DNA of 64,000 bases, from IMG/VR virus record IMGVR_UViG_3300025018_000145, positions 7,908 to 71,907 of that record; one strand, written 5' to 3'. The notes beneath the pieces are model-generated. The model had not been told where the DNA came from and did not search any database. It saw only the letters and a list, made by a program, of their open reading frames with translations. This document shows, piece after piece, positions 1 through 64,000 of the stretch; positions within the stretch are counted from its first letter, which is position 1, and the number at the start of each line of letters is the position of its first letter. The stretch is from a virus. Its lineage: Duplodnaviria; Caudoviricetes. A program made the position numbers and the translations under genes.

Positions 1-44
1 TAGAATTCTTACTGATGCGGCGGAATGCTAAATTTGCAAACGGT

Positions 45-236
45 TCACATATCACTACAATCAATGTTACGCGTATGCGGCCAAATACCGTCAGCAACCG
101 CCTGACAATATACACGTTCTTCACGTTCTGCGTCATTCGCATCCATCGTCGACACAATCATAAATAAAACGATCGCCACGAACACGAACATCAGAAAATA
201 CCCGCGTGACATATTCGGGTTCAAATCACGATACAT
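45..236 (-). CDS. small early membrane protein (one hydrophobic helix), hypothetical
   Basis: ORF 45..293. The start was moved to MYRD (236) because the upstream promoter's -10 box lies at 265-270 and a GGA SD precedes 236. Hydrophobic run YFLMFVFVAIVLFMIV. Confidence 0.6.
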   Translation of the reverse strand: MYRDLNPNMSRGYFLMFVFVAIVLFMIVSTMDANDAEREERVYCQAVADGIWPHTRNIDCSDM

Positions 237-264
237 AATCAGTCCATAGCCATTTGATAATACC

Positions 265-293
265 ATTATACTATATCTAGACGGTTCTGTCAA
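265..293 (-). promoter_or_regulatory. sigma70-type early promoter (leftward)
   Basis: TTGACA(293-288)-17 bp-TATAAT(270-265), a perfect consensus. Confidence 0.9.
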
Positions 294-334
294 TAGGTTT
301 ATGATGAATTTGTGAAAATAATTTTGTTGAACAA

Positions 335-347
335 AATCAATAAGTTA
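335..347 (+). promoter_or_regulatory. putative IHF-binding site (left arm)
   Basis: AATCAA-TAAG-TTA matches the IHF consensus WATCAANNNNTTR. Confidence 0.5.
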
Positions 348-463
348 CATGAGGACATCTAGATGAGGCTAGACGCAGTTTTGAAGATCGAACAGTGGAA
401 ACTATATACAAACACTAAAACTGCGTCTAGCCTCATCTAGATGAACATCTAGATGTCCTCATG

Positions 464-476
464 TAACTTATTGATT
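464..476 (-). promoter_or_regulatory. putative IHF-binding site (right arm)
   Basis: Mirror copy of 335-347, about 80 bp upstream of the predicted rightward TSS. Confidence 0.5.
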
Positions 477-517
477 TTGTTCAACAAAATTATTTTCACA
501 AATTCATCATAAACCTA

Positions 518-546
518 TTGACAGAACCGTCTAGATATAGTATAAT
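518..546 (+). promoter_or_regulatory. sigma70-type early promoter (rightward)
   Basis: TTGACA(518-523)-17 bp-TATAAT(541-546), directly upstream of the ORF at 573. Confidence 0.9.
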
Positions 547-572
547 GGTATTTAAATCGTAATGGGTAGACA

Positions 573-1202
573 ATGGTTACATATTCGACGTTAAAGAATC
601 TCGATTCACGTTGGACTGATGAACTGTGTCATAAGTACTTTACATACGTCCACCGAAAAGAAAAAATTCGCGATTTCGGGCGAACTGCTATTCGTGATTC
701 AACCCGGTCAAAAGTATATGCTAGTGAACGATCTGCGGCATCTATCTACTGGTCGCGCGGAAATCGTTTACCGAGCCGTTCGATTAAAGAAATGCAGAAG
801 CGCACGAACACGATCATTAAATCGAAGACGTGGCGTTCGATGCTAGAAAATAATTCAGTGCGACCGCGCGAAATTCAAATTAAGGAAATGAACTCGCGCG
901 CATATCTCGGTATGGCATATCACATTGAAGGTGTGATTACCCTGTCGAATTCTGGTTTAACTGATGATACATTGATTCATGAACTTGCGCACATGGTTGG
1001 TAACTGGCATCATGACATTCGTTTTCGAATGCAGCAGATTAAGTTGGCGTCCAGGTTCATTAGTCCGATTTACGCTAAAATTCTTGCGAAGGAATATCGT
1101 AATCATGGACTAAAGATCAATCAGAATGTAACAATCAAGACGCCCGAGCAATGGCTCGATTCATATTGTCACATGAAACGCGTTCGTTCGGCACGTAAGT
1201 AA
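573..1202 (+). CDS. HExxH zinc metallohydrolase (SprT/Rv0185-like)
   Basis: LIHELAH...WHHD..F zincin motif, plus an N-terminal RDSTRSKVYASE segment resembling the Rv0185-like family. Confidence 0.7.
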   Translation: MVTYSTLKNLDSRWTDELCHKYFTYVHRKEKIRDFGRTAIRDSTRSKVYASERSAASIYWSRGNRLPSRSIKEMQKRTNTIIKSKTWRSMLENNSVRPREIQIKEMNSRAYLGMAYHIEGVITLSNSGLTDDTLIHELAHMVGNWHHDIRFRMQQIKLASRFISPIYAKILAKEYRNHGLKINQNVTIKTPEQWLDSYCHMKRVRSARK

Positions 1203-1204
1203 TC

Positions 1205-1237
1205 AAAACAATGCCCGGATTAATCCGGGCATTTTTG
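1205..1237. terminator. bidirectional intrinsic terminator
   Basis: Perfect palindrome AATGCCCGGATTAATCCGGGCATT (1210-1233) with T-run on the + side and A-run on the - side, between convergent genes. Confidence 0.85.
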
Positions 1238-1246
1238 TATGTGTCG

Positions 1247-1654
1247 CTATGTCCTAGCATTTCCAATCGTATACTTTGGTATCAAATCCCAATCATCCTT
1301 TTCATCATATGACAAAATCTTTAACCCACCAGTAACCAAATCCAGTCGTGGTTCAATCGTGACTTCCGGATTTAAAATCTTAACTAAACCCCAGTCTTCT
1401 AATAGTTTAGCAATTGTGTTACGGCGGCCTCGGTCATCGTCACTAAAATTATTTGCCTTTCCGTCAAGTTCAAATAATTCCTTAAAATGAACGATGTAAT
1501 ATTTACCACGCTTATGTAAAATGTGGCAAGACTGATATAATGCTCGATTTTTATATGACGCAACACCAATACGTGTTAATGTTTCGCGCACTTTCAAGAA
1601 GTCGCTTTCATCATCTAATTCGACTTCGATAAATCTATCAAGTAAACTTCTCAT
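1247..1654 (-). CDS. regA: RegA translational repressor
   Basis: DFLKVRETLTRIGVAS...LYQSCHILHKRGKYYIVHFKELF is the T4 RegA signature; located after gp62. Confidence 0.97.
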   Translation of the reverse strand: MRSLLDRFIEVELDDESDFLKVRETLTRIGVASYKNRALYQSCHILHKRGKYYIVHFKELFELDGKANNFSDDDRGRRNTIAKLLEDWGLVKILNPEVTIEPRLDLVTGGLKILSYDEKDDWDLIPKYTIGNART

Positions 1655-1690
1655 GTTATGTTCCTTTATTATTATTTTTATACAAACAAA

Positions 1691-2080
1691 TCACCCACCA
1701 TGAATCATAGTTTTCTTCATATGATTAATATGTTCATCGGTTAATAGTGCGTTATATTCGTGCGCACGGCGTTCGCTGCATGCGTAATACTCAGTGATGA
1801 CATCGATTCGATCCGAATTACTCTTCTTCTGCCACTTACTAAAGCGCTTCTTCTTTGGCACTAAGTAAAAATAGAATTCGTATTGCATTAGATTATCGAG
1901 GCTAGAATTGCAATTCATCTCATTTGCTAATGCTAACGTATCATTGAAATAAGACAGCGCACGATTTGTTAGAAATGGATTATAAGCTTTCTCGGCTAGC
2001 TCATCATTATCAGTATTCTGCATCATATGCTTCTTTGTCATATTGATGCTATTGATATAATCAAATGGATTGCTCATCAT
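1691..2080 (-). CDS. gp62: clamp loader small subunit gp62
   Basis: NPFDYINSIN, YNPFLTNRALS and KKKRFSKW motifs; synteny with gp44 and regA. Confidence 0.92.
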   Translation of the reverse strand: MMSNPFDYINSINMTKKHMMQNTDNDELAEKAYNPFLTNRALSYFNDTLALANEMNCNSSLDNLMQYEFYFYLVPKKKRFSKWQKKSNSDRIDVITEYYACSERRAHEYNALLTDEHINHMKKTMIHGG

Positions 2081-2289
2081 ATACCGCCATCTTTAGTTTT
2101 ATCATTCAACATTTCATCATGTAGCGCGTTGTATTTAGTAGATATAACACTGATTAGTTTTTCGCATTCGTCGCAAATTTCAATTCGTACGCTATCCGAT
2201 AAAACAACGATCGCATTATTCCCACTATCAGTAATTGTATTTTCGCATAAATTACATTTCAGTTTCGACGATTTTTTTCGCTTAAACAT
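2077..2289 (-). CDS. small C4 zinc-finger protein
   Basis: CNLC...CDEC; translationally coupled to neighbouring genes. Confidence 0.6.
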   Translation of the reverse strand: MFKRKKSSKLKCNLCENTITDSGNNAIVVLSDSVRIEICDECEKLISVISTKYNALHDEMLNDKTKDGGI

Positions 2290-2902
2290 CTAGCCCCTCC
2301 ATTGTTCGGATGAGATATTGTATACGCATAACATCGATCGCTACGTCATGCCGTGGATCATGATGAATAAACTCAGATTCGTTTACGTTCGGCGGAAAGA
2401 ATCGATCATCGATATTATGCCCAAATGTTAGTCCAAGAATGAAACTACGAACGTCACGAATAGCACGAAAATGAATCGGTTCGGATTGATCCGTTGCATG
2501 AATTAATGACGTGAGCAGTGGTGGATCGAACGTATTGCCGCGTGTAAATACATACTTACAATCATATGCACGAATTTCATCGTTAAAAATCGTGAATAGT
2601 TGTTTAATCGACACATCGTCTGACGATCTCTTTAACTGCTTTCGCGCAGTTGGTGGTTGTTCTTGCCACCAATCTAGTACACGCTGCTCAATCTTTCGAC
2701 CATATACATTTACTTGTTCTAATATATCGAACTTATGAAACGAAGAAACATTAACTAATTCATTGAAATTATATGGACTATCAGACGTAAATCTATCTGA
2801 TTCGACTTTAACTGTCGCGAGATTTACAATCGGCGCAGACTCGATATTTGTACCAAGCGTTTCAAAATCAAAGAATAACATTTTCATAATAATATCACTC
2901 AA
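2282..2902 (-). CDS. dexA: DEDDh 3'-5' exonuclease (DexA-like)
   Basis: FFDFETLG (ExoI), RGNTFD (ExoII) and HDPRHDVAID (ExoIII). Confidence 0.8.
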   Translation of the reverse strand: MSDIIMKMLFFDFETLGTNIESAPIVNLATVKVESDRFTSDSPYNFNELVNVSSFHKFDILEQVNVYGRKIEQRVLDWWQEQPPTARKQLKRSSDDVSIKQLFTIFNDEIRAYDCKYVFTRGNTFDPPLLTSLIHATDQSEPIHFRAIRDVRSFILGLTFGHNIDDRFFPPNVNESEFIHHDPRHDVAIDVMRIQYLIRTMEGLDV

Positions 2903-3833
2903 ATGGACAGTTGGTCATAATTTCAACGAAGCACGCTGTTAGATTAATCTCAGCATCAACAGAGAAAGCTGCTTTATATTGATAATCAGCAAGAATAAGC
3001 ACTAACTGCGGTATCGACTGTTTTTTTAGCTTGGGCGTAAGTTGATCGTAAATAGTTCTAAAGATGCTAGTTGAATCAATGTCAGCATTCAGCGATACCC
3101 AAGTTCGAACATTAGTAAAATTCTTTTCAATCAAAGCCGCAATTAAATCATCAAGATTACTCTTACTCTCCGATAAAAGAATACCGTTATCAATTACACC
3201 ACATGTTCCATATCGCTGTAACTCATTGAGAATGCGACGATTATCTGGAAAATACTTTCGCACTAAATGAGCAACCGTTTTCTTATCATATTCAATATTT
3301 TCTTTATCAAGAATTAGTTGAACGTGGTGAAAAAATGAAACTGCGAGCTCAACTCTCTCATCTTTGCTGAACATAAAATCGATTACACTGCATCGTGAAT
3401 GTAATGGTTCGATAATACGATTCTTGAAATTACATGTAAGAATGAAACCACAGTTATGCGAGTATTCCTCCATGAAATTGCGTAGAGCTGGTTGTGTCGA
3501 ATTTCCATTTAGATAATCTGCTTCATCAAGAATAACGTACTTACGCCCACCACTTAACGATACCGATGATGCAAATTGCTGAATGTCATTACGCAATGTA
3601 TCGATATTACCCCTCATCGAACCGTTGATGATAATGTAATCACACCCAAGTTCCTCGAGCATCGCACGAGCAATTGTCGTTTTACCAACACCAGGCCCGC
3701 CTGATAGAATTAAATTTGGTACGTTCTTTTGATCGACGAACTGTTGAAATACATCTTTGAGACGAGACGGTAGAACCGTCTCCTTTACAGTCTTCGGTCT
3801 GTACTTTTCAACGAAAAGAAACTCTTCACGCAT
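2895..3833 (-). CDS. gp44: clamp loader large subunit gp44 (AAA+)
   Basis: EKYRP, Walker A GGPGVGKT, Walker B ILDEAD and SRC motifs. Start refined to MREEF. Confidence 0.97.
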   Translation of the reverse strand: MREEFLFVEKYRPKTVKETVLPSRLKDVFQQFVDQKNVPNLILSGGPGVGKTTIARAMLEELGCDYIIINGSMRGNIDTLRNDIQQFASSVSLSGGRKYVILDEADYLNGNSTQPALRNFMEEYSHNCGFILTCNFKNRIIEPLHSRCSVIDFMFSKDERVELAVSFFHHVQLILDKENIEYDKKTVAHLVRKYFPDNRRILNELQRYGTCGVIDNGILLSESKSNLDDLIAALIEKNFTNVRTWVSLNADIDSTSIFRTIYDQLTPKLKKQSIPQLVLILADYQYKAAFSVDAEINLTACFVEIMTNCPFE

Positions 3834-3851
3834 AATATAAAACTCCCTCAA

Positions 3852-4529
3852 TTAACTGAATGTAGACTTCGACTCAACGCTAACCCAATATGTAATTGCT
3901 GATGATTCAAATCGACAAATACCGGCAGACGAGATCGATACACTGTAGTCATTTGGTACGATCTTAAGATGGTCAGTTCGAATAATTGCTGTGAAAGGTT
4001 TGCTATCTGTTTCACCAACAACGATATCGTAATCGTTTGAACTGGGATTTGATGTATCTGTTCCACGAAGAACAAGATTGCCGTCCTCAACAGTGATCAC
4101 CAACTCAGGCAACGACATAACACCAAGAGCCTTCATTATATCCTGATATTGATTTGTCTTTAAGTTAAACGACACGTCAATACTTGGCATATTCAAATCA
4201 TGATCAGGCGGTGTAACGAAAGTTGATGTATCTGCATACACATACTTCACTTTACGTCGAGCATCGCCATGAATAGTCATCGATGATGCACCGATTTCGT
4301 AACGCGGGTTCTTCATCAGAGAAACTACACCTAGAAAACGATGCAGTTCATAAATTGCAAAGTCAGATGGGATCGTTTCATCCAGTGTTGCTTTTGCTAG
4401 CACTGCTTTATTTGGCGCCATTGTGCGAAGAATATTACCTTGCTTAAACGCAAGTGACGGATTAATCGTTGAAAAATTCTTCAATACTGCGATCGTGTTT
4501 TCATTCATGTTCATATATACATTCTCCAT
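3852..4529 (-). CDS. gp45: sliding clamp gp45
   Basis: TIAVLKNFSTINPS...FAIYELHRFLGV; directly upstream of gp44. Confidence 0.95.
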   Translation of the reverse strand: MENVYMNMNENTIAVLKNFSTINPSLAFKQGNILRTMAPNKAVLAKATLDETIPSDFAIYELHRFLGVVSLMKNPRYEIGASSMTIHGDARRKVKYVYADTSTFVTPPDHDLNMPSIDVSFNLKTNQYQDIMKALGVMSLPELVITVEDGNLVLRGTDTSNPSSNDYDIVVGETDSKPFTAIIRTDHLKIVPNDYSVSISSAGICRFESSAITYWVSVESKSTFS

Positions 4530-4535
4530 TATATT

Positions 4536-5510
4536 TTATTTACGTTTCCTGCCAAGCTTCTTTGTGTCTGCTGTTGCCGATGCTCCAACCGATGCTAAGG
4601 CCGCAAGCGATCCACCAAAAATATACGAACCTACATGCTTGAGCTGCATCCATGGGCATAACCACACCTTCATACCCATCTTTTGTACATTATAACAAAA
4701 CATATAGTCTTCTGACAAATACCGGTTTGAATATGCGGAAGTTAAACCATTCTTCTTATCGCGTAAAAATTCAATGATATCGTCGTGTGTAGCGTTAGGC
4801 GTCTGCTTTACGAATGCTTCAACCTCAGCAACCATATTCTGAGATTTATCGTCGATGATAGCGTCAAAATACGCCATGATTTCGCGTGAACCATCGAAAT
4901 TCTCGGTGCGAACATGGTCTGGCTTATATAACATCTGTGGGAAGTGTTTATTGTATGCCTCAAAAACCTTTCGTTGAATCAACATAAACCCAGTACCAGA
5001 TTCCATTACCTCAACTGGTTGATTAAGCGGAATTGTTGATAATCCCTTCTTTGGGTTGAATACATAATCGCCAACGAAGTTTTCGAGAATATTTGGATCT
5101 TTATCTGCTACACCTTTATCAACAGCTTGCTTAATCTTTTCCCATGAGATAGTCTTCTTTGGATATGGCCCGCATAGAACATTATAATCTTCATTCATTG
5201 AAGATAGTCCTAACAACGAAATAACGTCATGCGCGTCAAAGCCAATATCAGAGTCAATAAACATTAGATGAGTACAATCAGATCTCATAAACTCATCAGC
5301 ACAATAGTTGCGCGCGCGTGTAACCAAAGACTCGTTGAATAGAAAATAGAACTGCATCTTAATACCATAACGTACGCAGAGATTCGTTAGATCTGAAAGC
5401 GATCTAGCAAACATTCCAGCACATTGCCCGCCGTACATCGGTACTGCCAAAAATAATTTCTGTTGCTTTAATACTTCAACTGGTATTTTTGTTTCCATGT
5501 TATACTCCAT
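4536..5510 (-). CDS. GT-A fold (GT2-like) glycosyltransferase-like protein
   Basis: LFLAVPMYGG, ESLVTRARN, DxD motif MFIDSDI, GTGFMLI, SEDYMFC and LKHVG. Confidence 0.65.
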   Translation of the reverse strand: MEYNMETKIPVEVLKQQKLFLAVPMYGGQCAGMFARSLSDLTNLCVRYGIKMQFYFLFNESLVTRARNYCADEFMRSDCTHLMFIDSDIGFDAHDVISLLGLSSMNEDYNVLCGPYPKKTISWEKIKQAVDKGVADKDPNILENFVGDYVFNPKKGLSTIPLNQPVEVMESGTGFMLIQRKVFEAYNKHFPQMLYKPDHVRTENFDGSREIMAYFDAIIDDKSQNMVAEVEAFVKQTPNATHDDIIEFLRDKKNGLTSAYSNRYLSEDYMFCYNVQKMGMKVWLCPWMQLKHVGSYIFGGSLAALASVGASATADTKKLGRKRK

Positions 5511-5516
5511 TGTATT

Positions 5517-6725
5517 CTATTGAATGAAAGATGTCAAATCGTGTCGATCTGTTTCTACGTGTTCAATTGTTTTCTTAAAATTATTCTGTTTAACATACGA
5601 TGAGCCAGAATCAAGTAATTGTCCACGAATAAACAATTCGATCTCAGTACACATATCGCGTGCCGTGCATACTGGTACGTTCTGTGCAATATGATTAATA
5701 CAACTGCGCCCGCCTAGTAACTCAAAATCATCAGGAAAGCCCATCATATATAATGCTTCACGTACAGTTAAAGAGCGATCATATTCTGGGTGAATAGTGT
5801 CGGCCATATTTCGACCGATCACGGCATTCATTACCTCATTAAAAACATGTGTTGAACCATCCCATACACCAAGTCCCTGATCATACTTTTTAATCGCATG
5901 AGCTGCATATTTGGCACCGCGAGTGTGGTCGATCGTTTCAAACCAATCAAGAGCTTCGTCTAAACTAAAATGCTTAATAACATATTGGAGTGTAGTGATA
6001 ATCTTTGATTCTTTTAGTAATTCACGCGGATCACGATTTGTTTTATATTTGATGAACTGATAGTAATGCTCGTTACCGATTTCGTTATTAATGATGATAT
6101 CATGATGCTTAGCATTCGCATTCACATTCTTAAGATAATCATGAAAATTCAAACGTGATCGATCATACCAATTCATAATAGGTGCAGTCTTACTCTTCCA
6201 AGCAATAGCAAAACAACGCTGACGATTCTGTGGAATACCATGGTACATTGTCGATGTTTTGTATAATGTTAGACTGTAACCACGAGCCTTAGCAATTTCA
6301 TATAAGCGCTGTGCAACGGCCTGTCCTTTATTCGTATATAGCGCAGGTGCATTCTCGACAATAACAGCTTTTGCATTAAAGCGATCAATACCTTCTTCGA
6401 AAACACGATACATCCACTCATTCTTTTGACAACCGGCACCTTTCACCGCGGCGGTCTTCCCCGTGTTTAACTGAGATAAAGCAGCGCATGGTGGAGTACC
6501 AACAATGACGTCGATTTCATTACTATAATCTGGGTCTTTATCAAGATGTATATATGGTACATTCAGATTGTGAATTTCATTAATATAATTCACATAATGG
6601 CTATCGTTCTTCGTAAAATCCGAATATGATATGATTGCTGTTGGTTTTGAATTGAACGCAGCGGCGGCCCCAAGAGGAAATCCACCAATAAGTGGAATGA
6701 GAGGTGCCCATTTTAACTGATTCAT
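5517..6725 (-). CDS. C5-cytosine DNA methyltransferase-fold protein with atypical SAM-binding motif I
   Basis: Motif IV GTPPC, motif VI VENAP, motif VIII PQNRQR, motif IX LTVREA..MGFPDDF and motif X AQNVP. Motif I reads LIPLIGG instead of LFxGxGG. Confidence 0.85.
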   Translation of the reverse strand: MNQLKWAPLIPLIGGFPLGAAAAFNSKPTAIISYSDFTKNDSHYVNYINEIHNLNVPYIHLDKDPDYSNEIDVIVGTPPCAALSQLNTGKTAAVKGAGCQKNEWMYRVFEEGIDRFNAKAVIVENAPALYTNKGQAVAQRLYEIAKARGYSLTLYKTSTMYHGIPQNRQRCFAIAWKSKTAPIMNWYDRSRLNFHDYLKNVNANAKHHDIIINNEIGNEHYYQFIKYKTNRDPRELLKESKIITTLQYVIKHFSLDEALDWFETIDHTRGAKYAAHAIKKYDQGLGVWDGSTHVFNEVMNAVIGRNMADTIHPEYDRSLTVREALYMMGFPDDFELLGGRSCINHIAQNVPVCTARDMCTEIELFIRGQLLDSGSSYVKQNNFKKTIEHVETDRHDLTSFIQ

Positions 6726-6743
6726 TATATATCCTATATTTCA

Positions 6744-7997
6744 CTAAGAAAAGAAAGACTCGAGTGTTGTTATTTCACTCTTTCTGTAATTATTTATACA
6801 CGGCTCTGAATAGGTACTATCGATAGAAGTCATAATCGATTTATTAATAAATGAGCCATCATATAGATCATCTGTTAGATACTTATTTGATAAGTAACGA
6901 ATATGATGAAGATATAGTACGTCATCATTGTAGATTGACGCAATACGATCATGCAGCTGTTCTGGTGTCGACGGTCTATAAAACGAATCGAGGTTTGTAT
7001 GATTTTGTGTGTCATATGTTGGATGAAGAAATGGAATGACACCAGCCTGAATCATCTCGATATACTTCGACGTTACCCACCCCGGCGCAATCGGAATGAT
7101 GAATGTTGAACGAACATTTCCAAATCTTCTTTGAATTTCACTTACATGAACCGAACCACGAAAACGCGCATCGCTGTTTATTATATTCTCATTCCATTGG
7201 CCGTAGATATCAATATTCTCATCGTGCTTAAGAACCCATTCGTTCAGTATATTATAACGTGATGGTTTGCCTTCATTGAGAGCGATCATTGCGTGAACAT
7301 TACGATCTGCAACCGATGTAGTTGGTTTATTATAATCCAAACAGAACATCTTTTCAACACCAGAGTATGTAGACTTTACATAATCCGTTATTAAATCTTG
7401 ATCATCAAATGATTTGAAATATTTCTTAGCATATTCAAAATCAAACTGCCCAATCGACACATTCGGGCAGCGAGTAATGTCACGGGATTGATTAAGCTTA
7501 TAGCGAGGATCGTTTATGATTTCGATGAACGGTATATTCGTACGATTAATCCATTCAATCATAGGCGTCGAATATAATTTGGTCATATCGATGACTGCAG
7601 CAGTGAGATCACGATTATTAACCTGCATAGTACGATTTGGTATCGTGGCGGACCCAATTTGCCCAATCATAAAGATTCCATAATCAATATGAATATCGTT
7701 GATTTCAAAATAACGAATCGCGTGTAGATAAAAATTCTCGCCCAATTCCGGTGATCGCGGAATTTTTACGCCGTCCCAAATATCAATGACATTGTCATAT
7801 GGGAATAGCGAATTCTTATCAACATCGGATAATCGACTATAATCGGATCGCCCAATAATATAAAATTTCTTATCAGGATTTCTATTCGCGAGCGCACGCA
7901 GAACACATGATGGTTCATTATCACCACCAATAGGTGAATAGTTTTTAGTTGAAAATTTAATTGATTTTCCTATCTTCGCAAACACAAAATTTTTCAT
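6744..7997 (-). CDS. GT-B DNA glycosyltransferase, T4 beta-glucosyltransferase-like
   Basis: The C-terminal half (TSKYIEMIQAGVIPFLHPTYDTQ...EQLHDRIASIYNDDVL) aligns by eye with the T4 BGT C-terminus (TLRVWETMASDAVMLIDEEFDTK...ELIDRVNELKHSDVL). Lies in an operon with the gp42 homologue. Confidence 0.7.
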   Translation of the reverse strand: MKNFVFAKIGKSIKFSTKNYSPIGGDNEPSCVLRALANRNPDKKFYIIGRSDYSRLSDVDKNSLFPYDNVIDIWDGVKIPRSPELGENFYLHAIRYFEINDIHIDYGIFMIGQIGSATIPNRTMQVNNRDLTAAVIDMTKLYSTPMIEWINRTNIPFIEIINDPRYKLNQSRDITRCPNVSIGQFDFEYAKKYFKSFDDQDLITDYVKSTYSGVEKMFCLDYNKPTTSVADRNVHAMIALNEGKPSRYNILNEWVLKHDENIDIYGQWNENIINSDARFRGSVHVSEIQRRFGNVRSTFIIPIAPGWVTSKYIEMIQAGVIPFLHPTYDTQNHTNLDSFYRPSTPEQLHDRIASIYNDDVLYLHHIRYLSNKYLTDDLYDGSFINKSIMTSIDSTYSEPCINNYRKSEITTLESFFS

Positions 7998-8446
7998 TAT
8001 GAATTCCTTATTCTCTCGCGTAAATCGCTCGACGAAAATGAATGTCGTCTCCTATTATAATGAATTGGGCACATCCCAATACCAGTATGATCCGTTCCTT
8101 TATATTCTTCACCTACAATACGTATGTCGGGATTAATTGTTAAAATCATATCAACCAAATCCTTCTCAGTTTCAAAAGGAATGATTTCATCAACATATCG
8201 GCATGACGACAACTGCACGTATCTCTCAAATGACGACTGAATTGGTTTATTCTTCTTACCCGGGCGATCAACTGTTGGATCAATCAACAAACCAACTATC
8301 AGATAATCACATAGTGTTTTTGCTTCCTGTAGCATGACGATGTGACCTGAATGAAAAAGATCAAATGTGCTACACGTAAAGCCAACCTTAACTTCGGTTA
8401 TATCCATGCCGAGTTTTTTAGCAATTGATTTCTTATCAAGAAACAT
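7997..8446 (-). CDS. cytidylyltransferase (TagD/ethanolamine-phosphate CT-like, HxGH family)
   Basis: GFTCSTFDLFHSGH, CRYVDEII and SFSSSDLRERI. Start refined to MFLDKK, overlapping the upstream stop. Confidence 0.9.
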   Translation of the reverse strand: MFLDKKSIAKKLGMDITEVKVGFTCSTFDLFHSGHIVMLQEAKTLCDYLIVGLLIDPTVDRPGKKNKPIQSSFERYVQLSSCRYVDEIIPFETEKDLVDMILTINPDIRIVGEEYKGTDHTGIGMCPIHYNRRRHSFSSSDLRERIRNS

Positions 8447-9449
8447 TACGTATACACTCAACGATGAATTGTTTATTTGGGTGATACTTATAAACTCGAA
8501 GCAATTCCGCGCGAACAAAGGCATTTAACTGATTCATATCCAATTCATTATATTGTATCATATATCCACGTATTCTGTTAATCGTTTTTAACCTATAACG
8601 CTGTAGATGTAACGAAGCAATAAATTTTGCGATATCCAGTTCAGTACACCCAAATACGTCTGGTATTGGATCAATTAAAAACAGTCTCATATCTGATGTG
8701 AATAGCATATTCATGACACTAAAATCGCCATGCGCGAATGATGGTGTTAGGTTATACTTTAATAAGTCAGTATATATCGATTCAAACTCGATGTTCCGTG
8801 ATAATTTATAATGATCATGAATTCGATTTATGTATGTATCATATGTAGCAGTATTCATCGGCATCAATTGCTTCATATGTACTAGAGATTCCTGAATCAA
8901 ACCCAATGCAATAGGTTCACGTATATACAATGTATGTGTGTTATGATGTATGTAATCCATTACGATTGTATCACCAATCACGCTATTAACATTAGGAACA
9001 TTTAACCAGTCGCGACTATATTCGTACCACGAACGTACGATATGCGCCCGAGGGTCTTGTTTATATACGAGAGTTCCGTCTGTATAGATATCAGACCCAG
9101 ACAAACCACCTTCAAGTTCATTAAAAGTAGTTTCGATAAACTCGTCTGGTCTTAGCGCTTTATCATCAACATAATATGTCGCAAGTGGTTTTTCAAACGA
9201 AAGTGTATGATATAGAACATCATGTTTCTTAAGCCACGATTCAATACTATCTCGATATTTAAGAGATGCTTCTTCACGTGTCTTACATGATATCGACCCG
9301 CGCGCAGTATAGATATCGATTTGCCACTTCCCACTATTGTACATTTCATTGATTTTGGTGATTAGTTGCGTGTTTGGTTCGGCATTATCCCAATCACGAT
9401 CGCGCGTAAATGCAATGGTGTCATCGAAATCAAATATCACTCGTCTCAT
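8436..9449 (-). CDS. HAD phosphatase (EcbF/BcbF-like) fused to APH/choline-kinase-like domain
   Basis: N-terminal DFDDT, YTAR, KP and YVDDKA HAD motifs. C-terminal GGLSGS loop, HGDFSVMN (Brenner motif) and LIDP. Confidence 0.85.
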   Translation of the reverse strand: MRRVIFDFDDTIAFTRDRDWDNAEPNTQLITKINEMYNSGKWQIDIYTARGSISCKTREEASLKYRDSIESWLKKHDVLYHTLSFEKPLATYYVDDKALRPDEFIETTFNELEGGLSGSDIYTDGTLVYKQDPRAHIVRSWYEYSRDWLNVPNVNSVIGDTIVMDYIHHNTHTLYIREPIALGLIQESLVHMKQLMPMNTATYDTYINRIHDHYKLSRNIEFESIYTDLLKYNLTPSFAHGDFSVMNMLFTSDMRLFLIDPIPDVFGCTELDIAKFIASLHLQRYRLKTINRIRGYMIQYNELDMNQLNAFVRAELLRVYKYHPNKQFIVECIRNVS

Positions 9450-9450
9450 A

Positions 9451-10218
9451 TTATTTAATACCATATTGACTATTTGGGTATAGTTGATTATATTCTTTTT
9501 TGGTGATTGTTGTCAACCCAGTTTTGCGATAATGGTCAACTAGATAGAATTGCGAAGGATAAACATGAAGATTCATAACTTGCCAGTGAATATCACCAAC
9601 TAACGATTCAGGCATCTCTGGAATTGATATACCATGATATATCAATTCCGCAGCTAATCGTTTTTGTACATGTAATTGCCAAGCATAATCATTTCGATAG
9701 CCAGCCCAACAATCATTGCTTCTCATTTGAACGACACAATCCAATCTACCGTCATTAATATAATATGAAACAGCATTTGTGCAAATGAAATCATTCTTGC
9801 CATTTTCATAATACTCAATCCAAATGCTCGGGCGAGTATAAATCATTTGTGCTCTACGCGAACTCGGATTATTAACGAGTTCGCGAACTACCTGATTGAA
9901 CTGACAATATGAACGATCACCGTAAATCAAATAACCATAATTTGAGTTTATTTCGCCGTGTTCATTTGCAGTGTTAATCCACGCCTTCGGTATTATCTCC
10001 ACAGGAAGATCATAAATATTCGTAGATTGCATATTGTACCATGCAATCTCGCTATCTATATATGCGCGATTTACTTCACCGAAAATATGATCGTCGTCTG
10101 CTAAAAACGAAGCGGCGAGAATCACTAAGTTAGTATCTGCAGGTGAACCGTTCTTCTCAAAGTCATTTAATAATGTAACAAATCGTCCGCGAATATCTTG
10201 TACATTTAAATATGTCAT
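9451..10218 (-). CDS. gp42: dCMP hydroxymethylase (T4 gp42 homologue, thymidylate synthase fold)
   Basis: GEINSNYG, SRRAQMIYTRPS, catalytic DFICTN, MRSND..GYRNDYAWQ (cytosine-specifying Asp) and LHVY..FYLVDH are near-identical to T4 gp42 motifs. Confidence 0.93.
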   Translation of the reverse strand: MTYLNVQDIRGRFVTLLNDFEKNGSPADTNLVILAASFLADDDHIFGEVNRAYIDSEIAWYNMQSTNIYDLPVEIIPKAWINTANEHGEINSNYGYLIYGDRSYCQFNQVVRELVNNPSSRRAQMIYTRPSIWIEYYENGKNDFICTNAVSYYINDGRLDCVVQMRSNDCWAGYRNDYAWQLHVQKRLAAELIYHGISIPEMPESLVGDIHWQVMNLHVYPSQFYLVDHYRKTGLTTITKKEYNQLYPNSQYGIK

Positions 10219-10310
10219 ATTATAGTCTCATCTTGTAAAAGATTCAAAAAATATCCAAAATGAACCCATCAACCTTTTCTTTAGGGAAATCCACAGTTTC
10301 GTTAAAAGAC

Positions 10311-10673
10311 TCAGCGAGTGGATGTAGATTTCAAATCTCGTTCGCAGTTGAAGATATCACGAGATGAATCCTGGCCATCCATTTCACCACGTGAATATGC
10401 AACGAAGAAAGACAGATAATTGATTGCATCTTTCGCGGAATCTTCAATCGATTCGAAGTTCGGTGAATCGCATCCATTTTTAACTGCATCCAATAAAGAA
10501 TAGATACGAATCAATTTCTGATATGCCATGTCGATAATTGTAGAACAACCACGCGGATAGTGATCAGCCTGTTTAATACGTGACTGACTATTTTGATAAT
10601 CTGCGCCTTTCTTTTCCTGAATTTCGGCGCATTCCTTTAAAACTCTAATTGAACATTTATCAGTATTCATCAT
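10311..10673 (-). CDS. nucleotide-modification-associated all-alpha protein (DUF1599/Nmad1-like, MazG-related)
   Basis: KKGADY...EDSAKDAINY pattern; located within the modification cluster. Confidence 0.55.
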   Translation of the reverse strand: MMNTDKCSIRVLKECAEIQEKKGADYQNSQSRIKQADHYPRGCSTIIDMAYQKLIRIYSLLDAVKNGCDSPNFESIEDSAKDAINYLSFFVAYSRGEMDGQDSSRDIFNCERDLKSTSTR

Positions 10674-11103
10674 TATACTCTGAACGAATCATTATGTTTG
10701 GTAATATATCACCGTGATTATCCCTATGGTCGGGACCAATCCAACCGCTTGGCTTAATTAAATCTGGCAGACCTAATGCATTTGGTCGTGTTGATTTAAT
10801 ACCAACCTCTTTACTTAAATTTGCGGCCAATACTTGCTTCCACGCTGTATCTGGATTAACATTAAACACGTCGAGAGTACCAATTGCGATAACACACAAG
10901 TCAATTAATCCATCAATAAGTTCTTCGACGTCGTTATCTCTATATGCATTCATAGTTTCGTTGTATTCTTCTGTGAGAAAATTCATACGAAATCTAAGAA
11001 ACGCATCCATCTTTTTACGGTCGTTACGATTCTTATTGACCCAATCATGAACACCATATTTATGATGCATTCGATTTATGTCTTCGCACCAGCAATTTGT
11101 CAT
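10660..11103 (-). CDS. MazG/PRA-PH-like NTP pyrophosphatase (probable dCTPase/dUTPase)
   Basis: EEYNE...ELIDGLIDL acidic motifs, plus ANLSK and DLIKP..W. Confidence 0.8.
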   Translation of the reverse strand: MTNCWCEDINRMHHKYGVHDWVNKNRNDRKKMDAFLRFRMNFLTEEYNETMNAYRDNDVEELIDGLIDLCVIAIGTLDVFNVNPDTAWKQVLAANLSKEVGIKSTRPNALGLPDLIKPSGWIGPDHRDNHGDILPNIMIRSEYNDEY

Positions 11104-11600
11104 AGACTCACCTTTCTCCGTTTACGATTAACGATGTCTTTCTGTTTCTTTGCACGATTTAGATGAATACGCAAAGCCTTATCTGTAAAATGTATACCTT
11201 GGAGATGATCATATTCATGTTGAAATATTCGTGCAGATACGCCATTAAATACGCGTGTAATGGTTTCACCGTCTACATCCTGATAACGCACGCGTATTGT
11301 ACTCGATCTTTTAATTTTAACAAATAGCAACGGATATGTCAAACAACCTTCTTCCATATATACCATATCGTCGGATGCTGTCGTTATAATCGGATTGAAG
11401 CATGTAATCACATCATCTATTCCCATGACAAATACTCGATGATTTAATCTGATTTGATTTGCAGATAACCCAACACCGTTGTTTTCTTTCATACATTTAA
11501 TTAGCGTATTGGATATATCGCGCGCATTTAATGATGTGTCACTAAAGTCAAATTCAGGTAAAACCGTACTAAGTAATTCGTGATGATGTGAAACTAACAC
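11100..11600 (-). CDS. def: peptide deformylase
   Basis: GVGLSANQ, EGCLT and QHEYDHLQG motifs. Confidence 0.97.
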   Translation of the reverse strand: MLVSHHHELLSTVLPEFDFSDTSLNARDISNTLIKCMKENNGVGLSANQIRLNHRVFVMGIDDVITCFNPIITTASDDMVYMEEGCLTYPLLFVKIKRSSTIRVRYQDVDGETITRVFNGVSARIFQHEYDHLQGIHFTDKALRIHLNRAKKQKDIVNRKRRKVSL

Positions 11601-11821
11601 GTTTCAACTTCCACAATCTGATATAGATCAATTGAAGCTTCACCACGAATCTCATTCATCTTACTCTCAGCCGTCAATTTGTCATTAAATAGTGCTGTGA
11701 TCACTTTCGGACGAACTCCAATTGTCTTCCCGTTTCGATCACGCGCAACTAACTGATCGACATCAAGTACATCATACCACTGATCACTATCTTCTCTTAA
11801 CCGCTTTTGAATCTTGAACAT
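11594..11821 (-). CDS. hypothetical protein
   Basis: Coupled ORF between gp46 and def, with a GGAG SD before MFKIQ. Confidence 0.6.
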   Translation of the reverse strand: MFKIQKRLREDSDQWYDVLDVDQLVARDRNGKTIGVRPKVITALFNDKLTAESKMNEIRGEASIDLYQIVEVETC

Positions 11822-11834
11822 AATATTTTCTCTC

Positions 11835-13544
11835 CTATGTCGTCGCAATTCTTGAGAAGTTTTTCACCTTCTCAAATTTGATATTACTATGAAACTTATC
11901 GTACAGTGAATCACCTTTATGACTAATGATAAACACGTTTGTTTCTTTAGTTAAGTTGGTAATCATTTTTAGAAACTCGTCAGTTCCATTCGTATCAAGA
12001 GAACTATCAAATACTTCATCGAGAACTAATAGATTCGTCGATACCGAATTGCGTAGTTTCGAGATGGCCCTCCAAGTGAAAAGCAAACTCAGATCGATTC
12101 TCATCTTTTCACCTTCACTAAATGAGTCATAACAGAAAACATCGCGAAATCTAGACTTGATCTTTTCGTTGAAATTTTCATCTAGTTCAAACTGAACGAA
12201 AAAGTCTAATGTAGCTAAGTACTTATTCATCATCTTATTGATAACTGGTATGTATTGGCGAATGATTCTTGACTTAATACCACTATCCCGCAATAAAGAA
12301 GATGCTAAATCAAATTCATCTTTGCTTACACTCAACTCCTCATGCTTGTTATCTAATCGTTTAATGTGCTTCTTCAGATCATTTAGAGTTTTCGTATGTT
12401 CAGATGTGTTCTCAACACTACGCTGCATAGGCGTTGACAATTCGTCGATATTACTATTATAGTTTCGAATGCTTGATTGATATGATAATATCTGATTGTT
12501 TAACATCGCCTTTTTTTGCAATATGTCGTTTATCTCGTTCATACGATTTCGTGTATTATAATACTTTTCTTTAAGCTTAACGATACCTTCAGTTATTTCA
12601 TTTCTGTTTCGTTCTTTCTCTGCAATATTATTCAGCTTGAATTCGTCATCTATCATCTGATGGCATGTAGGACAGTGATCGTTGTTCATGAAGAACGAAA
12701 TTTCACTATGCAATGCCACTAATCTGTCGTTAATGCGTAAATGTAGGCTCTCGATGTTTTTAAGTTTATTATTAATATTGTCTCTGTCGCTAATAGAATT
12801 CGTTAGATCATCAATTTCGCTTTGTGCAAACTGAATTTTACTCTTTGCATCAGAAATAAGATGTTCATAGTTCATGATTCGATTTTTTCGATTATCATCA
12901 TCTTCACGCTGAATATTCACAATGTCGTCAATGTGCTTGCGTGTTAAATCTAGTTTCTGTTTATACAAATCGATTTGATATTTTGTTTCACGAATTTCGT
13001 CTCGACATTTATTCATACGCTCTTTAAGTAGATCGGCCATCTTCGAAAAAATTTCAATATCGAGAAGATCTTCAATGACACCTCTACGCTCATATGATTT
13101 AAGCTGCATGAAAGGTGTGAAGTTAGCAGAACCAATAACGACGATTTGAGTGAATGATTTATGATTCAACTTAAGAATATTCTTTTCTAAGTAATCTTGA
13201 TATTCACGAATGTTAGCAGATTGATCAATTAAAACGTTATCACAATAAATCTCAAACACACCCGGCTTAATACCACGACGAATCATATATTCCTTTCGAT
13301 TAATTGAAAATTCAATCTCAACTAAGCAATTCTTGTTCGTAATACTATTCACTAGCAATGGTTTGTTTATATTACGATATGCACGACCATATAATACGAA
13401 TGATATTGCATCAAGAAAAGTCGACTTTCCGCTGCCGTTCTCACCTACGATTAATGTAGACGGCGATCGATTTAAATAAATCTCAGTCCACTGATTTCCA
13501 GTTGATAAAAAATTCATCCAACGTATTGTCTTGAAATATAACAT
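11835..13544 (-). CDS. gp46: recombination endonuclease subunit gp46 (Rad50/SbcC-like)
   Basis: GENGSGKS, zinc-hook CPTC, FSEGE signature and LVLDEVFDSSLD. Confidence 0.97.
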   Translation of the reverse strand: MLYFKTIRWMNFLSTGNQWTEIYLNRSPSTLIVGENGSGKSTFLDAISFVLYGRAYRNINKPLLVNSITNKNCLVEIEFSINRKEYMIRRGIKPGVFEIYCDNVLIDQSANIREYQDYLEKNILKLNHKSFTQIVVIGSANFTPFMQLKSYERRGVIEDLLDIEIFSKMADLLKERMNKCRDEIRETKYQIDLYKQKLDLTRKHIDDIVNIQREDDDNRKNRIMNYEHLISDAKSKIQFAQSEIDDLTNSISDRDNINNKLKNIESLHLRINDRLVALHSEISFFMNNDHCPTCHQMIDDEFKLNNIAEKERNRNEITEGIVKLKEKYYNTRNRMNEINDILQKKAMLNNQILSYQSSIRNYNSNIDELSTPMQRSVENTSEHTKTLNDLKKHIKRLDNKHEELSVSKDEFDLASSLLRDSGIKSRIIRQYIPVINKMMNKYLATLDFFVQFELDENFNEKIKSRFRDVFCYDSFSEGEKMRIDLSLLFTWRAISKLRNSVSTNLLVLDEVFDSSLDTNGTDEFLKMITNLTKETNVFIISHKGDSLYDKFHSNIKFEKVKNFSRIATT

Positions 13545-14602
13545 TAGTCGTTACTCAACGCTTCATAATAGAGTTCTTGTAATACTGATTTAATGCGATC
13601 GCCCTTATCGATGTTCATATTATCTACATAATTTCGAATAATCGTAATCGTATCTTGCGCTTCATCGATGATATCTGAATCATCTTCCAAATTCAAATTT
13701 AAATTATCTTCAACTACCTGTAGATAGATAGGATCATATGAGTTAACGCGATCAACGAAACGATCAAATAAATATGGGTTTTCTTTATTCTTTACGATTA
13801 TTTTTACATATGAATTTTCAATCGCAGTATGAGACTGTCCCAATATCTGCGCCTCTGTATCACGCGCATCATCATAGACTATCTTATGAAACATTCTATA
13901 TGGATTTCGGTAATATGTTAACTGGCGCGTATGTGTGTCGTATATATGAAAACCGCGTTCGTCATCATAATCACTCCATGACATTTCATATGGAGAACCT
14001 AGATAATGAACATTGTCTTTTGTTGATTTATGATGAAAGTGACCACTGAAAACCTGATCGAATTTGGTAAATAGCGTATGAGAATATCCATGATCATTCA
14101 TCGCGCCTCTATACATCTCAAACCCATGAAACTCAAAATGACCCATGCAAACCTCTGCAGTGGTATTTGTGACAGTTTCCATAGTTTTTTCATAGTTGTC
14201 TTTTGTTATCCATGGAACGAGTAATACGCGCAAACCATCGAACTCAACTTCGGTGGCAGAATCATAGTTGTGAATATTGCTATAATGGGAAAACAATTCA
14301 CCCAGTGTATTTACACGATTCGTGTTCTTATAAAATGCAGTATGATTTCCAACGATAGTATGTAATGTATATCCTTCGTTCTCAATGCGATCGAAATAGA
14401 TTCTCTTCGCAGCATTCAGTGTATTGAAATTGATATACTTACGGCGATCAAATGTATCGCCTAAATCTAGAATGGTTTTAATATTTTCTCTTTCGAGAAT
14501 CGGAAAAAAATATTCGCTATAAAATTTTTCTAGATGATTGATCATTGAAACATGATCCCCGCGTACACCAAAATGCTGATCCGTTATAATCGCAACACGC
14601 AT
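13544..14602 (-). CDS. gp47: recombination endonuclease subunit gp47 (Mre11/SbcD-like)
   Basis: ITDQHFG, DLGDTFD, VGNH and SGHFH. Confidence 0.97.
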   Translation of the reverse strand: MRVAIITDQHFGVRGDHVSMINHLEKFYSEYFFPILERENIKTILDLGDTFDRRKYINFNTLNAAKRIYFDRIENEGYTLHTIVGNHTAFYKNTNRVNTLGELFSHYSNIHNYDSATEVEFDGLRVLLVPWITKDNYEKTMETVTNTTAEVCMGHFEFHGFEMYRGAMNDHGYSHTLFTKFDQVFSGHFHHKSTKDNVHYLGSPYEMSWSDYDDERGFHIYDTHTRQLTYYRNPYRMFHKIVYDDARDTEAQILGQSHTAIENSYVKIIVKNKENPYLFDRFVDRVNSYDPIYLQVVEDNLNLNLEDDSDIIDEAQDTITIIRNYVDNMNIDKGDRIKSVLQELYYEALSND

Positions 14603-14604
14603 AC

Positions 14605-15117
14605 TTATACCTCTTCATCAATAAACTTTTCTAACCCTTTCGGTTTCTTCTTTTTAGGTTTCTTATCATACTTCTCAAGTATTGGGCGCATCTTTTCGTT
14701 TGTTATGTCTATACTAGAAAACGCATCGTATTCTTCATTTAAGCTACTCTCAACGATGAAATTTTCGTACGCTTTATATTTGATGTAAGTCTGTTTTTTT
14801 TCCTTTTCAATTCTGCGTAGAAAAGAAAACCATATACACTTCGTAAAATACCCATACGGATTGTTCGATACATTGGGGTTAAAACAATGAACTGCGATAA
14901 TACAATTCTCAAGGCCGTCGAGAATCATCTCATCAATATATGTATATCCCGAAAAATTTGGTCTAGATGCAATACCTTTACATAACATGAAGAATTTCAT
15001 TGTAATCGAATCTGGTATCTTTGGTCGGGTTTCGCCATTATCATCAGCTACTGCACACTGGTTTTTGTATTCTACTAACTCATCATAGAATTCTTTCTTA
15101 TTGATATAATCAGCCAT
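14605..15117 (-). CDS. gp55: late-transcription sigma factor gp55
   Basis: YINKKEF, RPNFSGYTY.DEMI.DG.ENC and NPYGYFT. Confidence 0.95.
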   Translation of the reverse strand: MADYINKKEFYDELVEYKNQCAVADDNGETRPKIPDSITMKFFMLCKGIASRPNFSGYTYIDEMILDGLENCIIAVHCFNPNVSNNPYGYFTKCIWFSFLRRIEKEKKQTYIKYKAYENFIVESSLNEEYDAFSSIDITNEKMRPILEKYDKKPKKKKPKGLEKFIDEEV

Positions 15118-15533
15118 TAATGTAACCTCGGTATTACATGTTTTTTAATTTCAAATTCATCGTCTTCATCGAATTCTTCGTCTTCGTCAACTTCACGAAT
15201 GTTACAAGAATCGATCATTATGTTATCTGAATTAGAAATCGTCTCCATCAATTGCATATGTGTCTCTATTACTAGAGGATGAACATTCTTAAAGATATGA
15301 CTATATGTGTCATTATTAAACACAACAGAATGCGAAGACGTGAACGGACAGTATTTGTCATATGTCAATTTAATATTACCATCCAGACCACGCACGAAAT
15401 ACACATAGAGAGCGCCATTAATCGTAACGCTCTCTTCCGTTTTGCTTTCAATTACACCGATTACATGTCTACCATCGAGTAATTGCAAACATCTATATCG
15501 ATCCGCAATCTTTTTATTAATCGTTTCTGTCAT
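15117..15533 (-). CDS. conserved T4-like hypothetical protein (possible Sm-like fold, acidic tail)
   Basis: Position between uvsW and gp55; LQLLDGRHVIG beta-rich N-terminus. Confidence 0.6.
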   Translation of the reverse strand: MTETINKKIADRYRCLQLLDGRHVIGVIESKTEESVTINGALYVYFVRGLDGNIKLTYDKYCPFTSSHSVVFNNDTYSHIFKNVHPLVIETHMQLMETISNSDNIMIDSCNIREVDEDEEFDEDDEFEIKKHVIPRLH

Positions 15534-17008
15534 AGATTTACCTGATATAGTCTGTAGTTGAATTGTTCGCGATCATAAATATCGATACGCTGTATTAAAT
15601 GATCTAATGTATAGTTCATCTTACTAGTCATCTTCATCAATTCGTCGGCGATATCGTATAAGACAACAGAATCTTTTGTATCAGAAGTTCTTAGCCCGCG
15701 CCCGATCGATTGCAATACACGTATTTTCGATTTCGACGGCGAAGCTGCAATTAATGAATTGATGTTCTTAATGTTAACACCAGTTGAGAATACACCGTAA
15801 CTTGCAATAATGATTGCATTTGTTTCTTTCTCGACAATACCACGCACTACATCACGATCCGATCCCTTAACACCACCATGAATAAAGAAAACTTTTCGAT
15901 CTGCCGATACAGCATTCAATATTGAATTATACAACACTTTTCCATGTGTTTCAACCATTTGAAAAAGTAATAGTGTATTACCATTTAATGATAACGTTAA
16001 ATTTCGAATGAATTCGTTTCTCTTTTCATGTTGTATTAGATACTTGAGTTCATATTGATATGCTTTCTTCTTATCGTCTTTATACTGTTTCATCAAATCG
16101 CGGTATTCTGCTTTATCATTTTCGTTATGTCTCAACGTGATGATCTTAATTTTAAGATCAGCCACGTGCTTCGCATCCATCAATTCCTTCGTGGTGATCA
16201 CACGCCGAACTGGTCCGAACAAACCCTCGAGTACCCATTGATGTGTTAAACTGTCATCAAGTGTACCAGTAAAACCAAAACGATATTTACAGTTTTCGAG
16301 ATTCGTCATAATTGTCGTTAGCGATTTTGCTTTAAATAAATGCGCCTCATCACCAAATACAACATCAAACTGATCAAACCATTCCTTAGGTTGCTTGTAT
16401 ATTGATTGCCATGTTGTTATAACTACAGGGTTTTTACTACTCTTTGATTGTCCCGCGAATATCTTATGTACGAATCGTTCGGAATTAAACCCATATGATT
16501 CAAAGTCCGAATATAATTGGTGTACTAATGTAGTCGTTGGGACAATTATAAGCGTACGTTTCAAATACCATCTCATAATCATATACATGATAAAAGACTT
16601 ACCACTTGCGGTCGGTGATACGAATAGACCACGTGAATTACGAATTGCGTCGACGAATGCTTTAATCTGATAATCTCGTGGTTCGAGCGTTAAGCCCTGT
16701 TTACTCAAATAATCTTTTGCTTCATGTAATGATATAGATTCGCTTGCATTATTATATTCGAAACTTAACGTATATTTCCGGTCATTACAAAATTTCGTCA
16801 AATAATGGGATAACCCACAATATAGTTGAGATGTGTTAAGATTCAATAATCGTATTTTACCGTCCCACATACGATTCTTATAAGAAGGCATATACTTCGC
16901 ACCGGGCACTTCAAATGTAAAGAAATCCGATAGTTCACGTAATATACCGCGGTCTGTTACAATTTCATCGTATACTTCATTATGTTTTCTTACAATAACA
17001 TCACACAT
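15530..17008 (-). CDS. uvsW: UvsW SF2 helicase
   Basis: FFTFEVPGAKYMP, SPTASGKS, GDEAH, GFTGT and QSIGRGLR. Confidence 0.97.
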   Translation of the reverse strand: MCDVIVRKHNEVYDEIVTDRGILRELSDFFTFEVPGAKYMPSYKNRMWDGKIRLLNLNTSQLYCGLSHYLTKFCNDRKYTLSFEYNNASESISLHEAKDYLSKQGLTLEPRDYQIKAFVDAIRNSRGLFVSPTASGKSFIMYMIMRWYLKRTLIIVPTTTLVHQLYSDFESYGFNSERFVHKIFAGQSKSSKNPVVITTWQSIYKQPKEWFDQFDVVFGDEAHLFKAKSLTTIMTNLENCKYRFGFTGTLDDSLTHQWVLEGLFGPVRRVITTKELMDAKHVADLKIKIITLRHNENDKAEYRDLMKQYKDDKKKAYQYELKYLIQHEKRNEFIRNLTLSLNGNTLLLFQMVETHGKVLYNSILNAVSADRKVFFIHGGVKGSDRDVVRGIVEKETNAIIIASYGVFSTGVNIKNINSLIAASPSKSKIRVLQSIGRGLRTSDTKDSVVLYDIADELMKMTSKMNYTLDHLIQRIDIYDREQFNYRLYQVNL

Positions 17009-17034
17009 ATTATTTTATTTGTTTGACTGTACTA

Positions 17035-17280
17035 CTATTTAGTAGTAGTACAATCGGTTGTCTCCGCGAGCTGTCGTATCAACTCAACCGATTCATTAAG
17101 ACGACTGAGAGTAAGATCTTCAAATCCTTCATTACATGAAGTCATCGTATACTGACGCCCAGTGTTCGTCAATGTCATCATATAATATGAGGTGAATTCT
17201 TCATCGGAGTTAGAAACATAATCGGAAAGCGCATCGATTGCTTCGAGGATATCTTCTTTCGTTAATTTCTTATTTTTCAT
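17035..17280 (-). CDS. hypothetical protein
   Basis: ORF 17035..17292; GGAG SD favours the MKNKK start. Confidence 0.6.
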   Translation of the reverse strand: MKNKKLTKEDILEAIDALSDYVSNSDEEFTSYYMMTLTNTGRQYTMTSCNEGFEDLTLSRLNESVELIRQLAETTDCTTTK

Positions 17281-17351
17281 ATTCGTCTCCATTTATTGAA
17301 AAAAATCATATTATTCACCGGAGTTAGAAACGCGTCATCATTTACATATGA

Positions 17352-17792
17352 TTATACGCCTTGCTTTAACCTTTCATAATCTACTGCAGTTTTTAAATGA
17401 AAGCCACGATTATGTAATGTCTTGATAATCGATTCAAGTAAATTGATCTTTTCATATTGATAACCAATTCGTAAATTCATCTCAATAATGTCGTCGTCAG
17501 TATCAAGATATGATTGTATTTCCGATTTAATAATCTTCCCACGTGGCGGTAATTTCCATCCAGCCGCGATCTGTTCTTCAGTTGGTCCGTATGCATAAAA
17601 CTCGTATTTTTCATGCTTTATTTTCTTTAAATCAGTTTCCATTTTCAATGCAATGAGTCTTTCGTTTGAAAGAATACGATGATATTTGCTATGTAATAGC
17701 GCGAGTTGTAGAGCGTGGTCTGATAGTGTCGTCAAATCGACACGCGAATCAGTATCCCACTGTTCATGAATGTTTTCTAATTTCATTAACAT
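17352..17792 (-). CDS. uvsY: UvsY recombination mediator
   Basis: EQWDTDSRVD...LHSKY...YLDTDDD...RGFHLKTAVD; standard position upstream of uvsW. Confidence 0.9.
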   Translation of the reverse strand: MLMKLENIHEQWDTDSRVDLTTLSDHALQLALLHSKYHRILSNERLIALKMETDLKKIKHEKYEFYAYGPTEEQIAAGWKLPPRGKIIKSEIQSYLDTDDDIIEMNLRIGYQYEKINLLESIIKTLHNRGFHLKTAVDYERLKQGV

Positions 17793-17813
17793 GCATCCTA
17801 TACACTATAGTAT

Positions 17814-17842
17814 ATAGTACCATATTAAGTATGAAATGTCAA
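17814..17842 (-). promoter_or_regulatory. sigma70-type promoter for uvsY-uvsW
   Basis: TTGACA-17 bp-TACTAT, overlapping the gp3 stop codon. Confidence 0.75.
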
Positions 17843-18351
17843 ACTGTTTCGAATTTATATGACGTGTATGCAAAAGACACCGATGCTGATATTGGTGTTG
17901 CAGCAGTGTCTGCAGTATCCATTTCAATTGATGAAAGCGATATTGGAAATACGTCTGTGAAGTTGATCTTTAGGATTGGATTATTTGCGCTTGATGTAAT
18001 CATTACATATGCATCTGAATATATACCTTGACCAGTATATTTCGGCTTCGTCTCAATTTCACGATATTGATCATACGAATCCGGAAAACCTAATTGTGTT
18101 ATCCATGTATGTAATTCTGCATAATTCGATAGATCTTCGTTCACATTAAACGTCAGATTTAACTCATCATATTCAATATGATCTCCTGCATACGGAATTC
18201 CTTTGAGTGGTGATGGTCTTACAACCTTTGGTAATGACAATCCAGGAATGGTGACCGTACGAATAAAATAATTGATATTTGGTGTTTTCTTAATATGAAA
18301 ACTAAATCTAACTGACGACAACAAATTTCTATTCAATATTGTTTCTGACAT
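17839..18351 (-). CDS. gp3: tail completion/sheath stabiliser gp3
   Basis: NLLSSVRFSFHIKKTPNINYF, YDELNL.F.V.EDL.NY and YSDA. Confidence 0.85.
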   Translation of the reverse strand: MSETILNRNLLSSVRFSFHIKKTPNINYFIRTVTIPGLSLPKVVRPSPLKGIPYAGDHIEYDELNLTFNVNEDLSNYAELHTWITQLGFPDSYDQYREIETKPKYTGQGIYSDAYVMITSSANNPILKINFTDVFPISLSSIEMDTADTAATPISASVSFAYTSYKFETV

Positions 18352-18402
18352 ATTGTATTAACCTCAATCCTATTATTCTATTTATTGGAATCCCTCAGTA
18401 TC

Positions 18403-18431
18403 ATTATACCAAGAATCATGATATATGTCAA
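18403..18431 (-). promoter_or_regulatory. sigma70-type promoter downstream of the gp23 terminator
   Basis: TTGACA-17 bp-TATAAT, a perfect consensus with the same CTATTGACA context as the promoters at 288 and 518. Confidence 0.85.
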
Positions 18432-18443
18432 TAGCCAATATAT

Positions 18444-18468
18444 AAAAAGAGAGGCCCGAAGGCCTCTC
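18444..18468 (-). terminator. gp23 intrinsic terminator (C-UUCG-G tetraloop)
   Basis: Minus strand reads GAGAGGCC-TTCG-GGCCTCTC-TTTTT. Confidence 0.92.
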
Positions 18469-18500
18469 AATGATACTACTTTCATTTTATTATTATCCCA

Positions 18501-19832
18501 TTATAGGATATTAGCAATAACCGTACGACGGTAGTAAACGTTGCTATCTTCAGTCAACGCGCCTGAGCTTGCACCAGAACCGGTGTGGAATGGATTTGCA
18601 ACCATACCATAACGAGTCTTGAATCCAATCTTGGGCTGGAAGGTATCCTGATCAACCGCACGAACCATTTGTAATGGAATGTATGGGCAATAGAATAGAC
18701 CTGCGTCGAAGATGTTCTTACCCTTATAACCAATAGTCATGTAGTTACCGGTTACGTATGGGTCAATGTATACACGATAACGACGGTTCAAGATACCCGC
18801 GAAGGTATTACCTGTGTCGTCGATATCCAACGTGTTACTGTTAAGAGCGGGTGTGTAATCAAGAACACCGGCCATCTGTAGAGCGGACGCAACATCGGAC
18901 GAGCAGATGATGATATTACCCTTACCACGACGAGTTAACTTAGCGATCTTGTTTGCTTCGCGTTCTACGTGGAACATTAATCCCTTGAACTTTTCAACTG
19001 ACCAACGACCGTTGGCATCAACATCGAGGTTGAATAGACCAGGAACTGCAGTTGTACCATCTTGCGAACCAATCTTCGATGTTACATTGATTGTACGAAC
19101 AACTTCGCGGTTAATTTCAGCAAGAATTTCTGCTGCAAGCATGTTTGATAATTCAGCATCAGCATCAAGACCATGAACAGCCTTAAGGTCCTGCGCCATT
19201 TCTAGTGAATAGTCAGCCTTCAATGCACGTGATCCAGCTGTTACACTGATCTTGTCTAGACTGAATGCCATTTCACCAAATGCGACGTTACCGGCCGAAC
19301 CCAACGCTTCTGCCTGTGCAAGAGCCATTGCCTGTGCATAGTTATATACACCGTTTGCCGCAAGATCACCATCAGTGTCTGCGTCAAACGAAGTGCCAAC
19401 ATGCTTAGTACCGATTGTATTGGCACCCGACACAGCAGTTGATTTCTGTGTATCTGCTTCGTTATAAAGTGCTTCAGTGCCAGTCTGAGAATCGTAACGC
19501 GATTTCATTGCAAAGATAAGACCGGTTGGTCCCGTCATTGCCTGAACGCCGCATACATCATACGCGATAAGGTTAGGTAAAGCACGACGAACCAATGAAA
19601 TCAAGATTGGGTCGAAAGTGTCAATATGACCTGCACCCATACTGTTTGTCGGCGCAGCTTCGTTCATCATGTTCTGCTCTACGCCCTGCTGTGCATTATT
19701 ACGTAATGCATTTTCGGTGTTTTCTAATGCAATAGCGGTGATTGTTCTGCGGTGTGATTCAGTGATGTGCGGCAGATCTTTGTGATCAAGAACTGGTGCC
19801 CATTTATTGCGAATCTGTTCAACTAAGTTCAT
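18501..19832 (-). CDS. gp23: major capsid protein gp23
   Basis: FDPILISLVRRALPNLIAYDVCGVQAMTGPTGLIFAM, FYCPYIPLQM and FQPKIGFKTRYG. Confidence 0.99.
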   Translation of the reverse strand: MNLVEQIRNKWAPVLDHKDLPHITESHRRTITAIALENTENALRNNAQQGVEQNMMNEAAPTNSMGAGHIDTFDPILISLVRRALPNLIAYDVCGVQAMTGPTGLIFAMKSRYDSQTGTEALYNEADTQKSTAVSGANTIGTKHVGTSFDADTDGDLAANGVYNYAQAMALAQAEALGSAGNVAFGEMAFSLDKISVTAGSRALKADYSLEMAQDLKAVHGLDADAELSNMLAAEILAEINREVVRTINVTSKIGSQDGTTAVPGLFNLDVDANGRWSVEKFKGLMFHVEREANKIAKLTRRGKGNIIICSSDVASALQMAGVLDYTPALNSNTLDIDDTGNTFAGILNRRYRVYIDPYVTGNYMTIGYKGKNIFDAGLFYCPYIPLQMVRAVDQDTFQPKIGFKTRYGMVANPFHTGSGASSGALTEDSNVYYRRTVIANIL

Positions 19833-19879
19833 AATAGTAAATCTCCTTTATTATTGTTTTATTTATTCAAATGTGATTT

Positions 19880-20911
19880 TTATTTCTTATTTGTTCTAGA
19901 AATAGCAGTCAAATATGAATTCATACTAGGATCGACTCTAACTTCGTTATTAGATTCGTCATTCATACCAACGCAGCCTTCTTCTTGAATCAAACCAGTG
20001 CTACCCTTATCATTATCCTCTTCACCAAAATATTTATTCTTAATGATATTTAAACGTGACTTATATTCGCCGTCATTAGTGAATTCGATATTTTCGGTTA
20101 ATGTCTTAAATTTGTTGATTTGTGTATCTGTTAGATCTTCGCTGATCGATTCAAAAATTGATTCGCGCTGTGCTTCCACAATAAGATTCGATAAACGAAG
20201 ATTTTCCGTTGCAACCGCGTCCAACGATTCAGTTAAAGAAGCAACTTGCTCTTCAAGATCACTAACTAAATCAAGCTTTTCGTCAGGAACATCAACATAA
20301 TGTTCTGCGAACAATTGCTTTAAGCCACTAATGAACTTTTCAGTATGTTCAAGGCGAATATTGTTTTCAATCTGCACAACATTTTCCTCGAGCCACTTAT
20401 TAGCGACATAATCCATGAACGTTGAATTCTGTTCACTAATCTCATCGATTGCTTCAGTAATCTTCTGCTCGAACACGACATCCGAATCTTCTTCAAGCTT
20501 AGTCTGAATTAACGTAACACGATTCGTAACTGCGGCTTCAAACAGATCACCTACGCTTTTCTTAAATTCTTCTGATAGTTCATCACCGTCATCGAATAGC
20601 GTATTAAGATCTTCGCGAACAGAAAAAGGTGTTGATGCTGGAACTGTCGTACCAGATGGGCCCATTGAAATAGAGTCCGCGTTCTTCTTTGAATTGTCGG
20701 GCACCGTTTCATCCTCCTTACCAACCTGATCGAGGACTGATTTTAGGAATCCTGACAGATCTTCACGATTCATTCCAGCCGTTGCTCTTAACATCTGTGC
20801 AAGCATTTCAGTCTTCGTAGCATTTTTGGGTACTAATGACTGCGCTGCTACTGTTCCTTCATCGACCTGATTTGTATCATTTTCTGATACAGAACCGTTA
20901 TTATTTTTCAT
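19880..20911 (-). CDS. gp22: prohead core scaffold gp22
   Basis: LSEEFK...FEAAV, YV.NKWLEEN and GLKQLFAEHYVDVPDEK. Confidence 0.93.
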   Translation of the reverse strand: MKNNNGSVSENDTNQVDEGTVAAQSLVPKNATKTEMLAQMLRATAGMNREDLSGFLKSVLDQVGKEDETVPDNSKKNADSISMGPSGTTVPASTPFSVREDLNTLFDDGDELSEEFKKSVGDLFEAAVTNRVTLIQTKLEEDSDVVFEQKITEAIDEISEQNSTFMDYVANKWLEENVVQIENNIRLEHTEKFISGLKQLFAEHYVDVPDEKLDLVSDLEEQVASLTESLDAVATENLRLSNLIVEAQRESIFESISEDLTDTQINKFKTLTENIEFTNDGEYKSRLNIIKNKYFGEEDNDKGSTGLIQEEGCVGMNDESNNEVRVDPSMNSYLTAISRTNKK

Positions 20912-20935
20912 TGTGATACTCCTTATGATATATCT

Positions 20936-20947
20936 TATTTATAAATA
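20936..20947. promoter_or_regulatory. T4-type late promoter (palindromic TATTTATAAATA)
   Basis: TATAAATA on both strands, upstream of gp22. Confidence 0.8.
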
Positions 20948-20955
20948 TATTTTTT

Positions 20956-21612
20956 TTAAAATGAATCGAGATATCTCTTAAACAACTCAACTCTTTTCTG
21001 TTCATTTAGTTTGCGTGTTCGAGATGCTTTATTGATTTCTTCGCGAATTTCTTCCGCGGTTTTTTGTACCCATGCGCCATGCGCCCAGATATATTCAACC
21101 CCTTCCATGATGCCATTCACAAACGCCGCCGGTGCAGATGGATCAGCTACGATATCCGCCGCTGTGGCTAACCAGAAGTCGCTTTGTACTTCCATGACAC
21201 CGTTCTTATTCTCTTTAAGAGAACCCATACCACGTGAAGATACACCAAGCGAGCCGCCGTCTTCAATCAAGCCACGAACAACTGGACCCATACCAGATGA
21301 GCCAATCAGTGCCTTACCGATAAAGTTATTGCCGTCTTGTTTCAATTCAACAATGCGATGCGATACACGATCCAGATTAATACTCGGTCCGTTTGGGTGT
21401 CCTAGTTCGCCCCATGCGCAATTACGATTCACCTTTTCATTGATATATCGATTTACTTCGCGAGCTAAAACATCAGTATTGTATACCCGCCCATTTTTGT
21501 TCTCGATATTACCCTGAAGGAATATTCCTTCAATGTACATATTTTTCTTGCCGCCGTCTTTTTCTTCTGTTATGATTTTAACATTTTCGACGGTTTCAGT
21601 AATAAGTTTCAT
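20956..21612 (-). CDS. gp21: prohead protease gp21
   Basis: MKLITE, NKNGRVY, GELGHP, GVSSRGMGS and DIVADPSAP. Confidence 0.98.
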   Translation of the reverse strand: MKLITETVENVKIITEEKDGGKKNMYIEGIFLQGNIENKNGRVYNTDVLAREVNRYINEKVNRNCAWGELGHPNGPSINLDRVSHRIVELKQDGNNFIGKALIGSSGMGPVVRGLIEDGGSLGVSSRGMGSLKENKNGVMEVQSDFWLATAADIVADPSAPAAFVNGIMEGVEYIWAHGAWVQKTAEEIREEINKASRTRKLNEQKRVELFKRYLDSF

Positions 21613-21621
21613 TGATGTTCC

Positions 21622-21933
21622 TTATTCTGTTGCTGAATGAAAGCTCGCGTTCTTCATTATATTCTGAAGACCCGCAACTTGATTCGGTGTAAAGCTCTTG
21701 TTCTTTTCATAAAAATCAATAAGACCTTTACCAAATGATTTTGCTTTCTCGTCTTTGTCATTATCATACAATCGCTTTGCAGCTGAAAGCACTTCGGCGT
21801 CGGTCATTTTTGCCTCAGACAAACCAAAACGTTTAAGCGTTTCCTTTTCGCTGAGATTATTGTTTTCGTTGTATATATTCTTAATCGTCGAATATACATC
21901 AACATATTTGTCTTTATTCGTAAATGCGTCCAT
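21622..21933 (-). CDS. hypothetical protein, possible internal head protein
   Basis: Located in the head cluster; LSE motifs resemble gp21 cleavage sites. Confidence 0.55.
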   Translation of the reverse strand: MDAFTNKDKYVDVYSTIKNIYNENNNLSEKETLKRFGLSEAKMTDAEVLSAAKRLYDNDKDEKAKSFGKGLIDFYEKNKSFTPNQVAGLQNIMKNASFHSATE

Positions 21934-21960
21934 GATTATTTCCTTTTTTTATATTTATCA

Positions 21961-23748
21961 TTATACTAATTTATTCATTTCGCGAATATCTGTTATACCA
22001 TCGTTAAATATATATTTAAACTTAAGTTTGTTTTCATCGAGCTCATCTACATATATGTCGGCAATACCAACGGGCTCAATGTCAATTGAACTACGAATTA
22101 ATCCCTGGCCACCAGTAACGCGATATATCGTCATATTACTCAGTTTACCAGTAAGCATATACCATATTTTATTATTGAATTCGCTTAATAACCAATAAGA
22201 TAATGCATGAACTTCTGTGTGTTCATCATTTAAACTTAATGTTAAACCCTCCCCATTGCCAATACTATAATAACCAGCGAGTTCGTGCGGTGTTGACGTA
22301 AATATGTGTTCAAGTGGAACCGCAAATCGTTCACCGTGATTAAATTCACCACGCATCATACCACGATCATGATTATACCAAAATATGTTAACCTGTCCTA
22401 CGCTTGAAACTCGTCCATAACGATCCGCCGTCATAATTAAACCAGTTGCATTTTTACTGTTTTCGTCTAAATCACAAACGGCCCAATACCACTCATGCTT
22501 ATTTCTTTCGCGCCGATTCCATGTTAACCAGTGTATAATCAATTGGTTTTTATCGTTTAAACAGACATGCACTCCTTGTGCACTCCACTTATGATAGTCC
22601 CATTGGCCGAGAACCCAATCGCCGATTGTTGGATTTAAATTATCCGCGGTCGACCATTGTGGTTGTTGTGCAGTAACAGCCTGGCGTGATGTTTGATTAC
22701 GAACAATCACTTTGGCACCCGATGAATTAAGATGAACAACTTTGATGTATACACCGGCGAATGTACTTTCTAGGTTACTTGCACGAAATGTCCACAATAA
22801 TCGAGTACGTAGCCAATGTGTAGCCATATTATACCCAGGCGCATGAACACGAACTGTGCCATTATAAAATGAAACCATAATTCGTCGTGTCATTCCAGTA
22901 TCGGCTACATAACACAACACTGCTTTATTTTCGCCCAACTTTAGTGCAAGCGGATTAATACTGCCTTTGACCAACCAAGTTTCAGCTGATTCACCCGGGG
23001 TAAGTTCAAGTACATTATTCTCTTCGATCATATTCGCTTGGTATAAGTGTGGTGTATTATAGTCGCTATTCGGCCCATGTACACCTACACTCATTATTGT
23101 GTCACTCTCGCCATATTGCTGTGTACCTACTCCTGAGTGCTCAATCGCCATAAGTGAATGTCCGATTGTTTCATGGTAATGTGTTTTGTTTGGAACACAT
23201 GCTCTTTTTGAATAACTCAGTGTTCCACCAATATCAGCCTTACCACAACCACTGCCACCATGACTGATACATGTTGTATGTGTAAACGATACATCGGGAT
23301 AGCGAGTGCGAATCGCTTGCATCAAGTCACCCCAGTTCGTTGAAAAATAACCATTAGCGCTGTCGTGATATGCTGCACCATACGCCGCAACATCCCAACG
23401 ATCACCACCAATTCTACGAGCTTCATTTTCAAGTTGGTGCGCGTATCGTTCAGCGATCTCATGATTTAATCTGGTACATGCATCAAATACACAACCAACC
23501 GCGATACGAATTCGTCGTACTTCATGTTCTTTTAAATCAGTGAAGTCATATTGCCAATCAATGAGATTGCCCTGAATGATCAGTGCTTCAATGGTTTTTC
23601 CTAATTCCGGTAATGTAATGTTAGGTGTTGACAATGTATACACAGTATCAACATCATGAAACTCAAATTGTCCATCACTTGAATCGACTAGCAGTTTACC
23701 ACGATATATGCTCATATTATATTCTCTGTTCGTTTTATAACGCAACAT
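21961..23748 (-). CDS. M11 (gametolysin)/M6-like metallopeptidase domain plus two C-terminal beta-rich repeats
   Basis: CG.ADIGG...HETIGHSLMAIEHS...QYGESDTIMS...NTPH resembles the M11 pattern HExGHxxGLxHA...EYGD...MG. Start may be MSIYRG. Confidence 0.55.
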   Translation of the reverse strand: MLRYKTNREYNMSIYRGKLLVDSSDGQFEFHDVDTVYTLSTPNITLPELGKTIEALIIQGNLIDWQYDFTDLKEHEVRRIRIAVGCVFDACTRLNHEIAERYAHQLENEARRIGGDRWDVAAYGAAYHDSANGYFSTNWGDLMQAIRTRYPDVSFTHTTCISHGGSGCGKADIGGTLSYSKRACVPNKTHYHETIGHSLMAIEHSGVGTQQYGESDTIMSVGVHGPNSDYNTPHLYQANMIEENNVLELTPGESAETWLVKGSINPLALKLGENKAVLCYVADTGMTRRIMVSFYNGTVRVHAPGYNMATHWLRTRLLWTFRASNLESTFAGVYIKVVHLNSSGAKVIVRNQTSRQAVTAQQPQWSTADNLNPTIGDWVLGQWDYHKWSAQGVHVCLNDKNQLIIHWLTWNRRERNKHEWYWAVCDLDENSKNATGLIMTADRYGRVSSVGQVNIFWYNHDRGMMRGEFNHGERFAVPLEHIFTSTPHELAGYYSIGNGEGLTLSLNDEHTEVHALSYWLLSEFNNKIWYMLTGKLSNMTIYRVTGGQGLIRSSIDIEPVGIADIYVDELDENKLKFKYIFNDGITDIREMNKLV

Positions 23749-23832
23749 TGCTGGGGTGTATGACCCATTAACTTGCCACCGACATTCATAGATTGTGTGT
23801 AAATGAAATTAAACCGAATGTTTAAAATCTTA

Positions 23833-24114
23833 TCATATACCATCAGTCTCGACGACGATTGCGCCAGTCTTACTAATTGTTCGAGCGAATACGTAGTTTG
23901 GTGTTGCTTTATATGTCAGATCAGTGCATGTTCGTTTTAACTCGCCCTGAAGTGGACCATACACAACACCAACGTCTTCAGATGGTGCAGTATTACTTGA
24001 ATTGAAATTAATATATACAGCAAACTGGCCAACATTCTTAAATGTTATTGATGTGACGGCATCACCAATTAGTGTCCATTCCGTATCATCAATATGTATT
24101 TTTTCAAAAGACAT
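23833..24114 (-). CDS. small beta-rich hypothetical virion protein
   Basis: 93-aa ORF with a GAGGA SD, in the head cluster. Confidence 0.65.
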   Translation of the reverse strand: MSFEKIHIDDTEWTLIGDAVTSITFKNVGQFAVYINFNSSNTAPSEDVGVVYGPLQGELKRTCTDLTYKATPNYVFARTISKTGAIVVETDGI

Positions 24115-24117
24115 ATA

Positions 24118-24285
24118 CTATTCCTCATAAGTAGCGTCAAATACAGCATTGGATGCTCTTGACGATTCGTTTAACCATGATTCATCGTGTAACAATTTAA
24201 CTAGGGATTCTTTAATCGTGTTAGTGTCTACTTTTCCCAGATTTTAGTCCTTTGTTACTTTGCGAATTAACTTTTTCGCGATCAT
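24118..24285 (-). pseudogene. 55-codon frame interrupted by one in-frame TAA
   Basis: ATGA overlap with the upstream stop. Reads MIAKKLIRKVTKD*NLGKVDTNTIKESLVKLLHDESWLNESSRASNAVFDATYEE* and exactly fills the gap. Confidence 0.35.
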
Positions 24286-25016
24286 CCATGCGTGTCTCTC
24301 TTTTTTGATGAAGCATTCGCCAAATTCAGATCTGTTTTTTTCGTATTGTTATCTGGATAATCCCGCTTACCATTTAGTTGTTGTTTTCCTTCTTCATCAT
24401 CGTCATCGTCATAATTGTCATCGTCATAATTGTCTTCCGCGAACAATGTTTCGATCATTTCAAGATATCCATCTGGTTCCGAAAACATCTCCACGACGAT
24501 TGCGCGTTCCTCTTCATTCAATTCATCGATCGTTTCTGCAATTGCTTCATCGATCATATTAATGATTGAAAAGTTTTTCTTAATCTTTATATGTTTTGAC
24601 GGCCCGCTATGGTTATCCCAATATCCTTCGTCGACTGGCCGTATTACATTTAGATTCGTATTTTTCTCAACAGATACTTTACCGTCATCCCATTCAACAT
24701 TAGACATATCTTGGTCGTTAGGATAGGGCGAGGCTGTCCCGAATTTGGGTTTACCCATCGAACCATTTTTAGTGACGCGCGCTTTGCGGGTGATACGTTC
24801 AGCTTCATAAACTGAACCGTCTTCACCAGGATCATAACCATGCCGATTCTTTTTGCGATCATATTTCTTTGTCTCTTTCGCTGCTTTATCAATTGAATCT
24901 GCACCGGGAGCATCCGTTACTTCTACATTATCGATATGTTTATCGACGAAGCCTTTTTCAGAACTTGTCTTCGCTTTCTTGTATCGATCAATGATACTTG
25001 ATATCTCGGTTTTCAT
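24282..25016 (-). CDS. acidic prohead core/internal protein (gp68-position)
   Basis: Highly charged and Asp-rich; lies between the portal and protease genes. Confidence 0.6.
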   Translation of the reverse strand: MKTEISSIIDRYKKAKTSSEKGFVDKHIDNVEVTDAPGADSIDKAAKETKKYDRKKNRHGYDPGEDGSVYEAERITRKARVTKNGSMGKPKFGTASPYPNDQDMSNVEWDDGKVSVEKNTNLNVIRPVDEGYWDNHSGPSKHIKIKKNFSIINMIDEAIAETIDELNEEERAIVVEMFSEPDGYLEMIETLFAEDNYDDDNYDDDDDEEGKQQLNGKRDYPDNNTKKTDLNLANASSKKRDTHG

Positions 25017-25372
25017 TATTCATAATCCTCGTTTGAATTATCATCTTTAATCATACCGCGCAATTTATCCTCATCGGCTTTACATAGATCGTATTTCTTA
25101 ACAGCGTCCGCAACTGTTCCATTTGCGCTTTGCTTAATCCATTCGGCTGCGGCTTTAACGGTATTTGGTAATTTGCATTCCTTTCCTACGTGATTACTTG
25201 TTACTGCTTCGGTAACTTCGCCATTGAATAAACTATCACGAATTGCATCGCTCTTAACACCCAATATATCAGCAACACGATCATTCATTTCGCTCGAAAA
25301 CGAATCAAATGCAGACATTGGTCTTTCCTCAATCGCTGCTTGAATGAAGTCGATTATGTTAGTAGACGTCAT
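25016..25372 (-). CDS. prohead core protein (gp67-position)
   Basis: Directly downstream of the portal; N-terminal IIDFIQAAIEERPMSAFDSFSSEMNDRV helix is typical of this position. Confidence 0.6.
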   Translation of the reverse strand: MTSTNIIDFIQAAIEERPMSAFDSFSSEMNDRVADILGVKSDAIRDSLFNGEVTEAVTSNHVGKECKLPNTVKAAAEWIKQSANGTVADAVKKYDLCKADEDKLRGMIKDDNSNEDYE

Positions 25373-25382
25373 ATATTATCTC

Positions 25383-27023
25383 CTATTCTATATTCTTATT
25401 TATTTTTTCTTTTGGTGACAATTTCGCTAGTTTTTCATTGTCAGTACTACGATGTGGTGATTCCGTATCCGACGAATCGGTTTTTAGACCAAACTCCTCC
25501 ATATCATGTTCAGAATATCGATCGTCGGTCTTTTCTTTAACAATCGCCTCGTCATTGATTTTGATTTCTTCATCGGTCTGATGTAATATGTTACGACGAA
25601 CGAAACCATGCGAATAATATTTACCAACATATTCATCAATATCACGTAAAATACTCAAACGGTCACGCAATATTTCCATGTTCTTTAGTTCATGGAAGTA
25701 GTTATCGACTGGGTAGTCATATTTTATTTTCTTTCGCCAATCACACCACTCAGCTGATGTGCATATACCTTTTAGCAGTAATTGTCGCTCGAGTAGTTTA
25801 GTAAATAGTTCGGAGAATTTCTTTCGTATACGAATAATGAATTTCGCAAATTTAACTTCGTCACGTGATATTTCAGTTGCTCGCCCAAATGAGAACGCGG
25901 CATCTGATTGTAGACGAGACACAGGTACGTTAAGAGATTCGTATAAAAGCTTCTGAAAGTATAATACGTCGTCCATTTCGCCCAAATTCTGGCCGCCTGG
26001 TAGAGTTGATACCTCGGTTCCACGACTTCCCTCGCGTCTCGGCAACCAATAATCCTCGAGCATTGTCATGAATTTACGATCGTCTCGTATTTCACCTGTC
26101 TCCGAGTCATATACAGTTTTATTCTTAAAGCGAATCATCAAATCGCGCAGATACTGTTCAGCCTTTGCTTTAGGCAAACCACCGACGTCAACATAAAAGA
26201 GTCGACGTTCTGGTGCGCGCGAGATGCGATAGATGACGAGAGAATTCTCCATTGAACGCAAATTATTCAATGGACGAATTGCTTTATTAAGATATGATAG
26301 AATTAAATTGTTATCAGGATTTAAGTATCCACTTGTCGTGTATACGACAGAGTCCTTCGATATTTTAACACCCGAACCAGATGCACCAACATCGACCGCA
26401 GAACCATAATTCGAGTATGAACCAGCTTTCTTTACGAAGCTCGATTTATTATATATGTAGTACTCGTCGACCAATTTTTCGATTTCAACACCGTTGTTGG
26501 TTCGAGTTCTCTCAATTTCGCGAATTTTCTTAATTTGACGTGGGTCGATATATCTTAACTGCTTTATACCAGCTTTAGGATTGTTATCGTCTATGATTGC
26601 ATGATAATATAGTCGTCCATCTACATACCAACGACGAAATATTTCATAGCTTAGAAAATCGAATTCCAATAAACCCTTTACGTTATCAAATTCTTCACGA
26701 ATCTTATTCTTAATTGATTCTGATGTATCAAGTTTATCTAAGTCGATTGTAACACTTTCGTCGTCTTCATCTTCAACGATAGTTTCATTTGTGATTTCAG
26801 TAATTGCTAAATCGATAATTGGGTCCATGGCCATTGTTCGGTATTTTGTGACTAATTCTGCTTCAGTACGTATCGACCCATCAAGATCCACATAAGTACC
26901 GTATGTTCCACCAGCAGAAACTACAACAGCCCCATCGTCATTCGACGGTTGGACGAACGAATCTAATACTTTATCGTTATCTTTTTCTTTTCGTTTAATA
27001 ACGAAACCGAATAAACTTGCCAT
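25383..27023 (-). CDS. gp20: portal protein gp20
   Basis: FRRWYVDGRLYYH, YRISRAPERR.FY.DVG.LPK.KAEQY and MLEDYWLPRREG.RGTE..TLPGGQNLGE. Confidence 0.99.
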   Translation of the reverse strand: MASLFGFVIKRKEKDNDKVLDSFVQPSNDDGAVVVSAGGTYGTYVDLDGSIRTEAELVTKYRTMAMDPIIDLAITEITNETIVEDEDDESVTIDLDKLDTSESIKNKIREEFDNVKGLLEFDFLSYEIFRRWYVDGRLYYHAIIDDNNPKAGIKQLRYIDPRQIKKIREIERTRTNNGVEIEKLVDEYYIYNKSSFVKKAGSYSNYGSAVDVGASGSGVKISKDSVVYTTSGYLNPDNNLILSYLNKAIRPLNNLRSMENSLVIYRISRAPERRLFYVDVGGLPKAKAEQYLRDLMIRFKNKTVYDSETGEIRDDRKFMTMLEDYWLPRREGSRGTEVSTLPGGQNLGEMDDVLYFQKLLYESLNVPVSRLQSDAAFSFGRATEISRDEVKFAKFIIRIRKKFSELFTKLLERQLLLKGICTSAEWCDWRKKIKYDYPVDNYFHELKNMEILRDRLSILRDIDEYVGKYYSHGFVRRNILHQTDEEIKINDEAIVKEKTDDRYSEHDMEEFGLKTDSSDTESPHRSTDNEKLAKLSPKEKINKNIE

Positions 27024-27043
27024 ATTATCACTGCTCCAATGAA

Positions 27044-27072
27044 GAAGGGTCCATAATATTTATGGACCCTTC
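27044..27072 (-). terminator. hairpin after gp19 with an embedded late-promoter-like CATAAATA
   Basis: 12-bp perfect stem GAAGGGTCCATA/TATGGACCCTTC; weak U tail. Confidence 0.65.
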
Positions 27073-27092
27073 CTAAACGTCATAAACAAATA

Positions 27093-27596
27093 TTAACCAC
27101 CTTCATTCATAAAATCGAAGGCCCACGTTACTGTATATGTACCAATTGTATCGGTCGTGTTCCAATCAAGCTCGATTGCACCGATATCTGAAGGCCAAGC
27201 ACCTACTAAACGATATGATCGAATAACAGCGCCACCCTTTCCATATAGTAACACTTCAGCTTCTTCTTTATATTCTTCATTCAGTCGATTCCGAGTATTG
27301 GTATCGCCACGATTAATATCCATACTCCAACGCTCTAGTTCACTACGAACGCTAAAGTCTTCCTCAATCATAACCGTCGTTGTCCATTCCGCATATGTAC
27401 GATCGCCTGCTAATTTAATCTTGCGTCCGAAGTACGGAACTTCGATCACACCCATTGTCATGGCAGGAACCTGTGATGATTGACATAGGAAACTTAAATC
27501 TTGTCCTAAACCAGTAATACGAACTTCAAACAACGTAGGACGATATCCGCCTCGGCCGAGTGCTCTTGATTTGAAATCTGTTACGCTAAAAGCCAT
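27093..27596 (-). CDS. gp19: tail tube protein gp19
   Basis: GGYRPTLFEV, PYFGRKIKLAGDRTYAEWT and WPSDIGAIELDW. Confidence 0.97.
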   Translation of the reverse strand: MAFSVTDFKSRALGRGGYRPTLFEVRITGLGQDLSFLCQSSQVPAMTMGVIEVPYFGRKIKLAGDRTYAEWTTTVMIEEDFSVRSELERWSMDINRGDTNTRNRLNEEYKEEAEVLLYGKGGAVIRSYRLVGAWPSDIGAIELDWNTTDTIGTYTVTWAFDFMNEGG

Positions 27597-27642
27597 TTTC
27601 TTCTCCTTAATTTATAAATTATTTATCGGTTTATACGTAACT

Positions 27643-29697
27643 TTAGAAGTTACCGATGATTTCAGAGAACTCAACACCTGAGCGCACAGCAACAAAGTTC
27701 AATTGAATGTAATTAATTGCTCGCGCAGGCTTAACGTAAATATCACCAACAAACTCGTTACGATCGATGATTTCGCTGGTGTTGTTATTTTCGTCACATA
27801 TAACAGCGAATTCGTAGATACCACGACGGCCTTGCACATCTCTTAAGAACGGCGTTACTAGGTTAACGAATGCGGCTCGAGTGAAATCGTCGTTGAATTC
27901 AAATAGTGTGAACTTGGCCGCGGTTGCAATTGCTTTCTCGAGAACGATGAACAGACGACGCACGTTAATACGATCGAATGCTGATGGCTTCGATAGCAAT
28001 GTCTTATCGCCCATCATGATGATTCCCTGTCCTGGGAAATTGACAATCGGATTAACACCGTTCTTATATAGAACGTCACGATGTGGTTTCTTCGGATTCC
28101 ATGCTAGTTTAACGACATTTCGAATCTGACCACGGTTAAATCCGGCTGGTGAGAACCATGCGTCACGGATATTATCGGTGTATGCGCATAGACCAGCGAT
28201 ATCACCGTTCAACGGTACCCAACGATATACGTCGTTGTACTTGTCGTACATGTACTTGTAACCAGAATCGAGAACAGCATATGAAGTTGATCGTAATGCA
28301 TTTCTAAATTCAATAACGTCATCTTCAACATCGCGTGTATTACCAACGACATCGGCGCGCTGTGGTGATATGAATACAACACAATCCTTTCGATATTCCG
28401 CGATATTATCAATGACATAATTAGGAAGAACATGACCGTGCGCACCACCGATTGATTTACCAGTCATGATTAACGAGATATCGATATCTTCCGATGATTT
28501 AAATTCATCATATGCACGTAATACATCACCAACAACAACAGAATCTTCAGCTGCGGTGTCAGCACCTAATGCAAACGATACGTTATATGGTAGTTCGCCG
28601 GATGACCCAATATTATTTAATGTTGCAGCTAGTGTTGAATATCCAGCAAAGCGATGGTTCGCGAACCAAACAAACTTCGATCCGGTGTTAATTACTTCTG
28701 CATAATAATTTGTACCACCATCTTCTGTCTTAGCATCAGTTGCGCGCGATAGCGCTTCAAATACTTCAATAATCGTTCCAGGTACACCAGTGATTTCACC
28801 ATCTTCGTCAACAACAACAACGTGAAGCTCGTCATTAACTGTGTTACCCATTGTAACTTGATAAGTAGATCGGCCTGGGGCGAGATCGACTAGATTGAAG
28901 AATTCCCACTGACGTACAAAACCAGTTTCTTCCGTTGCAACAAAATCCTCAGCGAGAATGTATCGATCACTGAAACTAATCGTTGCAATTGCGGTGTTTG
29001 TTACACCATCTTGAATCGCACTACCAATCGCGCTAACTTTTAAAAGTTGTTCGCCAACTGTTGAATTGCCAGCGATAACAAAATCGCCAACACTTAATTG
29101 ATTTAGGATTTCGGTTGCGCCAGTTTGAGCAGTATCAAGATCGGTATTTGATGTAACTGATAGTGCTGCTGTATTTGTGCCAACCATGAATGCTAATTCG
29201 AAACTTAAGTCAGCATTATTAGCTACATTAACAGTGCTCTTAAATGCATCTACTGTATCGCATACAGAAATACGCAATGAATTACCAATTGCGCCTGGAT
29301 ACTTTGCCACCCATTCGACATCTGCATCAAATGATGTGATAGTGTCATAGTGATCTTCGTTCTTAACAACCGATTCAAGTGCAGTATTTGCATCAATAAA
29401 ACCAGATGCTGATGCTAATGCATTAAATGATACATTTGATGTAAAAGCACGACTGACATATAGCGAATCGCTATATGATAAGAAACTCGCCGCGGTCATA
29501 AATGTTTCAGCGTTTAAATTTGTTGGGCGGCCGTAACGAGAAACTAACTCGTTTTCATTAGTGATTAATGTAGCTTTTTCAACTGGGCCCCAACGAAACA
29601 CACCACCGATTGCACCAATCGTCGTTGCAACTGCAGGAATTACAGTCGTTAGATCAATTTCTGATACATTAACACCTGGACTAATTTGAAATGCCAT
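27643..29697 (-). CDS. gp18: tail sheath protein gp18
   Basis: SPGVNVSEIDLT, WFSPAGFNRG and SAFDRINVRRLF. Confidence 0.99.
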   Translation of the reverse strand: MAFQISPGVNVSEIDLTTVIPAVATTIGAIGGVFRWGPVEKATLITNENELVSRYGRPTNLNAETFMTAASFLSYSDSLYVSRAFTSNVSFNALASASGFIDANTALESVVKNEDHYDTITSFDADVEWVAKYPGAIGNSLRISVCDTVDAFKSTVNVANNADLSFELAFMVGTNTAALSVTSNTDLDTAQTGATEILNQLSVGDFVIAGNSTVGEQLLKVSAIGSAIQDGVTNTAIATISFSDRYILAEDFVATEETGFVRQWEFFNLVDLAPGRSTYQVTMGNTVNDELHVVVVDEDGEITGVPGTIIEVFEALSRATDAKTEDGGTNYYAEVINTGSKFVWFANHRFAGYSTLAATLNNIGSSGELPYNVSFALGADTAAEDSVVVGDVLRAYDEFKSSEDIDISLIMTGKSIGGAHGHVLPNYVIDNIAEYRKDCVVFISPQRADVVGNTRDVEDDVIEFRNALRSTSYAVLDSGYKYMYDKYNDVYRWVPLNGDIAGLCAYTDNIRDAWFSPAGFNRGQIRNVVKLAWNPKKPHRDVLYKNGVNPIVNFPGQGIIMMGDKTLLSKPSAFDRINVRRLFIVLEKAIATAAKFTLFEFNDDFTRAAFVNLVTPFLRDVQGRRGIYEFAVICDENNNTSEIIDRNEFVGDIYVKPARAINYIQLNFVAVRSGVEFSEIIGNF

Positions 29698-29744
29698 ATC
29701 TATCTTCTCCTTGTATACATGGATATTGTACCACTTATATCATA

Positions 29745-29752
29745 TATTTATA
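29745..29752 (-). promoter_or_regulatory. T4-type late promoter for gp18
   Basis: Exact TATAAATA upstream of gp18. Confidence 0.8.
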
Positions 29753-29764
29753 ATTATGCGTGTT

Positions 29765-31441
29765 TTAGAAGAATAAAAACGAGTCGTCTTTCGATGACTT
29801 GGGTATTTCTTCTTCATGATACTCATGACCATCTGATACAATGCCAAATGGAATAAGTTGTTCTAACATCTGTTCTTCTGTATAGTCACGCAAATTCTCT
29901 AATGTATAAATGTCAGTTAATTCACGAAAGAATTTCTGATCAGATAACCATGCAAATAATACTAATCCCATAGCCAAATCATCGTTACACCCAGACTCTG
30001 CTTCATATGAAATACCTTTACGGCTGAATGTAGATAACTCTTTAATTGTGTTCAAATCATATAAAATCAATTGCTTCTGCTCAATCAATAATTTTAGCAT
30101 AGAACAACCACGTGCTTTTACTGTTTTCGTAGTTCGTACACCTTTATCACTTTCTCCAGAAAAACCCATAATAAGTTTTTTACCAGATCGACCATTATTT
30201 GACGTGAATAGCATATTCTCATATTCATAATCATGATACAAATGTGTTGCGACTTGCTCACCATTATCATTGATCTCAACTAAAACGCTAGCCTCGTTGT
30301 AATGTTTTGCCAAAGTAAACATCATTGATGCATAATCTACTGGCGTTATTAAATTGTCGCGAAATACGCATACTTGTTTATATGGCATTTTCGTAACATC
30401 GATAATATGAAATGCCGAATAGTCTAATCCCTTTCCACGGGATACGTCGGCGATCATTACATACGAATGACCATTTATTGGATTTGCATATACATTAATA
30501 TTCTTATCGCGAACTAACGGTTCGATGAATGTCAATTCTTTTAGTGCGCTACCACTAATAAGTGTACCAGAGCTACCCGCGAATTCGCAACAATATTCAA
30601 CATTAAATGCATCATAATCAAAATCCATAGCTTCAAGTGTTTCTTTCTTCCATGATTGCCCGCGGCCTGGAACACGATCCCATGTTACTTCAACAATTTC
30701 ATAACCGTTCCAATCATCGGTTCCTTTCTTCTTCGCATTCGTAACAGTTTTATAGAAATGATTCAATCCATTTGGTGTTGAGGTTAACAGAATTTTTGTT
30801 GTATCACCCGACGATATTGTTGGGTATACTGATCGGAAGAATTCATCCCAGTTTTCAACATAAGCCGCTTCGTCGATGTATAATAATGCAATCGATTTAC
30901 CACGAATCGATGTTGATGTTGTCGCCGCGGCAATAATTTTTGATCCATTTTCTAATTCAACAGTACCTTTATTCCATTCTATAACACCTTGTTGCATCCA
31001 CTTCGGTAACGCTTCATACGCGTCCTTAATTCTTTCGAGAATTTCTCGTGCCGCGGCACCATCATTCGCGAGTAATGCCACGCGTTTATGATTATTGAAT
31101 ATGACAAAATGAACAATTAAACACATAGCTGTCGTTGTCTTACCGGCCTGTCGACTCGTAACCACGACTACTTTACGATTGTTCGATACCTTTTCAACAA
31201 TTTCTTCTTGATAGTCATACGGCTCAATCGGAATAAAACCACGATCAACATGAACCACGTAGATGTAATTTCTTATGAAATACCCAGGATCATACTTACA
31301 CTTTATATACTCGGCCGCCATCTCTTCAGTCCATTCAATATGGACACCACGACGTTTGATGTTTTCATTTCCTAAATACGAACGATAATCCTCGATGCGC
31401 GTCTCAGATATCTGATCCTTATCATTTTCTCGCATTCTCAA
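29765..31441 (-). CDS. gp17: terminase large subunit gp17
   Basis: SRQAGKTT, YIDEAA, TSTPNG, DVSRGKGLDYS and DDLAM; no intein. Confidence 0.99.
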   Translation of the reverse strand: MRMRENDKDQISETRIEDYRSYLGNENIKRRGVHIEWTEEMAAEYIKCKYDPGYFIRNYIYVVHVDRGFIPIEPYDYQEEIVEKVSNNRKVVVVTSRQAGKTTTAMCLIVHFVIFNNHKRVALLANDGAAAREILERIKDAYEALPKWMQQGVIEWNKGTVELENGSKIIAAATTSTSIRGKSIALLYIDEAAYVENWDEFFRSVYPTISSGDTTKILLTSTPNGLNHFYKTVTNAKKKGTDDWNGYEIVEVTWDRVPGRGQSWKKETLEAMDFDYDAFNVEYCCEFAGSSGTLISGSALKELTFIEPLVRDKNINVYANPINGHSYVMIADVSRGKGLDYSAFHIIDVTKMPYKQVCVFRDNLITPVDYASMMFTLAKHYNEASVLVEINDNGEQVATHLYHDYEYENMLFTSNNGRSGKKLIMGFSGESDKGVRTTKTVKARGCSMLKLLIEQKQLILYDLNTIKELSTFSRKGISYEAESGCNDDLAMGLVLFAWLSDQKFFRELTDIYTLENLRDYTEEQMLEQLIPFGIVSDGHEYHEEEIPKSSKDDSFLFF

Positions 31442-31838
31442 TCATCTCCAATAATTGTGATGTAGAACCGACAAATAGGTTATTATTCACTACACCTTTA
31501 TCGATATCATCTCTCTTTTCGCGAATAATGTCTTTCTTCTGTTTATGTAATTCAACGAGATCGCGATTTGCCTCTACCATTTGCTTTAAGAAAGTACCAA
31601 GTATTTCGTATGCACGTGGATTCTGTGATTGATCTGCTAGACGCGAAACCTCAGCGGCAGCATCATTTCCTATGTCGATTAAATTACGTAGATTGCTTCG
31701 CGCGAACTCGATATCATCACGTGCAACTTTGTCAATCTCTTCAGTTTTTTTCGTCGGCGTGGCATCTCTGCATTCTTCGTTGACGATTTCGCCATCGACA
31801 ACAATACCTAACGATGACGCAATACTATCATTCTTCAT
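31422..31838 (-). CDS. gp16: terminase small subunit gp16
   Basis: DDIEFARSNL, PRAYE and NNNLFVGSTSQL. Confidence 0.93.
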   Translation of the reverse strand: MKNDSIASSLGIVVDGEIVNEECRDATPTKKTEEIDKVARDDIEFARSNLRNLIDIGNDAAAEVSRLADQSQNPRAYEILGTFLKQMVEANRDLVELHKQKKDIIREKRDDIDKGVVNNNLFVGSTSQLLEMIENARK

Positions 31839-32673
31839 TTGGCGGACTCTCTATCTTAATAATGTAATCAAATGGATCTGTTGATTTAATCAATGAACGA
31901 TCGATTGTATTATTTACATCAGTCGTCGGATAGCCATTACTATCTAATCCTGGTGTAATCGTTATACGAGTTGCCGCTTCCTGCGAATCGTCACCAATAC
32001 CATCGAATATGGTATAATCATATATGTTCGTGTTCGCGAGCTTAATAACAGATTGATCTCGAACAGGCCCAAAGAAGTATCCTTTCATCGTAAACGACAA
32101 CGTCCAAATCAATGATCGTCGTTCGTCAAATGATCCTTCATATACATCTTCTTGATTGATCGTCGTTAGAATGATTGGTATATCAAGAATAACAGATGGA
32201 TCTTGAATAAGCTCAACAGTTACATTCCATTCTGGTGTGAAGTATGGAAGTATCTGTTCGATTATACGTGTCCCATCAGATGTATTCTTGACGAAAATCG
32301 ATAAATCGAAGTTGATGTTATACGGAACAGGAGTGTATAAGAAACTTCGTTTATCTTGGTTTGCTGTGTCGTTTTTAATGAATCGATTTGTAGTTGTCAT
32401 CTTACGCATCGGATCATAATCAAAGCTCATAATCTCAAATCCCATACGTGGTAACGAGACGGCGAACGGCTGTTTTAACGGATCTTTATTTTCCTCAATT
32501 CCATTTATACGCGCAAGAAGCTTTTCGCGCGGACTATATGATAGTGGTACTTTCTGAGAATTGATTACATTGTCGTTTACATCTGGGCGATTAATCCAAA
32601 TATCATTAAATAAAGTACCAAATAGAATGACATACTTTTCGAGTAATCCATGATAATAGGTTTTACCAAACAT
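31828..32673 (-). CDS. gp15: tail sheath stabiliser gp15
   Basis: FGTLFNDI, KVPLSYSPREK, LPRMGFE and EQILPYFTP. Confidence 0.97.
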   Translation of the reverse strand: MFGKTYYHGLLEKYVILFGTLFNDIWINRPDVNDNVINSQKVPLSYSPREKLLARINGIEENKDPLKQPFAVSLPRMGFEIMSFDYDPMRKMTTTNRFIKNDTANQDKRSFLYTPVPYNINFDLSIFVKNTSDGTRIIEQILPYFTPEWNVTVELIQDPSVILDIPIILTTINQEDVYEGSFDERRSLIWTLSFTMKGYFFGPVRDQSVIKLANTNIYDYTIFDGIGDDSQEAATRITITPGLDSNGYPTTDVNNTIDRSLIKSTDPFDYIIKIESPPNEE

Positions 32674-32681
32674 ATATTTCC

Positions 32682-33410
32682 TTAGTATGTATCATTTTCT
32701 TGAAACGGATTACGCTCTGACCAATCGATAATCCCGTTTGCACGTGATTCGAAGTTATCATTATCCGCAAACATATCATTATCGAAATAGTTATTTGCAA
32801 TTGTAGTCGGTCGACCAGTATTAGCATCAATAATCACATGACCATTTGCATCAAGCGAAAGTGGATCAACGCCAACATTTGTTGAATAGTCTTCTTCTAT
32901 TGCATCAATTTCAGCTACACCAGTATTCAACGATTCATTTGAGTATTCGAATAATTCGCATCGTAAATCGTATGTTTGTAGTTTACCCGTCTGATAAAAT
33001 GTCGGTTCATGTTCAACAAACTTAACAACATATATCTTCTTCGTTAAAGGAAAATAAATGATATCGCCTTCTTGCGGACGCGTCATCGTTTCGGGTGTAC
33101 CAACGATTTGTCCAAAAATCTTTTGTGCAACCGTGAAAGTAATTTCATCGCGAATTTGTATATTGAACTTCGATAAAAAGTCACCCTCACCTTCAAAGCC
33201 TTCAATATTCTTAACATACATTTCAATCGTATATGCACTATCATAAGAAGACACAGCATCTTCATTGAATGTCTCGTTACGATTTACAATCGTTCTTGGG
33301 CAATATTGAACATCTATACCATACATACGAATTGATTCGATGATTAATGATTCAATTAGATCTTGTTCACCGGAATATTCGTAGTTATTAAAATATGAAT
33401 TCGTAGCCAT
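32682..33410 (-). CDS. gp14: neck protein gp14
   Basis: EQDLIESLIIESI, GFEGEGDFLSKF and FYQTGK. Confidence 0.97.
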   Translation of the reverse strand: MATNSYFNNYEYSGEQDLIESLIIESIRMYGIDVQYCPRTIVNRNETFNEDAVSSYDSAYTIEMYVKNIEGFEGEGDFLSKFNIQIRDEITFTVAQKIFGQIVGTPETMTRPQEGDIIYFPLTKKIYVVKFVEHEPTFYQTGKLQTYDLRCELFEYSNESLNTGVAEIDAIEEDYSTNVGVDPLSLDANGHVIIDANTGRPTTIANNYFDNDMFADNDNFESRANGIIDWSERNPFQENDTY

Positions 33411-33427
33411 TTATTTGCATTTGCCTA

Positions 33428-33456
33428 TTGACATATATTATGTAAGATGATATAAT
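33428..33456 (+). promoter_or_regulatory. sigma70-type promoter oriented antisense to the late operon
   Basis: CCTA-TTGACA-17 bp-TATAAT, a perfect consensus; no + strand ORF follows. Confidence 0.75.
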
Positions 33457-33545
33457 AATTCTGTGGACAATCATAATTGTTTAATTCAATTAAAGGTCTA
33501 ATAGTGTATTTATTTCGACAATGTAAAAGATTCAATTTGTGTAGA

Positions 33546-34292
33546 TCACCCGATCATATCTAAAACAGGAATTGAATAATTGTTGATCATTTCATCTTCT
33601 AATCGACGTATTTCTTCAACTGCATCATCGTATATTTTATTACCATTGAATTGAATTCCACCAGGTAACTGTAATCCTTCGAACTTAGTTAAATTGCTTC
33701 CCCATTGTTTTTTGATCTGCTGTGTTACATAGCTTTGTAACCAACGATCAGCCCATACATCAGTCCAGATTTCCGGATCAACGATTTCATATGCATGAAC
33801 AATGATCCATTGTCCTTCTACTAATTTTTGCCTATCGATATCTAGATATAATCGATTTCGATGGCGATTATATCGTATAGGAGTTTTCCCGACTAGTAGT
33901 TCTTGAATTAAACCCAGGTGCTCCATTGATTGGTAATAACCGATTAGGTTAACGTTCGTTAGAGTGAAAATATCATTAAGAGCGATCTGATATCGTACAT
34001 TAAACAAATTACCACCGGACGACGAATATGAATCACTAATATCGAATATTCGCACAGCACCAATAATATTCTCTGGCAACTCAAAATAACTATTAGTGAT
34101 TAAATCGGCATCGATCTGTTTCTTATAGAAAACAGTCTCGGTACCATCGAAATGATAATCCCAATAATACCGCAGTGCTTGATCTAGACGATCGTCAACT
34201 TGATCGTCGGATACGTTTATATCTATCACCGGTTTGCCTAGTGCTCTTAAGCAAAATTCTTTAAACTCTGCTCTCGTTGTTGGTTGTGCCAT
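33546..34292 (-). CDS. gp13: neck protein gp13
   Basis: CLRALGKPVIDINV.DDQ.DDR, KKQWGSNL.KF.G.QLPGG. Confidence 0.97.
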   Translation of the reverse strand: MAQPTTRAEFKEFCLRALGKPVIDINVSDDQVDDRLDQALRYYWDYHFDGTETVFYKKQIDADLITNSYFELPENIIGAVRIFDISDSYSSSGGNLFNVRYQIALNDIFTLTNVNLIGYYQSMEHLGLIQELLVGKTPIRYNRHRNRLYLDIDRQKLVEGQWIIVHAYEIVDPEIWTDVWADRWLQSYVTQQIKKQWGSNLTKFEGLQLPGGIQFNGNKIYDDAVEEIRRLEDEMINNYSIPVLDMIG

Positions 34293-34306
34293 ATACTATT
34301 CCTCTT

Positions 34307-35017
34307 TTATGCCGCGGCTGGAATATAAACCATTAATCCAACACTATTACCTGATGTATTCCATGTAACTGTTGCGTTATGCGCAACATCGTTGATATCG
34401 TGTATCTTTTCCCAACATCGAGCTCGATAAACATTGGATGCATTGAATAGCGTCGGTGTCGTGATATATGAATCGCTTATACTTGAAATACTGTTATTAT
34501 TCTTTGTATGTATTACTAGACTCATATCACCGTTGCTAATATTAAATGTTGATTCTGGTATAATTTGTGATGTAATACTCGTTTGTATTGGTCTAGCTAA
34601 CACCGCGATGTTTGTATGATTTACATTGTCAAGGCGATATCCACGGACAGATATAAGTCCAGCAGTTGCAGCGTCAGAATACCAAAACTCACGAGAAGCA
34701 GATTCAAGTGTACCAGCTGTCTTTGAATATACATCGCATCCACCTTGCGCATATAATCCGGCAGTAGATGTTGTGTAACTACCTTCAAGAGTTAATCCTG
34801 TTGTTTCGCTTGACGAACCGATCAAATTAACATGCTCTCGATATACAACATAAATGATCGTCTCTCCTGGCGCGGGTACTGACGAAAATGTTAATGAAAC
34901 TGTTTTTGTTGGCGTAGTAACAACATCAGATCGAACTGTGACGGCTTCTAGAATCTCAACGCCGCTAATCTGCGGTGTTGATGATTGGCTGACTACACCA
35001 TATAGAAGATTCATCAT
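34307..35017 (-). CDS. beta-rich virion/fibre-associated hypothetical protein
   Basis: Ser/Thr-rich; coupled to the upstream fibre gene. Confidence 0.6.
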   Translation of the reverse strand: MMNLLYGVVSQSSTPQISGVEILEAVTVRSDVVTTPTKTVSLTFSSVPAPGETIIYVVYREHVNLIGSSSETTGLTLEGSYTTSTAGLYAQGGCDVYSKTAGTLESASREFWYSDAATAGLISVRGYRLDNVNHTNIAVLARPIQTSITSQIIPESTFNISNGDMSLVIHTKNNNSISSISDSYITTPTLFNASNVYRARCWEKIHDINDVAHNATVTWNTSGNSVGLMVYIPAAA

Positions 35018-36045
35018 GCGCCTAGGTCACCGAATACAAACCAGACATTACTCGCGACACAAACTGCTGTGGCTGCGGTCTTATCGGTTGCAATCACTGG
35101 TGTTGAACCCTGACTACTTATAACGGTAACACCAGTGTTACCAATGAAAGTAACCGTCCCTGCACCATTTCGTATAAATGATGCCTGTGATCCAACTGGT
35201 TGCCCTGTTTCAAAACTAAATGTTCGTGTATTGCCGAATGTCGGTGTTGCATAATATATTACGCCACCGCGTGGTGTTGGTAATACATTTTCATACACCG
35301 AAGTTGTGCCTGTCGCTGTACCAACGCTAACGACATTCGCAATAGTCATCATTGTGTTGTATAATATTCCGCCGTCTTCATTGTAATCTTCTAATGTTAG
35401 CGCACGATATACTCCGATTGTTAAGTTGTTACTAACATACAGACCATCTACGCTTAAGAAACCAGTGATAGAAGCATCACCATCGACTTCTAGGTCGCTT
35501 GATGGAAACACTGTACCAACACCAATGCGGCGGTTTGTTGTATCTACAAATAACGTGCTGTTCGCAAAATTTACATTACTACCTAGTGAATTTGCAGATG
35601 CACCACGAATCGTCATACTATTTGATGACGCGTCTAATTTAATTGTCACACCTGGCGAATCAGCAGTGCCGAACTTAACAGCGACATCATTCCAAAAACG
35701 AACGACGCTCGATGGTTTTACTGTTAAGTTCGATCCGTCGAAAATGACCGAACCGTTTGAGGTAATGGTCAATACACCAGACGAATACGAATCACTTACA
35801 TTAGATCTTAAAAAAGCTGACGGTGGCAATCCATCTAATGTATTCGCAGAATCGGCCGCAATATCAGTTAAGTCTGCACCAGAGCCAATAAATACATTTG
35901 CTTGTATTGTGCCGCTTGCATGAATACTAATGCAATTAATTTGTGACGAAAATACAGTATTACCAGCAACTGTTAATTTACCATCGAATATACTGTCATT
36001 ACCAACTAATAAACCGTCAATTGCTTCGAATTTTTTATCAGCCAT
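35014..36045 (-). CDS. tail fibre-like protein
   Basis: ADTLDG-type motif (ANTLDGLPPSAFLRS), RIGVGT..P motif and a C-terminal GAGTVTF...W.VFGDL domain typical of phage fibres. Confidence 0.7.
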   Translation of the reverse strand: MADKKFEAIDGLLVGNDSIFDGKLTVAGNTVFSSQINCISIHASGTIQANVFIGSGADLTDIAADSANTLDGLPPSAFLRSNVSDSYSSGVLTITSNGSVIFDGSNLTVKPSSVVRFWNDVAVKFGTADSPGVTIKLDASSNSMTIRGASANSLGSNVNFANSTLFVDTTNRRIGVGTVFPSSDLEVDGDASITGFLSVDGLYVSNNLTIGVYRALTLEDYNEDGGILYNTMMTIANVVSVGTATGTTSVYENVLPTPRGGVIYYATPTFGNTRTFSFETGQPVGSQASFIRNGAGTVTFIGNTGVTVISSQGSTPVIATDKTAATAVCVASNVWFVFGDLGA

Positions 36046-36051
36046 GGATTT

Positions 36052-36960
36052 TTACCTTGTCTCGATACGAACGATGTTGAATATATGTACATTTGTTGAA
36101 TTTGCATCAGGGCACATCGCGATCAATTCGACGTTTGCACCATTAATCGTTGGTGTTAATGTACACGGGAATAGATTACTCACCTCAGCAAAACGTGTGT
36201 AGAATACGTCAGTTCCATTATGTGAACACATAATTTCAATTGCGTATGCACTATTTGCATCCGCGTTTTCGCCGTGAACAATATACTTAAATCCCTTTGA
36301 TGACGCCGCCGTGAATTGATCGATCACGGTTGGCGCTGATGTGTTCGCCGATCCATCTAAACCAATTAACGCAGCTTGGCCAGTAACTAAACTAGACACT
36401 TCGAGGTTTGCTATACTGGCCGTCCCAGTTACGACTAAATCCACGAATTCTGTTGTACCAGAAATTGTTAAGCCGCCGCCGATATTAGTATTACCAGTGA
36501 CATTTAAATTGTTTGCATCAATATTCTCGACTGCGATTGTATTCGATACATCGAGTTCTGTGAATGCAGCATTCCATCTAAATGTAGTGTTGCCTAAAAG
36601 ATTACCATCTGTCGGTGGTATTAAGTTAACATAATTATTAGGTGTTAATACATAGATCAGATCACCATTTACTGTTAAATCTGTATTACACACTACATCA
36701 TCGTTAAATTGTGCATCAGTCCCGATAACGATTGTAGAATTTGAACCGAACGTCCCGCCACGTAAAATTGTTGCAACTACAAATGTATTTGCAACGATCG
36801 TACCGTTGATAATAGCATTGCCGTCGGTGCTAGCACCTGACGCGTTTGCGGTGACAACATCATTACGTAACAATGTTATAATTTCGTTCGTCTTATTTAA
36901 CCAATCACTAAATGTATTTGTGTTTGCATTGAGTAACGAAAAGCCTGATCCTAATGACAT
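36052..36960 (-). CDS. baseplate-attached fibre/structural protein
   Basis: NTFSDWLNKTN N-terminus, beta-helical Asn/Thr repeats and a KYIV...EIMCSH C-terminal domain seen in marine T4-like structural proteins. Confidence 0.65.
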   Translation of the reverse strand: MSLGSGFSLLNANTNTFSDWLNKTNEIITLLRNDVVTANASGASTDGNAIINGTIVANTFVVATILRGGTFGSNSTIVIGTDAQFNDDVVCNTDLTVNGDLIYVLTPNNYVNLIPPTDGNLLGNTTFRWNAAFTELDVSNTIAVENIDANNLNVTGNTNIGGGLTISGTTEFVDLVVTGTASIANLEVSSLVTGQAALIGLDGSANTSAPTVIDQFTAASSKGFKYIVHGENADANSAYAIEIMCSHNGTDVFYTRFAEVSNLFPCTLTPTINGANVELIAMCPDANSTNVHIFNIVRIETR

Positions 36961-36962
36961 TG

Positions 36963-37157
36963 TTAGATTTCCTTACTTATATTGTGAGTGCAGCAATCTT
37001 TACAGAAAGATAACAACCAATCAATTTTTTTATCGATTCTTTCCAAGCTATTAACAATCTCCTTTTTCTGAACGATATTGCTACGCTCAGCTACATATTT
37101 AGCAAATTCTGATGTGTTGTCGTTGACGACCATTCCTTCTTCATTTTTTCGAATCAT
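36963..37157 (-). CDS. small coiled-coil hypothetical protein
   Basis: 64 aa; coupled to the upstream gene. Confidence 0.6.
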   Translation of the reverse strand: MIRKNEEGMVVNDNTSEFAKYVAERSNIVQKKEIVNSLERIDKKIDWLLSFCKDCCTHNISKEI

Positions 37158-39790
37158 GCTGATACACCTATTACGCGATAATCGTCTACACGCGGTACGA
37201 TTAATGAGTTATTTGAAAGCAATACTGTCTTGATTGCAACAGTTGAATATCCATCATATACTTCGCCATTTTCACCAAAGTATCGAACGATGTTAATATT
37301 CTGCGGGTTTCTGTATGCCGTTTTTGGTGTCGACACCGTTGATACTTTAAAACTCGACCCAACGAGATCATTATTTGATATTGGTTCGTGTATCGTTAAT
37401 GTAGTATCGCTACCGATTGTGTTCACGACGAAGTAACCATAGTTATCTTCAAAGAATTCGGAATATATACGAATTATATCACCAACAACCAAATCTGTAG
37501 TGAACGTAGTGCCATCACCAGTTATTATATTATTGCTTAGCTCGGTTGTGATTGTTCCGTTAATCACGTTTGCTTCAGGAATAATTGTTGGAAACGAATA
37601 CTCATATTCACGATAATCATCTTTATTTTGCGAATCGCTGAATTCGTTGCGCCCACTTATAAGCTCCAATTCTGTCCACGATTTACTATCAAAGCTTTCG
37701 CTATCCTCTGTATTTAAAATCTTTGCATATACACGAATATCAGTACCAATTGGTTTAAACGCATTCTGAATGATTCGAAGATCTTCTGCGCTCGCCCCAT
37801 TCGCAAACTGTAGTTTTTTCGATATGTGTTTTGTCTTTGCATTTCCATAATTCGTGTGTTCATTTGTTGTGTCGTTATTAATCGACCATTGCTTGGTCGC
37901 GACGCTCAATTTAGATACATCAATATACGGCGTTTCATATACTTTACCGTTGATCCCATCATAATCGAATGATAGTGTAAATTTTGACGATTTCCCAGCA
38001 GTATTCCCGAAGTTATCTTCGTCATATAGGTTAGCGCTGTATTGGGCTTCAATTGATTTCGACAGAATCATTGCGTCATAATTATCAACATAGTTAGGTT
38101 CGAACAGTTTAAGATCATTTACAGTGTTGCTTAATTCATATGAACCACTGTTCGTGTTAGCGAAAACATATGTTGCATCAACTTTAAACTGACTTGGTAT
38201 TGACGCATCCATATCGGTGTTGAACACTGATATCGCCAATGCACCAACAGTCTGAATCGTCGCTTCTTCACCAGATTGAATTCCTTTAATAACATCGTTC
38301 GCCATAAAGCGAACTGATGCGTTTGCATTTGATTCACGTAATACAATTAACTTGGAGTCGATGTCATAATAATCAACACGTCCGATTGCCGTTACTTTAT
38401 AATTTGCCCCAGCCATTGAAAATTTTGCGCGATTCTTGAGTGTAGCGCGAGTAGCACCCTGTATTCCTTCAATCTCTAATATTTGTGAATTCACACCATT
38501 CGTCACAAGTAATCGATCGCCCTTTGCAATATCAGTTATGAAGTTAGTTCCTGAACCGATTAACACAGTATTCGCTGCGCTAATTGCTACATTCCCCGTT
38601 GCATTTGCGGTTTCTTTATATACATATTCACTACCAACCCAATTATCGCTCGTATTCGACACGACAATGAATTCTTGATCGATATTCACGAAGTGTATAT
38701 CGACTGGGTCTGATATATCATATTCGGCTGCATGAATATCGAATTTGAGATCGACCGTTTCCTTTTCAGTGAAGATGACGTCGAAGTTATTATTGTTTAG
38801 CACTACACTTGCATTTGTCTTAGTGAAAAAAGTTCCACGAAATTCACGACGAGAACCAACGGACGTTTCATTTGTGTTAACTAAAACATGACCCTTTTCA
38901 TGCGACCAAAATACATAATCTGGATCATCGATCACGATTGCAATACCATATAGGCGGCCAGCTTGTAAACGCACAGGAGTATCAAATTCGACAACAGTTC
39001 CAGTACTAGCATCGCTTGATACTTGAATTTCGCTCCAAGACAATGACTTAAGTGAATTCTTATACTGTTTATTTAGAACCGGGACAGTTCCATCTGTATC
39101 GACGATACATACTGTAAAACCTGGGCCCTTTCTAAGTGATCGGTTCATGTTTACATTTGGTTTGTTACGTACGAATAATGTAATATCCGTGATATCTACT
39201 GTTTTTGATCCGTTAAGTAAATTTGGATCAACGAAAAACGTTTGAATGTAATCTGCATTAAAGAATTGCTTTACATCGACAACAGGTTTATTGCCAGGTA
39301 GAATCGGTAGTGTAAATATCGGTGGTTTCACTGCCGATATCGGTTTGATTTTATCACTACTGCCAGGTGAAGTAACTTTAGCAGATTCTATAATTGTGAA
39401 ATTTTGGCGACCAACGTCGTTCGACATAGTCTTATTCTTTGAGAATGTCCACTGCTCATTCCAATTGTCATTATTTAGATTCACAGAGTCAACACCAAAC
39501 GGTTTTGCTTCTATGAATAATTCACCACTCTCCGTAGATATAAATTCAAAGAATGTATCACTCTCATTATTGTATGCAATACTTTCTCCGTATGGATTGC
39601 AGAAAGGAGTGATATCCTCGGCGTGATTACCGTCGGAGTTCGTTAAGAAGACTTTATACTTCGTACGTGTCTTAAGATTTTTGAAGTGTAACTCGATTGT
39701 GCCCGGACGCGTTGATGATTTAAACACGTTATCAATTGTGAATGCGCTCTTGGTGTTATCGTTTACACTGTTTTTAATTTTAGCTGTCAT
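37154..39790 (-). CDS. DUF4815/VrlC C-terminal-like baseplate protein
   Basis: YIQTFFVD...ITDITLF, TKHISKKL and DIRVYAK patterns match the C-terminal half of cyanophage VrlC-type proteins. Confidence 0.7.
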   Translation of the reverse strand: MTAKIKNSVNDNTKSAFTIDNVFKSSTRPGTIELHFKNLKTRTKYKVFLTNSDGNHAEDITPFCNPYGESIAYNNESDTFFEFISTESGELFIEAKPFGVDSVNLNNDNWNEQWTFSKNKTMSNDVGRQNFTIIESAKVTSPGSSDKIKPISAVKPPIFTLPILPGNKPVVDVKQFFNADYIQTFFVDPNLLNGSKTVDITDITLFVRNKPNVNMNRSLRKGPGFTVCIVDTDGTVPVLNKQYKNSLKSLSWSEIQVSSDASTGTVVEFDTPVRLQAGRLYGIAIVIDDPDYVFWSHEKGHVLVNTNETSVGSRREFRGTFFTKTNASVVLNNNNFDVIFTEKETVDLKFDIHAAEYDISDPVDIHFVNIDQEFIVVSNTSDNWVGSEYVYKETANATGNVAISAANTVLIGSGTNFITDIAKGDRLLVTNGVNSQILEIEGIQGATRATLKNRAKFSMAGANYKVTAIGRVDYYDIDSKLIVLRESNANASVRFMANDVIKGIQSGEEATIQTVGALAISVFNTDMDASIPSQFKVDATYVFANTNSGSYELSNTVNDLKLFEPNYVDNYDAMILSKSIEAQYSANLYDEDNFGNTAGKSSKFTLSFDYDGINGKVYETPYIDVSKLSVATKQWSINNDTTNEHTNYGNAKTKHISKKLQFANGASAEDLRIIQNAFKPIGTDIRVYAKILNTEDSESFDSKSWTELELISGRNEFSDSQNKDDYREYEYSFPTIIPEANVINGTITTELSNNIITGDGTTFTTDLVVGDIIRIYSEFFEDNYGYFVVNTIGSDTTLTIHEPISNNDLVGSSFKVSTVSTPKTAYRNPQNINIVRYFGENGEVYDGYSTVAIKTVLLSNNSLIVPRVDDYRVIGVSA

Positions 39791-39803
39791 TTACATTTAT
39801 TCC

Positions 39804-42800
39804 TTAACTCACACTAAGATTATTGGTTTGAGATAACACGACACGTGTTTCGGATTCTTGTTGTACCGCGTTGTTCAAATTATCGTTACTCAGATTACTT
39901 GGTGCTGTATAGTTATTTAGGAGACCTGATACACCACGAATATCACCTGGATCATTCACAATCGTCGGCAACGGACTCGTTCCTGGTGCCTGAATTACGA
40001 ACGGTGTTGGTTCGCTGTCAATTATAGGTAATGTAGTTGAGCCAACGGTTGGTAGAACTGGATCACGAACAGCGTCGGCTGGGTAGCAGATATAATATGC
40101 AAACACTGGTGATGCCTTTTGTACGATAACGCGTAAGTATCGTCCACCGAATGTTTTATATGGAATCTGAATCTTACCGATATATTTCAAGAAACCGGCG
40201 TCTTTTGAATTTGCATATACAGGATCGGCTGTTAAATTCGCGGCGTCATCGAAGTCAGGATCACGCGTCCATGTATCACCGTATGCTGCACTATCGAGTA
40301 CATAGATACCATTTAAAGTTCTTCGTTCTGTCTCTGTTAGATTATCAACGAGTGCAAGATTGTTTTTGGTGTCAAACACGGTAACGAATCCAGTTGTAGC
40401 ATTTTTACTCTGTTGAATAACAAATCGGTCCGAACCAAATGCAAGAGAGAAGTTCAACGTAATAAGCTCACCTTCAGCTTCATTATTTGAAGTCATCTTA
40501 AACGTAGTTTCTTCAGAAATACCATCCCATGTCGCAGGATTTGATTGCGCTGCGTATTCGGCTGAGGTGTTTACTGGAGTAAAGTTGAGATTACGATGCT
40601 TAATGATTCTGCATGAGTTCGCAAATGTTGGAACTGGCACCGGCCGCGGTACAACTGGGCCAGGTGATGGTGATGGTGATGGGACGCCTGGTGCCGGTAC
40701 AGGTGTAGGTGCCACAACAGCGACGGGACCAGTTGTCGCGAATGACTGTGATAGTAATTTCTTTCGACTATACGGGAAGTGGATTTCAGTTCCCTTTAGA
40801 TATTTTTTTGATTCCGTTGCAACACGCAACGGAACAGAATAATTGATCGTCGCAGGCTGCAATACATATTCATATATGGTCGAGTTATGTTCCGGTGAAT
40901 CCACATCAGTGAAGTTATAAGTTGCGAAATTATCAACGAAGAATCCAAATTTAAATCGTTCAAGTGTAGAATCGATTGTGCTTGGAATCGATAGCTGACT
41001 AATCTTATTTTCAGTCTCAGAAAGATTTGCATAATATTCAAGAATCGCGATTCTTCGATCCAACTTAGCAATATCCTCCATTGTGTAGCCACGTGTCTGT
41101 CTACGAATCTCCTCAGATGTTATACTAAAGCGATCTAAACGACGTGATGAAAATGTACCGCTGCTAATTTTCTTATCGAGAATCTGACTCATTTCAAATG
41201 ATAGATTCTTTGGATATGATGGATATGCTGGTACATCTACACGATACAATGGGAACTGATTCGGATTGAATGTATTAATTTCACGGCCCAGTAGGAATTC
41301 AAATTCGCCAGTACCATTAATCAGAATAGTGTCAACCCGTGGCAGGTAATATTCTACGTCAAAGAAGGCGTCACCTTCTGGTGTTGGGAACTGAATATCA
41401 TTAGCAACAAAGAAGTCTGAAGTATTTGCGACTGTTGGATTAATTGTTGCTCCTGCTGGCGTTAGTGCAATGCTTGCAGTAGCTTTTACGACAGGACGAA
41501 AATCAATTGATTCACGTAGATCATAGTAACGATCTTTTAATATTACTTCGCCTAATTCAGCCGTATTGATTGAATTATTAGCATCGACGTCGAGTTGTGA
41601 TAGCGATAATTCGTCGTTAATTGTATATGAATTAATTGTCTTAACACCATAATCAGATGCAGCTTCAAAACAATCAAACTCGACTAATAATATATCATCA
41701 CTGCCAATCGTGTATGCTGATTTCGGTTTCTTAACTAATAACGATAGATCATAGAAGCTTTCGTTCGTATTAACATCGACGATGAATTCATTTGTGATAT
41801 TTGTTGCTGATGTGTTATCCCCTGCATATACATTACGCAAACGAATGACATCAGGAACACCTAAACACCATGGTCCGTTTACACCATTTGAATTTGTGTT
41901 TGCTTGAATCTTTACATATGCTTTACGCGTCGCTGGTTTATCAACTGATGGCGTGTTTTCATACTTCTGATTGAATATGATACCAACTGTATTGGCACTA
42001 GTTAAATTCATACCAATGTCAATCGTAAGATTCGTCGCACCTACACTTGCACTAATGTTGCTACTATTCGCGATAGGTAATGGTATATTTGCTGGGTGAA
42101 TCTTTTTAAAGTTCTCACTGTTTAAGTTATTTAATTCACCTTCAGGTTCATATCTCGCTGACGTATTATTCGCAATTGATGTGATCGCGGCGATATCAGT
42201 TCCAACGAGAACGTAATCACCAACTCTTAGCTCTGTTAAGAACGATGTACCGAATCCGGTGATTGTTGTATTCGTAGCAGACACTGTTCCAGATAAATCG
42301 CTATTTGCAACGAGATTATTTTCAGGTACAACTGTTAATTCTGTCTTCTCTAACGTTGAGAGTGTACCAGCATACGGAAAACTTGCACCGCTCTCCGGAA
42401 CAACCGTGATTACTCCGTTACTTGAAATTGCAACATTACTTCTTGTTGTTCTAAACGTATAGTCAAGATTTGATATTGACTTAAGTGGTCTCTTTACACT
42501 AAATAACAATGAGCTCTTGTTCTTATCTTTAAGAACGGCGATTGATTTTGAATCATTTCGTGGATCGAGTTCCGTGATAACATCGGCGATAAAATTCGTG
42601 CTATAGATCGATCTTACGCTTTCAAATGAAGCACCACGATTCATTCTTATATCATATAAGTATACACGATATGAAGATTTAGAATTGCCTTGTGACCCGA
42701 GTTCTGATACAACCGATCTTATACGTGCAGTACCGATTTGAGTATTCGGGCCGACGATTGCACCGTTACCAACTGATAGTGATAGTCCAGGTGTTGAGTG

Positions 42801-44480
42801 CAATTCGAATATATCACCGGTATTATAAGAAGGTAATCCAGCGAATTCGTTTACACGAACATACGACCCATATACAACATCGATTGATGTGTTCGTAACG
42901 GCTGCGGTGTTACGCGACTTATCGACGTTCTTTGCAAAATTGCGAAGTGTCTCTACACGATAACCATTGATATATGCAAGACCCGGATCGATTAGATATG
43001 CGAATGATGTGTCAGAATTCGAGATACTTGCAGTTGAGCGCGTTGTCATCTCAAACGGATTTAATACATAGTTACCTGATTCTTCATATGTTCTTTTCGC
43101 AAGTTCATCGGCGATCTTGTTATATTCAGGCGTTGTTCGTTGTGAATATGGTCGACCCTCTGAGAATCGATATATTGGTAAGAACTGCGAATCGCCTTCC
43201 GATGCTGCATCGGATTTTACAACAAGACGCGGCGTTAATTGTAGACGATCTGCGCCAGGGGCATTCTGATTTAAAAACCCAGCGGCGTTATCAAGTAACG
43301 ATGCATCAACTGATGAATTTGCGATCGTTTCAATAGTTTCAAACCCAACAGCGATGTCGCTCGGCATATTTGAATACTTTTCAACGATAACAGACTGCGG
43401 TTCTACGTTTAAGAAGTATCCCTTCTGGTATATTTTTCCTTCGCTAATTGTCATAGAATATCCAGTACCAACTGGAACAAACGTATTATTCGCGACAGTC
43501 ACACGTGCTAAATAATTCGCGGGAAGTAAACTAAGTGTTGATACATTTGTATTGGATGCTGTTTGTGATGATATACCAACGAATGGTAATTTCGTATAAC
43601 CAGAACCACCACTAGTCACCACGATCGTATCGATCGTTCCACCAGGTGTTGTAGCGAACGTCGCGCTTGCGCCTGATCCAACATATTCGACGATTGCTGC
43701 TTCGTTTGTTGAATTTGCGCCGATAATTGTCTGTGATGTATTTAGAGACCATGCACTCGTATTTGACGTACTTAGGTCGGCATCTAATGGTTTAATCTGT
43801 AGAATAACGAATTCGTTATTTGAAACAGAGTCGGCCGCGATTAATTCAACTTGTTGACCACCTGGTTGTGTTAATGATTCACCAACAACGAACGAACTAC
43901 CAAAGGTCTTACCACCCGTTGTGTTCTGAACGGCAATTGCAGAAAGAATAACGACTCGATCAGCGTTCGAAAAACTCGTTGATCCGTTATTGATTGCGAT
44001 ATCGTATAAACGAAAATCACGATTATATACTTCAAGTGTTTCTTCTGGTTCAAATACATCTTTATTTGAATTTACACCACTGTTTAGATATCGTAGATAT
44101 AGTGTCTTGAGGTCTGGTGTTTGTGACTCAAATCCATTTACACCATCAACTATACGTGCAACGACATTAGCATTTGTACCGCGAACGAAAAGATCGACGT
44201 ATGATGGTACGCTCGCAACAGAACCTTTCTCGGTAACATCGAGAATTTTGACGAATGGCAGTTCATCATTAAATGTTGCTTGACATCCATCAAGCAATGT
44301 ACCACGCTTAAGAACGACGTCACCAAATTCTTCAATCTGATTTTGAAGAATCGTCTGTAATTGATTTAATTCTCTTACTTGAACCGCGGTTGATGGTTTG
44401 AATAGTATACGATAATAGTCTTTATCACTATCGAAGTCATCGAAGTATGGTGATGTTGTTAAGTTCTTTGAAATCGGCAT
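39804..44480 (-). CDS. DUF4815/VrlC-like large baseplate protein
   Basis: SPYFDDF...YYRILFKP..AVQ.RELNQLQ, LAKRTYEESGNY and RFKFGFFVDNF. Confidence 0.9.
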   Translation of the reverse strand: MPISKNLTTSPYFDDFDSDKDYYRILFKPSTAVQVRELNQLQTILQNQIEEFGDVVLKRGTLLDGCQATFNDELPFVKILDVTEKGSVASVPSYVDLFVRGTNANVVARIVDGVNGFESQTPDLKTLYLRYLNSGVNSNKDVFEPEETLEVYNRDFRLYDIAINNGSTSFSNADRVVILSAIAVQNTTGGKTFGSSFVVGESLTQPGGQQVELIAADSVSNNEFVILQIKPLDADLSTSNTSAWSLNTSQTIIGANSTNEAAIVEYVGSGASATFATTPGGTIDTIVVTSGGSGYTKLPFVGISSQTASNTNVSTLSLLPANYLARVTVANNTFVPVGTGYSMTISEGKIYQKGYFLNVEPQSVIVEKYSNMPSDIAVGFETIETIANSSVDASLLDNAAGFLNQNAPGADRLQLTPRLVVKSDAASEGDSQFLPIYRFSEGRPYSQRTTPEYNKIADELAKRTYEESGNYVLNPFEMTTRSTASISNSDTSFAYLIDPGLAYINGYRVETLRNFAKNVDKSRNTAAVTNTSIDVVYGSYVRVNEFAGLPSYNTGDIFELHSTPGLSLSVGNGAIVGPNTQIGTARIRSVVSELGSQGNSKSSYRVYLYDIRMNRGASFESVRSIYSTNFIADVITELDPRNDSKSIAVLKDKNKSSLLFSVKRPLKSISNLDYTFRTTRSNVAISSNGVITVVPESGASFPYAGTLSTLEKTELTVVPENNLVANSDLSGTVSATNTTITGFGTSFLTELRVGDYVLVGTDIAAITSIANNTSARYEPEGELNNLNSENFKKIHPANIPLPIANSSNISASVGATNLTIDIGMNLTSANTVGIIFNQKYENTPSVDKPATRKAYVKIQANTNSNGVNGPWCLGVPDVIRLRNVYAGDNTSATNITNEFIVDVNTNESFYDLSLLVKKPKSAYTIGSDDILLVEFDCFEAASDYGVKTINSYTINDELSLSQLDVDANNSINTAELGEVILKDRYYDLRESIDFRPVVKATASIALTPAGATINPTVANTSDFFVANDIQFPTPEGDAFFDVEYYLPRVDTILINGTGEFEFLLGREINTFNPNQFPLYRVDVPAYPSYPKNLSFEMSQILDKKISSGTFSSRRLDRFSITSEEIRRQTRGYTMEDIAKLDRRIAILEYYANLSETENKISQLSIPSTIDSTLERFKFGFFVDNFATYNFTDVDSPEHNSTIYEYVLQPATINYSVPLRVATESKKYLKGTEIHFPYSRKKLLSQSFATTGPVAVVAPTPVPAPGVPSPSPSPGPVVPRPVPVPTFANSCRIIKHRNLNFTPVNTSAEYAAQSNPATWDGISEETTFKMTSNNEAEGELITLNFSLAFGSDRFVIQQSKNATTGFVTVFDTKNNLALVDNLTETERRTLNGIYVLDSAAYGDTWTRDPDFDDAANLTADPVYANSKDAGFLKYIGKIQIPYKTFGGRYLRVIVQKASPVFAYYICYPADAVRDPVLPTVGSTTLPIIDSEPTPFVIQAPGTSPLPTIVNDPGDIRGVSGLLNNYTAPSNLSNDNLNNAVQQESETRVVLSQTNNLSVS

Positions 44481-44484
44481 TTAT

Positions 44485-46563
44485 TTAAAACTCCAAAATG
44501 ACACGTATTTGTTCTGATGATGTATTTGATCTTTCAACTGGAATATCATTTTGTATGTATATGATAGAACCAGATGTCGAATTTAGTTCGCCTTTGTATT
44601 TATTGAAACCAGCAGCGACGACTGCATTACTATCTTCACCGATAATCTCTTCTGCTGTATCAAATTCACCGACGATTTGAGTGATATACATTGTCGTATT
44701 ATCAATGATTGAGTGTAGTGATGCACTAGCACCCGAATTAACTTGATAGATTTTTTCGTTAGGAACGAAGTCTTCAAGACTTGATATTACACCAACGAGT
44801 TTCTGCATCTGATTGAATGTGTTGAAATTAGTAACGCGATCGCGAATATTGATTTCGTCGATAAACGCAATTGCATTTGAAATTGTTCCAACGATTAGAT
44901 CATTTGTTCTAAAATTTGGTTGGCACTTTTCAACGACTATGGTGTTACTGATTACGTCGGTGATTATCGCTTCACTATGTTTCTTTGCAAAATATATCTC
45001 GCAATTTGATGCTGTCCATGTAGGAGCTGAATTCAAAACCAAGTGTGTATTGCTGGTGATATTCTTAATTGTTGTGTAATGATTATAATCAGCGCTTTCA
45101 TTACTCTTAATAAGAACATACTCGCCAACGTTCAGTTCGTTAATATACTGTGTATTATTTGCAACAGATTCAACTTCTGCATTACTTGCATTTATGTTTA
45201 CATCACCATATAGGCGCTTTAATGTAATTCCATGAATAATTTCGTTTTCACGAAAAGAGCCATCTGATCCATTCGACGCGTTTGATGGTTTGACTAAATC
45301 GATTACGACATTCTCAAATAGTGGATCACGTATAATACCAAATCGCGCAAATGTATTCTCAGAGATGATTGTATTTGATTCGTTATTTTCAAAATTAATA
45401 CACATCGATATTGCACATGCGCCTAGTTCAATTGAACTATTTGCGCCATGGCCGCTTAGTGGTGGTAAAATTGGGCGAATTGATGCATGTTCAACTTCAA
45501 TCGTTTCACCCGAACTGCCGCCATTATTTGCGCCCTGTGTTCCGATTAAAATTTCTGCTTGCGCAAAGTTATAACCCGATCCAGTATTCAATACTTCAAT
45601 GCGATGAATTGAATTTGAGGCATTTGAGTTTACGATCGCTCGAGCTTCTGCTTCGATTAACTGATCACCATTACCAATGATCGAAACCATTGGACTTATT
45701 TCGTAAGTCGTTGTGATATCAGGTGTCGTTTCAAATACTGCGTTTGCTTGAACATATACACCAGCGCCGTTTGCAAATGATGAAATGATCTTTCGGTATT
45801 GTCCAGCACCTTTACCAGATGTTAAGTGTAAAATCGTATTGGCATAATAGTTTTCTACTGTTGAAGAACCAGAAGGCAGTGCATATATTGTCGGATTACC
45901 CGTGAAATCGGTATTAACGAATGATCGATTGTGTATGTGATTGTTGTAATATCGGCCAGCATCTTCAACGACAATAACATCAATAGTTCCACTTATTGAT
46001 TGCGTCTCGATCGTGACACTTGAATTTGAAACGACTGGCATATATTTCTGTGTTGAAAACTTCTCATATGTAACTGAGTCAACCGTGAACATATATTTCC
46101 ACAGATAACCATCACCAGTTTCATAAAAACCATTCTCGGCGTTAGCAACATCATCAAAGATAGGTGCAAACATCGAAGGTGCACCATTTGAATTATCGAG
46201 GCACTTATATACATGAATATATGAATCTTCGTCAACTGCAGTGAAGAACTTCTTACTAAATAGATGTACATCACGATCGTCATAGCGATCATATACTGTA
46301 CCTTCACTCCACACATATTTTGGGATGAGTAATGCGAAATCGTTTGGTATATATCTTTTACCCGCAATCATATTACGATACGTGTTAACATTAATCTCAT
46401 TAAGATTGTTAACTGGTTGTGAGACCTCTGCATCCGTATCACCCTCTGTGATATGATCCGCAATGAATGCATAATATACAGTATTGGATTCTTCAGATAC
46501 AGATTCGCGAATCTGTTCGACAATCAGTGTACGTAATTGATTTGGTATGATTCTTTTTGCCAT
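44485..46563 (-). CDS. gp8: baseplate wedge gp8 (extended)
   Basis: KYVWSEGTVYDRYDD, YKCLDNSNG, DGYLWKYMF and SGSIIYIQN..P.ERS. Confidence 0.9.
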   Translation of the reverse strand: MAKRIIPNQLRTLIVEQIRESVSEESNTVYYAFIADHITEGDTDAEVSQPVNNLNEINVNTYRNMIAGKRYIPNDFALLIPKYVWSEGTVYDRYDDRDVHLFSKKFFTAVDEDSYIHVYKCLDNSNGAPSMFAPIFDDVANAENGFYETGDGYLWKYMFTVDSVTYEKFSTQKYMPVVSNSSVTIETQSISGTIDVIVVEDAGRYYNNHIHNRSFVNTDFTGNPTIYALPSGSSTVENYYANTILHLTSGKGAGQYRKIISSFANGAGVYVQANAVFETTPDITTTYEISPMVSIIGNGDQLIEAEARAIVNSNASNSIHRIEVLNTGSGYNFAQAEILIGTQGANNGGSSGETIEVEHASIRPILPPLSGHGANSSIELGACAISMCINFENNESNTIISENTFARFGIIRDPLFENVVIDLVKPSNASNGSDGSFRENEIIHGITLKRLYGDVNINASNAEVESVANNTQYINELNVGEYVLIKSNESADYNHYTTIKNITSNTHLVLNSAPTWTASNCEIYFAKKHSEAIITDVISNTIVVEKCQPNFRTNDLIVGTISNAIAFIDEINIRDRVTNFNTFNQMQKLVGVISSLEDFVPNEKIYQVNSGASASLHSIIDNTTMYITQIVGEFDTAEEIIGEDSNAVVAAGFNKYKGELNSTSGSIIYIQNDIPVERSNTSSEQIRVILEF

Positions 46564-47906
46564 TATGGTCTCACTGATTTATATGGATGATCGGCTGGTA
46601 ATAGCGATGTTAAGTTGCATTCATGTAGCGCCCATCCTTCGATCTTCTGTCTAGTATTCGCGTCTGGCATACTCTTTGAAAAACCGACCATGCGAATATT
46701 ACCATCGAAAAACTGTGATCCGTTAAGAAAACTAAGAACCATTATAGCGCTTCCACTTCTGGTTCCAGCCGCAGTGTTAGCTTCGAGTCCACCGTTTAGC
46801 CACGCTCGCGCTGTGTTTGCACTTAACCCACCACCAATCATTGCCCATTCATTTAATGTATATGGAAGTGCTACTTCAGGAGAACCGAGTGAATCTGTTT
46901 GAAAGAAAATTACTTCGTTGTTACCAGATTTTGCACTTAAGACAAAACCATTTCTACCAACGGTATCATTACCACAGAAGATTCTATTGCCACCCGAAAC
47001 TGATGTCGAAGCCGACGATATGCTACGTGCTTTAAACACCACCCACATATAGTAATCACCATCATCAGATCCAATATCATCATAGTTGTCGAAATTACTG
47101 AACATCGCATGTGTTGACGCATTGAATTCTAGAACATTACCAACGGTGACATCATTGATGATACTCATTGACTGATTATTCGATGCAAATAGAAACTTGT
47201 TATCATCAAGTAAATCTTTCGTATCATCATATTTCACGAAATCGGTATTCGCACCATACTGAATGTTGTATATGTTATATGCCGACCCAAAATCAAAGTA
47301 TGATGTTTCTGGTATTTCCTTCGGTGACCATATATGGTCAGTATATGCGAAATGATCAGAACTCGATACATTTAATGAATCAGGATTCGTTATTACGACG
47401 TTAGCAGCACCTATGCTACCGGCAGGTGTCTTACACGAAATGATGTTCGTCGAAATAACAGTCAAGTCATCGACTAAATTACTATTGAATGTGACGCTTG
47501 CGCCATATTCAAAATTATTACCTTGAATGATAATATCGGTGTTACCTAATTCCGTGCCGCTATTTGGTGTTATAGATGATATTGTTGGCGCAGAGTTTGA
47601 CACCTCAACGACCGATGGTTTGAACCATTCGGCCACTGCACCATTTAATACACCGTCAGGGTCGCTAATATGAACATAATAATCACGATTCGGATTTAAG
47701 TTAGCAATGACGAATTCGCCATTATTATCACTTACACCCTCAGCAATGCATTTCTTTCGTCTTTGATCGTATATACGATATACCATCGACTGTGCAACGC
47801 CGTTTTTCTTGGTGACAATTCCAGTTGTGTTTGAACTAAACTCAGCATTACCTGAAATAAGCTCAATGGTGTTACCTACTCTTCCACCACCAATATTCCT
47901 GATCAT
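46563..47906 (-). CDS. virion protein: transthyretin-like domain + IPT/TIG domain + LamG-like domain
   Basis: SDNNGEF...LNP..DYYV, ISSITPNSG...G.NF...TP (IPT) and a C-terminal FFDGNI concanavalin-like region. ATGA overlap sets the start at 47906. Confidence 0.65.
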   Translation of the reverse strand: MIRNIGGGRVGNTIELISGNAEFSSNTTGIVTKKNGVAQSMVYRIYDQRRKKCIAEGVSDNNGEFVIANLNPNRDYYVHISDPDGVLNGAVAEWFKPSVVEVSNSAPTISSITPNSGTELGNTDIIIQGNNFEYGASVTFNSNLVDDLTVISTNIISCKTPAGSIGAANVVITNPDSLNVSSSDHFAYTDHIWSPKEIPETSYFDFGSAYNIYNIQYGANTDFVKYDDTKDLLDDNKFLFASNNQSMSIINDVTVGNVLEFNASTHAMFSNFDNYDDIGSDDGDYYMWVVFKARSISSASTSVSGGNRIFCGNDTVGRNGFVLSAKSGNNEVIFFQTDSLGSPEVALPYTLNEWAMIGGGLSANTARAWLNGGLEANTAAGTRSGSAIMVLSFLNGSQFFDGNIRMVGFSKSMPDANTRQKIEGWALHECNLTSLLPADHPYKSVRP

Positions 47907-48952
47907 ATTAACGTATCCCAATCTTCTTCAACATTGAATATCATCATGTATCGGACACCGTCCGACTCACCAAATTGTCTATAAAAGGAAGTACCAACTT
48001 GCATAACACAATTAGCGTATTTACCGTTCGGAGTTATAAACTTTCTTTCAAATAAATTATTTGGTTGATATATTGGTGAATAACTCGGTACAATATTATT
48101 AAGCGAGATCAGTAAGCCAGGCATAACACCGCGATAGACAAGATCGACGGCATCGATTAATACACAATACGCAGTCTTTAGCGCGCTATTTCCAGGATCT
48201 CTCGTATTATTCACACCACCAGATAGAAAAGAAATAACGGCATTTGAAGACTTACATGCTGGAAATGATGATGAATAAAAGACAACTGAATCCGTAGAAC
48301 GCGTACCTATATAATTCCCAGCAGACATTATCGCCCCATTGCTGCTAAAAGCCGGTGTAGCCTGACTCTCACATACAGGCGGCGTGGCGATGGTGATGTT
48401 CGACCTAAAAGGAACGTCGGTGTTATATATAGTCCCAGATATCATAAATCGTTTATGGTCGTTCGGATTATATGCATTAATGTCACCGACATACGCATAT
48501 CCACTTGCACGCATAGTTAGATTAGCCAATACGTTCGCAGAGTTTATAATATAGAATTGCTTGTCGGTTCCGATAATCTGATAATCGACTGGATCTGCAC
48601 TGTTTGCACCAACACGAGTGCTCTTAATGAAACCGATTTCCATTCCAAACGGATTACCAATGACCATGTCACCAGTTAACGGCGCGGTCATATTTTCATA
48701 TGCGCGCAACGAACAAATAGAACCGTTTGAGTTAAATGTTAATGATGAATTATCAATGACTTCAAAATATGTACCCGTTCCGGTGTTTGCATTGTTACGA
48801 AATGCGATGACTGAGTTGGCGCTATCATCATGCTCGATTGTCCAACCTAACTGAGGTAACGCCCACTTAAGAACATTGTACATCGACCCATTATCACCAT
48901 CCAGTGTTGGTGCACCCACGTCCGTTGATTTTATAATTGTTGGAATTGCCAT
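47903..48952 (-). CDS. tail-tip/receptor-binding-type structural protein
   Basis: STDVGAPTLDG..GS...LK..L..LGW N-terminus resembles tail proteins of proteobacterial siphophages and prophages. Confidence 0.6.
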   Translation of the reverse strand: MAIPTIIKSTDVGAPTLDGDNGSMYNVLKWALPQLGWTIEHDDSANSVIAFRNNANTGTGTYFEVIDNSSLTFNSNGSICSLRAYENMTAPLTGDMVIGNPFGMEIGFIKSTRVGANSADPVDYQIIGTDKQFYIINSANVLANLTMRASGYAYVGDINAYNPNDHKRFMISGTIYNTDVPFRSNITIATPPVCESQATPAFSSNGAIMSAGNYIGTRSTDSVVFYSSSFPACKSSNAVISFLSGGVNNTRDPGNSALKTAYCVLIDAVDLVYRGVMPGLLISLNNIVPSYSPIYQPNNLFERKFITPNGKYANCVMQVGTSFYRQFGESDGVRYMMIFNVEEDWDTLI

Positions 48953-48983
48953 CTTATTCCTCTGATATCTTATTAGTTATTTA

Positions 48984-51900
48984 TTAGACATAAGTAAAAC
49001 CATCAATTAGCGTACCTACATTATTACCTTGTGTAACTGTTACGGTTACAACACCTGCTTCATTGAATGGTGTAGTTGCGTTAATTGTTGTTGTGTTTAC
49101 GACGATCGGATCGTCGAGTGGTGATTGTATTCCGAAAGTTATCGTAACTGGTGTCATTAGATCAAACCCGGTTCCTAATATTGCAACATCGGTACCACCT
49201 ATTGCACTACCAGTATTTGGTGTGATGCTTATCACCGAGAATTCTTCAACTTCTGGTTCATTTGATTGTTCTATGTCCGAATCGATCGATATGCTCATTT
49301 CGGACTGTGAAGTACTTACATAAGAACCAAATGGTTTTGTACCAGCTACATGCAGTACCTTTACTAATGTTTCTTTATATAATTCAAACGGTAATGCAGT
49401 TAAAATCTCATACGAATATTCTTGATAGTAATCGCTATCCTGTATGAACTTATCGGAACTTAAGAACGACTTACGATTTAGATGATAACCTTCACCAATA
49501 CCCGCTGTACCAAGATATACTCGGGCTGTTATCGTTTTACTTGAATCATTGATTGATGAAAGTGTTACAATTTCGCCATTTACGTAGCCGTAACCAGAAT
49601 CAACAATATTGAAATGAGTCGCAAATCCTTGACCAGATTGTGCGTCACTCTGTATGATCGCATTAAGACCAGTGCGCGCGTGTCGGCGTCTCTCTTTTAC
49701 ATCTACGATTGTAGTTGTCGTACCGGTGCCCTGTCCTTGTAATATTTCGCCAATAAGAAGATCTTCTTCACTTGACCCGTTTGATGCAACTGATATTCTC
49801 GTTGCATATAATGTTTTACGTATAAAATCGATTTCATATATACGCGCTTTCGCATTAGATGTAACACCAATAACGGTTTCATCTTTACGATACGTAGATG
49901 GCCCATCATATTGAATTTCATAATCATATCTTTCGAGATGAAAGGTTTTTGGTTCGTATATGATGTAGATTGGATCAACCGGGTACCCTTCACCTAGACT
50001 CGTTTCTGCGATTAACGACACCGATCCGATCGATAGATTCGTGAATGGTGTTGCATCTGCAATAATGTTTGCGTATCCAGCTGATGAACTCAACGACAGA
50101 TTATAATCTGTCGTATTAATCGTTTGCCCTAAATCAACAGTATTGATTATGTCATTACTATATGCATACTCAAGAGTTGTGACGTCAGAATATCCAGTGA
50201 TTCGAATATTTGCTTCATTTTCATATGTAAAGTTACCTGACAATATACCAGATAAACCAGAATTAATGCCGTATATCGTTGCACTATTATAGAACGTATT
50301 GATAGGATTCACGACACCAACGAGAGTATTTGCGAATGAAATTGGGTTGATATTCGCTGAGTCGTTTGTTCGTCGAATGTCTAAATTCGATCTAAAGAAA
50401 CCAGTATTATATTCGATCGTGCTCGTATATGTTAAATTTGCATTTTGTGTTGTCACGACAACTACACCATTCGCAATTTCGCGAAGTACTCCATTAATCG
50501 TCGCATCTTGAGCAACAAGATCGCCAGTCGATAATATGTCATTATTACTATCATATGTAATTTCAACAGTGCGATTTGTTCCTATTACGTTTGCTGTCGC
50601 CGAAACATCAATTACCGCGATTGTGTTCGATGACACGGAGTTTGATTCAATCACGACGATTGAATCAAGTGTAAGTGGAAAAGGCTCAAGCGATAACTCA
50701 TCATAAGGCACGAGATCTAGTACGTTTCCGCCCAATGGTACATCGGTGAAATAATTTATGATTAGGATTGTGTTACTCGGTGTTGTATTATCAACGGTTA
50801 GAATCGTTCCACTCACAACCACTTCATCAAATGGATCTTTGAGTTCAACCGATTCGCCAACCGAGAAAACATCGTTAGCGACTTCAACTTCAATTAAATC
50901 TTGACGAATTGTTTCAAATTGTTCAGCTATATCATTTAGAAAATAGAATTCAGTGTTTTCGTTTGTGATGTCATTAACGCGAAGCATTCGGTCTGAACTT
51001 AAAACTTGCGCATTGGATGTATAACCCCACCCACCACTTAATAATTCAAAATCAATACTACCTTGTGTTTCACGCACATCTGATATGCGCGCTCGACCAT
51101 CGCGACCAGTACCGTTGGTTATTTTGACATCTTCGCCAACAATGAAACCTGAATCAGATGTCATCACTTCAAGAAACGTCAATGATCCATTGATTTTCGT
51201 TGTGACGTTTGTTGATAGATCACGAGTTTCAATTTGTTCGCCCGTTCTAAAAACGCCATCAACATTCGATATGAAAAGTACCGTGATGAAGTGAGCACCT
51301 TTTTTAACTCGGATCAAACGCTCGGCGTAAGCAGTTGCACCACTTAAGGTACCATATATAACCTGCCCAACGAAACTGATGTTCGTTTCATTCGGCTGTA
51401 TTTCAAGATATCTTACATTTACCCATTCGTTATCCGATGGGCGAAATAAATCATCGCCTGGATAATATACATTAGCTTCAAATCCATAAATGAGTTTGAA
51501 GAATAGATCAACTGCACGCTCAGTTCCTTTTGCGCGATAGAAATCAAGTGAATTCTTAATAAACAATTCTTTGTTTGATACAGTTGTGAACTGTATATTA
51601 GGCAAAAACTGTTTCTTAAATTGAAGAATGAATGTGTCGAGAGTTGTATCAATGTCTCTTATTTCAGATAGTCTACGTGCGAAATACAACGGGTTTGATT
51701 TCTTTTCGCCAAGAACAAGTGACGCCCCACCACTGCTTGATGTTAATCTCGTGTTATTATTGCAGAATCGATTACAGTCGAAAAAACTGAATTCATTGTT
51801 CTCGATGAAGATTGAATTATTCTTTACAGAAACAATCTTACCGACAGTTTCGTTTTGCGTAATTGTATCGCCTACGTTGAAATTTGTCGCATCTTCGAGA

Positions 51901-52037
51901 ATCAATTCCTGAAAATTATTGCTCATCCATTCATAGTATGCTTTTGTAAATGCAATGAATAATGGCGACTCTTCACGATAGAATGAAGGAAACTGTTGCT
52001 CGATTAACGGCGCAATGTTTTTCTCAAATGGTATCAT
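48984..52037 (-). CDS. gp7: baseplate wedge initiator gp7-like with C-terminal IPT/TIG domain
   Basis: QQFPSFYRE...F.KAYYEW, FYRAKGT, IQDSDYYQEYSY and HVAGTK; terminal SITPNTG...TP. Confidence 0.8.
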   Translation of the reverse strand: MIPFEKNIAPLIEQQFPSFYREESPLFIAFTKAYYEWMSNNFQELILEDATNFNVGDTITQNETVGKIVSVKNNSIFIENNEFSFFDCNRFCNNNTRLTSSSGGASLVLGEKKSNPLYFARRLSEIRDIDTTLDTFILQFKKQFLPNIQFTTVSNKELFIKNSLDFYRAKGTERAVDLFFKLIYGFEANVYYPGDDLFRPSDNEWVNVRYLEIQPNETNISFVGQVIYGTLSGATAYAERLIRVKKGAHFITVLFISNVDGVFRTGEQIETRDLSTNVTTKINGSLTFLEVMTSDSGFIVGEDVKITNGTGRDGRARISDVRETQGSIDFELLSGGWGYTSNAQVLSSDRMLRVNDITNENTEFYFLNDIAEQFETIRQDLIEVEVANDVFSVGESVELKDPFDEVVVSGTILTVDNTTPSNTILIINYFTDVPLGGNVLDLVPYDELSLEPFPLTLDSIVVIESNSVSSNTIAVIDVSATANVIGTNRTVEITYDSNNDILSTGDLVAQDATINGVLREIANGVVVVTTQNANLTYTSTIEYNTGFFRSNLDIRRTNDSANINPISFANTLVGVVNPINTFYNSATIYGINSGLSGILSGNFTYENEANIRITGYSDVTTLEYAYSNDIINTVDLGQTINTTDYNLSLSSSAGYANIIADATPFTNLSIGSVSLIAETSLGEGYPVDPIYIIYEPKTFHLERYDYEIQYDGPSTYRKDETVIGVTSNAKARIYEIDFIRKTLYATRISVASNGSSEEDLLIGEILQGQGTGTTTTIVDVKERRRHARTGLNAIIQSDAQSGQGFATHFNIVDSGYGYVNGEIVTLSSINDSSKTITARVYLGTAGIGEGYHLNRKSFLSSDKFIQDSDYYQEYSYEILTALPFELYKETLVKVLHVAGTKPFGSYVSTSQSEMSISIDSDIEQSNEPEVEEFSVISITPNTGSAIGGTDVAILGTGFDLMTPVTITFGIQSPLDDPIVVNTTTINATTPFNEAGVVTVTVTQGNNVGTLIDGFTYV

Positions 52038-53824
52038 TGACTACGAACCTGTGAAACACTTACATTAATATCATTATCGCGGATGCTTAATATTGTTCGT
52101 CTCTGTGATGTAATATCCTTTTCGAGTGTTCGTGCCGTTAATTCAACTGAAGTACCACTTAATAGATTCTGTGGATTGAAATTTTCAAGTTGAACTAAAC
52201 CACTCGCATAATCAACGACGCCGACGTTACGTATAATGCTTGTCGCTGATTCCTGATTTGTCATAATTCGCACAATGCCATCGCCATCGTCTTCAAGAAA
52301 ACATTCGACACCATTGAATAGAAACGGCGTTGAACGGATAATGGAAATTTCATTCGACGGACGAACAGTTGCTAATTGGCCAATAATATCTTGTAGTGTC
52401 ATACCAAAATCAATATCATAATTCATTGGTGTGCCGACGATCGGATCGAATAATTTAACAGCGAACAATTCTGTATCATTACTAATAATCGACTTTTGTG
52501 CGCTGTCGATCAGTGATACAAGATTACTGTAATATAGAGTCTTATTGAATCCGTTTAGATTAACGACATTATAGTTTTGAATTGTTGATGTTATGATCGT
52601 TCGTATATCATTTGCGCTCAATGCGGTTTCATTAATGTTATACTTAACTAATGATTTGACCTTTACATATGTGAACTCGGGATTCACAAACACCGGATCG
52701 ATTGAAAGTGGGCTTCTTCGCTTTAGAAAATTTCGATATACGGTTCTACGTGATGCCGGTATTTGATCAGTCGTCTTAAGATCAATCGCAACAATAACTT
52801 TGCCATATTGTGGTGGGTTTGCTTCTTCACCGCCATACGCACTAACTGCATTTATTTCCGAGAAGTTATTTGTTAATAGTGTTTCGTAGTCTGCGCCTGT
52901 CACAACGCGTTCTTGTGTAGTGAATGCTCGCGGTGCATTTAATTTAATCGACGACAGACTTTCCGGAATCGAACCACCAGCCGATTTAGCATTTGTTGAT
53001 AGGAGCACACTCGTAGAATCACCAATTGTATCGTCAGCAACAAAACGGCCGATTCCGTTCGGCAATTCGCCGTTACATACTCGATATTCAATTACGACAA
53101 TTGATCGATCTTTTGGTTTTCGACCAATAACACCATCGCCAAACACAATCTCATATGTTTCATTTTCCGCCGGCTGAATAAAGAATACTTGTGACGTACT
53201 ATCTAATTCAAATAACGTTCGTGATGGTGAATATGATAAAACCGTTTCACCATTATCTTCAATCACTGATACGATAATGCTGTTCGTATCAACGGTTCGG
53301 TTTGTTATTAGATATCGTGATTCGTTTGATGAATCTACTGTATATGAATCCCGCGTATAATCGCCTTCATATAAGATGACATCGCGCGCAATAAATTCCG
53401 AACCATTCGATTCAGTGATTATGTTTTCGTTTGTTGTGAATGTAAAATTGCGATTTCCAGAAGTTCCAGTAAATGATGTACCTCGTGGAATTACTAATGA
53501 TGCAGCGTTACTACCGAGAATTCGAATATTGACATTCGCGGTTGCTGAGCGAAATGATCGTGGTAGATAGTTGAGCTCTTTTGCATGCGAGATGATTGAA
53601 TCACGAAGTAATGCAGTGTCAAGAAACATTTCATTCGCAATCATGTTTAAATAGAATGCATTTAGATTCGTATTATATGATAATACGTCGAGCAAGACAT
53701 TGATATTCGATGCATCGAAATCGTAGTCACGAAAGATGTCCTGTGACTTAAGATACTCTTTTAGATTCGACTTAATCGAATCGAAATCTAATGTAGTTAA
53801 ATCTTTACTTGAATTTATTGACAT
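52034..53824 (-). CDS. gp6: baseplate wedge gp6
   Basis: LDFDSIKSNLKEYL, NEMFLDTA and QERVVT..DYE. Confidence 0.96.
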   Translation of the reverse strand: MSINSSKDLTTLDFDSIKSNLKEYLKSQDIFRDYDFDASNINVLLDVLSYNTNLNAFYLNMIANEMFLDTALLRDSIISHAKELNYLPRSFRSATANVNIRILGSNAASLVIPRGTSFTGTSGNRNFTFTTNENIITESNGSEFIARDVILYEGDYTRDSYTVDSSNESRYLITNRTVDTNSIIVSVIEDNGETVLSYSPSRTLFELDSTSQVFFIQPAENETYEIVFGDGVIGRKPKDRSIVVIEYRVCNGELPNGIGRFVADDTIGDSTSVLLSTNAKSAGGSIPESLSSIKLNAPRAFTTQERVVTGADYETLLTNNFSEINAVSAYGGEEANPPQYGKVIVAIDLKTTDQIPASRRTVYRNFLKRRSPLSIDPVFVNPEFTYVKVKSLVKYNINETALSANDIRTIITSTIQNYNVVNLNGFNKTLYYSNLVSLIDSAQKSIISNDTELFAVKLFDPIVGTPMNYDIDFGMTLQDIIGQLATVRPSNEISIIRSTPFLFNGVECFLEDDGDGIVRIMTNQESATSIIRNVGVVDYASGLVQLENFNPQNLLSGTSVELTARTLEKDITSQRRTILSIRDNDINVSVSQVRSQ

Positions 53825-54258
53825 TATCTGACTCTATATAATGTTAGATTGATTTCTTGACGATTCTGCGAAGTTATAACACTGAACACAATAGTAACAT
53901 CGAGGGTGTTATTGTTTTCGTCGGATGTTACTGTTACGTCAAGCACTCGCGCGCGTGGTTCATAGTTCGTTATAATTGAACGTATTTGATCTTCAATTTC
54001 ACCACCAATAGTCGTCGAGAAATTTTCAAACAAGTATCGTCGAACATTACCACCAAATTCCGGATTTCGTAATCGTTCATATTTATTTGTAAGAATAAGA
54101 TTACGAATTGACATCTTTACAGCATCGACGTTTGTTCTGCGTGTAATTTGCCCGGTGAACGGGTGTGGTAGAAATGACTGATCGAAATCGCTATAGATCT
54201 GATAATTAGACCCGGTTTGCTTATATCGATCTTCATCTTTTACTTTTCTTGCGCTCAT
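53824..54258 (-). CDS. gp25: baseplate wedge gp25
   Basis: AVKMSIRNLILT...ER...PEFG...LFE and YEPRA. Confidence 0.95.
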   Translation of the reverse strand: MSARKVKDEDRYKQTGSNYQIYSDFDQSFLPHPFTGQITRRTNVDAVKMSIRNLILTNKYERLRNPEFGGNVRRYLFENFSTTIGGEIEDQIRSIITNYEPRARVLDVTVTSDENNNTLDVTIVFSVITSQNRQEINLTLYRVR

Positions 54259-54265
54259 ACGTTAT

Positions 54266-54979
54266 TTATCCTGTGTTAGCGGCAACACCGACGATTACCC
54301 CGTCCGAAATTACGAGAGATGACGTATCTCCTAGTACCACATTACCACTAAAGAACACTTCCTCTTCAAAATCACTCTTGGCGAAATCGTTTACTTGCTG
54401 TTCAATTGCTGGGAATGCGCTCTGTGCACTTGTTAGAAAATTCTCTAGTGTATCGGTTACGATGCGCTGATTCAAAGGATTCTCTAAAAGAACTTCTAGC
54501 TGCATCTGTGCTAATTCAATACGTGTTAAAGCATCATCGATCGGCTGTGTTAAATTATTGATCTGTACTTCAACACGATAACGTAATTGACCCATAATAC
54601 CAAATTCAATACATCGCTCCAATCGATCTTGTGCACCTATAATTGCATTACTTAACGCTTGTAGAGAATTAATAAACGACACGAGTTGAATGACTAGATT
54701 AATCAGTGCTTCAAGCTGTGGCATGATCATACCACCAACGAATTTCTTAATATATTTGAGAATTTGTCTTGGTGATGGCTTCGGCAGGTTCAATAGCGGC
54801 ATTATATTTTCAAGTATGTCACCCTGTGTCTGTATCTTTGCTCGTATAATATCTTCAATCGCGTTGAGATAGCTTTCAAATATAAGTGATAATGCTGCAC
54901 AATCTGTTGCATTATTGATCTGTTTAGTTAGATCATCTATCTGTTGCTGATTTATTATGAGTGTACCTTGTAATGACAT
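54266..54979 (-). CDS. helical hypothetical protein downstream of gp5
   Basis: Mostly amphipathic helix, with a C-terminal VISDGVIVGV beta motif. Confidence 0.65.
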   Translation of the reverse strand: MSLQGTLIINQQQIDDLTKQINNATDCAALSLIFESYLNAIEDIIRAKIQTQGDILENIMPLLNLPKPSPRQILKYIKKFVGGMIMPQLEALINLVIQLVSFINSLQALSNAIIGAQDRLERCIEFGIMGQLRYRVEVQINNLTQPIDDALTRIELAQMQLEVLLENPLNQRIVTDTLENFLTSAQSAFPAIEQQVNDFAKSDFEEEVFFSGNVVLGDTSSLVISDGVIVGVAANTG

Positions 54980-54989
54980 ACAATGAACC

Positions 54990-55994
54990 TTAATATATGT
55001 TTGTGACTATACCGTCTTGAACAGTTACGATCTGCCCAGACAGCGTTATGAATGATCCGGTTGCACCTTTCTTAGTACCTAAAGAACCCTCGACATATAA
55101 ACTACCATCTGTAATTGTTACGCCACCGGGTGCAGCAATTGAAAGACCGCCTTTTGTGAGTATCTTTGCATGTCCCTTGATTTCAAGATTCCAATTTCCT
55201 TGAATATATTCATTATGATTCTTGTTTACGATATTATACGAATCGTTAACCGTTTTAACTACACGCCGGCCATCTTCATTAATTTCTTCATATGAACCTG
55301 ATTTATGCCAAACATGAATTCGTTCGTGTCCTGGTGTATCGTCAAGCTCGATTGCATGACCAGATTTTGTCGTATATGTTAAGTTATAAGGATATGTTAC
55401 ATCATATGCGGTGAATGGTTCGGTGACTATTTCGCCGCTTTCATATTTCTTGGGTAATGTCTGTCCACTTGAGCGATTACCTTCTTCGTCAATCGCGAAT
55501 CCACGCGCGAGAGCAGCGACATCACTGTGGAATTTTGGTTCTTCCGGTTCTTCTAATTGTAACATCGAAGTAACATTAGGATCGTCCGATGGTGGCTCAG
55601 GATATATTGACATTTTATGATACGTACCAAATATGATCGGTATATTTTCCTCGAATGCATCAAGATAAAAACCAAATACATACGTACCAACGGCAATACC
55701 TGTTGGTGATATTCCAACTGCGTCAATCCAATCTGGTGTATTAAATTCCTCTAAACCAGCATTTTCCTCTGTTAGTTTTCTCCAATTTAAACTCGATGAT
55801 TGTATTCCACTCAAGGGCCATGCCCATAATAGATCTTCGTTCACTACACCATGAGTGGATTTCTTTTTACCTAATTCGCCCGTCTGATCGTGCAAGACAC
55901 GAATTTGTACACGGCCCAAATATTCTGGGTCCATGATATTTGATATACGTGCAACGAACCACTTGAAATTATCTCCGAATTTATAATATGACAT
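54990..55994 (-). CDS. gp5: baseplate hub spike gp5 (OB fold + beta-helix, no lysozyme domain)
   Basis: DPEYLGRVQIRV, V.GFYLD, YPYN...TKSGH..E.DDTPGHERI...HKSGSY.E. Confidence 0.92.
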   Translation of the reverse strand: MSYYKFGDNFKWFVARISNIMDPEYLGRVQIRVLHDQTGELGKKKSTHGVVNEDLLWAWPLSGIQSSSLNWRKLTEENAGLEEFNTPDWIDAVGISPTGIAVGTYVFGFYLDAFEENIPIIFGTYHKMSIYPEPPSDDPNVTSMLQLEEPEEPKFHSDVAALARGFAIDEEGNRSSGQTLPKKYESGEIVTEPFTAYDVTYPYNLTYTTKSGHAIELDDTPGHERIHVWHKSGSYEEINEDGRRVVKTVNDSYNIVNKNHNEYIQGNWNLEIKGHAKILTKGGLSIAAPGGVTITDGSLYVEGSLGTKKGATGSFITLSGQIVTVQDGIVTNIY

Positions 55995-57283
55995 TACGCA
56001 ATACCCTTTCCTTGTAGGTTTGGTTTTCTCAAATCGAGATTCATATAATACGAGAACCTCCCATCATTCTGTCTTTTTTCTAACTTATGTGTTTGACTGA
56101 ATATGATATAATTCTGCGCAAAGATTTCTTGTTCGGGTGGTGCAATAGACGTACCAGTAATTTCAGGTATCGATAAACGTATTGTATCACCCAGTAATAT
56201 ATCGGTATCGCCGTATGTACGAAGATGAACTGAATATTGCTGTAACTTATCAGCAAATGGTCTCTTCATATGAATTGTTTTATTGTGTTCCATTTCTGGC
56301 CTAGTGCTATCCTTTACGACCATTTCACTTACTGCTGGAAATTCAGTAACGTAACCATTAAAAACATCACTGTTGAAATCAAACCACGATTCATCGATCT
56401 TTTTAAATTTAGGATTATCGACTAAGTTGATGTATTCCTTTTTCGAGTAATATGTACCAGTACGAATATCAAACTCACGAATCTGATTTCTCATTCTACC
56501 GCGCTTTACTTTTTCAATCGTCGTTCCTTGGTTTATTGTTCTGTAGCTTAATATGTTTCGATAGTTGATCACCTTATCATAAGGTGATGCTCGATTCGCG
56601 GTATCATAAACGAAAATATAATCAGGGCGTTTGGATTTTTCTTTACGATCTTCAATTAACTTTTCAAGTGTTAAAAATCGATATTGTTCATTGTCTTCAT
56701 AGAAGAAAAAGAGTGATGATTCGTTTCTTTCACCTGATACTGCACGCTCACGTACGAGATCGATTACTTGTAACGGCCGCACCGCATTCACTACATAATC
56801 AAACTTACCTTTAGTCGTTTCAATTTCAACTGACTTATTTGTCTTGAGTTCTTCATTCATAATGCCGGCGATCGCGGCATCATAGTTCATATTCGTGAAG
56901 CGGCGTGAAAACAAATGAAAGCTATTCTTGAGGTAATCTTCGGTTACACAACGAAGAACATATGATTTAATAAGAGAATTGTCCGCAGTAATCTGATTAT
57001 CAATTGATTCAACAAACAGCTTAACTGATATTTCTTTTCTTAATGGTGTTTGAAATGAAAACTCGATGAACTCTTCCCCATTCATTGGGAAATTGTTAAT
57101 GAGTTCGACGCCTTCAGCTAAGTATATGTCAGCTGATAGCGTTGCATTCGTCAATGATTCATGTAAATATATCTGTGTAACTAAGTTGTAAATGTTACGA
57201 GCCTCACCACCTGAGAATTTGCTTAACATAATTTCGTCATTTGCAATTATGACATCTGATACATCATATGGTATATTACTCAT
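55994..57283 (-). CDS. baseplate hub protein (gp27/Mu gp44-like)
   Basis: Position upstream of gp5; FFFYED...FLTLEKL and GDT.I.LGD.I.L motifs. Confidence 0.7.
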   Translation of the reverse strand: MSNIPYDVSDVIIANDEIMLSKFSGGEARNIYNLVTQIYLHESLTNATLSADIYLAEGVELINNFPMNGEEFIEFSFQTPLRKEISVKLFVESIDNQITADNSLIKSYVLRCVTEDYLKNSFHLFSRRFTNMNYDAAIAGIMNEELKTNKSVEIETTKGKFDYVVNAVRPLQVIDLVRERAVSGERNESSLFFFYEDNEQYRFLTLEKLIEDRKEKSKRPDYIFVYDTANRASPYDKVINYRNILSYRTINQGTTIEKVKRGRMRNQIREFDIRTGTYYSKKEYINLVDNPKFKKIDESWFDFNSDVFNGYVTEFPAVSEMVVKDSTRPEMEHNKTIHMKRPFADKLQQYSVHLRTYGDTDILLGDTIRLSIPEITGTSIAPPEQEIFAQNYIIFSQTHKLEKRQNDGRFSYYMNLDLRKPNLQGKGIA

Positions 57284-57284
57284 A

Positions 57285-58151
57285 TTATTTTAGAGTATCT
57301 CTTAGTTGTTTATTTAACTTTGGCGTATATGATTCGTCGACTAAATAAATTTCACGTCTATTTTCATTCTGCTGTTCTTCAAAATCAAAGCATGAAACCG
57401 GTGAAAAATATACTTGTTCGTCTGTTGGTATAACATTGATCAATGTTTTTGTCGTCGACACAATAACTGTTGCATTTGCGCTCGATTCTTCACCACGAAT
57501 TGTGAAGTTTGTGTTACTTGAAAAGTCGCCGTTTATGTGCTGTACTATAATCGATGTATTCGTATATGAAGTGATTTCAGCGAACACTGAATTGTTTGAT
57601 GTCGATTCAATGACTTCACCTTCTTTAAAATCGCCATTAACATTTGTGATGTCAAATGATATGATCTTGTTTGTAGATGCAATATAGCTTTCTTGTGTTC
57701 GTTCATAACCCGCAATACCAACAACGCTTAACACCGGCTGCCAATATTTCTTTCGTGATCCCGGTTGTGCTTCATATGCTGATGTTGATAATACAGAATC
57801 GTCACCAACATAATTGTTTTTATAGTGAATCGTTTTACGTTTAGCATTACGCACTGATCCATATTTGTTTTTTATATATTCTTCAAATGAATCGTAGTCG
57901 AGTGGAACTTGATAATACGGGTCAATGATATCGTTCGCGTGATATATGATCCAATCAAAATCGACATCATCATAATAGTTGAATGCTAAGTTTTCAATAC
58001 GATCGTCGTATCGCAATGTGTATGTATAGAAGGCAGTGACAAAATTCTTAACACGAGAATTAAATGCAACTCTCTTAGTAATATCAATTGCGGGCGTACT
58101 TTTATAATCGACGAAGGGAAACTTTTCGAAGTATCTATTCTGTCTTGACAT
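57285..58151 (-). CDS. gp53: baseplate wedge gp53 (LysM-like)
   Basis: YFEKFP, DRIENLA..YY.D....WII..AN.I.DPY and ENRREI.L. Confidence 0.9.
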   Translation of the reverse strand: MSRQNRYFEKFPFVDYKSTPAIDITKRVAFNSRVKNFVTAFYTYTLRYDDRIENLAFNYYDDVDFDWIIYHANDIIDPYYQVPLDYDSFEEYIKNKYGSVRNAKRKTIHYKNNYVGDDSVLSTSAYEAQPGSRKKYWQPVLSVVGIAGYERTQESYIASTNKIISFDITNVNGDFKEGEVIESTSNNSVFAEITSYTNTSIIVQHINGDFSSNTNFTIRGEESSANATVIVSTTKTLINVIPTDEQVYFSPVSCFDFEEQQNENRREIYLVDESYTPKLNKQLRDTLK

Positions 58152-59371
58152 TATACCGACTCTCTCGGGCTCGGGGCATCTTCAAGATATAGTTCAGCTT
58201 CTTGAAATCCTAATGTAAGAATAATTGAAACTGGACGTCCATCGCGAAAGAATGCCGATGTTCCTTCACCATTATAATTGATGTTGATTTTCGATATTAG
58301 ACATTTCTTATAATCATCAACATGCTCGTCGTTACCTTGAATCGTTGGCTGTACTAACGCCGGGTATGTTAGATAGGAGCCGTCTTTCTTAGGCAAACAT
58401 TTCTTCTTAAGCGTTTTAATAATGCGATGAATCATTTCTGCTTCACGTTTCGATTTTGGTATAAGCTTCCATACAAAATCGAACTGACGTAGATCCACAC
58501 CGTCAAGAAATACAGTTGGATGCGGATTCGGAATCATACCAACTTCCTGCCCAATCAGCCCACCGATGTTTGTTGTTGCTAAAGCACGAAATGCTAAGTT
58601 CTTAGCAGTATCAGTTGCGTCATTTAATATAGTTTTCATATCAATCGTCGAACCTATCTGTTCTAGTGATTGCCCCGCATTAATGCCGCTGATAATTTGA
58701 CGTGCAGTTGGTGTATCTGCGATCTGTCGTATACCACCAATGTCTTGTTGATTATATCGTACTGAGAAATCTTGAACCATATCTTCTGGTAGTGGTAAGT
58801 ATATGTATGTTGCATCCCGCGTAAGATCGCCAGCGACGGTTGATGATGGTCGTCGATAATTAAAGAAGCTTAGCTTAATATATGAGAATGCCTTTTCCTC
58901 TAAGTCCAACGGGAATTTCAATCCTTCATAACCTTCGTCGTTCATACCAAGTAATTCACGTCTTTTATCACGAATTTCTTCGTTTGGTGTTTTACGAAAC
59001 GCGTTTGGAACTCGAACAGCTGTTAGTGATAAATCACTCTTATTCTCTGGCATATTACGATGTAATGGTTTTCGATTGTCGATTGAACCTGCGATTCTAG
59101 ATAACAGAGTAGACACAGTTTTCATTGTATGCCCCGCCGCAAATAAATTTTCTGAAACTAAACCGCCAATGTCTAACTTTGCACGTGATGTGTTTGATTG
59201 ATTTTTATGCGATCCTGTTACATCGCTATTAATTTTACCTGCACCATATCCAAGACTTCCCGAAGTCTGACGAAGAGTATCGAGTTGTGATCGTTCTAGT
59301 ATTGTGTGTGAACTTTTCATCTGTGCGCTGCTTGCACTGACTTCAGTTAACGAGTTTCGACTCCGTGCCAT
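58151..59371 (-). CDS. gp48: baseplate tail-tube cap gp48 (long N-terminal extension)
   Basis: IYLPLP, NPHPTVF.DGV.LRQF.F.WKLIPKS..EA and L.LGFQEAE. Confidence 0.85.
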   Translation of the reverse strand: MARSRNSLTEVSASSAQMKSSHTILERSQLDTLRQTSGSLGYGAGKINSDVTGSHKNQSNTSRAKLDIGGLVSENLFAAGHTMKTVSTLLSRIAGSIDNRKPLHRNMPENKSDLSLTAVRVPNAFRKTPNEEIRDKRRELLGMNDEGYEGLKFPLDLEEKAFSYIKLSFFNYRRPSSTVAGDLTRDATYIYLPLPEDMVQDFSVRYNQQDIGGIRQIADTPTARQIISGINAGQSLEQIGSTIDMKTILNDATDTAKNLAFRALATTNIGGLIGQEVGMIPNPHPTVFLDGVDLRQFDFVWKLIPKSKREAEMIHRIIKTLKKKCLPKKDGSYLTYPALVQPTIQGNDEHVDDYKKCLISKININYNGEGTSAFFRDGRPVSIILTLGFQEAELYLEDAPSPRESV

Positions 59372-59379
59372 ACGATACC

Positions 59380-59408
59380 TATAAATATAATGATTACTAT
59401 TATTTATA
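59380..59408. promoter_or_regulatory. overlapping divergent T4 late promoters
   Basis: TATAAATA on + (59380-87, for gp4) and on - (59401-08, for gp48). Confidence 0.85.
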
Positions 59409-59418
59409 ACGGAATAAT

Positions 59419-59856
59419 ATGAAAGGATTTTTTAAGCCAAAGAACCCGCATAAATATAAAGGAGATCCAACTAGAATCGTGTATCGCTCTAGTTACGAAC
59501 TGAAGTTTATGTCGTTCTGCGATTCACAGACGAATATATTACGTTGGTCATCAGAAGAATTTTTTATTCCATACCGCTCGTCAATTGATGGTAAGATACA
59601 TCGTTATTTCCCGGACTTCTGGGTTGAGAAGAAAACTGTAGACGGTGGAATCGAGATTGATGTAATCGAGGTTAAACCATCGCACGAAACACTGCAGCCA
59701 AAAATGCAGACCAAGATGTCAAAACGATATTTATATGAAGTAAAAACATGGGTTATTAATAATGATAAGTGGGCAGCCGCAAGTAAATGGTGTGAAGAAC
59801 GAAGATGGAATTTCAGAATACTAACTGAATATGAACTAGGTATTAAGAAGAGATAA
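59419..59856 (+). CDS. gp4: head completion nuclease gp4 (TnsA-like)
   Basis: KYKGDPT.I.YRSSYE, HRYFPDF, EVKP and N.DKWAAA. Confidence 0.96.
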   Translation: MKGFFKPKNPHKYKGDPTRIVYRSSYELKFMSFCDSQTNILRWSSEEFFIPYRSSIDGKIHRYFPDFWVEKKTVDGGIEIDVIEVKPSHETLQPKMQTKMSKRYLYEVKTWVINNDKWAAASKWCEERRWNFRILTEYELGIKKR

Positions 59857-60458
59857 TGACAACATATATTTTTCAACGGATTTCGAAAGAAGGAATGCAG
59901 GCTGGTATAACTCCTGGTACGATTGACGCGCGTGATTGGCTCCGCGATCGTGCATCACAAATCACTTCAGTAAATAATACGAAGTTGATGAGAGAAAGCG
60001 CGAATATGTATAGTAGATTGAGTAATTCGGATATTGGTCGCATGTTCATGTTCTTCTACGACCCAAAACATAAAAAGACACTCCCTTATTATGATCGATT
60101 TCCATTAATATTCGTAATTGATCGAAAGAAAGATGGATTTCTCGGTATGAATTTACACTACTTACCGCCTTTATTTCGTGCACGATTAATGGATGCACTA
60201 TATTCAATTGAGCGAATAGATAACATACGCAAATCGAAAAAATTGAAATTAACATATGAACTATTAAATAGCGCTAGCAGGTTTCGCTATTTCAGACCAT
60301 GTATCAAACAGTATTTAAATCAACATCGACGATCTCGGTTTCTGTATATTCCATATAATGAATGGGACATTGCGTTGATGTTACCAACAGAACGATTCGT
60401 AAAAGACAATAAACAGAATGTTTGGAACGAATCGAAAAGAATCATATTGGGAAAATAA
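59856..60458 (+). CDS. gp2: DNA end protector gp2
   Basis: YDPKHK.TLPYYDRFPL and G.NLHYLPP..RA.L. Confidence 0.96.
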   Translation: MTTYIFQRISKEGMQAGITPGTIDARDWLRDRASQITSVNNTKLMRESANMYSRLSNSDIGRMFMFFYDPKHKKTLPYYDRFPLIFVIDRKKDGFLGMNLHYLPPLFRARLMDALYSIERIDNIRKSKKLKLTYELLNSASRFRYFRPCIKQYLNQHRRSRFLYIPYNEWDIALMLPTERFVKDNKQNVWNESKRIILGK

Positions 60459-60998
60459 ATGACATTTAACGTATCATCATTCAAATCCAGTGTACGTGGG
60501 TTTCTAAGACCACATTCGTTCGAGGTATTCATTCTGCCACCGGGTTCATCTAACATTGGATCACTTAACGCATTAAATTCAATACGATTAAGAACAGAAG
60601 GAATCGCATTACCCGGTGCGGCATTTCTAACAGCTGATAACTATCGTCAATACAGTAACGGTTTAACTTATACGATTCCGTATGGGTCGAACCCACAAGA
60701 AATTATCGCAACACATACTGTTGATGACCAGGGTGTCATCATACAAATACTGTATGATTGGGTTAATGAAGTTGTAGACTTAAAGGGCGATTTTAAATAT
60801 GCACCAGCGTATTATGAAGAATACACGCGCGACATGGTTATTAATATATATGAACAATCAGGAACAAAGATAAAAACATATCGCTTAACTGGTGTATATC
60901 CAATATCATATGATCAAATTCAAATGGCGTGGGAATCAACAGATCAAATAACGAAAATACCAGTAACATATCGTTACGAATATTTCACAATCGAATAA
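60459..60998 (+). CDS. gp54: tail tube initiator gp54 (gp19 paralogue)
   Basis: Tube-fold pattern (ALPG...PY...YPIS) and position between gp2 and gp26. Confidence 0.7.
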   Translation: MTFNVSSFKSSVRGFLRPHSFEVFILPPGSSNIGSLNALNSIRLRTEGIALPGAAFLTADNYRQYSNGLTYTIPYGSNPQEIIATHTVDDQGVIIQILYDWVNEVVDLKGDFKYAPAYYEEYTRDMVINIYEQSGTKIKTYRLTGVYPISYDQIQMAWESTDQITKIPVTYRYEYFTIE

Positions 60999-61011
60999 CA
61001 TGGAGTAAATT

Positions 61012-61725
61012 ATGTCATTACCTGTAATCGTAGCACCGACATTCGAATTAACACAACCATCTACACAGAAGACATTAACATATCGTCCTTTTCTTGTGAA
61101 GGAAGAAAAGATTCTATTAATGGCTCGCGAATCGAGTGATCGAGCTGATATGTTACGTGCGATTAAACAAATCATCACGAACTGTATTCAGAGCGAAGAC
61201 TTTGACGTAAACTTGATACCATTATATGACATGGAATATATCTTCATACAATTAAGAGCGAAGTCTGTCGATAATATTGTACACTTTCATGTAAATGATT
61301 CTGACGATGAGAAGGAATACGATCTCGAATTAGATTTAAATAGTGTGAATGTTATTTTTCCAAATAAACCGCATGATGGTATTATTAAGATTGACGATCG
61401 ATATAGTATGAAGCTATTTCATCCAAATGCAGGTATTAGTGAATCATTAAAAAAAATGAATGACCCGAAAGATGTCGCGATGCAGCTTATAGTAAATTGC
61501 ATTGAGTGTGTATTCGATGAAGAGAACGTATACCCATGGAAGTCTTCAACGAATAAAGAAAAAGAGGACTTTATTGATTCGCTAAATCACGCAACCTTCG
61601 AGGCGATACAGAAGTTCTTTGATGCGTCGCCTAAAATCGAACATGTTGTGACATATAAAAATTCGTTAAATGTAGAGAAGAAAGTATACTTCCGGAACCT
61701 CGACGATTTTTTTACGTTATACTGA
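61012..61725 (+). CDS. gp26: baseplate hub assembly protein gp26
   Basis: LP....P.FEL, YRPFLVKEEKILL, YD.EYIF.QLRAKSV and FF...PK. Confidence 0.93.
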   Translation: MSLPVIVAPTFELTQPSTQKTLTYRPFLVKEEKILLMARESSDRADMLRAIKQIITNCIQSEDFDVNLIPLYDMEYIFIQLRAKSVDNIVHFHVNDSDDEKEYDLELDLNSVNVIFPNKPHDGIIKIDDRYSMKLFHPNAGISESLKKMNDPKDVAMQLIVNCIECVFDEENVYPWKSSTNKEKEDFIDSLNHATFEAIQKFFDASPKIEHVVTYKNSLNVEKKVYFRNLDDFFTLY

Positions 61726-61874
61726 GTTACACCGATTTGTTTAGTTTTTATCAACTAAACTTCAAATTAACTCAGGAATACAATTACTCACTCATGGAAA
61801 TCGAGAATATGATACCATTTGAACGCGATTTATTCTGTGAGATGATTGAACAAGAAAATAATAAGGTAAAGTAA
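61707..61874 (+). CDS. gp51: gp51-like hub assembly catalyst (no ATG at its conserved start; probable -1 frameshift extension of gp26)
   Basis: Frame LSYTDLFSFYQLNFKLTQEYNYSLMEIENMIPFERDLF matches the gp51 motif YSL.EIENM.P.ER. It is absent from the ORF track. Confidence 0.75.
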   Translation, partial: FFYVILSYTDLFSFYQLNFKLTQEYNYSLMEIENMIPFERDLFCEMIEQENNKVK

Positions 61875-61875
61875 T

Positions 61876-64000
61876 ATGCTAAAATTCATTGCAACAGCAA
61901 TCGCCGCAATATCTTCCCTAGGGAAGGATGGTGATGATACGAGCAAACCGAATGTTCATATAATTGAACAGGAGAAGAACGTTGAAGTTGCTAACCCAGT
62001 TGATGACATATTGCCAGCTAGTTTATATAATTTCGCAAAAACGATTAGCGATGAAGTGCATGTTACGAATAAACATGAATGGTATGTTGAGAATCTAAGT
62101 TCAAATGAAGAAAATCATGATAGCGACGATTTAAATCAGACAGCATTAGTACCTATACAAGTAACACCATTCTTTAATGCGCTAGGAACAGCCAGTTCTA
62201 ATTTAGCAGAATCAGCTAAGAAGTCAATTGATAACGAGAGAAGAGAAAAACTCGAGATAATGCGTGACAAAGATGAAGCGCATATCGAACGTAAGCAAGT
62301 GATGAATGATGTACTCGGTAAAATTGGTAATGTTGCTAGTAAAACGAGGGACGGGTTACTTGCTATATTAACACCATTCTTGCCGTCTGGGTTTCTATTC
62401 AGTACAGCATTTATTCTTGATAAGATAAACGATGTGTTACCGAAAGGCACGACGCTATCCGATATCACTAATACATTTGAACATATACAAACAACAGTTG
62501 CTCGCGTGGCTGTTAGTTTTGGTAAATTGCCCGGCGGTTTCTCGAGAGTATCAACTGGAGGAACGATTCGTGGATTGTTTCCTAGTACACCACTCGCAAT
62601 CCAAAATACAATGAATCTTACTTCGAAGATATCATTAGCAAACAGCCGATTCGCAAAATATATGCCATTTCTAAATAGAGCGAATTCGTTCTTTCTAATG
62701 CTATCAGGATCAACAGATACTATGATGGCACGATTAGCGAAATGGACATCAGGTCTCGGGTCTTGGTTTGCATCACGATTACGATCTGTCGCAAAGAAAT
62801 TCGTTAAGTGGATTCTTATCGTTGAAGCATTTCGCGCAATGATTAATGCATTACAGATGAAAATATTAGGTTCAATCACCGAAGAAGAATGGCATGAACG
62901 AAATCGCGAGCAAATCAATAACATCATTCGCATATTTGGTGCACCATTCTTAGTCACGGCATTATTCGCTGCTGCTGGGACCGTCGTCCCAGTATTAGGA
63001 AACCTAGGTGGCGGCGCTGCCGGATTAATCACTGGTATTATATTAGGTGATGATGTGTTTCGAATTCTTAAAATAGAAACGCTTATAAGTGGTATATATA
63101 ATTGGTTCTTTCTAGGAGACATGAGTAAATTAAAATCATACATTCCACAATTAATCAAAGAGCTTGGTGTACGTATACCAATATTAATCGCTGAATCTGT
63201 TAAAGATGCTGCAGTAAATACTGTAACTAATATATCGGATATCATAACAGGAAATCGCGAGATACGGACTGTTGATCAGGAATATGTATTAGACAAATAC
63301 GGTCAAACGTCAAATTCAACGTTAATACATAAAGCGTCAGAAGGTATTGGTACTGATGAGAGTGCTATCCTATACGCGTTTCGCAATGTAAAAACGGTGA
63401 ATGATTATAATGCGATAAAGTCGTCGTTTGAATCATCGGTTCTTCCAGATTATAATCGTAATCGTTTATTTGGAAAAATCGATACAATGGAGGATTATTT
63501 AAAGAGTGAATTGTCGTCGCGTCAGTATGAACAATTACAATCGAGAATTCAAACACAGATAACGAATAATACATTAAGTGGTTCCGATATATCGAATCCA
63601 CTAAGCACAGCTGACGTGTCATATTCGTCGATAGAAACCATTGATCGTAAGTATAATGGATTGAGCAAAGTAGCGATGATGCGTGATATCGTTGGTGATG
63701 GTTTATTCAACATAAAAGAATCAGAATCCGATTTATACGCTGTTGTGAAGAATATGACGTCCGGTGAATATGAAACAATACGAACGGAATACAAGAAACT
63801 TTATGATAAGGATTTAACTGAATCGATTCGTGAATCATTTGGTGAAAACGTATCGAATAACGTTTTCACAATATTACGTCATAATGAAACCGTGAATCGC
63901 GAATCGATAACGAATAATGCATTAAGTAGTTCCGCGAATCCACTAAGCACAGCTGACGTGACATATTCGTCGATAGAAACCGTGAATCGCGAATCGATAA
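61876..64000 (+). CDS. tape-measure-like protein (gp29 position) with annexin-like repeats; 3' truncated
   Basis: Frame is open from ATG 61876 to the window end (missed by the track). Contains amphipathic helices, a Gly-rich hydrophobic segment and a GIGTDE annexin motif. Confidence 0.7.
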   Translation, partial: MLKFIATAIAAISSLGKDGDDTSKPNVHIIEQEKNVEVANPVDDILPASLYNFAKTISDEVHVTNKHEWYVENLSSNEENHDSDDLNQTALVPIQVTPFFNALGTASSNLAESAKKSIDNERREKLEIMRDKDEAHIERKQVMNDVLGKIGNVASKTRDGLLAILTPFLPSGFLFSTAFILDKINDVLPKGTTLSDITNTFEHIQTTVARVAVSFGKLPGGFSRVSTGGTIRGLFPSTPLAIQNTMNLTSKISLANSRFAKYMPFLNRANSFFLMLSGSTDTMMARLAKWTSGLGSWFASRLRSVAKKFVKWILIVEAFRAMINALQMKILGSITEEEWHERNREQINNIIRIFGAPFLVTALFAAAGTVVPVLGNLGGGAAGLITGIILGDDVFRILKIETLISGIYNWFFLGDMSKLKSYIPQLIKELGVRIPILIAESVKDAAVNTVTNISDIITGNREIRTVDQEYVLDKYGQTSNSTLIHKASEGIGTDESAILYAFRNVKTVNDYNAIKSSFESSVLPDYNRNRLFGKIDTMEDYLKSELSSRQYEQLQSRIQTQITNNTLSGSDISNPLSTADVSYSSIETIDRKYNGLSKVAMMRDIVGDGLFNIKESESDLYAVVKNMTSGEYETIRTEYKKLYDKDLTESIRESFGENVSNNVFTILRHNETVNRESITNNALSSSANPLSTADVTYSSIETVNRESI
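63558..64000 (+). repeat. in-frame ~90-bp repeats within the tape-measure-like gene
   Basis: 63558-63639 is near-identical to 63906-63981. A 90-bp unit starts at 63886 and restarts at 63976 (ETVNRESITNNALSSSANPLSTADVTYSSI). Confidence 0.9.

What the first reader, a model, noticed from the sequence alone, without database searches (positions are those of the whole stretch)
4536..11103. Candidate new cytosine-hypermodification pathway: gp42 + BGT-like + CDP-donor enzymes + atypical C5-MTase
Seen: one co-oriented run of MazG-like pyrophosphatase, Nmad1-like protein, dCMP hydroxymethylase (Asp in RNDYAW), HAD/kinase fusion, cytidylyltransferase, BGT-like GT-B, C5-MTase-fold protein and GT-A, ending at gp45. 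Known: T4 uses gp42, a dCTPase and UDP-glucose transferases, and RB69-type phages add genes that make their own sugar donor. Inference: this phage replaces C with 5hmC (or 5-hydroxy-C) and decorates it with a self-made CDP-activated group, possibly in several steps. I do not recognise this enzyme combination, especially with a C5-MTase and no TET/JBP, as a characterised pathway. It would act as an anti-restriction/anti-CRISPR shield.
Basis: partly seen in the sequence, partly recalled or inferred. Interest (0 to 1): 0.9.

Follow-up and report, generated by a model that had tools for sequence, protein, structure and literature searches.

The report
Phage glycosyl-hydroxymethylcytosine DNA modification cassette
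An uncultured T4-like phage carries a compact gene set that most likely replaces cytosine with 5-hydroxymethylcytosine and decorates it with a sugar whose donor it makes itself; most parts have characterised relatives, but a conserved, virus-restricted methyltransferase-like enzyme in the set has no explained job.

Summary
The thymidylate-synthase homologue is a T4 gp42-type dCMP hydroxymethylase, so it should make 5hmC rather than 5-hydroxy-C. The HAD and kinase domains are homologous to the AfhF and AfhE sugar-donor enzymes of RB69-type phages. The GT-B model matches T4 beta-glucosyltransferase best. The trio of HAD/APH fusion, cytidylyltransferase and BGT-like GT-B is not unprecedented: a metavirome cluster with that architecture was reconstituted in E. 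coli and put one or two heptoses on 5hmC (Pyle et al., bioRxiv 2023). "CDP-donor" is not established; the donor could be ADP- or CDP-sugar, and heptose is my leading guess.

Two things are new. Here 5hmC comes from a pre-replicative gp42-type enzyme and not from MT+TET. The C5-methyltransferase-fold protein is also unexplained: it belongs to a large family seen almost only in viral sequence, it sat beside a dCMP-type TS homologue in every informative locus, and its catalytic motifs are invariant while its SAM motifs are degraded. The GT-A gene is probably a syntenic neighbour and not specific to the cassette. This scan noted the same MTase-like family earlier in another genome. Verdict: a new variant of a known kind, with one puzzling component.

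The parts
10660..11103 (-). MazG-like all-alpha NTP pyrophosphatase. Inferred to be the dCTPase that clears dCTP and feeds dCMP to the hydroxymethylase.
   Evidence: PF01503 and phrog_671. A weak PDB match to the MazG-like DR2231. Its phage homologues sit in Rhizobium, Xanthomonas/Stenotrophomonas and Microbacterium phages; that several of these lineages replace cytosine is from the literature or my memory, not checked record by record. Substrate not tested.
10311..10673 (-). DUF1599/Nmad1-like small helical protein. It is fused to the MazG-like domain in some phages. Role unknown.
   Evidence: phrog_1485. In phrog_18404 it matches profile positions 171-255, while the MazG-like protein matches positions 53-139 of the same family. 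Atlas structural neighbour carries DUF1599, TM 0.90.
9451..10218 (-). gp42-type dCMP hydroxymethylase (5hm-dCMP synthase).
   Evidence: PDB 1b49 (T4 gp42) at E 9e-60. It has Asp at ThyA-177 (RND), Asp at ThyA-143 (DFIC) and keeps Asp at ThyA-169 (RSND). The 5hoC-type phage VR5 reads RSQN at the last site.
8436..9464 (-). Bifunctional HAD phosphatase (about residues 1-118) plus APH/choline-kinase-like sugar-phosphate kinase (about residues 130-342).
   Evidence: HAD part: PDB 9iqw at 1.1e-13, 1xpj at 9.6e-9, TIGR01689. Kinase part: hhalign to the C-terminal kinase domain of AfhE-like proteins, 93.9%, E 1.6e-7, with the HGD..N/IDP motifs aligned.
7997..8524 (-). HxGH-type nucleotidyltransferase of the cytidylyltransferase superfamily, which would make the NDP-sugar. 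The real start is probably at 8446 (149 aa).
   Evidence: PF01467. rfaE_dom_II at 1e-20, TagD at 2.2e-16. PDB ECT 3elb and TagD 1coz. Gene calls on identical contigs give 136-149 aa. 75% identical to the copy in the unrelated PolIII-alpha phage locus L008.
6744..7997 (-). BGT-like GT-B DNA glycosyltransferase, inferred to glycosylate 5hmC in DNA.
   Evidence: AF2 pLDDT 89.9. T4 BGT takes Foldseek ranks 1-6 (E 1.5e-8) and VIA Z 22.1. Homologues sit in the TS/HAD clusters of phage XG4 and Enterococcus phage 9183.
5517..6725 (-). C5-cytosine-methyltransferase-fold protein from a family seen almost only in viral sequence. Function unresolved.
   Evidence: PF00145. AF2 pLDDT 90.1, Z about 24 to DNMT1, HaeIII and HhaI. 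The family has 433 clusters. Invariant PC, ENAPAL, PQxRxR and AQNxP motifs; motif I reads LIGG. Always directly downstream of the GT-B in relatives.
4536..5510 (-). Putative GT-A-type glycosyltransferase (phrog_1574). It may add a second sugar to DNA or may be unrelated to the cassette.
   Evidence: phrog_1574 at 1.9e-62 and phrog_34859 at 6.8e-5. DSD and EDY motifs in the sequence. Present next to the gp45 clamp gene in phiM12 and DLP6 without the cassette.
3852..4529 (-). gp45 sliding clamp. This is the downstream boundary and not part of the pathway.
   Evidence: PF09116, PF02916, phrog_223.
11100..11600 (-). Peptide deformylase. This is the upstream neighbour and not part of the pathway.
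   Evidence: PF01327 at 3.2e-35. Also adjacent in Stenotrophomonas phage DLP6.

Best explanation
This is a DNA cytosine-hypermodification cassette inserted between the gp46/gp47 and gp45/gp44 replication genes of an uncultured T4-like phage.

Inferred steps:
1. The MazG-like enzyme hydrolyses dCTP.
2. The gp42-type enzyme converts dCMP to 5-hydroxymethyl-dCMP. This is phosphorylated and incorporated, so the genome carries 5hmC in place of C.
3. The kinase domain of the HAD-kinase fusion phosphorylates the anomeric position of a host sugar phosphate. The HAD domain then removes the distal phosphate, leaving a sugar-1-phosphate.
4. The HxGH nucleotidyltransferase turns that into an NDP-sugar. 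ADP- or CDP-heptose is my leading guess, by analogy with the ADP-heptose route and with the reconstituted contig-53 trio.
5. The BGT-like GT-B flips out 5hmC and transfers the sugar, possibly more than once, giving 5-(glycosyloxymethyl)cytosine.

The GT-A may add a further sugar. The C5-MTase-fold enzyme is a conserved partner whose reaction is unknown. The product would shield the DNA from restriction enzymes and CRISPR nucleases.

What is shown here is homology, fold and conserved synteny. Every chemical step is inferred.
For: - TS homologue: T4 gp42 at E 9e-60 with gp42 active-site residues. It keeps D169, unlike the 5hoC synthase of VR5 (rule from PMC13326640).
- A separate phrog_85 'thymidylate synthase' gene lies upstream. 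It does not match PF00303 and is probably ThyX, which would leave the gp42-type enzyme free for dCMP.
- The HAD domain matches 9iqw and 1xpj. 1xpj is the structural match reported for the AfhF-type phosphatases of DLP3 and RB69.
- The kinase domain is homologous to the AfhE C-terminal domain.
- The nucleotidyltransferase scores best to RfaE domain II.
- The GT-B is closest to T4 BGT.
- The same trio architecture made Hep- and di-Hep-5hmC in E. coli.
- The order p120, hydroxymethylase, (dCMP deaminase), donor module, GT-B, MTase, GT-A, gp45 recurs in about 80 IMG/VR loci. Two alternative donor modules occupy the same slot.
- Clusters of TS, HAD, nucleotidyltransferase and a GT-B homologue also occur in Pseudoalteromonas phage XG4 and Enterococcus phage 9183.
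Against: - There are no chemical data for this phage or any close relative; it is known only from metagenomes.
- The sugar and the nucleotide are guesses. Orthologous GT-Bs at about 50% identity sit next to an AfhE-type (UDP-arabinose-like) module in other relatives.
- No SIS isomerase is encoded in the contig or in two near-complete relatives, so the sugar phosphate must come from the host.
- dCTPase activity of the MazG-like protein is untested, and it did not match T4 gene 56 in tblastn.
- The model gives no role to the most conserved unusual gene, the MTase-like protein.
Confidence: 0.7

Rival explanations
1. Same cassette, but the C5-MTase-fold enzyme is an ordinary SAM-dependent 5mC methyltransferase acting as a back-up. 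It would methylate the few unmodified cytosines left after replication, or cytosines in a short motif, so that no bare C is exposed to host or phage nucleases.
For: - The full C5-MTase fold is present, including the N-terminal Rossmann half (Z about 24, model residues 1-370).
- The catalytic Cys, the ENx Glu and the QxRxR arginines are invariant. The GG of motif I, an invariant Phe37 and the motif X Asn are kept. Most T4-like members keep an acidic residue at position 35 or 36.
- This is the simplest chemistry.
Against: - In motif I the Phe and the first Gly are replaced (I/V-P-L-I-G-G).
- The motif II acid is absent in the PolIII-alpha-phage members and shifted by one residue in the window protein. 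The motif III Asp is not conserved.
- The family profile aligns to canonical MTases mainly from motif IV onward.
- Only one hit, on a 3.4-kb MAG contig, turned up in 185,579 prokaryote species genomes, so this is not an R-M type enzyme.
- If replacement by 5hmC is complete, there is almost no substrate.
Confidence: 0.35
2. The C5-MTase-fold enzyme is a second-stage hypermodification enzyme. It would attack C6 of 5hmC or glycosyl-5hmC in DNA, or use a non-SAM donor on C, and so produce a further derivative. The final base would then be something other than simple glycosyl-5hmC.
For: - It is strictly linked to TS homologues carrying Asp at ThyA-177. This held in every informative locus: T4-like phages, two PolIII-alpha phage types, XG4 and cyanophage S-TIM5.
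- It is adjacent to a DNA GT of either of two unrelated families, BGT-like or AGT-like.
- The SAM motifs are degraded while the catalytic motifs are invariant.
- The family was seen almost only in viral sequence.
- There is precedent for phage C5-MTase homologues that use another cofactor: CmoX with carboxy-SAM (PMC12783734).
- From my own knowledge, not checked here: C5-MTases can add or remove C5 hydroxymethyl groups and couple thiols to 5hmC in vitro.
Against: - No direct evidence.
- No partner gene for a new donor was identified.
- It is not CmoX-type: the position of CmoX Arg350 is Asn, and no CmoA is present in near-complete relatives.
- S-TIM5 has the pair in the 19-kb stretch examined with no annotated glycosyltransferase or donor genes, so any role cannot depend on sugar.
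Confidence: 0.25
3. The sugar genes act on something other than DNA, such as host LPS or capsule or virion proteins, and the phage DNA carries only unglycosylated 5hmC.
For: - The HAD domain hits 'capsule biosynthesis phosphatase' TIGR01689, and the nucleotidyltransferase resembles LPS heptose and teichoic-acid enzymes.
- GT-A homologues occur in phages with no cassette nearby.
Against: - The GT-B is structurally closest to T4 BGT, AGT and the HY126 DNA GT.
- It is always wedged between the hydroxymethylase and a DNA-MTase-fold gene inside the replication module.
- The same architecture was shown to act on 5hmC in DNA.
Confidence: 0.07

Closest known systems
Metavirome 'contig 53' subclass III cluster (Pyle, Lund, O'Toole, Saleh; bioRxiv 10.1101/2023.12.21.572611)
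   Same: It has a HAD-like/APH-like bifunctional enzyme, a cytidylyltransferase and a GT-B with T4 beta-GT architecture. All three were needed to put one or two heptoses on 5hmC in E. coli. A C5-MT gene is also part of such clusters.
   Different: There, 5hmC is made after replication by a C5-MT plus a 5mYOX/TET, only at the MT's motif. Here a gp42-type enzyme makes 5hmC before replication and no TET was detected. The sugar made in the natural host is unknown.
T4 gp42 / gp56 / beta-glucosyltransferase system
   Same: It uses a dCMP hydroxymethylase (E 9e-60, same active-site residues), a MazG-type pyrophosphatase step and a BGT-fold DNA glycosyltransferase (Z 22), encoded in the replication-gene region.
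   Different: T4 uses host UDP-glucose and encodes no donor pathway and no C5-MTase-fold gene. The GT-B here is only about 13% identical to BGT and is not detected by Pfam.
RB69 / DLP3 / HY126 arabinosyl-5-hydroxycytosine pathway (Afh genes; PMC13326640)
   Same: It has an AfhF-type HAD phosphatase and an AfhE-type anomeric kinase, following the logic sugar-P to sugar-1,n-bisP to sugar-1-P to NDP-sugar to GT-B on DNA. Many relatives of this window carry the AfhE-type fusion in the same slot.
   Different: The base is 5hoC, made by a D169N flavin-dependent TS homologue; here D169 is kept. The nucleotidyltransferase is a GlmU/MurU-type domain fused to the kinase; here it is a separate HxGH cytidylyltransferase-type enzyme, and the kinase is fused to the HAD domain. 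RB69-type phages encode an arabinose-5-P isomerase; none was found here.
CmoX, the phage DNA cytosine C5-carboxymethyltransferase (PMC12783734, PDB 8yf3)
   Same: It is a phage C5-MTase-fold enzyme with an xPPC catalytic motif that has left plain SAM methylation. The fold matches at Z 22.9.
   Different: CmoX has Arg350 for the carboxylate and travels with CmoA. This family has Asn at that site (AQN) and no CmoA. phmmer gives E only 0.009.
Phage C5-MT + TET (5mYOX) + GT clusters (Burke et al., PMC8256090)
   Same: A C5-MT gene is clustered with DNA glycosyltransferases that act on 5hmC.
   Different: These clusters require a TET/JBP dioxygenase and no TS homologue. Here the reverse holds.

Membership tests
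T4-type dCMP hydroxymethylase (5hm-dCMP synthase branch of the TS superfamily) | Catalytic Cys, and Asp in place of ThyA Asn177 (dCMP specificity) | tested here: met
   DFICTN and RNDYAW align to T4 gp42 DFMCTN and RNDYAW.
T4-type dCMP hydroxymethylase (5hm-dCMP synthase branch of the TS superfamily) | Acidic residue at the ThyA Leu143 position (admits water) | tested here: met
   Asp three residues before the catalytic Cys (D-F-I-C), as in T4 (D-F-M-C).
T4-type dCMP hydroxymethylase (5hm-dCMP synthase branch of the TS superfamily) | Produces 5hm-dCMP from dCMP and methylene-THF | not testable with these tools
   This needs expression with a dNMP kinase and LC-MS.
5-hydroxy-dCMP synthase (RB69 gp48 type) | Asn in place of ThyA Asp169 (D169N signature; PMC13326640) | tested here: not met
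   The window reads M-R-S-N-D, so Asp is kept. The 5hoC-type phage VR5 reads M-R-S-Q-N. PDB 9iqu/9iqc, labelled only 'thymidylate synthase', match at just 1.8e-6, against 9e-60 for T4 gp42.
SAM-dependent DNA cytosine-5 methyltransferase (PF00145) | Overall fold with a catalytic domain and a target-recognition domain | tested here: met
   PF00145 at 8.8e-24. Z 24.5 to DNMT1, 24.4 to M.HaeIII and 23.3 to M.HhaI over residues 1-370.
SAM-dependent DNA cytosine-5 methyltransferase (PF00145) | Catalytic motifs IV (PC), VI (ENV) and VIII (QxRxR) | tested here: met
   P79-C80, E124-N125 and Q166-x-R168-x-R170 are invariant in 31 sequences. The Gln of PCQ is Ala, and ENV reads ENA.
SAM-dependent DNA cytosine-5 methyltransferase (PF00145) | SAM-binding motifs I (FxGxGG), II (acidic residue) and III (Asp) | tested here: inconclusive
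   Motif I reads I-P-L-I-G-G, where prophage MTase 3g7u has F-S-G-V-G-G. The acid at position 35 or 36 is present in most T4-like members but absent in five distant ones. The motif III Asp is variable. Phe37 is invariant. No ligand modelling was possible.
SAM-dependent DNA cytosine-5 methyltransferase (PF00145) | Transfers methyl from SAM to C5 of cytosine in DNA | not testable with these tools
   A biochemical assay is needed.
CmoX DNA cytosine C5-carboxymethyltransferase | SPPC motif plus Arg at the M.HhaI Asn304 position, with CmoA co-encoded | tested here: not met
   TPPC is present, but motif X is A-Q-N with no Arg. No CmoA (TIGR00740) was found in five related viral records, two of them at least 91% complete.
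T4 BGT-like GT-B DNA glycosyltransferase | Two-Rossmann GT-B fold closest to BGT | tested here: met
   Foldseek ranks 1-6 are BGT. VIA Z 22.1, against 18.9 for the best non-BGT chain.
T4 BGT-like GT-B DNA glycosyltransferase | Catalytic Asp and base-flipping contacts equivalent to those of BGT; activity on 5hmC DNA | not tested
   No residue-level structural alignment or coordinates were available. Activity needs an assay.
Afh-type NDP-sugar donor pathway | AfhF-type HAD phosphatase | tested here: met
   PDB 9iqw (deposited as 'capsule biosynthesis protein') at E 1.1e-13 and 1xpj at 9.6e-9. 1xpj is the reported structural match of the DLP3 and RB69 phosphatases.
Afh-type NDP-sugar donor pathway | AfhE-type anomeric kinase domain | tested here: met
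   hhalign of the fusion family against the AfhE-like family: 93.9%, E 1.6e-7, with the catalytic HGD..N and DP motifs aligned.
Afh-type NDP-sugar donor pathway | GlmU/MurU-type NTP_transferase domain and a phage arabinose-5-P isomerase | tested here: not met
   The nucleotidyltransferase is PF01467-type and not PF00483. No SIS domain was found in the contig or in two near-complete relatives.
Subclass III 5hmC-heptosylation cluster (contig 53 type) | HAD/APH bifunctional enzyme plus cytidylyltransferase plus BGT-like GT-B | tested here: met
   The architecture matches the published description. Orthology to the contig-53 proteins themselves was not tested.
Subclass III 5hmC-heptosylation cluster (contig 53 type) | 5hmC supplied by a C5-MT plus a 5mYOX/TET | tested here: inconclusive
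   No Tet_JBP match in the 72-kb contig or in five related records. The family rang in none of the control genomes and the window's genome is only 40% complete. A gp42-type enzyme is present instead.

The most novel reading that the evidence does not exclude
The LIGG/PCAALSQLNT/ENAPAL/AQNVP family of C5-MTase-fold proteins is a new class of DNA-cytosine enzyme that works on genomes already substituted at C5. It would use covalent C6 catalysis on 5hmC or glycosyl-5hmC, or a non-SAM donor, to make a modified base not yet described. This would explain why it always travels with dCMP-specific TS homologues and was seen almost only in viral sequence.
Probability: 0.25. Interest if true: 0.85.

Novelty: new variant of a known kind. 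Interest (0 to 1): 0.6.

Why it matters
Hypermodified cytosines decide which restriction, CRISPR and type IV systems can stop a phage, and they have supplied tools for epigenome sequencing. This cassette is not a one-off. The MTase-like family has 433 protein clusters and 411 IMG/VR loci, and the GT-B family has 332 clusters, from marine, groundwater and spring metagenomes. The cassette joins the T4-style pre-replicative route to 5hmC with a donor module so far shown only in a TET-based cluster. It also exposes a strict and unexplained partnership between dCMP-type TS homologues and a C5-MTase-fold enzyme. Solving that enzyme's reaction would either reveal a fail-safe methylation layer in genomes that replace cytosine, or a new DNA base chemistry.

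Tried and rejected
- Nucleotide search of the phage collection with the 6.6-kb region found no match. The phage is known only from metagenomes.
- Complex prediction for GT-B plus the MTase-like protein returned no verdict (score 0.00). It is not used as evidence either way.
- Sequencing runs: all holders are assembled contigs from aquifer, spring and groundwater metagenomes, and no RNA holder is listed. No raw reads were available, so no read-level signal of modification could be examined.
- I considered a Kennedy/teichoic-type reading, with a CDP-alcohol donor and phosphodiester transfer by a TagF-like GT-B. I set it aside because the HAD and kinase domains are Afh-type sugar enzymes, the GT-B is closest to BGT and not TagF, related clusters carry a GalE-like SDR epimerase, and the same architecture gave heptosides.
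- 5-hydroxycytosine reading: rejected on the D169 residue.
- CmoX reading: rejected (no Arg, no CmoA).
- I looked for a TET-type cluster carrying the same trio through the gut-phage contig MT837767. That contig also has a TS homologue and PolIII-alpha but no MT or TET. The contig-53 sequences themselves could not be obtained.
- Pfam and NCBIfam gave nothing for the GT-B, the GT-A, the 222-aa gene of relatives or the 368-aa XG4 gene. The PDB sequence search gave nothing for the GT-A.
- NCBIfam on the SDR epimerases of related clusters was generic (GalE-like) and did not identify the nucleotide.

Full report
**Source.** The window is bases 7908-71907 of a 71.9-kb IMG/VR viral contig judged about 40% complete. 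The same phage, with identical proteins, sits on a 126-kb ENA contig, a JGI contig and Logan assemblies. Its DNA is held by aquifer, groundwater and spring metagenome runs from about 20 studies. The neighbours are T4-type replication genes: a UvsW-like helicase, the gp55 late sigma factor, gp47/gp46, then the cassette, then gp45, gp44, an Rv2179c-like exonuclease, gp62 and RegA. There is no nucleotide-level match in the phage collection.

**Observation.**
- The 147-aa protein is MazG-like (PF01503, phrog_671).
- The 120-aa protein is DUF1599-like by Atlas features and structure (TM 0.90). It matches the C-terminal half of a PHROG whose N-terminal half matches the MazG-like protein.
- The 255-aa protein matches T4 dCMP hydroxymethylase at E 9e-60, with the same active-site segments.
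- The 342-aa protein is a fusion of a HAD phosphatase (PDB 9iqw at 1.1e-13; 1xpj; TIGR01689) and an APH/choline-kinase-like kinase.
- The next protein is an HxGH cytidylyltransferase-superfamily enzyme (PF01467). Its true start is probably the Met at 8446.
- The 417-aa protein has no Pfam hit, but its AF2 model (pLDDT 89.9) is closest to T4 beta-glucosyltransferase: Foldseek ranks 1-6, and VIA Z 22.1 against 18.9 for the next family. T4 AGT scores 18.1 and the HY126 DNA GT 17.5.
- The 402-aa protein is a complete C5-MTase fold (PF00145; pLDDT 90.1; Z about 24 to DNMT1, HaeIII and HhaI).
- The 324-aa protein is phrog_1574, with weak glycosyltransferase similarity and DSD and EDY motifs.

**Which base.** A 2026 NAR paper (PMC13326640) showed that RB69-type TS homologues make 5-hydroxy-dCMP, and that Asn at the ThyA-169 position marks that activity. 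The window enzyme reads M-R-S-N-D like T4 gp42, so Asp is kept. It also has Asp at the 143 and 177 positions. The TS homologue of the arabinosyl-5hoC-type phage VR5, fetched here, reads M-R-S-Q-N. The enzyme is therefore predicted to make 5hm-dCMP. A second gene upstream of the window is called thymidylate synthase by phrog_85 but does not match PF00303. It is probably ThyX, which would leave the gp42-type enzyme free for dCMP. Homologues of the MazG-like protein are found in Rhizobium (Pootjesviridae-type), Xanthomonas/Stenotrophomonas and Microbacterium phages. Several of those lineages are reported or recalled to replace cytosine, which fits a dCTPase role, but activity is untested.

**Which donor.** The HAD domain matches 9iqw and 1xpj; 1xpj is the structural match reported for the AfhF-type phosphatases of DLP3 and RB69. 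A profile of the fusion family aligns to the C-terminal kinase domain of AfhE-like proteins from related loci at 93.9% probability (E 1.6e-7), with the catalytic motifs in register. The logic is therefore that of the Afh and ADP-heptose routes: anomeric phosphorylation of a sugar phosphate, removal of the distal phosphate, then nucleotidyl transfer. The nucleotidyltransferase belongs to a different superfamily from AfhE's. Its best NCBIfam score is to RfaE domain II, the ADP-heptose enzyme (74 bits), then TagD. Its best PDB matches are ECT and TagD. No SIS isomerase is encoded in the contig or in two relatives that are at least 91% complete, so the starting sugar phosphate must be a host metabolite.

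The decisive literature link is Pyle et al. (bioRxiv 10.1101/2023.12.21.572611). Metavirome 'contig 53' encodes a HAD-like/APH-like bifunctional enzyme, a cytidylyltransferase and a GT-B with T4 beta-GT architecture. All three were required to form mono- and di-heptosyl-5hmC in E. coli. That paper also reports that BGT-like GT-Bs are more often ThyS-associated than 5mYOX-associated, and that they lie near gp45/clamp genes, APH phosphotransferases and methyltransferases. Heptose is therefore my leading guess for the sugar, at about even odds. 'CDP' is unproven.

**Conservation.** Searching IMG/VR with the MTase-like protein and then with its family alignment gave 411 relatives. In the 80 best loci the order is p120, hydroxymethylase, dCMP deaminase, donor module, GT-B, MTase-like, (exonuclease), GT-A, gp45, gp44. 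The GT-B lies directly upstream of the MTase-like gene wherever the flank exists. Two donor modules alternate in the same slot. One is the HAD-kinase fusion plus cytidylyltransferase, as in the window. The other is a 222-aa gene, an AfhE-type NTP_transferase-kinase fusion and a stand-alone HAD, as in RB69.

More distant members (34-36% identity) lie in PolIII-alpha-type phages.
- L008 and L009 have TS, DUF6378, dUTPase, HAD-kinase, a cytidylyltransferase (71-75% identical to the window's), an AGT-like GT, the MTase-like gene and a GalE-like SDR.
- L012 has PolIII-alpha, the MTase-like gene, TS, DUF6378 and dUTPase, with the SDR further on.
- Pseudoalteromonas phage XG4 has TS, HAD, an AfhE-like gene, GT-B, a 368-aa gene and the MTase-like gene.
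- Cyanophage S-TIM5 has the MTase-like gene 2.4 kb from a TS homologue.
- Enterococcus phage 9183 has TS, dUTPase, HAD, an NDP-sugar pyrophosphorylase-like gene and a GT-B homologue, with no MTase-like match in the stretch examined.

Every TS homologue in these loci has Asp at ThyA-177 and Asp at ThyA-169.

**The MTase-like enzyme.** Across 31 sequences spanning 34-100% identity, the following are invariant: LIGG...G, P-C followed by (A)(A/G)LS-LNT, ENAP-L, HG-PQ-R-R-F, NA--GR, HP---R and AQN-P. Against canonical enzymes, motif I has lost its Phe and first Gly; prophage MTase 3g7u reads F-S-G-V-G-G there. The motif II acid is present in most T4-like members, shifted by one residue in the window protein and absent in the five PolIII-alpha-phage members. 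The motif III Asp is variable. An aromatic residue, Phe37, is invariant. The family profile aligns to solved MTases mainly from motif IV onward. It is not CmoX: motif X keeps Asn where CmoX has Arg350, and no CmoA is encoded in near-complete relatives. A pattern scan of 185,579 prokaryote species genomes found one hit, on a 3.4-kb MAG contig, so the family appears restricted to viral sequence. No Tet_JBP domain was found in the contig or in five related records. That search has no positive control, so it is weak evidence. I cannot tell whether the protein still binds SAM. I rank three readings:
- a back-up SAM-dependent methylase for residual C: 0.35;
- an enzyme acting on 5hmC-type bases or using another donor: 0.25;
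- something else for the remainder.

**The GT-A.** Homologues at 52-59% identity lie between gp46 and gp45 in Sinorhizobium phage phiM12, and just upstream of the clamp gene in Stenotrophomonas phage DLP6, with no TS/GT-B/MTase genes in the stretches examined. The cassette therefore appears to have been inserted upstream of a pre-existing gene. The GT-A's R...DSD...EDY pattern resembles the JGT-like DNA GT-A signature described by Pyle et al.. That is a reading by eye, so a role as a second DNA glycosyltransferase remains possible but unproven.

**Verdict.** It overstates the novelty, because the donor-plus-GT trio has been reconstituted and the Afh enzymes are characterised. Its 'CDP' label is unsupported. 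The combination with a gp42-type enzyme, the interchangeable donor modules and, above all, the virus-restricted MTase-like partner are uncharacterised. This scan had already flagged the same MTase-like family in another genome and the SAM-motif erosion on this window. I checked the motif claims on a 31-sequence alignment and found them partly right.

Noticed in passing
L014:1215-3736 (contig bases upstream of the window start): The phage encodes a nicotinamide phosphoribosyltransferase (phrog_448) and a NadR-like cytidyltransferase/Nudix protein (phrog_395). This is an NAD+ salvage pair of the kind known from KVP40-type vibriophages (that comparison is from memory).
   Followed up: no
L014:5333-6091: A second 'thymidylate synthase' (phrog_85, 252 aa) does not match PF00303 and is probably ThyX. 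It would give the phage a separate dTMP route beside the gp42-type enzyme.
   Followed up: partly
window 11100-11600: A peptide deformylase gene (PF01327 at 3.2e-35) lies directly upstream of the cassette. Stenotrophomonas phage DLP6 has one at the equivalent place.
   Followed up: no
related loci L018-L097 (e.g. L024:3286-5740 versus L028:4086-5736): Two non-orthologous sugar-donor modules alternate at the same position upstream of orthologous GT-B genes. One is the HAD-kinase fusion plus an HxGH nucleotidyltransferase. The other is an AfhE-type NTP_transferase-kinase plus a stand-alone HAD and a 222-aa gene of unknown family.
   Followed up: partly
L008:6155-6610 versus window 7997-8446: The nucleotidyltransferase is 75% identical between this T4-like phage and an unrelated PolIII-alpha-type phage. 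The neighbouring HAD-kinase is only 33% identical. This suggests recent horizontal exchange of this one gene.
   Followed up: no
L007:2548-3786: One relative carries a beta-ketoacyl-ACP synthase gene (PF00109 and PF02801) inside the cassette, between the hydroxymethylase and the deaminase.
   Followed up: no
window 2282-2902: A DEDD-type exonuclease (phrog_255; Rv2179c-like) sits between gp44 and gp62. In many relatives a homologue lies between the MTase-like gene and the GT-A.
   Followed up: no
window 4536-11103 (runs X1-X23): Near-identical DNA of this phage recurs in aquifer, groundwater, cold-spring and hot-spring metagenomes from about 20 studies. Relatives at about 60% identity include Tara and GOS marine sequences.
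   Followed up: no
L012:15636-16313: A PolIII-alpha-type phage carrying the MTase-like/TS pair also encodes a Mn/Fe superoxide dismutase-like protein.
   Followed up: no

Follow-up and report, generated by a model that had tools for sequence, protein, structure and literature searches.

We find that a C5 DNA-methyltransferase-fold protein of a T4-like phage is a member of a large and almost exclusively viral family, in which the residues that hold SAM and frame its methyl group in ordinary C5-methylases are replaced by a different, equally conserved set, and whose gene is tied to hydroxymethylcytosine synthesis far beyond the genome studied here. As its relatives occur almost only in phages that already modify cytosine at C5, the protein probably performs a DNA modification step not yet described. 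The reading we favour, with confidence just short of even, is that of a post-replicative enzyme, possibly clamp-tethered, which would act on 5-hydroxymethylcytosine (5hmC) without canonical use of SAM.

The gene lies in a stretch of 64,000 nucleotides (referred to hereafter as the window, the whole of the DNA analysed), itself part of a 71.9-kb contig from a T4-like phage that is ~40% complete. Coordinates below are positions in the window, and every feature described lies on its minus strand. The reading frame runs from ATG to stop at 5517–6725 and encodes 402 residues, as the original prediction had it. The protein matches PF00145 over residues 13–355 (E = 8.8e-24, 85 bits against a cut-off of 22), and its AlphaFold2 model, computed with 29 homologues as input, has a mean pLDDT of 90.2. 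Foldseek places M.HaeIII (1dct), DNMT1, MET1, and M.HhaI at the top of the structural matches (probability 1.00 for 1dct, 2uz4, and DNMT1), with CmoX (8yf3) among the neighbours at rank 34.

The PC, EN, and QxRxR signatures had been noted as retained, and all three are readily located. Motif IV (PPCAAL, residues 78–83, 6477–6494; PPC at residues 78–80) supplies the catalytic Cys80, present in 137/137 family representatives, and has Ala in place of the canonical Gln; motif VI (VENAP, residues 123–127, 6345–6359) and motif VIII (QNRQR, residues 166–170, 6216–6230) follow, with E124, N125, A126, P127, Q166, R168, and R170 each conserved in at least 90%. Motif IX (REALYMMGFPDDF) is present at residues 322–334, and the ~120 residues between motifs VIII and IX form a variable target-recognition region, the least conserved part of the family (entropy 2.91). 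Judged from its sequence, the machinery for base flipping and covalent catalysis is intact (Cys80, Glu124, Arg168, Arg170); fold, Pfam profile, and catalytic motifs are all those of a DNA cytosine-5 methyltransferase (PF00145, EC 2.1.1.37).

On the cofactor side, as aligned, the protein differs from all canonical C5-methylases. Its motif I is LIPLIGG (residues 9–15, 6681–6701), and a global profile–profile alignment of the N-terminal part with canonical phage methylases sets Ile10 on the canonical Phe (Phe to Ile) and Leu12 on the first Gly (Gly to Leu), bearing out the earlier claim that both had been lost. Across the family, FxGxGG has become xPLxGG, with Ile, Val, or Gln at the Phe position and strong retention of the remainder (P11 in 125/132, L12 in 129/132, G14 in 132/132, G15 in 131/132); the canonical SAM-binding FxGxG(G) form, absent from the 402-residue protein, is found as FxGxG in 92 of 93 control phage methylases. 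Local hhalign comparison with canonical methylases covers residues 61–380 only (99.9% probability), and most methylases in the PDB likewise align with the protein only from about position 60.

The motif II Glu, which in canonical enzymes binds the ribose hydroxyls, would be expected where strand 2 ends and helix B begins, at positions 35 and 36; these are variable across the family, and hhalign places no motif II in it; at family level the claim that the motif II acid is missing therefore stands. It does not stand for the protein itself, which has Asp36 at the start of helix B (residues 35–51 are helical in the AlphaFold2 model), and since position 36 varies, this Asp is not a family feature. 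The acid that the family does keep sits one helical turn past the expected site, in the Asn40–Asp41 pair of KNDSHY (residues 39–44, 6594–6611; N40 in 125/137, D/E41 in 130/137). A motif III-like Asp, Asn, or Glu at position 62 is kept in 117/137 representatives; the canonical motif III Asp contacts adenine N6. Nearer to C5, the PCQ of motif IV is now PC(A/S/G) (position 81 is Ala in 100, Ser in 29, and Gly in 7 of 137 representatives), Trp104 occupies the position of M.HhaI Leu100, and the GN(A/S)V of motif X has become (A/S/G)QNV (Q348 in 133/137, N349 in 130/137). Motif X of the protein itself is IAQNVP (residues 346–351, 5673–5690), in which HMMER pairing with the DNMT1 sequence IGNAVP puts Gln on the canonical Asn; both residues that frame the methyl group, the Gln of PCQ and the Asn of GN(A/S)V, are thus replaced. 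In its first steps the protein would operate as a C5-methylase does. Three defining cofactor features being absent, we have not filed the protein as an ordinary member of the C5-methylases.

These counts derive from 137 representatives at 50% identity or less (132 for the motif I columns), in which conservation at P11, L12, G14, G15, N40, D/E41, Q348, and N349 is among the highest in the family, comparable with that of the catalytic residues. The SAM pocket had been described as eroded, a description that we reject: with an intact frame and variant motifs no less conserved than the catalytic ones, erosion or pseudogenisation is ruled out. The rebuilt pocket is under strong purifying selection, which suggests that it accommodates a new ligand or the C5 substituent itself. 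Certain residues (an aromatic at residue 34, F37, N40–D/E41, D/N/E62, and the GG pair) could still bind an adenosine cofactor.

In M.HhaI, Gln82, Tyr254, and Asn304 surround the transferable group beside C5; Q82A lowers methyl transfer ~16-fold, and shortening of Asn304 opens the site for bulky groups (PMC3526304). The changes next to C5 seen here (PCQ to PCA, GN(A/S)V to AQNV) extend beyond those first noted. With the Phe and Glu equivalents lost, a small residue at the Gln82 position, and Gln at that of Asn304, the pocket, as read from its sequence, argues against canonical SAM-dependent methyl transfer; the GG pair and the motif III-like Asp/Asn/Glu remain and may serve a cofactor containing adenosine.

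The genomic setting bears on which substrate such a pocket would meet. The gene belongs to a single co-oriented block that extends from the gp44 clamp loader (2895–3851) to two candidate nucleotide pyrophosphatases (10311–11103; phrog_671, phrog_18404). Between gp44 and the methylase-like gene are the gp45 sliding clamp (3852–4529; PF09116, E = 1.3e-15) and a GT-A-like protein of 324 residues (4536–5510; phrog_1574, E = 1.9e-62, with a weak match to a glycosyltransferase PHROG). On the other side lies a 417-residue protein (6744–7997), a putative DNA glycosyltransferase of presumed GT-B fold; a Pfam search of the protein itself returned no match, and its orthologue in locus L001 gives a weak match to Glyco_trans_1_2. 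Genes of this 417-residue family adjoin the methylase-like gene in 80 loci of set A1 and 41 of set A3. One apparent fusion of the two (L089) was set aside as a possible frameshift.

Further along the block are a cytidylyltransferase-like nucleotidyltransferase (7997–8524; PF01467, E = 3.1e-15) and an HAD phosphatase fused to a C-terminal putative kinase (8436–9464). The N-terminal HAD domain of the latter matches PDB 9iqw (E = 1e-13) and 1xpj, and the kinase part matched nothing with any tool used; HAD proteins of the same fold class (9iqw/1xpj-like) occur in the NDP-arabinose route of RB69/DLP3 (PMC13326640). The candidate pyrophosphatases comprise a 147-residue protein (10660–11103) with support for a MazG-type fold (PF01503, DR2231-like) and a 120-residue protein (10311–10673) matching only phrog_1485, of unknown function, and phrog_18404, a hydrolase; judging by their matches, they may possibly include a dCTPase.

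The block also holds a dCMP hydroxymethylase orthologous to T4 gp42 (9451–10218; E = 9e-60 to T4 gp42 structures such as PDB 1b5e, 50% identity to T4 gp42). It retains the catalytic Cys (FICTN) and the cytosine-specifying Asp (RNDYAW), a position marked by the D179N mutant entry 6l18. With both residues in place, cytosine C5 should be filled at the nucleotide level in this phage, as the original prediction had supposed. The Asp and the identity to T4 gp42 rule out a dUMP enzyme or plain thymidylate synthase, either of which would leave C5 unoccupied; a 5-hydroxy-dCMP synthase of the RB69 type is unlikely, the match to 9iqu/9iqc, which we take to be of the hydroxylase type, being far weaker (E = 1.8e-6) than that to T4 gp42.

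The link to cytosine-specific thymidylate-synthase homologues recurs in several phage lineages. Counting a homologue as present when it lies within 10 kb, and a locus as fully flanked when at least 7 kb is available on both sides, 46 of 70 fully flanked family loci have one: all 12 of the close T4-like set, all 12 of a second T4-like set (35–45% identity), 19 of 43 in a third, mixed set, and 3 of 3 among the initial distant loci. The 24 exceptions form one lineage, and on the four contigs tested from it the homologue lies 55–60 kb away (4/4). An Asp/Cys/Asp signature at the positions of E. coli ThyA L143, C146, and N177, denoting the dCMP hydroxymethylase type, is found in 108 of 112 homologues, and it discriminates, because canonical ThyA on the same contigs reads Leu/Cys/Asn. 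Around canonical FxGxG phage methylases, no homologue with this signature was found at any of 80 control loci (1.26 Mb). Restricting the comparison to fully flanked loci gives 46/70 for the family against 0/29 for the canonical controls (Fisher's test p = 1e-10, a value that overstates the support, since the loci are phylogenetically non-independent).

T4-like phages of several lineages show the association, as do phages with a Pol III alpha polymerase (L007–L011) and Pseudoalteromonas phage vB_Psh_XG4; it is also seen for a remote relative in Bacillus phage G. In S-TIM5-like cyanophages, which also carry relatives, the homologue reads Cys/Cys/Asp, and in distant lineages it could make 5-hydroxy-dCMP rather than 5-hydroxymethyl-dCMP (PMC13326640). 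GT-B transferases (either members of the 417-residue family or AGT-like proteins of PF11440), NDP-sugar genes, a thymidylate-kinase-like kinase, and dCMP deaminase are also common nearby. One lineage has the kinase and the thymidylate-synthase homologue close by and no adjacent glycosyltransferase, from which the link seems to be to the modified base itself.

Sequence searches returned 433 family matches at E < 1e-10 among clusters at 90% identity and 423 clusters at 50% identity with E < 1e-30; three scans of IMG/VR confirmed 389, at least 597, and 166 matching stretches, for more than 1,100 family loci in that resource. A scan of prokaryotes (one genome from each of 185,579 species) gave a single family match, on a short MAG contig with phage gene order, and no restriction enzyme beside a family gene; a restriction–modification methylase is ruled out by that single match and its phage context. 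Megablast against phage genomes returned no match, and we found no description of the family in the literature searched. The relative in vB_Psh_XG4 is 47% identical and shares the gene neighbourhood; overall, the carriers are apparently marine T4-like and other phages.

Pocket and distribution together bear on the main rival, methylation of residual cytosine, which the original prediction had named as its alternative: the protein would use SAM after all, through an unusual binding site, and would methylate as a back-up those cytosines that escape replacement, or host DNA. The full PF00145 fold, the complete set of catalytic residues, and retention of the GG pair, the N–D/E pair, and an Asp, Asn, or Glu at the end of strand 3 all suit such an enzyme; Dnmt3 enzymes tolerate FxGxA instead of FxGxG, and a back-up role would also account for the link to gp42-type genes. 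We nonetheless regard this as doubtful, though a serious contender: the equivalents of Phe, the first Gly, the motif II Glu, Gln82, and Asn304 are all consistently replaced, where loss of Gln82 alone is costly to M.HhaI, and nothing would confine a plain methylase to hmC phages, when none of the canonical loci has an Asp/Cys/Asp homologue and the family is essentially absent from bacteria.

The C-terminus offers a hint as to where the protein acts. It ends in LTSFIQ (5520–5537), a candidate sliding-clamp-binding motif, and the adjacent 417-residue protein ends in the same kind of tail (TLESFFS); such C-terminal motifs terminate only 3 of the 78 open reading frames on the contig. The tail is kept in 158/163 homologues of the two T4-like sets (79/83 and 79/80; e.g., LEEFFA, LDAFMV) and is absent from homologues in the Pol III alpha phages. 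T4-type replication and late-transcription proteins carry similar clamp-binding peptides at their C-termini. This suggests action on nascent DNA behind the replication fork.

For the post-replicative, SAM-independent reading favoured above, the substrate would be 5hmC or its glycosylated form in the newly made DNA of the phage itself, and not plain cytosine, with the LxxF(F/I) tail anchoring it to the gp45 clamp behind the fork. The rebuilt former SAM site would be occupied by the C5 substituent or else by a co-substrate that is not SAM; a sugar would fit its Asn, Asp, Gln, and aromatic residues. In the chemistry that we consider likeliest, Cys80 would attack C6, elimination of the oxygen substituent would give a 5-methylene intermediate, and capture of another nucleophile at the methylene carbon would yield a 5-CH2-X cytosine. 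Such chemistry would mirror the second half of the gp42 reaction and would be the natural counterpart of the SAM-free coupling of thiols to 5hmC by M.SssI and M.HhaI. That C5-methylases can perform this coupling in the test tube, the precedent invoked in the original prediction, holds (PMC7176277). Whether the family represents the first natural SAM-free use of the covalent C5-methyltransferase mechanism, derivatising 5hmC by exchange of its hydroxyl or glycosyl-oxy group or by otherwise rewriting the C5 substituent, is a more tentative proposal, to which we give rather less than an even chance. Among the genes examined, we found no candidate for a nucleophile or donor pathway specific to the methylase-like gene. 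NDP-sugar synthesis and glycosyl transfer account for its neighbours.

A DNA-level hydroxymethylase, filling gaps by converting residual cytosine in new phage DNA to 5hmC with a one-carbon unit that comes not from SAM but from, for example, a formaldehyde equivalent or methylene-tetrahydrofolate, would draw on the same pocket, rebuilt yet conserved and with its Asn–Asp pair, and on those lineages whose tightest link is to thymidylate-synthase and nucleotide-kinase genes with no glycosyltransferase nearby. SAM-free C5-methylases do add formaldehyde to cytosine to give 5hmC (Liutkeviciute et al, 2009, as cited in PMC7176277 and elsewhere). At the Gln82 position, the small side chain suggests space for a larger substituent on C5 and not for hydrogen. 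Free formaldehyde is scarce in cells, and we know of no methyltransferase-fold enzyme that binds folate; on balance we consider this hydroxymethylase improbable.

Removal or editing of the group (site-specific dehydroxymethylation of 5hmC to cytosine, or deamination), or a target other than phage DNA (tRNA, in the manner of Dnmt2, or host DNA), is more improbable still: SAM-free C5-methylases catalyse reverse aldehyde removal and deamination in vitro and a 120-residue target-recognition region is present, but that region is the least conserved part, the gene shows no link to tRNA, loss of a protective group seems counter-productive, and the clamp-type tail common to the adjacent transferase-like protein points to nascent phage DNA.

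Should the family act on 5hmC without SAM, it would represent a new type of reaction in natural DNA modification, one so far known only as a laboratory curiosity of C5-methylases, and would imply a widespread, undescribed hypermodified cytosine in abundant, apparently marine, phages; there is demand in epigenome sequencing for enzymes able to rewrite 5hmC at base resolution. Even if it proved to be a SAM enzyme, the "invariant" FxGxG, PCQ, and GN motifs would all be shown to be replaceable. Direct tests are within reach, because one carrier, Pseudoalteromonas phage vB_Psh_XG4, is in culture.

Comparison with known systems places the family close to, and apart from, several of them. It shares with canonical C5-methylases (M.HhaI, M.HaeIII) the fold, the PC Cys, the ENx Glu, QxRxR, motif IX, and the variable region between motifs VIII and IX, and differs in xPLxGG, the lack of a conserved Glu at the end of strand 2, PC(A/S/G), xQNV, and Trp at the Leu100 position; unlike them it is essentially viral, never beside a restriction enzyme, and tied to genes of the dCMP hydroxymethylase type.

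CmoX is a phage DNA cytosine C5-carboxymethyltransferase that uses carboxy-SAM on plain cytosine, its adenosine held by Phe25, Glu47, Phe48, and Asp69 and its choice of carboxy-SAM made by Arg350 at the Asn304 position (PDB 8yf3; PMC12783734). It too is a phage C5-methylase homologue, one in which substitution at the Asn304 position changed the cofactor, and it serves as a handle for hypermodification. The present family has Gln where CmoX has Arg, and has lost the Phe and Glu that CmoX keeps. As the defining residues are wrong (TPPC and not SPPC; Gln348, with Lys or Arg there in only 4/137 representatives) and a search for the CmoA gene (TIGR00740) gave no match on the 72-kb contig (~40% complete), we conclude that the protein is not a CmoX.

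Modules that combine a methylase with TET (5mYOX) likewise include a phage-specific C5-methylase clade within clusters for 5hmC and glycosylation (PMC8256090; bioRxiv 2023.12.21.572611). In those modules the methylase makes 5mC, which TET oxidises, whereas 5hmC here would come from gp42 at the nucleotide level. Tet_JBP (PF12851) gave no match on the contig, in a search that matched no control genome either, and none occurs among the annotated gene clusters around 245 family loci; as the search lacked a positive control, we go no further than to call a TET partner unlikely.

The hmC pathway of T4 and the arabinosyl-5-hydroxycytosine pathway of RB69/DLP3 use a similar block of gp42-type, MazG-like, HAD, nucleotidyltransferase, and glycosyltransferase-like genes, and there, as here, the block adjoins gp45 and gp44. 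To our knowledge, neither the T-even phages nor RB69/DLP3 have a C5-methylase-fold gene in it, and the table of pathway genes in PMC13326640 lists none.

The remaining parallel is with engineered M.HhaI and M.SssI (Q82A/N304A type). Reactions of this kind (coupling of thiols to 5hmC, transfer of bulky groups) are, so far as we are aware, confined to laboratory reactions and constructs, with no natural enzyme known for them. With engineered C5-methylases, or with C5-methylases deprived of SAM, transfer of bulky groups or thiol coupling to 5hmC has been obtained (PMC3526304, PMC7176277). Engineering shortens Asn304 to Ala, where the family lengthens this position to Gln; the small residue introduced by design at the Gln82 position is one that the family has naturally.

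The C-terminus of the methylase-like protein (window 5517-6725, minus strand) carries an LxxF(F/I)-type tail (5520-5537), an ending found in only three of the 78 contig ORFs, the others being the adjacent 417-aa putative glycosyltransferase (tail at 6747-6764) and an 82-aa ORF lying just upstream of the window (contig 7608-7856). This tail is kept in 158 of 163 homologues across two T4-like sets; homologues from phages that encode a Pol III alpha polymerase are without it. Judged by sequence, the tail is a candidate motif for binding the gp45 sliding clamp (window 3852-4529, minus strand).

One member of the family, the metagenomic homologue P0175 (598 aa), has a CXXC zinc finger at its C-terminal side (PF02008, E 6.6e-07), a domain known as a reader of unmodified CpG. 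On a MAG contig, the sole match in a scan of prokaryote genomes, the methylase-like protein is continuous, in one 571-aa ORF (L089, 1078-2793), with the C-terminal portion of the 417-aa family; this ORF may be either a real fusion or a frameshift.

In one lineage (L176, 4906-6081 and 12825-13439), the methylase-like gene adjoins a thymidylate-kinase-like gene and a thymidylate-synthase homologue, and ~4 kb upstream there is a radical-SAM gene of the lysine-aminomutase-like kind. An Rv2179c-like 3'-5' exonuclease gene (PF16473), which in the window occupies the position expected for gp62 (2282-2902, minus strand), sits in relatives between the methylase-like gene and a GT-A-like gene.

A remote, non-canonical relative is gp301 of Bacillus phage G (locus L248; also L258), with motifs FIFGGS, CPCSGLSQ and IAQGVP. 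Roughly 13 kb from gp301, phage G encodes a thymidylate-synthase homologue with the Asp/Cys/Asp signature (at the L143/C146/N177 positions of E. coli ThyA), in addition to a canonical ThyA. In Cyanophage S-TIM61 the annotated 'ThyA' (L002, 4757-5593, minus strand), encoded 2.4 kb away from a gene related to the methylase-like one, carries Asp where ThyA has N177 and Cys where it has L143, as does that of S-TIM5; both are probably dCMP-specific enzymes rather than thymidylate synthases.

Relatives replace the small PF01467 cytidylyltransferase-like enzyme (window 7997-8524, minus strand) with a PF00483 nucleotidyltransferase of ~500-560 aa. The HAD domain of the fusion gene at 8436-9464 (minus strand) matches PDB entries 9iqw and 1xpj, the same fold class to which RB69/DLP3's sugar-5-phosphate phosphatase, an enzyme of their NDP-arabinose route, is assigned; given this shared class and the nucleotidyltransferase swap, the donor of the sugar may be similar to NDP-arabinose.

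Follow-up and report, generated by a model that had tools for sequence, protein, structure and literature searches.

Annexin-like repeats beside a glycine-zipper hairpin in the probable tail tape-measure protein of an uncultured T4-like phage

Little is understood of the way in which the tape measure of a contractile-tailed phage locates the cytoplasmic membrane and opens it. The tape measure of phage T5, pb2, is multifunctional, with a helical ruler, hydrophobic membrane segments and accessory domains toward the C-terminus. Lysin-bearing tape measures are also known, e.g., those of enterococcal phages (PMC10194240). Annexins have been linked to contractile injection machines through the PVC toxins, which are delivered by phage-tail-like devices and carry a single annexin domain, proposed as an aid in breaching membranes (Zhang et al. 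2012, PMC3482391). A dedicated survey of annexins found none in viruses (Kodavali et al. 2014, PMC3894181). Our search of the published literature found no annexin in any phage or phage tail protein, in agreement with an earlier note on this DNA, whose author knew of no such description for a myovirus tail protein.

The window, i.e., the whole stretch of 64,000 nucleotides that was analysed, derives from an uncultured T4-like phage of spring and aquifer water origin. The protein of interest is encoded at its end, where the following features are found.

61876..63999, + strand: tape-measure-slot ORF, the first 708 of 789 codons, 3'-open at the contig end
62929..63075, + strand: glycine-zipper hydrophobic hairpin, aa 352-400, with Kyte-Doolittle peaks up to 2.0
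63271..63306, + strand: family-specific N-terminal extension of the annexin module, aa 466-477, with the family consensus 'ATxEEIxxKYG'
63307..63519, + strand: annexin repeat 1, aa 478-548, with a canonical type II Ca2+-site signature, from profile and model
63343..63360, + strand: GIGTDE, aa 490-495, the AB-loop (endonexin) motif of the type II Ca2+ site, read from the sequence
63508..63510, + strand: E545, in the alignment at the position of the bidentate acidic Ca2+ ligand (E72 of annexin V, 'KSELSG')
63593..63647 and 63935-63989, + strand: 55-nt direct repeat (NPLSTADVSYSSIET) that brackets annexin repeat 2, from a repeat search
63667..63879, + strand: annexin repeat 2, aa 598-668, degenerate, with a Pfam Annexin match at aa 626-655
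63886-63910 and 63976..64000, + strand: exact 25-nt repeat, the second copy at the contig end, from a repeat search

The repeat peptides quoted previously lie in frame +1 of the tape-measure-slot ORF, and the gene does run off the window, as had been claimed, the window end being the contig end. The remainder was recovered via a homologue (P0059) that is 100% identical across all 708 aa and continues for 81 further aa, which reach the conserved C-terminus of the protein family. The contig is not circular, an arrangement that would have continued the gene at the contig start. The assembly break is explained by the exact 25-nt repeat, whose second copy closes the contig. The two copies of the 55-nt repeat share 93% identity at a spacing of 342 nt. 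Read depth rises two- to three-fold at 63864-63934, unitigs from four runs stop at 63915/63916, and a loose assembly end continues into the true C-terminus of the tape-measure-slot protein.

By sequence profile and by fold, the two repeats are almost certainly true annexin homologues. In a phmmer search of all PDB sequences with aa 476-708, most matches are annexins, as are all of the strongest ones (annexin XII, E 1.8e-6). A profile built from 21 phage homologues (alignment A3) matches annexin VI (4.8e-17) and annexin A4 (1e-16), with one domain spanning a whole repeat (A4 residues 17-75, i-E 2e-8). Searched over 1.8 billion proteins, phmmer joins the repeat to clear Pfam annexins, namely P0057 (2.8e-65) and P0040 (4.9e-41). 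With the Pfam Annexin model (PF00191), the window protein alone stays just below the cutoff of 25 bits (23.7 bits, E 5e-5, in repeat 2 only), and repeat 1 alone scores 14.5 bits; two homologues from the same slot, P0050 (34.5 bits) and P0010 (25.1 bits), lie above it. In the Pfam check proposed earlier, these two homologues thus pass and the window protein itself does not.

The predicted structure agrees with the profiles. An AF2 model of aa 465-687 has a mean pLDDT of 80.8, with blocks of repeat 1 mostly above 90. Repeat 1 superimposes on domain 1 of annexin I (1bo9; VIA) with an rmsd of 2.2 Å over 69 of 73 residues (Z 6.6), and both repeats together (model residues 14-207) fit repeats 1-2 of annexin V/A4 (VIA, Z 7.8). 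With the C-terminal part folded separately, the top 50 Foldseek matches in the PDB are all annexins, at a probability of 0.99-1.00; the model of the whole 708 aa gives weak E values only (3.6e-3), the strongest matches still being annexins. The BFVD search yielded no named viral annexin and one credible match (probability 1.0, 94 columns), to an uncharacterised protein of 801 aa from an uncultured Caudovirales phage, which is probably a member of the same protein family. Annexin matches were therefore found with both HMMs and structures, the two places where their absence would have spoken against the earlier proposal, and the annexin homology stands.

Repeat 1 has the five helices of an annexin repeat in about 70 residues, an AB loop of the form G-x-G-T-[DE] and the putative acidic ligand; its helix E extends to about aa 568 (nt 63579). 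It is preceded by the family-specific extension, in which Y475 and G476 are nearly invariant (A3) and which the C-terminal model shows, at high confidence, as a helix (model residues 4-11). Among the 21 homologues, which are 18-75% identical to the window protein, the sole invariant columns are A487, G490, G492, D494, E495 and E545, and T493 is nearly invariant. In the profile alignment E545 lines up with the SEL of annexin A4 and annexin VI. At the x position of GxGT, 20 of the 21 canonical family members have I, L, M, F or A, and the remaining one, P0002, has G; a hydrophobic tendency at this position has been noted for bacterial annexins (Kodavali et al., PMC3894181). The helix-packing core of the repeat is less conserved than the residues of the Ca2+/phospholipid site. 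The spacing from T493 to E545 is 51 residues in the window protein, compared with 39 in most family members and 38 in canonical annexins. The longer spacing reflects a 13-aa insertion in the C-D loop, and its position, between the GIGTDE loop and the capping Glu, is a point against membrane docking.

Repeat 2 aligns to repeat 3 of annexin XII by phmmer. It lacks GxGT, in place of which there is an enlarged loop (GDGLFNIKESESD), and it lacks the acidic cap, with S654 at the aligned position. The earlier statement that both repeats match the annexin consensus is thus overstated, because repeat 2 has no Ca2+ site; the homology of both repeats, together with GIGTDE and E545 in repeat 1, is upheld. 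With two repeats, one of them degenerate, the protein does not form the classical four-repeat curved-disc core. A single intact repeat is far short of that core, which likewise weighs against docking.

The repeats, which begin at aa 478, lie downstream of a Gly-rich hydrophobic hairpin, as had been described. The hairpin is the most conserved part of the protein family, with G355, G368, G375, G379, G383, G387 and G391 nearly invariant (A3), and homologues give sub-cutoff Pfam matches to Gly-zipper_Omp and DUF6861. The annexin module is followed by a variable spacer and then by a conserved C-terminal peptide (...SAxPSxxTxDSFxxxxxxT), which reads ...TTDSFIQYGFVT and is predicted, by analogy, to sit in the gp27-like hub.

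An annexin repeat is present in 32 of 51 family representatives by HMM scan, from which presence was scored since many rows lacking the strict motif do have the repeat. The other 19 lack a full repeat, and about 11 repeat-bearing representatives have altered loops (LLDDDE, GLATDE, YIGTDL and others); the module is therefore dispensable or replaceable. The conserved-core tree, into which non-homologous rows were forced by global alignment, was not used for gains or losses. In some same-slot homologues the hairpin is followed by lysozyme, SLT or M15 peptidase domains, and one homologue (P0016) has an annexin repeat and a lysozyme domain together. The annexin-bearing representatives all come from metagenomes, and the module is unannotated in every record examined. 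A tblastn search of 50,697 deposited phage genomes gave no match for the window protein, for P0057 (a canonical multi-repeat annexin) or for the family member P0019, so that, at this level of search, there is no cultured relative and no deposited phage with a BLAST-detectable annexin.

The order of these elements suggests a mechanism. From N to C, the protein would comprise a long helical ruler, the glycine-zipper membrane hairpin, the annexin module (one repeat with an intact predicted type II Ca2+ site and one degenerate repeat), the variable spacer and the conserved C-terminal peptide. Upon tail contraction, the protein would be expelled into the periplasm with its C-terminal end leading, its location in the virion and this order of exit both being presumed. 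The annexin repeat would take up Ca2+ from the surrounding water, and the Ca2+ would link it to phosphate groups of anionic lipids (phosphatidylglycerol, cardiolipin), with I491, the hydrophobic residue of the GxGT loop, buried in the membrane. The adjoining glycine-zipper hairpin, thereby held at the cytoplasmic membrane, could insert there and provide the DNA conduit. A trimeric tape measure, if the solved tails are a guide, would give three sites per tail, comparable to the four per annexin core. Given the lysozyme, SLT and M15 domains of same-slot homologues, the site of action would be periplasmic.

Ca2+ binding, lipid binding and a role in genome ejection are thus predicted for the module from its homology. 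We regard Ca2+-dependent lipid docking by the repeat during infection as a real possibility that falls somewhat short of an even chance, and the whole explanation, from a gp29-equivalent tape measure through to docking, likewise as a little less than evenly probable. Only tentatively do we suggest that a working Ca2+/phospholipid-binding repeat seizes the host cytoplasmic membrane and starts the DNA channel, and that these are the first viral annexins. The docking had been called Ca2+-triggered, which is doubtful: Ca2+ is probably present at all times in the periplasm of a bacterium of spring or aquifer water, so it would act as a bridge and not as a trigger.

The same conserved repeat might instead serve structure or assembly, as a compact helical knob, stabilised by Ca2+, in the tail tube or hub that helps to fold, register or plug the tape measure and never meets a membrane. 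Folded accessory domains of tape measures must fit the tube lumen, the repeat has the conserved hairpin on its N-terminal side and the conserved C-terminal peptide, hub-located by analogy with solved tails, on the other, and the absence of the module from 19 of the 51 representatives is as expected of a non-essential decoration. We nevertheless consider this role rather unlikely: the best-conserved residues are those of the Ca2+/phospholipid site and the mostly hydrophobic loop residue, more so than the helix-packing core, and the neighbouring domains in homologues are cell-wall-acting enzymes, which indicates a role after ejection.

It is distinctly unlikely that the repeat binds another anionic component of the envelope through Ca2+, anchoring the tail tip or the lysin-bearing end; outer-leaflet lipid A phosphates, the inner leaflet of the outer membrane and cell-wall polymers are the candidates, taken jointly. 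Annexin A5 does bind lipid A of LPS (review PMC10882027), and the module, being C-terminal of the hairpin and beside lysozyme domains in some homologues, would exit the tail early, near the wall. However, a type II site such as the conserved one canonically binds a phospholipid phosphate, and the membrane-insertion hairpin directly adjoins the repeat.

The gene neighbourhood bears on the identity of the carrier protein. Immediately upstream are two further genes of the tail module.

61012..61725, + strand: gp26-like baseplate hub gene (Pfam T4_baseplate PF12322, E 8e-53; phrog_150 baseplate hub, E 1e-57)
61737..61874, + strand: gp51-like ORF of 45 aa, under the default ORF length, from BLASTP

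The gp51-like ORF is 56% identical (BLASTP, E 2e-15) to an ORF of cyanophage S-8S55 noted as gp51, and 51% identical (E 2e-15) to the gp51-like ORF of phiM12. The gene order is gp4, gp2, tube-like, gp26, gp51-like and then the tape-measure-slot ORF, with gp48, gp53, gp27-like and gp5 on the opposite strand. The order in the related phage phiM12 (gp5-gp27-gp53-gp48 / gp4-gp2-tube-like-gp26-gp51-X) is identical, and X is annotated there as tape-measure-like. The same slot is occupied in five further loci (L003, L008, L009, L012 and L014). The full-protein model contains helices only (DSSP). Homologues match tape-measure PHROGs (phrog_167 at 1.5e-8, and also 794, 5062, 10574 and 1538); the window protein itself matched no PHROG family, and a search of the ESM Atlas with residues 1-460 returned unnamed viral clusters only.

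On the basis of synteny, all-helical architecture and the tape-measure-family matches of homologues, the slot protein is probably the gp29-equivalent tail tape-measure protein of a T4-like myovirus. Since hhalign of the family profile with T4 gp29 and with the tape-measure-like protein of phiM12 detected no similarity, the identity rests on position and architecture; T4 gp29 is the positional equivalent. The earlier description of the protein as tape-measure-like is supported in its slot and helical fold and finds no counterpart in sequence similarity to those two proteins. That the slot protein is some other ejected or hub-associated protein, e.g., an internal or pilot protein, with the true tape measure elsewhere, is very improbable: the undetectable similarity and the missing PHROG match of the window protein would suit it, but no second ORF in the tail module of the window is long, all-helical and hydrophobic at its core, the matches of the remaining large ORFs are to baseplate wedge or fibre families, family members are typically about 710-1000 aa long and conserved at the C-terminus family-wide, the slot is constant across six loci, and several homologues match tape-measure PHROGs.

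With the protein taken as a tape measure, the question of how such proteins open a membrane gains a direct handle, because a recognisable, mutable and predicted lipid-binding module adjoins the membrane hairpin. The repeats extend annexins to viruses, where the 2014 survey had none, and they form a second annexin link to contractile injection machines, after the PVC toxins, which is relevant to the debate on where bacterial annexins came from. If the tentative reading of working viral annexins holds, phages may be one route by which annexin repeats spread, patchily, among bacteria and eukaryotes.

Compared with eukaryotic annexins (A4, A5, VI, XII; PF00191), the phage repeat has the same five-helix fold, and repeat 1 shares the K/E-G-x-G-T-D-E AB loop and the capping Glu in '..SELS..'. 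The eukaryotic proteins are four-repeat discs, whereas the phage protein has one intact and one degenerate repeat, embedded in a probable structural protein of 789 aa and carrying a C-D loop longer by 13 residues; its single-sequence Pfam scores are at or below the curated cutoff, and its module would be extracytoplasmic (periplasmic), unlike the cytosolic eukaryotic annexins. Bacterial annexins are closer in build, with one or few repeats fused to other modules and a strongly conserved GxGTD with hydrophobic x, as in the phage family. The PVC toxins, as the phage protein would be, are delivered by a contractile tail device; there, the annexin carrier is a cargo toxin, whereas here it is a probable tail building block in the tape-measure slot of a true virus, and the target is a bacterial envelope. 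In layout the protein follows the multifunctional tape measures, with a helical ruler, hydrophobic segments and accessory domains on the C-terminal side, where its relatives carry lysozyme, SLT or M15 domains. The accessory module of lysin-bearing tape measures is an enzyme; that of the window protein is an annexin repeat, predicted to bind lipid.

The C-terminal part of the ORF at 61876–63999 (+) contains an annexin-homologous repeat in which the Ca2+-site residues are strongly conserved. Compared with all PDB sequences, residues 476–708 match mostly annexins, and the strongest matches are annexins throughout (annexin XII, 1.8e-6). A profile of 21 homologues reaches annexin VI at 4.8e-17 and annexin A4 at 1e-16, with a single domain spanning the whole repeat (A4 residues 17–75, i-E 2e-8). 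An exhaustive phmmer search over 1.84 billion representatives returned 57 proteins, comprising 51 phage proteins of the same family and six multi-repeat proteins. All four multi-repeat proteins that were scanned are unambiguous Pfam annexins (P0057 at 2.8e-65, P0040 at 4.9e-41, P0042 and P0054), and the remaining two, read by motif, contain nine (P0012) and two (P0051) GxGTDE repeats. The Pfam annexin HMM, which the earlier note had proposed as a check, gave a divided answer: two phage proteins encoded at the same genomic position exceed the curated cutoff (P0050, 34.5 bits; P0010, 25.1 bits), whereas the window protein alone stays below it, with 23.7 bits from repeat 2 only.

The predicted structure agrees. 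The C-terminal model (residues 465–687) has a mean pLDDT of 80.8, with the blocks of repeat 1 mostly >90, and all of the top 50 Foldseek matches in the PDB are annexins or annexin fusion constructs (probability 0.99–1.0). In VIA comparisons, the two repeats together superimpose on repeats 1–2 of annexin V/A4 with a Z of 7.8, and repeat 1 superimposes on the 73-residue domain 1 of annexin I (1bo9) with 2.2 Å over 69 residues. Overall TM-scores are low, because a flexible, low-confidence linker joins the two repeats and their packing is unlike the annexin core. The annexin-like repeats that the earlier note had read in this ORF are thus borne out by the PDB sequence search, the 21-homologue profile, Foldseek and VIA.

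Across the 21 homologues, which share only 18–75% identity with the window protein, A487, G490, G492, D494, E495 and E545 are invariant, and T493, A497 and L546 are near-invariant. Judged from sequence, these columns correspond to the AB-loop motif and the acidic cap ('SELS') of a predicted annexin type II site. At the x of GxGT, 20 of the 21 canonical members have I, L, M, F or A, and P0002 has G; bacterial annexins likewise have a hydrophobic residue there (PMC3894181). Between helices C and D, 13 extra residues that include a short additional helix are inserted in the window protein and its closest relatives. This lengthens the Thr-to-Glu spacing in the window protein to 51 residues; most of the family has 39, and canonical annexins have 38.

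Repeat 2 (residues 598–668) has the helices without the Ca2+ site; its loop is GDGLFNIKESESD, and the cap position aligns to S654. A 55-nt direct repeat (NPLSTADV-S/T-YSSIET) lies on both sides of it (63593–63647 and 63935–63989). The direct repeats around repeat 2 share 93% identity at a spacing of 342–348 nt, and the unit looks as if it had been inserted or duplicated via recombination. Further direct repeats (63558–63586 and 63906–63934) also flank this degenerate annexin repeat. In the nearest homologue, P0001, repeat 2 is present and the second flank absent.

The window covers the final 64 kb of a T4-like myovirus contig of 71.9 kb. Comparison of major capsid proteins gives 66% identity to Stenotrophomonas phage DLP6 and 58–59% to the phiM12 group, pelagimyophage Mosig and Methylophilales phage Melnitz.

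Genes around the ORF with annexin repeats
minus strand: gp6, gp25, gp5-like hub/lysozyme protein, gp27-like tail protein, gp53, gp48
59419–59856, plus strand: gp4
59856–60458, plus strand: gp2
60459–60998, plus strand: tail-tube-fold protein
61012–61725, plus strand: gp26
61737–61874, plus strand: gp51-like baseplate hub assembly protein of 45 aa, shorter than the usual ORF cutoff (51–56% identity to short ORFs with the record note gp51 in cyanophage S-8S55 and phiM12)
61876–63999, plus strand: ORF with annexin repeats

The gene order is exactly that of phage phiM12, where the gene at the position of the ORF carries the annotation 'similarity to phage tape measure proteins'. Homologues of the ORF occupy the same slot in comparison loci L003, L008, L009, L012/L013 and L014, with gp32 and gp59 next on the opposite strand in three of them (L003, L012 and L014). 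The C-terminal part of the gp53-like wedge protein (57285–58151, minus strand) has a weak Pfam match to CtaG/Cox11 (E 1.8e-4, below cutoff), probably by chance.

At the end of the window stands the second of two exact copies of a 25-nt repeat (63886–63910 and 63976–64000; ETVNRESI), and the contig stops within a 90-nt tandem unit that this repeat flanks (63886–64000). In four metagenome runs, unitigs stop at 63915/63916, where depth rises two- to threefold, and a loose end past the break continues in frame (...SAEIVNPTIV). P0059, a 789-residue protein encoded on a 126.6-kb contig, matches all 708 window residues with 100% identity, continues with exactly the loose-end sequence and terminates in ...SAGPSRSTTDSFIQYGFVT, the C-terminal motif conserved family-wide. 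From this identity, continuation and terminus it follows that 81 residues are absent from the window and that the gene is intact; its incompleteness is an assembly effect only. The rest of the gene, which the earlier note had described as running off the window, is thereby retrieved. The full gene has no tandem copies beyond those in the window before it reaches the C-terminus.

The ORF DNA recurs near letter for letter in cold-spring, aquifer and hot-spring metagenome contigs, and at least half of the sampled ORF words are present in eight runs from five separate studies, whose samples may come from one site. Among four runs compared, the annexin-coding part (62958–63915) shows no differences in three and one in the fourth. 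Over the whole 2.1-kb ORF, these runs show only four single-base differences.

In the AlphaFold model, the only secondary structure of the 708 residues is helical; confidence is low over the first 260 residues and improves from residue 300 on. The best-conserved part of the family, residues 308–420, comprises the helix KWxLIxEA..., the motif 'LGxIxExEFHxxNKEQIN' and a glycine zipper (G368, G375, G379, G383, G387 and G391). The hydrophobic hairpin (residues 352–400), of membrane type, lies within it; the annexin repeat comes directly after, in a protein encoded at the tape-measure position. Nearly all family members (P0001–P0053) terminate in S-A-x-P-S-x-x-T-x-D-S-F-x6-T, to which the terminus of T4 gp29 (...TSTTAPGVFDATGVN; L004:5879–7651) is loosely similar in look, a candidate hub-docking peptide common to both.

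With an HMM derived from repeat 1, a full-length copy is found in 32 of the 51 family representatives. The canonical G-x-G-[TS]-[DN]-E is kept in 21 of these 32, the remainder having altered loops (for example GLATDE, LLDDDE, MTGTDE and YIGTDL), and several family proteins have a second repeat without the loop. Other members carry wall-degrading domains at the equivalent place, downstream of the hairpin (lysozyme, SLT or M15 peptidase), and P0016 (L014:6001–9000), from the same slot, combines an annexin repeat (GLGTDE at residue 533) with a phage lysozyme domain (residues 773–925). The stretch behind the hairpin is where envelope-acting modules are swapped. P0050 (L012:8001–10850), also from this slot, has the family C-terminal motif without a glycine zipper of the usual spacing, and its annexin repeats lie far earlier in the protein (residues 265–453). 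Seven related loci are found in IMG/VR, one on a 150.9-kb contig.

Tape measures are expelled into the periplasm, where their membrane segments and lysin domains function, and their C-terminus lies at the hub end. Annexins coordinate Ca2+ through loop carbonyls and a bidentate carboxylate, and the ion forms a bridge to the phosphates of phospholipids (PMC10882027). By analogy, Ca2+ in the loop/carboxylate site of the phage module would bridge to phospholipid phosphates, the module would after ejection tether the protein to an anionic bacterial membrane, and the tethered module would position the hairpin for insertion. We tentatively favour this tethering and positioning as a possible role. It is unlikely that the repeat is a purely structural knob stabilised by Ca2+, and slightly less likely that it binds LPS or another anionic envelope polymer; that the protein, in its conserved slot, is not a tape measure at all is the least probable reading. 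Of the Ca2+-triggered membrane docking suggested previously, the docking is consistent with the annexin homology, the conserved site residues, the adjoining hairpin and the slot, but 'triggered' is probably the wrong word, since the periplasm is not Ca2+-free in Ca2+-bearing water.

A full-text literature search found no paper linking annexin to tail or tape measure proteins of phages, and a 2014 survey of annexins (Kodavali et al., PMC3894181) reported none from viruses. Single annexin domains are known in PVC toxins, which are delivered by a phage-tail-like secretion system and in which these domains were proposed to aid in breaching target membranes (Zhang et al. 2012, PMC3482391). What is new here is the accessory module of a probable tape measure, and the presence of a known domain in a new host, a virus.
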